Shown: piece after piece, positions 1 through 18,232 of the stretch
Layout: each line of letters starts with the position of its first letter
Position numbering within the stretch: position 1 is the stretch's first letter
Origin: Bdellovibrionales bacterium
Lineage (GTDB): Bacteria > Bdellovibrionota > Bdellovibrionia > Bdellovibrionales > UBA840
Assembly (NCBI GenBank): GCA_037969075.1
Contig: JBBKWS010000059.1
Span: 1-18,232, forward strand
Length of the DNA stretch: 18,232 bases
Direction of reading: 5' to 3'
Notes under the pieces: model-generated
Told to the model about the DNA's origin: nothing
Seen by the model: only the letters and a program-made list of their open reading frames with translations
Database searches by the model: none
Made by a program: the position numbers and the translations under genes

Positions 1-485
1 TTAAGCCACTGATTTTTGTATGGGGTAAAGACTTTATAGTAATCATCTGTTTGTGTCTTAACTTCATTGGCTTCAAAAATTACCGCATCTTTATAAGAGT
101 GCAAATCAATACCATTTTCTTTTAACTTGGATTTTACAGCTTGGTCGCGATCTTTTGCATACTTCTCGTAGTCTCGGTTTATAAAAACCGCCTGCGCCTC
201 AATGGCACTGGCAAGCTTTGGTATTTCAATTTTTGGGTCACCGTAAAGAATGATAAGATCTGAACCCTTCTTTAATAAAAAATCTTTTATTTCTTGTAGG
301 CATTCTTGGATAAAAGTAAGTCTTCGATCGTTTTTATCTAGAGAAGATAAAATGTTTTTATCGAATACAAAAACAGGATAGACTTCGTCGCTGACATAAG
401 CCGCATGCGCCAAAGCATTGTTGTCATCTAGGCGCAGGTCTCGGCGGAACCACATGATTGATTTTTTATAGGAAGGAATGCTCAT
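1..485 (-). CDS. phrB: Deoxyribodipyrimidine photolyase (cryptochrome/photolyase family), N-terminal part; runs off the left edge
   Basis: Missing from the ORF track. Hand translation from ATG at 485 gives MSIPSYKKSIMWFRRDLRLDDNNALAHA...VYPVFVFD...NRDYEKYAKDRD...YKVFTPYKNQWL. WFRRDLRLxDN and YKVFTPY are photolyase hallmarks. The ATG overlaps the TGA stop of the cinA-like gene (ATGA, 482-485). Confidence 0.93.
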   Translation of the reverse strand, partial: MSIPSYKKSIMWFRRDLRLDDNNALAHAAYVSDEVYPVFVFDKNILSSLDKNDRRLTFIQECLQEIKDFLLKKGSDLIILYGDPKIEIPKLASAIEAQAVFINRDYEKYAKDRDQAVKSKLKENGIDLHSYKDAVIFEANEVKTQTDDYYKVFTPYKNQWL

Positions 486-1579
486 AGATGGTTTAATACA
501 CGCCAAAAGAAAATTTCAGAAAATTTCTTTCTAAGGTGACTGTCTCTTATTTGCCTTGTAGACAACCTCTCTATCGGTATATGTATTGTATTATTAATCA
601 AACCCAGCCATTCATTTTCATTCACCGGACGAATTTCAAAAAACATATCGTAATCTTCTACCGCATAACTTGCCGGCAAAGATGAAATTTGAAAGAAGTC
701 AAAATCAAGCCCTTTTATCAGAGGTAGAAGTCTCTCTCCAAAATAACCATGTGATGCGGCATCGACAAAAAGAACCTTTTTATCTTTTACTTTATCAACA
801 AATTCTTTTGCTTTATCAACATTACCTTTACCAACAATAGAGCCCTTAAATTCTTCTTCAACTTTCTCGGCGTACTGCGACCACTTGATACTATTTAGTG
901 GACTTACATCTACTCGTAATTCGATAAAGGGTTGGTGAATTCTGTATTCTGCTGTGAATGGACTTCCTTTAAAAATTTCTTGGGCACGCGATGAGACTTC
1001 AGATTCTGGAAAGCCAATGATCTGATATCTCTCTAACTGGATTTTATTTAACGAGATGCCTTTTAATTTTTCATGAATATAGTTTGTCCAGCAAGACTCA
1101 ATCTCTGCCCACGGGCCCGGTACTGCAAAGATATCTTTATTCGATTGATTTAAGTGAAACCCATCCGCTGTACCCACATCACTTTTCATTACCTTACTAC
1201 CCGTAGGAAACTGCGCTTGCTTAATATGGTTAAGTGTAAACTGTACGCCACGCTTTTGAATCTTTTGCTTTAATTCTTTTAACACGATGTCATCTTGATG
1301 AAGTGAAACATTCATGAACTTTGCAATCGCTTCACGAGTAAGATCATCCTCGGTGGGCCCTAGGCCACCACAGACAAAAATAATATCTGTCTTATCCGAT
1401 AGATACCTTAATGCACTCACTATTTCTTGGATGTCATCAGCAACTACCAAGTGATAAGCTATTCGCAAGTTGTAATCTAAAGCTTTTTCTGAAATTTGCG
1501 CCGCATTTTTATTAATAATCTGGCCTAGCAATAACTCATTTCCAATAGCTAATACACTTGCTTGTTTTTTAGTTTCCAT
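482..1579 (-). CDS. cinA: CinA-like competence/damage-inducible protein: COG1058 molybdopterin-binding-like pyrophosphatase domain plus a degenerate C-terminal domain
   Basis: IGNELLLGQIINKN, VVADD, GGLGPTEDDLTREA, GTADG and VPGPWAE motifs of the COG1058 domain; GFPESEV linker. The C-terminus lacks the PncC AESCTGG motif. Confidence 0.85.
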   Translation of the reverse strand: METKKQASVLAIGNELLLGQIINKNAAQISEKALDYNLRIAYHLVVADDIQEIVSALRYLSDKTDIIFVCGGLGPTEDDLTREAIAKFMNVSLHQDDIVLKELKQKIQKRGVQFTLNHIKQAQFPTGSKVMKSDVGTADGFHLNQSNKDIFAVPGPWAEIESCWTNYIHEKLKGISLNKIQLERYQIIGFPESEVSSRAQEIFKGSPFTAEYRIHQPFIELRVDVSPLNSIKWSQYAEKVEEEFKGSIVGKGNVDKAKEFVDKVKDKKVLFVDAASHGYFGERLLPLIKGLDFDFFQISSLPASYAVEDYDMFFEIRPVNENEWLGLINNTIHIPIERLSTRQIRDSHLRKKFSEIFFWRVLNHL

Positions 1580-2525
1580 TCTTCCTCACGCTTAAAATCT
1601 CGTCCAATGACAGTAAGTCTTCGATGTGTTTTACGCGACTACCATACGTACTAATATCTACAAGTGGAGCCCCTTTACCAGTTATCAAAATAGTCGCATC
1701 GGATTGGGCTGTCTGAAGATATTGATCTATGTACTCGTTAAAAGTCAATTTTTCATATCCTAAGTTTTGTGATCCGCACCCTAAAATTACATAGTCAAAA
1801 TCAATCGCATCCGTAACTTCTACTAGTGATTTTAAAGGCAGATTGGTGCCGAGATAATAAGACTTTATGTCATTCGCAATACAAAGCACATGGGATAAAA
1901 TAATGGCAATCTCATGCACGTCACCTTCGGGACTAGCAAGAGCAATTCGCGGAGCCTCTTCATTGGTAACAGGAGTGATTAAAAAACTAATTTGATCACG
2001 AACAACTGCAAATAAAAGATGCTCTTGCGCAATATTTAATTTTAATTCTAGCACTAGCCTATTCACCGTATTAAAAAGTGGTGATATCACCTTAAGAATA
2101 AAGTCTTTCGATGACATCTGAATACGATATTTATTAAGCTGTTGGTGAATCATGTCTACATCGTATTGATACAAGCAATCTATCGTTTCAGAAATAATAG
2201 TCTGAACCTCTTCATCGTTAATAACTGTAGAGCTCTTTTTTGATGCATCCTCAACCTTACTTTCTAACTTAGAAGTTAGGCTGTGATCTTGCTCAATAAT
2301 GGTTAGCTCATTCAATGTTAAATTAGCAATGCGTCCTATCGGCATACCCATTTTATTCAAGTGTTTTAACTTTTTAAGCTTTTCAACATCTTCAATAGAG
2401 TATGTGCGCTGGCCCGAAGGACTACGCTCGGGCTGTAGAGCATTATATCTTCTTTCCCATGCACGAATCGTGTGTACATTCATACCAACAATTTTAGCTA
2501 AGCCGCTAATATTTAAAATACCCAT
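1569..2525 (-). CDS. MerR-family transcriptional regulator with a cobalamin-binding-like C-terminal module (CarH/CarA/LitR-like)
   Basis: N-terminal MerR HTH with IRAWERRY (the CarH/CarA RxWERRY recognition helix); QEH at 167-169, PEGDVHEIA (D/ExH motif) and YYLGTNLP. Strong RBS AAGGAG upstream (2531-2536). Overlaps the cinA start by 11 nt. Confidence 0.88.
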   Translation of the reverse strand: MGILNISGLAKIVGMNVHTIRAWERRYNALQPERSPSGQRTYSIEDVEKLKKLKHLNKMGMPIGRIANLTLNELTIIEQDHSLTSKLESKVEDASKKSSTVINDEEVQTIISETIDCLYQYDVDMIHQQLNKYRIQMSSKDFILKVISPLFNTVNRLVLELKLNIAQEHLLFAVVRDQISFLITPVTNEEAPRIALASPEGDVHEIAIILSHVLCIANDIKSYYLGTNLPLKSLVEVTDAIDFDYVILGCGSQNLGYEKLTFNEYIDQYLQTAQSDATILITGKGAPLVDISTYGSRVKHIEDLLSLDEILSVRKNGN

Positions 2526-2564
2526 GAATACTCCTTTGTTAAGTTTCCTCAGTATTTCTTAGTT

Positions 2565-2597
2565 TTGTGGACAAGCTTTTCGTAGTTAACTATAGTT
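2565..2597 (+). promoter_or_regulatory. Predicted sigma70 promoter for the TIGR01777-SRPBCC gene, with an overlapping candidate operator
   Basis: TGGACA (2568-2573) - 17 bp - TATAGT (2591-2596). The dyad TTGT-gg-ACAA (2565-2574) covers the -35, and perfect palindromes TAGTTAACTA (2583-2592) and AACTATAGTT (2588-2597) cover the spacer and -10. Confidence 0.6.
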
Positions 2598-2622
2598 GAG
2601 TCCTACAAACAAAAAGGGCTAC

Positions 2623-4017
2623 ATGAACTATCTACTTACGGGCGCCACAGGATTTCTGGGACAAAACCTTTGCAATCATTATACTAAAGATCTAGCTAAG
2701 CTACGCATCTTAAGCCGGCATGCTAGACAATCTTTAGACAAATTCCCATATAATGCTCAATTTATCGACTGGGACCATGTCAGTGCCACTATATCGGCAG
2801 ATGACCTTAACTGTGATGCGGTGATTCATCTTGCAGGTGAAAATATTGCAGGAAAGCGCTGGACCAAAGCACAAAAGAAGAAGCTCTGGGAATCCCGAAT
2901 TAAGAGCACAACCGCCTTGGTAGAATCTATTTTAAAAGCACCCATCAAACCCAAGGTATTCATTTGCGCCTCCGCTGTAGGATTTTACGGTGATCGCTGG
3001 CAAGAGGATTTAGATGAAACCTCCCCTGCTGGTGAGGGTTTTTTAGCTGAACTTTGTGCAAAATGGGAAAGTGTTTGTGAGCCACTCGAAAGCGTTGGTG
3101 TCCGTGTAATTAATGTTAGAAGTGGTTTAGTTTTAGGCCTCAACGACGGGGCTCTAAAAGAGCTGGTAAAATTTTCTGACCTAGGAGTGCTTGGAAATAT
3201 AGGTAGCGGCAATCAATGGATGAGCTGGATTCATGTTGAAGATTGGGTAAATGCAATTCAGCATTGTATTTCTAACTCTAATATTTCTGGGCCAGTAAAC
3301 TTTGTTTCTCCTAGTCCTATACAACACAAGAATTTTATTAAAATACTATCAAGTCATTTGAACAGAGCTCCTTTTTTACCTCTACCAGCGACAGTGGCGA
3401 AAATTGTATTGGGAGAAATGGCAGGTTTGTTTTTAGATAGTCAAAAAGTGTACCCAACAAAACTGCTAAGCAGTGGGTTTACTTTTAATTTTAAAACTTT
3501 TGATAGCGCACTTCAAAACTTATATCCAAACTGTGGACAAGAACACATTCTAGAAAGACAAATGTTTTTACCTGTTGAAGTTAAAGATGTATTTCCATTT
3601 TTCACAGATCCTTATAATCTAGAAAAAATCACGCCGCCTTTTTTAAACTTTAAAGTCGTAAGCACTAGCGACAAGGTTGTACAAAAAGGCACAACAATAT
3701 CTTACAAATTGAAACTGCATGGACTGCCACTAAAATGGTTAACTAACATTGAGGACTTGGCTATCAACTCGCTATTTATTGATAACCAAACTAAGGGGCC
3801 ATATAAACGTTGGCACCACACACACACTTTTATATCGCTACCGCATGGAACATTAATGCGGGACCGAGTGTTATATCGATTGCCCTTTGGTTGGTTAGGT
3901 AGATGTATCGCGCATTTTTATGCAACCAAAGATGTAAATAAGATCTTTGACTACAGGACTCTAGTTTTAAAAAAGAGGTTTAGCCAAACTAAGAATGCGG
4001 AGCACATCAACTTATGA
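2623..4017 (+). CDS. TIGR01777-family atypical SDR (NAD(P)-dependent epimerase-like, DUF1731) fused to a C-terminal SRPBCC/START-like domain
   Basis: TGATGFLG Rossmann motif, VIHLAGENIAGKRWT, SAVGFYG, GFLAELCAKWE, QWMSWIH and GPVNFVSP. From about 3541 an SRPBCC signature follows (VFPFF..PYNLEKITPP, FIDNQTKGPYKRWHHTHTF, MRDRVLYRLPFG, IFDYR). ATG 2623 after AAGGG is preferred over TTG 2596. Confidence 0.88.
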   Translation: MNYLLTGATGFLGQNLCNHYTKDLAKLRILSRHARQSLDKFPYNAQFIDWDHVSATISADDLNCDAVIHLAGENIAGKRWTKAQKKKLWESRIKSTTALVESILKAPIKPKVFICASAVGFYGDRWQEDLDETSPAGEGFLAELCAKWESVCEPLESVGVRVINVRSGLVLGLNDGALKELVKFSDLGVLGNIGSGNQWMSWIHVEDWVNAIQHCISNSNISGPVNFVSPSPIQHKNFIKILSSHLNRAPFLPLPATVAKIVLGEMAGLFLDSQKVYPTKLLSSGFTFNFKTFDSALQNLYPNCGQEHILERQMFLPVEVKDVFPFFTDPYNLEKITPPFLNFKVVSTSDKVVQKGTTISYKLKLHGLPLKWLTNIEDLAINSLFIDNQTKGPYKRWHHTHTFISLPHGTLMRDRVLYRLPFGWLGRCIAHFYATKDVNKIFDYRTLVLKKRFSQTKNAEHINL

Positions 4018-4124
4018 TTACTCAAAATAATGTGAACTCACTGGTGATCTAATTATATTATAATAGTGAAGTGCGTTATAATTTTATTACTGACACTCTA
4101 TGGTTTCTTTTTAATGATGAGCCC

Positions 4125-4505
4125 ATGAAAATACTTACTCTGCTATTCTCATTTTTTAGTTTTACGGCGCACGCCAAGACAGTAAAGATTTACTGTGAGC
4201 CTGATAGTAGCAGCTCAGCAAACTTTACTTTAGCTGCATCTTTAGAAATAGATGAATCAAATAGTATCGTAACTGATGTATTGGTTTCCTTTAAAGATAC
4301 AGTGCAGGTCACACCATCACAGATTATAAATACCAAGGGCTACTTTCGTAGTATTGCCACCGAAACAAGTTATTCTTACCTATTTCCAATTCAAAATAAT
4401 TCTGCAATTGTACATTTTATTTTACGTATCAATACTGATAAGCCGTCAGAAATCGAAACCAAACTAGATAAAAAATATCTATCTAATTGCAACTTTGTTG
4501 ATTGA
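4125..4505 (+). CDS. Hypothetical secreted protein (126 aa) with two Cys near the mature termini
   Basis: ATG 4125 gives a classical signal peptide MKILTLLFSFFSFTAHA|K with an AxA site. The ORF-track GTG start at 4071 is probably too far upstream. Confidence 0.7.
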   Translation: MKILTLLFSFFSFTAHAKTVKIYCEPDSSSSANFTLAASLEIDESNSIVTDVLVSFKDTVQVTPSQIINTKGYFRSIATETSYSYLFPIQNNSAIVHFILRINTDKPSEIETKLDKKYLSNCNFVD

Positions 4506-4512
4506 TATACTC

Positions 4513-4539
4513 AAAAAAAATAGCCCCGCAGGGCTATTT
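4513..4539 (-). terminator. Intrinsic terminator between convergent genes, strongest for the minus-strand carbonic anhydrase-like gene
   Basis: Stem AAATAGCCC (4518-4526), loop CGCA, GGGCTATTT (4531-4539). The A8 run at 4513-4520 gives a U-tract on the minus strand. Confidence 0.8.
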
Positions 4540-4557
4540 GAATAGTTCTATATAAAA

Positions 4558-5379
4558 CTAATAATTAATTGTAGATCGATCGTTTAACATTTGCTTTGGC
4601 CTGTTGTTCTTTGAATACCTTGCTTCAAACGCAGCAATTTGCTCTTTTGAAAACTCAATTGCAGTATTTAAAACAATCCAGTTCACACCTTCAGCACACG
4701 GTGGATGTGTCAAAGAACCCGCGTAATTATAAAGAGTAACTTTTGTCGGCATCAAAGCACTTAATAAAATGGGCTCTGAAATTTCTTTACTTGCACTTTT
4801 ACCCTCTGGAAATGAAGAGATGATCTTTGCTGCAACTGGATTCTCTTTTCCTGCTTTAACAAAAACACTTACAATAGCATGAAAATCTTTGTCATTTTTA
4901 TGAACAAACTGAATCTCTAGCGGAAATGCTTTACCTGACAAAGAGTGTTCACTGGGGCTATGAAAATCTACATTTTGTAAATTATAAACACTGGTTCTCA
5001 TTTTAATAGAAGAACCATCAGTAGGTCTCAACCGCAGTATGTTACCAGTATCTTCAACTCTAATCGGAGTCGCTACATAGGAGGCGCTAAATGGGTTGTT
5101 TTTAGTAGGTTTTTGCCATTTTAAATTAACCGGAGATTGATGTTTCCCCTCTTTACACATTACAAAGCTAGGATCCAAGTCGCCCCAATATTGTGGAGCA
5201 AAAGCACCTGCATACGACCAGACTGCATCCACAGGACTTGCTGGTGCAACCACTGGTTGGTTTTGCGTTTCCGCAGGCATACCACTATCTTCAAGTGGAG
5301 GTGGGATATCTACCTTTTCTGTGCTTGAGCAACTAATAAGAAAGGTTAGAGCTACGGCCGAAATTAATATACGAATCAT
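4558..5379 (-). CDS. Alpha-class carbonic anhydrase-family lipoprotein with a non-canonical active site
   Basis: WSY..G..PQYWG, C..GKHQSPVN, FHSPSEH, LEIQFVH, YAGSLTHPPCAEGVNW and NNRPKQ motifs. Lipobox LIS-C17 followed by a Pro-rich linker; RBS AAGGAG. Confidence 0.88.
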   Translation of the reverse strand: MIRILISAVALTFLISCSSTEKVDIPPPLEDSGMPAETQNQPVVAPASPVDAVWSYAGAFAPQYWGDLDPSFVMCKEGKHQSPVNLKWQKPTKNNPFSASYVATPIRVEDTGNILRLRPTDGSSIKMRTSVYNLQNVDFHSPSEHSLSGKAFPLEIQFVHKNDKDFHAIVSVFVKAGKENPVAAKIISSFPEGKSASKEISEPILLSALMPTKVTLYNYAGSLTHPPCAEGVNWIVLNTAIEFSKEQIAAFEARYSKNNRPKQMLNDRSTINY

Positions 5380-5410
5380 TCTGAACTCCTTTTATACTTT
5401 TATATGATCA

Positions 5411-5439
5411 AGTATAGAGCGAAAGATTTCATAGGCCAA
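5411..5439 (-). promoter_or_regulatory. Predicted sigma70 promoter for the carbonic anhydrase-like gene
   Basis: Minus strand TTGGCC (5439-5434) - 17 bp - TATACT (5416-5411), about 30 nt upstream of the ATG. Confidence 0.5.
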
Positions 5440-5480
5440 AAGGTTTTTTGTATTGAGAGTTACTGCCCAAAGGTCGAGGA

Positions 5481-6200
5481 CTAGGCCATTTGATTTAAAA
5501 AAGCGCGAGCCCGGTCCGTTTCAGGGTTTTTGAAAAACTTTTCAGGATCTCCCTCTTCGATAATTATTCCTGAATCAAAAAAGATAACCCGATCGGCAAC
5601 TTTTTCGGCAAAATTCATTTCATGAGTAACAACAAGCATAGTCATGCCCGAACTCGCCAAATCCTTCATCACATTCAACACTTCATGTGTGATCTCAGGA
5701 TCTAAAGAACTTGTAACCTCATCAAATAGCATAATCTGCGGATCAAGTGCCAGGGCCCTAGCGATTGCTACTCTTTGTTGCTGGCCACCAGAAAGTTGGT
5801 GTGGGTATTTATAGGCATGGGCTGATAAATCCACTTTCTTTAACAGCTCCTGCGCCTTCTCAATTGCTACATCTTTTTTGACATTTTTTACTTCAAAAGG
5901 AGCTAACGTAATATTGTCTATCACTGACATATGAGGAAACAGATTAAAGCTCTGAAAAACCATTCCAACTTTTCTTGTAACACTTTGATTACATGCATCC
6001 GGTAAAACCTTAATACCATCTACAGTAATCTCGCCTTGCTGAAATGTCTCAAGTCCATTGATCGTCCTAATAAAGCTAGATTTACCCGAACCTGAAGGGC
6101 CAATAATGGCAACCACTTCTTTCTTTTGAACTTCTAAAGATATTCCTTTTAACACTTCATGCTTGCCATAAGCTTTGTGTAAGTTTTTAATTGATATCAT
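5481..6200 (-). CDS. Polar amino-acid ABC transporter ATP-binding protein (GlnQ/TcyC-like)
   Basis: Walker A GPSGSGKS, VGMVFQSFNLFPH, signature LSGGQQQRVAIARAL, Walker B MLFDE, H-loop VVTHEM. ATGA overlap with the permease stop. Confidence 0.95.
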   Translation of the reverse strand: MISIKNLHKAYGKHEVLKGISLEVQKKEVVAIIGPSGSGKSSFIRTINGLETFQQGEITVDGIKVLPDACNQSVTRKVGMVFQSFNLFPHMSVIDNITLAPFEVKNVKKDVAIEKAQELLKKVDLSAHAYKYPHQLSGGQQQRVAIARALALDPQIMLFDEVTSSLDPEITHEVLNVMKDLASSGMTMLVVTHEMNFAEKVADRVIFFDSGIIIEEGDPEKFFKNPETDRARAFLNQMA

Positions 6201-6967
6201 AAATACCTCTTAGCTAAGTAGGTAACTACGTTAATCATAAATGTTAAGAGTAGATATATCAGTGCGATAGTTGTTAATACTGGCACTGGCAGAAAAGTTT
6301 CACTAGATATTCTTTGTCCCGCCAACGTCAACTCTAAAAGTCCAATAGCAGAAGCAAGCGAGGAGTCTTTAGATAGCGCAATAATATTATTAATAAGAGG
6401 TGGTATCACTATACGTATAGCCTGCGGTAAAATAATAAACCGCATAGATTGCATTTTACTAAACCCAAGCGACTGCGAGGCTTCAAATTGTCCCTTAGGG
6501 ATAGCATCAATCCCCGCTCTAATCACTTCAGCATTATAGGCCCCTACATTTAATGCAAGCGCCAAACAAGCTGCAGAGAACTCGTCTAATACTAAATATG
6601 GAATAATTTCTGGTAGCGCATAATACACAAATAAAATTTGAACTATAAGAGGTGTGCCCTGTAAGACCCAGACTAAGAATGAAGCCGGTAAATTAAAGAC
6701 TTTATTTGTACTGTATTTACTAAGGCCCAATATAAAACCAATAAGTAGACCAAAAAAACCTGCTATCAGTGTTAAGTAAACAGTAGTTCTTGCGCCTTCA
6801 ATAAAAAGATTTGCGCGTGAACCAATTGGTTCGGGCATGATGGGGATGACTATGAGTAAAAAAGCATAAGCAATAGCAATGCTTACAGTAATCCAAGCTA
6901 AAACCAGAAGTGATTTTAATCTTGAATCAATATATTTGAGACCCTTAGGCTGAACTGCTATGGACAT
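6197..6967 (-). CDS. Polar amino-acid ABC transporter permease (HisM/GlnP family)
   Basis: Hydrophobic helices, QGTPLIVQI, AYNAEVIRAGIDAIPKGQFEASQSLG (EAA loop), ILPQA and KDSSLAS. Confidence 0.94.
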   Translation of the reverse strand: MSIAVQPKGLKYIDSRLKSLLVLAWITVSIAIAYAFLLIVIPIMPEPIGSRANLFIEGARTTVYLTLIAGFFGLLIGFILGLSKYSTNKVFNLPASFLVWVLQGTPLIVQILFVYYALPEIIPYLVLDEFSAACLALALNVGAYNAEVIRAGIDAIPKGQFEASQSLGFSKMQSMRFIILPQAIRIVIPPLINNIIALSKDSSLASAIGLLELTLAGQRISSETFLPVPVLTTIALIYLLLTFMINVVTYLAKRYL

Positions 6968-6969
6968 TA

Positions 6970-7719
6970 TTAATTACAGCGAATATCTTCAGAGTAATAT
7001 TTTTCACTAATTGTTTTATAAACACCATTAGCTAAAATTTTCTTTAAACCTTCATTTAGTTTGGAAACTAAATCTTTATTCCCTTTAGCAACAGCCATAG
7101 CTACGCTTTCAGAAAATAGTAATTCGCCTGTTAATAATTTTAACTTTTTTGCATGTACTTGAATTGATTCTTTTGCAATAAACCTATCGGTCACTAATGC
7201 ATCGACTCTTCCCGACATAAGGTTTTGAAATGAATCCGTATCCTTAGGATAAGTCTTAATATTTTTCACACCAGGTACTTTTTGTAGAGCTGTAAAGTAT
7301 GTTGTCCCAACTTGTACAGCAATCGTTTTGCCAGCCAGGTCTTTAGCAGTAAGAGGCCCTCCAGCCTTGGTTACAATAATTCCACCTGTGCAATAATGTG
7401 GATCTGTAAACTCTACAGCCTTTGCACGCTCAGAAGTAATTCCATGAGATGCGATAACAACATCATATTTATTTTGATTCAAACCTATCAGTAATGAATC
7501 AAACCCATAAGTTTTCCAACTAACCTTTAATCCAAGTTCTTTGGCTACCGCATTGGCTACATCCACTTCAAAGCCCGTTAAATCTTTACCCTTAAAATAA
7601 TTAAATGGGGCAAATGCACCCTCGGTTGCAATTTCGATGGTACCTGAGGATTTAATGTCTTTAAAATCTCTGGCTTCAGCTACAGAAAAAAATAGTATGG
7701 TCGCTAGTATGAATTTCAT
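6970..7719 (-). CDS. Polar amino-acid ABC transporter substrate-binding protein (SBP family 3)
   Basis: Signal peptide MKFILATILFFSVAEA|R; ATEGAFAPFNY, GFEVDV, GITSER, VQVGTT and GRVDA motifs; RBS GGGGAG. Confidence 0.93.
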   Translation of the reverse strand: MKFILATILFFSVAEARDFKDIKSSGTIEIATEGAFAPFNYFKGKDLTGFEVDVANAVAKELGLKVSWKTYGFDSLLIGLNQNKYDVVIASHGITSERAKAVEFTDPHYCTGGIIVTKAGGPLTAKDLAGKTIAVQVGTTYFTALQKVPGVKNIKTYPKDTDSFQNLMSGRVDALVTDRFIAKESIQVHAKKLKLLTGELLFSESVAMAVAKGNKDLVSKLNEGLKKILANGVYKTISEKYYSEDIRCN

Positions 7720-7809
7720 TATGGACTCCCCAAAAATTGATTCTCTGTTTTTACAAAGACTGTGTTAGTTCTGCAAGTAAAAACCATCATACAGAAAAAA
7801 TATGCCTAC

Positions 7810-9117
7810 TCAGACCCCGTAGCGCTTCTTAGCTGCCTCTAAGATTGGTGCTCGCCACTTATCCCGCAGACCCACCCAGTCAACTTTAGGGTTCCAGGCC
7901 TTTAACTTCATAAATAGGCCTATATTATTGCGGTCTAATAACACGAGTTCTTGCCTGGGTGAAGGACGGTTTTTCCAGGACACATCTGTTACAAAATCTC
8001 TAATCATGCCTAATGCATTGGGATATTCAGCTTGATATTCTCCGGGCAGAATATAAGGGGCATATATTTTTTTAACTAAATTAAAATGCGTTATAATAAA
8101 ATCTTCAGAATCATCCGCCTGTAGCACATTCAAACTTCTTGCAGCCTTCATGTAAATTTGAATATTATCGACCTCTACAGAATATTGTAACATACAATAA
8201 TCTTCGACAAAATCTGTATCAAAACTACGTACAGCCCCAAAATCCAACCAGATCATTTTATTAGGTGTAAATAAAAAATTCCCATTTTGAGGATCTGCAT
8301 GTATTTTTTTTAAATGAAAGAAACAAAACATAAAGGATTCATATAAAAGAGCGCCTAACCTATCTTTTGTAGATTGATCATAGAGCATCGTATCTTCAAA
8401 CGATTCACCCTCAACAAACTCCGTAACCAGTATCGTTTCGCTGCTTAAATCACTATAGACCTTGGGGATTTTAATACTAGAAAAATGTGGCTCTAATTGA
8501 TATTTAAAAAATATTGTATGTCTTGCCTCTGTTAGATAATCACACTCTTCTAAAAGACAGCGTCTCAACTCAGCAATTAAATCATTTAAATTAGGCTTAG
8601 AGCTCATAAATAAACCCACAAACGAATCAATTTTATCAGCATTTTTCAAATCATTCTCTATGGCCGTAGCAATATTAGGATATTGTATTTTTACAGCAAC
8701 CCATTCGTCTGAAGGTAGTTTTGCTCGATAAACCTGACCAATAGAAGCGGCAGCAATTGCTGTCTCATCAAAATAAGAGAAAACTTCTTTTGGTTTCTTT
8801 TTGAATTGAGTAAAAAATATATTTTCTACCACAGAATAATCTAAAGAAGGTGAATCTTTTTGCAAGGTCCTAAATAGATCAGAGATCTCTTTTGGAATTA
8901 TGGCACCTTCAGTAATTGAAAGCATTTGCCCGAGCTTCATCCATCCGCCCTTTAACTCACCCATAGATTTTATAATCTCAGTCGCTGCCTGTATTTTTTC
9001 TACATTATCTTTTGTATTACGGACTTTATCATATACATAAGAAGCCGAGGCACTAGCAACTGCCTTACCAAGGGTAAATAAACGGGACGCGGATGAGGTT
9101 TTAAACTTTTTTGCCAT
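7810..9117 (-). CDS. ABC1/AarF/UbiB-family atypical protein kinase
   Basis: KxGQ motif (MKLGQMLS), A-rich loop AAASIGQV, VAVKIQYP, EECDY, HADPQNGN catalytic loop and LDFG. Confidence 0.92.
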   Translation of the reverse strand: MAKKFKTSSASRLFTLGKAVASASASYVYDKVRNTKDNVEKIQAATEIIKSMGELKGGWMKLGQMLSITEGAIIPKEISDLFRTLQKDSPSLDYSVVENIFFTQFKKKPKEVFSYFDETAIAAASIGQVYRAKLPSDEWVAVKIQYPNIATAIENDLKNADKIDSFVGLFMSSKPNLNDLIAELRRCLLEECDYLTEARHTIFFKYQLEPHFSSIKIPKVYSDLSSETILVTEFVEGESFEDTMLYDQSTKDRLGALLYESFMFCFFHLKKIHADPQNGNFLFTPNKMIWLDFGAVRSFDTDFVEDYCMLQYSVEVDNIQIYMKAARSLNVLQADDSEDFIITHFNLVKKIYAPYILPGEYQAEYPNALGMIRDFVTDVSWKNRPSPRQELVLLDRNNIGLFMKLKAWNPKVDWVGLRDKWRAPILEAAKKRYGV

Positions 9118-9287
9118 TGGCCCTCAAGTATAGTGGATTTTTTTATAATTAAGTAGGCCTAAGGCAATGTGACCATAAAAATGAATATAATCTCTGTATA
9201 ATTTGCTATGAATGTAGACCGTCATAGCAATTTAAGATACTTATCGTTACACTATAACCTCCAACTATTTACCCAGAGTGTAAGCAT

Positions 9288-10535
9288 ATGAAGATTTGGA
9301 CATTAAATAAAGATGCCAACAAGCGATTCAAATACCAGCACCCATGGGTATTTTCGAATGAGCTAGCGCATAGTCCAAAGGGCATTGAGCCCGGAGACTT
9401 GTTAGAATTACACGGTGATCAGGGAGAGTTTTTAGCTTACGGTTACGGTCATCCAAATTCACTTATTTGCTTTAGAATCCTTAGTCGGAATCAGTCTGAG
9501 CTACCAGATCAGATGTGGGCACTTAAAAAATTAATTGCCGCACAAAGTTTACGCGTATTAACTGGTATGAATTTGGCCAGCCATAGGCTTATTTTTTCTG
9601 AAGCTGATGGTATACCAGGTTTGGTCATTGACCGTTTTATAACAAATGAAAACTCTAGTGTCTTTGTTGTACAACCACATACCGCTGGCGCAGACAGGCT
9701 CTTAGAAATACTACTTGAAGCACTACATGCTTTTGCCAAAGATCACTTGCAGATCACAAATTATTCTATCGTTGTGGCCAAAAACTCAACATCTAGGACG
9801 ATGGAGGGATTGGAGGTAGAAGAGAAGGAATTAGTTTATGGAACTGCTAATTTAAACAACCAATGCATTTTACTACGCCACCTAGATAAAAATATTACTG
9901 TATGGGCAGATTTATTATCTGGTCAAAAAACCGGTTTCTTTTTAGATCAACAACAAAATGTGAATCACATTTTACCGCTCCTAAAAGGCTTTAATAAAAA
10001 GCAAGTGCGTATTTTGGATGTTTGTTGCTATGTAGGGCAATGGAGCTCGCACCTGGCTTACCATTTTAAGCAACTTGGCATTACAACACACTGTGATCTA
10101 CTAGATAGCTCTAGCACTGCGCTTGAATTGGCGCATAAAAATGTGTCGCAATATTCTGAAAACGTAAACGCTATAAAAATGGATGTAATGCATGAATGGA
10201 AAAACATTACTTCTGAATATGATATTATAATTTGCGACCCACCCGCTTTCGTAAAAAAGAAAAAGGATTTAACTTTAGGGCTCAAGGCATATACCAAGCT
10301 AAACAAAGAAAGCCTATCGCATCTTAGTGATGGCGGACTTTTTGTATCATGCTCTTGCTCGGGCCTAGTGAATGAAGAAGATTTTTCTACCGCATTATCC
10401 AGGGCAAAACAATTGAGTCAGAAAAATCTGAAGTGGGTTTACAAAGGTGGCCATAGCCCCGATCACCCGTGGCTTCTAGAGTTTTCTCAAGGCTATTATT
10501 TAAAATGCTTGGCAGCGTATAATGTCTCTAACTGA
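9288..10535 (+). CDS. rlmI: RlmI-like class I SAM-dependent rRNA (cytosine-C5) methyltransferase with a PUA-like N-terminus
   Basis: HPWVFSNE, SEADGIPGLVIDRF, GQKTGFFLDQ, ILDVCCYVG, IICDPPAF, SCSCS, DHP and YLK motifs. Confidence 0.85.
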   Translation: MKIWTLNKDANKRFKYQHPWVFSNELAHSPKGIEPGDLLELHGDQGEFLAYGYGHPNSLICFRILSRNQSELPDQMWALKKLIAAQSLRVLTGMNLASHRLIFSEADGIPGLVIDRFITNENSSVFVVQPHTAGADRLLEILLEALHAFAKDHLQITNYSIVVAKNSTSRTMEGLEVEEKELVYGTANLNNQCILLRHLDKNITVWADLLSGQKTGFFLDQQQNVNHILPLLKGFNKKQVRILDVCCYVGQWSSHLAYHFKQLGITTHCDLLDSSSTALELAHKNVSQYSENVNAIKMDVMHEWKNITSEYDIIICDPPAFVKKKKDLTLGLKAYTKLNKESLSHLSDGGLFVSCSCSGLVNEEDFSTALSRAKQLSQKNLKWVYKGGHSPDHPWLLEFSQGYYLKCLAAYNVSN

Positions 10536-11439
10536 AAAACCTATTTATTTAGTTCATATTGCGCCAATGCATTTGATAGAGAATCTTAAAGCAGAGTTAG
10601 GTGAAACTAAGTATACGCAAGAAGACTTACTATTTTTTATTCATGAAAAAATAAGTTCTAACTGGATCTGGCCCAACACAACATGGCTAGAGCCTAAAGT
10701 TTTAAAAATTGAATCCATTAAGGATGCAGCTAAAAAATTAAGGTCTACTTTTGCGGGCCCATGGATTTCTTATACACCTTACTTACATCGCAGAACAAAA
10801 TTGATTGAAGAAAATATCAAAGTTCATAAAATGAAGCGCTACGACTATCTAGATACTGCAACACCTTTTGCTGAGTGGATGTTGCTTGATGAAAATACAA
10901 TTCTTTATTCATTAAATAACACTGGTAAAACCCCAATGGGACAAATTGAGTTCAATGAAGACAAAGACTCCCCTCCTTCAAGAGCGTATTTAAAGTTATG
11001 GGAAACATTTACCTTCCACATTAAACCACCATTAAAGTCGGATATTGTTATGGATTTAGGAGCTTGTCCTGGTGGCTGGACTTGGGTTCTAAAAAATCAT
11101 GCTAAGCAGGTTATCAGTGTAGACAAAGCGCCATTAGATAAAAAAATATTAGCAGTACCAAATGTTAGTTATTTATCACAAGATGCGTTTAAATTGCGAA
11201 AAGAAGATGTGCAAGGAGTCAGTTGGTTGTTTTCTGATATAGCCTGTTATCCAGATAAATTATTAGAACTGATTCAGTATTGGTTAACGGTTGATGAAAT
11301 TAAAAACTTTGTTTGCACTGTTAAATTACAAGATCGCTTTAAACCCGAGCAAGTACAGGCTATTCAAAATATTGAAGGGTCTAAGCTCTTTCACTTGTAT
11401 CAAAACAAAAATGAATTAACTTGGATTTTACAGCGTTAG
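10522..11439 (+). CDS. FtsJ/RrmJ-fold 2'-O-methyltransferase, RlmM-like (short form)
   Basis: PPSRAYLKLWE, DLGACPGGWTW, VISVDKA, WLFSD, TVK and NELT give a K-D-K-E tetrad. Overlaps the rlmI-like gene by 14 nt. Confidence 0.8.
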   Translation: MSLTEKPIYLVHIAPMHLIENLKAELGETKYTQEDLLFFIHEKISSNWIWPNTTWLEPKVLKIESIKDAAKKLRSTFAGPWISYTPYLHRRTKLIEENIKVHKMKRYDYLDTATPFAEWMLLDENTILYSLNNTGKTPMGQIEFNEDKDSPPSRAYLKLWETFTFHIKPPLKSDIVMDLGACPGGWTWVLKNHAKQVISVDKAPLDKKILAVPNVSYLSQDAFKLRKEDVQGVSWLFSDIACYPDKLLELIQYWLTVDEIKNFVCTVKLQDRFKPEQVQAIQNIEGSKLFHLYQNKNELTWILQR

Positions 11440-11987
11440 CGTGGGTTTAGTTCCTTGATTTCAAACAAGGTCCACTCGTCACCAATTTTTTTGTATGTAA
11501 ACACTGCCAAGTAATCTTTATCAAACAATGGCTGTAAGTCATACGATACATCTGCAATTGTCTCGGATTCACTTACAACATCTTGCGTGAGAAAATCTAC
11601 AAAAAGTTTAGCTTGCAGCAAAGTATAGGTTATCGAAGACATCTCTTTAAATTTAAACCCTGGGGTTTTACTGTTTAAAATATCGCGCATAAAACTTTTT
11701 GCCATTTGCTTAAAAAATTCTTTAGCTTTTGAAGACCTGGGCTCTGCTGTGGCAGTCACCGGAAACTTTTTTTCAGACATCCGCAAAGCCTCTTCAACGA
11801 TAGAGTTTGAAACAGCTTCTAAGTTAATATAACGCTCTAATTTTTCTGTGTTTTCGGATCTAGCGGCGGATATAATATTAACCAGCGTATAAGACGGTTG
11901 CTTAGTCCAATAAAAAAATGTGGCTGCAACTACAGCAGCCAAAACTAAAAAGACAATTAATATTTTTTTACACACTACGGTTTCCAA
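11436..11987 (-). CDS. Hypothetical protein with a single N-terminal membrane anchor (DUF2939-like)
   Basis: KK followed by a hydrophobic helix, then PSYTL..I..A and ERYINLEAV, resembling DUF2939, and a C-terminal WTLFEI strand. The true start may be GTG at 11975, overlapping the upstream TAG. Confidence 0.6.
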   Translation of the reverse strand: METVVCKKILIVFLVLAAVVAATFFYWTKQPSYTLVNIISAARSENTEKLERYINLEAVSNSIVEEALRMSEKKFPVTATAEPRSSKAKEFFKQMAKSFMRDILNSKTPGFKFKEMSSITYTLLQAKLFVDFLTQDVVSESETIADVSYDLQPLFDKDYLAVFTYKKIGDEWTLFEIKELNPR

Positions 11988-12550
11988 GGAAAGTTATAAG
12001 GTAAACTGAGCGATAGCATAGTTAGCTTAATCTTGTTATCACTACCCACGTCTACACTATCAATCTTACCCACGCTTCTTTCTTGATAAGTAATGTTTAC
12101 TGAAACAAATGGAATTCCGCGAATACCAATACCCACATTAAAACCATCGCCATCAACTTCTACATCTACTCCACCTGTACCATAGCCCTTTATTAGAGAC
12201 TCGTATTTAAAAATATAAGAGGCCCAAACTTTTATATGAGCCGCAAACGAGTAACCAATAAATATTCCGCCATCTTTTGAATTATAATCAAACTTGCTCT
12301 CTCCTGTAGCCTGATATTTACCTTTGCCCTGGGCATAATCTATCCCATAATTCCAACCCGCCTCAGTCTGATACCCTAATCTAGCTCCAACGGTATAACT
12401 CTTAATATCAGCATCTCCTAGGTCCGCGCCCTCGGTCTCACCCTGAAAGTAACCTGCATACGGCTCTGTTAGGATCCCAGCTTTAATGTCTGCAGCTTGC
12501 GCAGAAAATGAAAATAAAAAACTTAGTATAAGCAATGTTACTCTTGTCAT
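11975..12550 (-). CDS. Small outer-membrane beta-barrel protein (OmpA/OmpW-like transmembrane domain)
   Basis: Signal peptide ending SAQA|A; alternating amphipathic Gly/aromatic strands (GARLGY, GIFIGYSF, GFNVGIG, VSVNITYQ, LSLSLPYNF); RBS AAGGAG. Confidence 0.75.
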   Translation of the reverse strand: MTRVTLLILSFLFSFSAQAADIKAGILTEPYAGYFQGETEGADLGDADIKSYTVGARLGYQTEAGWNYGIDYAQGKGKYQATGESKFDYNSKDGGIFIGYSFAAHIKVWASYIFKYESLIKGYGTGGVDVEVDGDGFNVGIGIRGIPFVSVNITYQERSVGKIDSVDVGSDNKIKLTMLSLSLPYNFPWKP

Positions 12551-12622
12551 ATTAAGACTCCTTACAATCTATTTGATAACGATCTCGCCTTATGGTCAAC
12601 ACTAGCTAGACAAAAACCTTAG

Positions 12623-13183
12623 CTAGAAAGCAAGATCCCTCTTAGCCGCATTTAGAAAATTAGAGTTTAGCTGTATGGGCTCTGTTATAGATGCACCAAA
12701 ACGGCCACCTTTGCCTCCCCAGTATCCTGCGGGTATTTCTTTTAAATTTGTGCCATCTAGATCTGAAAGAGTGATCTTACTTTCAAAACAAATCACTTCT
12801 GTCTCACCTAAATCAGGATTATAAGATACAAAGAAATCTGTGCCACGAACACCCGCTACAGCATTTCTTGTTGTCAGTCTAAAATCTTTTACCTGCTTAA
12901 GTTTGAAGCGAACCTTACCTGTCGTTATAACTGGTTTTTTGTCAGACACATTCACCACAAAACTTCCCTTTGCCATGATGATATTCGAGTTTTGCTTTAA
13001 AACGATATAGCCTTTATTTGACTGGATACAGGTACCATCTTTGATAGTATCGCTTACCTTTACAGATTGAACCTTATTATTCCCTGCCGCTTGCACTGGA
13101 CAATAGGTCACCTCGCCCTTTAATTTTAAAATACCAAAGTCAGCAAACGAAAACATAGATAGTAAAACCAAGATAACTGTCAT
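12623..13183 (-). CDS. Secreted FecR-domain protein
   Basis: LKGEV, GKVRF and TRNAVAGVRGTDF (FecR motif), then TEVICFES. ATG 13183 follows GGAGG and starts a signal-like segment; the ORF-track start at 13261 is probably too far upstream. Confidence 0.8.
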   Translation of the reverse strand: MTVILVLLSMFSFADFGILKLKGEVTYCPVQAAGNNKVQSVKVSDTIKDGTCIQSNKGYIVLKQNSNIIMAKGSFVVNVSDKKPVITTGKVRFKLKQVKDFRLTTRNAVAGVRGTDFFVSYNPDLGETEVICFESKITLSDLDGTNLKEIPAGYWGGKGGRFGASITEPIQLNSNFLNAAKRDLAF

Positions 13184-13240
13184 AAATCCTCCACTCGAAT
13201 AGCTTATATACTTATAAATAAAAGAATAGAACTTTCTAAT

Positions 13241-13269
13241 TTGGCATTTCAAACTAGACATGCTAATTT
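13241..13269 (+). promoter_or_regulatory. Predicted sigma70 promoter for msrA placing the transcription start at or next to ATG 13275
   Basis: TTGGCA (13241-13246) - 17 bp - TAATTT (13264-13269), with extended -10 TG at 13261-13262. Confidence 0.5.
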
Positions 13270-13274
13270 AAAGA

Positions 13275-13823
13275 ATGATCAAATTGATTTTTGCATTACT
13301 CTCAACCGTAGTGTTCGCGAAAGGGGCTTCTGTGGAACAAAAAGAGACCGCTATCTTAGCCGGTGGTTGCTTCTGGGGCGTTGAAGAAATTTTTCGTAAG
13401 CTCCCCGGGGTCATTGAGTCAACAGTAGGTTATACCGGTGGTACCATAGAAAACCCTACATATGATTTGGTAAAAACAGGAGCCAGCGGACACGCTGAGG
13501 CTATCGAGGTTGTATTTGATACGAAAAAAATAAGCTATGAAGAAATACTGCGCTACTTTTTTCGCCTGCACGACCCTACGCAATTAAATCGTCAAGAAAA
13601 TGATATAGGCACCCAATACCGCTCAGTTATCTTTTATCAAAATGATAATCAAAAGGCTGTTGCCGAAAAAATAAAAACTGAAGTAGACACCTCTAAAAAG
13701 TGGAAGAAACCCGTCGTTACACAAATTGTAGCAGCTACGAAGTTTTATAAAGCAGAAGACTTTCACCAAGATTATTTGAAAAAAAATCCAGCTGGCTACA
13801 CTTGCCATTTTTTAAGGGACTAA
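13275..13823 (+). CDS. msrA: Peptide methionine-(S)-sulfoxide reductase MsrA with a predicted N-terminal signal peptide
   Basis: AGGCFWG active site, VGYTGG, GHAEAI, HDPTQLNRQ, DIGTQYRS, AEDFHQDY and C-terminal GYTCH (candidate resolving Cys). Confidence 0.95.
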   Translation: MIKLIFALLSTVVFAKGASVEQKETAILAGGCFWGVEEIFRKLPGVIESTVGYTGGTIENPTYDLVKTGASGHAEAIEVVFDTKKISYEEILRYFFRLHDPTQLNRQENDIGTQYRSVIFYQNDNQKAVAEKIKTEVDTSKKWKKPVVTQIVAATKFYKAEDFHQDYLKKNPAGYTCHFLRD

Positions 13824-13825
13824 AC

Positions 13826-14338
13826 ATGAAATTTCTGCTAGTTGCACTAATATCTATCAGTATCATATCCTGCTCTACCAAAAAGACAAAGCCGACAACT
13901 ATTTCTAAACCCGTTAAAGAGGTTTTTTATCCATACCATGATGGCGCAAGCACTGACGACGATATAGCAACTGTAGTTTACAAAGTAGATTTAACAAGTG
14001 ACCCTAGCGAGATTAAGCCCCTACTATCTAATGCAACCCTAGGCCTAATTATTGAAAAAAGTTTTTTATCATCTCAAATATTTCCTGAGGGATCTATATA
14101 TAGAAAGCGAATACATAGTTTTTCACTAGATATGAGTGCCAGCCCTAAACATATCATTACAGCAAGGCTTACAAAAGATAGTAAGTACTCATCTTATAAG
14201 TTAGTAATTCAAAAAGTATCACCGAAGAAAAAGGAAGAGGCCTATAGACAATGGCTTTACCCTGACACTTTAAGCGATGATCAAATTGCCATACGAATCG
14301 CTAGAACTATAGTTAAGTTTTCTTTTCAGGAATTATAG
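13826..14338 (+). CDS. Hypothetical lipoprotein
   Basis: ATG 13826 lies 2 nt after the msrA stop with RBS AAGGGA, and gives MKFLLVALISISIIS|C (lipobox-like) followed by a K/T/P-rich linker. Confidence 0.7.
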   Translation: MKFLLVALISISIISCSTKKTKPTTISKPVKEVFYPYHDGASTDDDIATVVYKVDLTSDPSEIKPLLSNATLGLIIEKSFLSSQIFPEGSIYRKRIHSFSLDMSASPKHIITARLTKDSKYSSYKLVIQKVSPKKKEEAYRQWLYPDTLSDDQIAIRIARTIVKFSFQEL

Positions 14339-14680
14339 TATTTTTGAAGTTAATAAAAAACCAACCTCACCAGAAGTATTATCGCCTATTTCTATTGAGG
14401 CTTCTTGTTGATCAAATGTAATTACCTCGGCCGTAGATAAGATCTTTTTATTTTCAACCACCTTAAACGCAACATGTAGCTCATCACCATTTTCTACATT
14501 AGGAGTCATTTCAATAACAACTAAGTTATTATCAAACTTTTGCTTGAAGACGGACTTTTTCCCCACCTCAGACAAAGCCTTGATGTGATTTAATTTTTTT
14601 CCATTTATTGTGACACTTAGATCTACCTCTATAAATTGAGGATGTAGTGCAAACGCAGTAAGCAGTAGAAATTGAATCAT
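14333..14680 (-). CDS. Small hypothetical, probably exported, beta-rich protein
   Basis: 115-aa ORF with RBS GGGGGA and a hydrophobic N-terminus; overlaps the convergent gene by 6 nt. Confidence 0.65.
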   Translation of the reverse strand: MIQFLLLTAFALHPQFIEVDLSVTINGKKLNHIKALSEVGKKSVFKQKFDNNLVVIEMTPNVENGDELHVAFKVVENKKILSTAEVITFDQQEASIEIGDNTSGEVGFLLTSKIL

Positions 14681-14764
14681 TATGATGTCCCCCTATTGCA
14701 TAATTTAGAGGATATTGAAAATATTTCAAGAATTAGTAATAGTAATCAACATGCCGCAATACTA

Positions 14765-15229
14765 TTACCAGCTTAAATGCACTAATATCTGGTTTACGAC
14801 CTTCTCAAAGAAGTCTTTTTCTAATTTAGTAAAGCGTTTGAGCGTTGGGGAATCCACATCTAGCACACCCATAACTACACCACCCTTGATAATCGGAACC
14901 ACTAACTCAGACTTAGTCTGCGAATCGCAAGAAATATGACCAGGAAAATCTATAACGTTATCGACTAAGAGCGTTTTCTTTTCTTTAGCAGCTGTACCAC
15001 AAACACCTTTACCCAAAGGAATGCGTACACACGCTGGCTGCCCTTGAAAAGGGCCAACCACTAAATCATTACCTTTTAAAATGTAGAAACCTAACCAATT
15101 GAGATCAGGGATTGTAGAATATAGAAGTGAGCTGACATTGGCTAAGTCAGCAATTAAATCTCCCTCAATAATATGACGAACCTCCTCAAGAAGCTCATCA
15201 AAATTATAGGACGCTTTTTTAACAAACAT
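14765..15229 (-). CDS. msrC: Free methionine-(R)-sulfoxide reductase (GAF domain, fRMsr/YebR family)
   Basis: NWLGFY, GPFQGQPAC, IPLGKGVCGTAA, FPGHISCD, SELVVP and GVLDVDS; the three family Cys are present; RBS GAGGT. Confidence 0.9.
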   Translation of the reverse strand: MFVKKASYNFDELLEEVRHIIEGDLIADLANVSSLLYSTIPDLNWLGFYILKGNDLVVGPFQGQPACVRIPLGKGVCGTAAKEKKTLLVDNVIDFPGHISCDSQTKSELVVPIIKGGVVMGVLDVDSPTLKRFTKLEKDFFEKVVNQILVHLSW

Positions 15230-15255
15230 ATTTTACCTCGAAGCTAATTAGGCAG

Positions 15256-15284
15256 AGGGTAAGGTGGCTGGCATAAGGATTCAA
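15256..15284 (-). promoter_or_regulatory. Possible sigma70 promoter for msrC
   Basis: Minus strand TTGAAT (15284-15279) - 17 bp - TACCCT (15261-15256). Confidence 0.35.
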
Positions 15285-15310
15285 GGTTCTTTTGAGAATT
15301 TACAATAATG

Positions 15311-15604
15311 TTATAAACTGGGGTTAGGCTTAGGAGCTAAATCCCTGTGCTTATTATTAAGTATTACGGTTTCACCCTTTGCGGCAGAGTTCTCGGTAAG
15401 ACCTATATCAAACCCATCAACGGTTTTGATTTCTTGTAGACCATCTACATGCATTCTTTTGTTTTTAAAGATCGCCTGTTGCTTTGCTTTAACTTTAGCT
15501 TCATCAAAACTTTCAGCTACTACATATAAATTCACGTGTGATTCAAAAATCCCATCACAAATATCATTATCGTAAAATCCGCAGTGAACTAAATATAATT
15601 TCAT
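15311..15604 (-). CDS. DUF1543 domain-containing protein
   Basis: KLYLVHCGFYD...ESH...VVAESFDEAK...MHVD pattern resembles DUF1543; RBS GGAG overlaps the upstream stop region. Confidence 0.75.
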   Translation of the reverse strand: MKLYLVHCGFYDNDICDGIFESHVNLYVVAESFDEAKVKAKQQAIFKNKRMHVDGLQEIKTVDGFDIGLTENSAAKGETVILNNKHRDLAPKPNPSL

Positions 15605-15615
15605 ATTCTATCTCC

Positions 15616-16269
15616 CTAGTGTTTATCAGTAATTTTTTTAAAAACAAAAAGTCTTTTATCATCACTATGTACAGCTTTTAAATCCCATTTCTTACAAATA
15701 TAAGAAATTGTCTTGGTAGTAAAAAAGGACACATGGGTTGGATCTCTTCTGTAGTGCCAATGCGCAAATTCAATGTCTGTATTATATAAAAGAGTCATCA
15801 CAATCAAAATCCCACCTGGCTTTAAAAGTGAAAGCAGTTTGCTTAACTCTTCTCCTGCACCCTTGAAGTGCTCAACAACTTCTGTGCAGATAACATAGTC
15901 ATATGTATTTTTTAAAACCATAGGGTCGGCAAAAAACATCGGATCATAGTGCTTAACATTGTACCCATCATCGTTTAGCATTTTAGCTAAAAGCGGACTA
16001 TAGCCACAACCATAATCAAGACCTACTTGTTGTGGTAATATATGTTTTTTACTAACAGCAACTACTGGACTAATAAAATCTAGATAATAGGGATTATCCA
16101 TTTCATTGGTGTGCTGCAAATACACCTGCTTCTCTAGGGTAGTATCAGCATAAAATTCTGCCGCTAAAAACCGAAGATCACATTGTTCACAATGAAAGTA
16201 CTCGCCGGCTTTCTTATGAACATAAAATAGCTTAGCCTCTTTGCTTAAACACAGTGGACACTGACGCAT
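15616..16269 (-). CDS. Class I SAM-dependent methyltransferase with an N-terminal CxxC...CxxC Zn-ribbon
   Basis: CPLC and CEQC; GLDYGCG, YDP, YDYVICTEVVEH, LKPGG and WHYRRDPTHVSFF. Confidence 0.88.
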   Translation of the reverse strand: MRQCPLCLSKEAKLFYVHKKAGEYFHCEQCDLRFLAAEFYADTTLEKQVYLQHTNEMDNPYYLDFISPVVAVSKKHILPQQVGLDYGCGYSPLLAKMLNDDGYNVKHYDPMFFADPMVLKNTYDYVICTEVVEHFKGAGEELSKLLSLLKPGGILIVMTLLYNTDIEFAHWHYRRDPTHVSFFTTKTISYICKKWDLKAVHSDDKRLFVFKKITDKH

Positions 16270-16277
16270 AAAGTATC

Positions 16278-17696
16278 CTATCCTCTAGCATTTTTACTTT
16301 TACCAAACTTCTTAGTAAACCAAGATCCTTTTTCAACTTTTTGAGAACTGGCCTTCTTACCGCTAAACTTTTTCTTTCCTTTGAAAGATCTTTTTTCAGC
16401 TGTGGGGCGACTTGGTTTATTGGTCAAATCATCTGGGTTCCATCTTGTATTTTCTATTGTACCTGGACGCTTTGAGAAAAAAGAACGCTTTGCCTTTCCT
16501 TCGTCTTCACGTGGGCGACGCGGAGTTTTATCTGTAGCTTTCTTTTTGCCGTATTTATTGGGTCTACCAGACAGAGCATTTTCTTTTTGTTGCTGCTTTA
16601 ACGTTTCTTTATACACCTCTGGATTATACAGCTTATTAATCCTTGCCCATTGATATTTATCTTCGGATAAAAGTAAACATAATGCTTTACCCTCGGCCCC
16701 AGCTCTAGCGGTACGGCCAATCCTGTGGATGTAATCTTCTGGGGATTGTGGAAGGTCATAGTTAACCACGAGTGAAATATGAGGAATATCAAGACCTCTA
16801 GCTATGATATCAGTTGCCACTAAGATTTTATACTTACCATCTCTAAATGCTTTGATAGCTGCATTTCTTTGACCCTGACTTCTATCTCCATGAATTCTAG
16901 TAACAGATTGTCTGCCATCTAATAAAAACTTTGATACTTTGTCAGCGCGTCCTCTGGTTCTGGTAAAAATTAATACTGAACCTTCACAGGCCTTAACTTC
17001 AGCCATCAACACATCGTTTTTAGTGGCGTTAGTTACTTCTCTAACATCTTGCTCAATCTTTTCTACCTTTTGATTGATTGGTCCAACAATAAGGCGAACT
17101 GGATTAGTAACATATTTTTTTGCTAGTTTCTCAATATCCGGAGGAACAGTGGCTGAGAAAAATAAAGTCTGTCTTTCTTTTGGTAGATAAGTAAGTATCT
17201 TTTCTAGTTGAGGAGTAAATCCCATATCCATCATTCGATCTGCTTCATCTAAAACAAGAAGAGATATGTTATTTAATGTTAAGTTTTTTTGCTGAAGGTG
17301 ATCCATCAAGCGCCCTGGAGTAGCAACGATTACCCTAGGGTTCTTTCGCAGCGACCGTATTTGACCCTGCATACTAGTGCCGCCAATTAACATGCTGATC
17401 GTCATATGTGGAGTATGAGCACTTAGTCTTCTGATCACATCTAAGATCTGAGCCGCTAACTCGCGTGTTGGAGCAAGTATAAGACCTGTTTTTTCTGGGT
17501 TCTCCATGGCTTGGGCAAGCATCGGTATACCGAATGCAGCGGTTTTTCCCGTCCCCGTCTGCGCTCCAGCTATAATATCTTTACCACTCATCACTAGTGG
17601 AATTGCTTTTTCTTGAATTTCTGTGGGAGTTTCAAACCCCATGGATACCAATGATTTTTGAATCTCTTCTGGAAGAGATATATCTTGAAACTTCAT
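16278..17696 (-). CDS. DEAD-box ATP-dependent RNA helicase (RhlE/CshA-like) with a basic C-terminal tail
   Basis: Q motif (GFETPTEIQ), AQTGTGKT, PTRELA, TPGRL, DEAD, SAT, HGD, ARGLD and YIHRIGRTARAG. ATG 17696 after AGGAG is preferred over the ORF-track start at 17843. Confidence 0.95.
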   Translation of the reverse strand: MKFQDISLPEEIQKSLVSMGFETPTEIQEKAIPLVMSGKDIIAGAQTGTGKTAAFGIPMLAQAMENPEKTGLILAPTRELAAQILDVIRRLSAHTPHMTISMLIGGTSMQGQIRSLRKNPRVIVATPGRLMDHLQQKNLTLNNISLLVLDEADRMMDMGFTPQLEKILTYLPKERQTLFFSATVPPDIEKLAKKYVTNPVRLIVGPINQKVEKIEQDVREVTNATKNDVLMAEVKACEGSVLIFTRTRGRADKVSKFLLDGRQSVTRIHGDRSQGQRNAAIKAFRDGKYKILVATDIIARGLDIPHISLVVNYDLPQSPEDYIHRIGRTARAGAEGKALCLLLSEDKYQWARINKLYNPEVYKETLKQQQKENALSGRPNKYGKKKATDKTPRRPREDEGKAKRSFFSKRPGTIENTRWNPDDLTNKPSRPTAEKRSFKGKKKFSGKKASSQKVEKGSWFTKKFGKSKNARG

Positions 17697-17863
17697 AATG
17701 CTCCTAAAGCCTGGGCCTAAAAAGAGATTATGGAGCACAATGGGACCACGACTCTTTGAAAGACTAATTTGTTGAAATATATAGCAAATTTTTAATCTAA
17801 AAGAAATAGCCCTAATACAGAATGTATTAAATGCAAGCCACAAAGAGTATGCGGCTCCCCTAC

Positions 17864-18232
17864 CTAACTATAGCTGAGTATAGTCATCCAGAGCGCCAAT
17901 ACAGCAACCCAGCCAAGCATATAAGATAGCATTCTTGGGTATATATTGGATAAAAATATATGGGCAAATGTGTGTATCACTCTTGTTACAACAAAAAGCC
18001 AAGCAAATAGGTAAATAGAGGCACTTGCTAAGTCCATATGTATTGCCAGCAAAAGTGTGGCGTAATAGATCACAGGAAGCTCGAATAGGTTAGTAAAATG
18101 TCTACTTGTTTTGATGATAAGTTCTGGAGCATCCCCCGCATAGGTTTTAAAATAACTAAATTTTACTGAGCCACTTTTTATTGCCGTTACACGAACATAA
18201 AACATAAACATCGCAACCAAAAATGTCAGTAG
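17864..18232 (-). CDS. MAPEG-family membrane protein, 5'-truncated at the window edge
   Basis: The frame is open to the right edge (LLTFLVAM...). R..A, NLFELPVIYY and AWLFVVTRVIHT are typical of bacterial MAPEG proteins. Confidence 0.8.
   Translation of the reverse strand, partial: LLTFLVAMFMFYVRVTAIKSGSVKFSYFKTYAGDAPELIIKTSRHFTNLFELPVIYYATLLLAIHMDLASASIYLFAWLFVVTRVIHTFAHIFLSNIYPRMLSYMLGWVAVLALWMTILSYS

Follow-up and report, generated by a model that had tools for sequence, protein, structure and literature searches.

Locus and gene features

The window, the whole stretch of 18,232 nucleotides analysed here, carries on its minus strand an ORF at 4558–5379 whose 273-aa product in genome G000 we call P0001. 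A Shine-Dalgarno sequence, AGGAG, can be read directly 6 nt 5′ of the ATG (5386–5390, minus strand), and an intrinsic-terminator-like hairpin with a T run follows the gene (4518–4539, minus strand; 4 such sites vs. 0.9 ± 0.9 in shuffles), in agreement with the ribosome binding site and terminator of the preliminary description. The promoter that it also proposed fared less well: the weak sigma-70-like site TTGGCC-17-TATACT (5411–5439, minus strand) scores 9/12 and is at chance level (5 sites vs. 3.1 ± 1.7 in shuffles).

P0001 has the signal peptide, lipobox and conserved Cys of a bacterial lipoprotein, recognised by pattern match (5329–5379, minus strand), with the lipobox LISC, Ser at +2, and a Cys17 that is invariant in 22/22 rows of our alignment A1. 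By the E. coli rule, the Ser at +2 would sort the protein to the outer membrane. Residues 18–53 (5221–5328, minus strand) form a Pro/Glu-rich, disordered tether in which pLDDT is mostly <50 and homologues are unalignable, and residues 54–273 (4558–5220, minus strand) form an alpha-carbonic anhydrase (CA)-fold domain with a C75–C228 pair. Pfam, phmmer and an AlphaFold model agree on this domain. P0001 contains one PF00194 domain (E 1.9e-34 in the domain search), its best solved-structure matches are bacterial alpha-CAs at ~34–38% identity (top 6im0, E 6e-48, phmmer), and the model (mean pLDDT 81.7, residues ~13–52 low) reaches a target TM of 0.90–0.93 against bacterial alpha-CAs. P0001 is the sole PF00194 match in G000; no NCBIfam model matched it, its ESM Atlas matches are generic PF00194 clusters only, and among named loci those closest to it come from Bdellovibrionales MAGs. 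Five of the 111 lipobox-like ORFs in G000 end in N[YFHW], as P0001 does, compared with 26/2401 ORFs overall, which may reflect composition or a weak C-terminal signal.

Upstream of the gene lies an amino-acid ABC transporter; a TIGR01777 gene and the gene for a 144-aa protein lie downstream. The 144-aa exported protein (4071–4505, plus strand) is convergent with the CA gene, is adjacent to it also in G001 and G003, and had no Pfam or NCBIfam match. A cluster at 482–4017 includes a MerR-family regulator (1569–2525) and a TIGR01777/polyketide-cyclase-like (PF03364) fusion (2596–4017), and the ORF at 3–506 is one that we take to be photolyase-like; together this group looks like an ordinary light-stress cluster. 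No neighbour was conserved across families within flanks of 1–5 kb, and those in common were shared only within a genus or family, so we rejected a functional operon. Sixteen longer homologues revealed no informative fusion partner in what was a weak search, and the one apparent fusion, P0201, is probably an assembly chimera: its CA breaks off at NNNR, near the C-terminus, and runs into an ABC-permease-like tail, and the one contig that carries it is 2 kb long. Recent horizontal acquisition was also rejected, as the GC content of the gene (0.389) is close to that of the genome (0.378) and genes from the same genus are sisters in the tree.

Active site substitutions

Sites are given in hCA II numbering (His94, His96, His119, His64, Gln92, Thr200). 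In phmmer alignments the zinc triad of P0001 reads D138/H140/Q157 at the His94, His96 and His119 positions, so it lacks the three-His triad of an active alpha-CA. Alignment and codons place Asn (N136, AAT) at Gln92 and Asp (GAT, 4968–4966) at His94 in the first zinc motif, N136-V-D138-F-H140 (4960–4974, minus strand), where His96 is kept (CAT, 4962–4960). The second motif, E155-I-Q157 (4909–4917, minus strand), keeps Glu117 and has Gln (CAG, 4911–4909) for His119, and in T111-G-N113 (5041–5049, minus strand) an Asn (AAC) stands in for the proton-shuttle His64. These codons, together with H225 (CAT), C75 and C228, were re-read and are as first described.

Two further changes, missing from the earlier list, were found in I169 (V143I, in the CO2 pocket) and S171 (G145S, which accompanies Q119 in the clade table described below), at 4867–4875 on the minus strand. 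At 4705–4710 (minus strand), T224 retains Thr199 and H225 corresponds to T200H, a residue that is natural in hCA I (PMC6158936). The substitutions beyond the triad are thus H64N, Q92N, V143I, G145S and T200H. In the CO2 pocket and shuttle set, N113, N136 and I169 are changed while V159, L223 and W234 are kept, and the gatekeepers Glu106 and Thr199 and the second-shell Glu117 are present as E144, T224 and E155.

The preliminary description would have fallen had these substitutions been sequencing errors or private to one strain, and both can be ruled out. The three nearest homologues (P0002–P0004, 71–80% identity) and G001 are all D/H/Q, independently of the strain in the window, and G001 codes H96 and Q119 by other synonymous codons (CAC, CAA). 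Contigs from two runs of one sample also showed 0 differences across the gene, a match that is not independent because the sample is possibly the source of this DNA. The same sample holds a second, related-strain contig over 4512–5389 (run X2 record 3) with 146 differences at depth 20.

Distribution of intact and eroded copies

A profile of A1, built from 22 relatives, was searched against 384 genomes of the order and matched 60, in all of which the triad could be read. An eroded triad was found in 42 of these (43 proteins), an intact clade copy in 17, and an unrelated intact copy in one (G274). By family, the gene occurs in 7/7 genomes of f1 (counting G000), 23/26 of f2, 27/109 of f5 and 0/182 of f10. 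The triad is eroded in all 7 f1 genomes and in 21 of the 23 f2 carriers, and retention is therefore highest where the triad is eroded. The eroded triads observed were DHQ, EHQ, ERQ, HHQ, DHH, THH, QRQ, QKQ, EKQ, SRQ, SHQ, LHQ, QHQ, MHQ, HRQ and HYQ. Two genomes carry a second alpha-CA: G229 has two eroded paralogues (L109 and L126; ERQ and EHQ), and G233 has an ERQ copy and an unrelated intact copy (L103, L148).

In the search for named loci, all 49 from outside Bdellovibrionota are HHH, as are 18 of the 19 matches found outside the order in a 401-genome sample of the phylum. The nineteenth (L166, G441:C5:64429-64851), from another Bdellovibrionota family, is a far-diverged remnant, an exported CA-like protein of reduced length that lacks all three His (E 5.5e-7). 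Seven of 16 retrieved out-of-order members had the clade signature, HHH, His64 and Thr200, and no lipobox was seen in them by eye. In the Bdellovibrionota subfamily of P0001, some members retain the complete set of catalytic residues, including all of those found outside Bdellovibrionales, and the intact state would be ancestral in the subfamily. Most Bdellovibrionales members carry the lipobox, the pattern being present in 74/82 eroded clade members. Eroded triads also occur outside the clade, in 18/122 sequences of a sample biased by the query, 15 of them with Gln119. These include P0176, P0177, P0182/P0205, P0033, P0042, P0044, P0197, P0200 and P0019, with one cluster named Myxococcota, and from these alignments bacterial CARP-like proteins (after the animal CA-related proteins, CARPs) may be scattered widely beyond Bdellovibrionota.

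Repeated loss of the zinc site

In trees built without the site columns, the Bdellovibrionota copies form one group (SH-aLRT 99, 62 rows). Also dropping the signature columns blurs the clade, the best split (0.853) then holding 124/125 members plus 17 long-branch outsiders. Within the group, intact and eroded copies are sisters in the same genus in the starred pairs G382/G383 (99), G292/G293-G294 (100), G295/G297 (95) and G245/G243-G244 (100). Triad erosion requires 8 changes by parsimony or, if His is never regained (Dollo), 13 losses on the resolved tree, some of them on weak branches. A single origin of the eroded form was rejected on the 53-row thinned set (AU p 6e-11 for all eroded rows together), and holding all Gln119 rows together gave p 6e-79 on the same set. 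Some His119 states may be reversions, for example the THH of G315 inside an L/S/T-H-Q group. Three copies (L138 and L141, from G244 and G243, and L131, from G380) have an intact HHH in damaged surroundings (H64R, Q92E and V121K; or E117A, T199S and T200H), and are possible early stages of erosion.

Positions lost and positions kept

The clade table holds 240 distinct domains, 118 of them in the clade (36 intact and 82 eroded). His119 is replaced in 74/82 eroded members, 72 of which have Gln there and 2 Glu. Nine different residues occupy position 94 among the eroded members (E 44, Q 10, D 9, S 4, V 3, L 2, T 2, M and I) and position 96 is Arg or Lys in 34/82, so no single new metal site is common to the clade. 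Other losses among the 82 are H64 in 72, Q92 in 78, V121 in 64, V143 in 59, G145 in 78 and T200 in 51, whereas intact members mostly keep all of these. A median of 5/11 other canonical positions is changed in eroded members, and none is changed in 20/36 intact clade members. These counts include kin; on independent pairs (5 starred only) the direction mostly agrees, with T200 opposite, and no significance is attainable.

E106, H107, E117, T199, the Cys pair and W209 are kept, with E106, E117 and T199 in nearly all members. A signature absent from outsiders, L86, W88, P91, S148, N238, T239 and a terminal N-aromatic, is common to intact and eroded copies. Its first part, L86-x-W88-x-x-P91 (5107–5124, minus strand), has weighted frequencies in eroded members of 1.00 for L, 1.00 for an aromatic and 0.98 for P, with W and P rare outside the clade. 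N238-T239 (4663–4668, minus strand) is at 1.00 and 0.95 in eroded members, with N at 1.00 in the intact clade and the position variable outside, and an N[YFHW] end, here N272-Y273 (4561–4566, minus strand), is found in 69/82 eroded members, 31/36 intact clade members and 5/104 intact outsiders. P91–K93 of P0001 align in phmmer to A63–K65 of the Thermovibrio enzyme, in which V64 and L68 are reported in the dimer interface and K65–K247 across the tetramer interface (PMC7662607), which suggests that part of the signature falls where that enzyme oligomerises. Because members from other orders that are intact and not lipoproteins have the patch too, its role may be no more than structural.

The pocket around the triad behaves differently in different lineages. 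Over seven pocket positions, the mean number of distinct residues per column in the four D/H/Q sequences is 2.43, compared with 1.48 overall (P ~0.004), whereas the same positions in intact f5 members are more conserved than average (2.14 vs. 3.84 overall). The seven positions were picked after the clade-wide table had been seen, and signature conservation in subsets is circular. Position 121 is V/I/L/A and position 200 is H/Y/F/T among these four sequences, and at the H225 position the five nearest sequences have Y/F/T/T/S (the closest three having Y, F and T), so H225 can be ruled out as a substitute metal ligand in this lineage. D138 is common to the 4/4 nearest sequences, and the next two relatives have V (P0005) and E. 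The idea, offered earlier as one reading, that an Asp/His/Gln(/His) site holds a different metal or does other chemistry is accordingly weakened for P0001: H225 is not conserved, D138 does not extend past the nearest kin and the pocket changes faster than the protein average, which makes a re-purposed metal site unlikely here.

The same data bear on whether P0001 is a slow, eta-like CA in which Asp138, His140 and Gln157 hold zinc or another metal weakly and low periplasmic CO2 hydration suffices. Asp, His and Gln are each able to ligate metal, D138 is shared by the nearest sequences, and E106, E117, T199, L198 and W209 are kept. In hCA II, T200H and V143I are each reported to impair the enzyme only in part, and PMC5437132 describes a His94Asn variant of hCA II with reduced activity and, more generally, carboxamide-ligand variants that retain activity. 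Since the His-His-Gln enzyme PfCA is active, P0001 may likewise have some residual activity. In P0001, however, two ligands are changed together with H64, Q92, V143 and T200, the next relatives carry Val or Glu at 94, and orthologues with L, M, I, S or T at 94 or R/K at 96, which could not form the site, are equally conserved. H119Q is listed among the hCA II mutants that drastically lower zinc binding (PMC10175565), and TgCA_RP, an X/H/Q protein that keeps the gatekeepers, is described as inactive (PMC5437132). We consider a slow enzyme of this kind unlikely.

A further alternative is that the pocket was re-purposed for a new ligand or for zinc-free chemistry, as in the plant CAL enzymes, of which CAL-1 and CAL-2 are reported to have lost two or three His yet to be catalytic (PMC10700139). 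This fits a sister lineage, ERQ, best. In 24 ERQ sequences the pocket has been re-frozen (Y64 in 20, R67 in 23, K92 in 23, E94 in 24, Y121 in 23 and H200 in 23) with above-average conservation (P ~0.03), and Arg96 could replace the charge of the metal, although the re-freezing could also be structural (K92–E94 and R96–E pairs). A conserved, rebuilt site of the CAL type is seen only there, since the same positions drift in the lineage of P0001, and no biosynthetic or transport gene is linked across families in flanks of 1–5 kb. The ERQ lineage is thus the best candidate for a metal-free new function judging from its residues, while for P0001 itself re-purposing seems doubtful. The ERQ sub-lineage (Y64, R67, K92, E94, R96, Q119, Y121, S145, H200; L096–L105, L012, L014, L015, L109, and P0007–P0026 in part) falls in family f2, mostly genus g6. 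In 11 ERQ genomes a conserved membrane-protein gene, presumably queuosine-precursor transporter-like, adjoins the ERQ copy.

Selection on eroded copies

We calculated dN/dS by Nei-Gojobori over the domain; 9/22 pairs were saturated and gave no value. Values were 0.007–0.124 in the 9 eroded pairs with computable dS, 0.015–0.057 in 3 intact pairs and 0.111 in one mixed pair. The nearest pair, G000/G001, gave 0.070 at a dS of 1.72, which is near saturation, and the two least saturated eroded pairs gave 0.052 and 0.030. Gln119 is coded by both CAA and CAG, none of the 43 eroded genes has an internal stop, and the only broken copy (G381) has an intact triad. P0001 therefore has two features of a CARP: zinc histidines replaced on an alpha-CA fold (two of three) and a gene maintained by selection (nearest-pair dN/dS 0.07, no stops).

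These results bear on slow decay, in which the enzyme has become dispensable and jobless, and nothing but selection against misfolded protein in the envelope preserves it ahead of deletion. The gene has no match in 324/384 genomes of the order, all of f10 included, and the lack of a beta-CA match in some eroded genomes described below also points this way. Against it, eroded pairs have dN/dS as low as intact ones, the lipobox, RBS and signature are kept, and a 20-member, all-eroded clade has persisted over >0.6 substitutions per site. Slow decay is in our view very unlikely, and the earlier statement that this is not a decaying pseudogene is borne out by order-wide retention, low dN/dS, the conserved lipobox and erosion of the whole catalytic apparatus together.

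Other carbonic anhydrases in the same genomes

G000 encodes a beta-CA that has no signal peptide and in which the CxDxR and HxxC motifs are intact, and a hexapeptide protein on contig C45 that we take to be gamma-CA-like. Among near-complete carriers, a beta-CA was found in 14/14 genomes with an intact triad and in 26/34 with an eroded triad (Fisher p 0.085; kin are not independent). The eight eroded genomes with no beta-CA match are G005, G010, G020, G237, G292, G314, G317 and G383. In three same-genus pairs the eroded member is also the one without beta-CA and in none is this reversed; on independent pairs, the 4 that are starred are too few for significance. There is a hint here that the need for CA lapsed in some lineages, as slow decay would have it. 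The same eight genomes can be read in favour of a slow enzyme, since some CA activity may still be supplied there by the eroded protein. Replacement by an iota-CA was rejected, with PF08332 matching 5/59 genomes, mostly weakly, and 1/8 of those without beta-CA.

Comparison with known systems

Like the bacterial periplasmic alpha-CAs (Persephonella 6im0, Thermovibrio 4c3t, Neisseria 1kop), P0001 is exported and has the fold, the disulfide pair and the QSP, SEH, GSLT-PPC and N-R-P-Q motifs. It differs from them in lacking H94, H119, H64, Q92, V143, G145 and T200 and in adding the W88/P91/N238/C-terminal NY signature and a lipobox followed by a disordered tether.

The nearest parallel is TgCA_RP of Toxoplasma which, with its apicomplexan orthologues, shares an X-His-Gln triad, absence of His64, retention of E106/T199 and a lipid anchor (PMC5437132). 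TgCA_RP itself is described there as F/H/Q and GPI-anchored with no measurable activity, and its Theileria orthologues as having Asp at the first triad position (PMC5437132). Unlike P0001, it is eukaryotic and eta-related and arose independently, and its inactivity is reported as measured, while that of P0001 is predicted. The eta-class PfCA also has Gln at the His119 position and no His64, and two genomes in the P0001 family (G004 and G006) are exactly H/H/Q as it is. PfCA keeps His94 and is active, whereas P0001 has Asp as its first ligand, which places it outside the His-His-Gln eta class, and groups with bacterial alpha-CAs.

Animal CARPs VIII, X and XI and the CA-like domains of RPTP beta/gamma are likewise reported as alpha-CA folds without one to three zinc His and under selection (PMC2873310, PMC9032886). 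CA10 is reported to bind neurexin (PMC8024894) and CARPs to enhance MCT1 transport (PMC6609565). P0001 is probably not orthologous to these proteins; its own family has intact and eroded orthologues in the same genera, with the loss repeated at least 8 times. Its nearest kin are intact Bdellovibrionota alpha-CAs and its best solved matches bacterial, which, from trees built without animal CARPs, argues against orthology with CARP VIII/X/XI. The plant CALs of Lycopodium alkaloid synthesis are likewise built on an alpha-CA scaffold in which other residues stand at two or three of the His ligands (PMC10700139). They differ in their reported new catalysis and pathway context; P0001 has no conserved new pocket, and no pathway genes are linked to it. 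Further CA literature was drawn on (PMC7642793, PMC5746736, PMC12205326).

Proposed role and significance

Taken together, P0001 is probably a lipid-tethered, likely outer-membrane adaptor of the CA fold, a pseudoenzyme without useful zinc catalysis whose retention would be owed to binding by a surface that the intact form had before it. The membrane-tethered, CARP-like binding or scaffold protein first suggested is supported by order-wide retention, low dN/dS, co-erosion and the conserved lipobox, while metal loss, activity loss, localisation, the binding role and its surface are what we infer for P0001 from these data. The zinc ligands, proton shuttle, Gln92 and CO2-pocket valines have eroded together, independently in many lineages, while purifying selection has held the fold, disulfide pair, E106/E117/T199 and clade patch. 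Gln119 and Ser/Ala145 may be filler that the fold tolerates after zinc loss. The need for CO2/bicarbonate conversion would be covered by the cytoplasmic beta-CA, or may have lapsed. The retained role would be non-catalytic binding, either in a self-oligomer or to a partner in the envelope, and the likeliest site for it is the W88/P91/S148/N238/T239/C-terminal NY surface already present in the intact form.

Bdellovibrionales is an order known for predatory bacteria, and vaccinia D8 is a dead CA fold that serves attachment. A more speculative idea, which we regard as improbable, is that the emptied cavity is a ligand-recognition pocket retuned by lineage, fast-changing in P0001 and re-frozen in ERQ with Arg replacing zinc, that recognises prey or envelope molecules or performs metal-free chemistry. 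If this were true, the family would offer a natural series, repeated many times over, in which a metalloenzyme turns into a receptor or a new enzyme.

Zinc-less alpha-CA relatives have already been described in animals, viruses, apicomplexans and plants, and P0001 belongs to a bacterial, order-wide family. As of 2017 such relatives were stated to be unknown in early branches of life (PMC5437132), and no bacterial alpha-CA pseudoenzyme or CARP appeared by title or abstract among the matches listed in our literature search, which had most subscription journals outside it. At least 8 independent changes converge on His119Gln, the change seen in the eukaryotic relatives TgCA_RP and PfCA. Since single genera contain both intact and eroded orthologues, the causes and course of pseudoenzyme origin can be tested directly on the natural sister pairs G382/G383, G294/G292, G295/G297 and G244/G245. 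As judged from the triads, the label 'carbonic anhydrase' is probably wrong for ~70% of the Bdellovibrionales genomes that carry the gene, and the family would imply that an exported bacterial alpha-CA can serve in a non-catalytic role.
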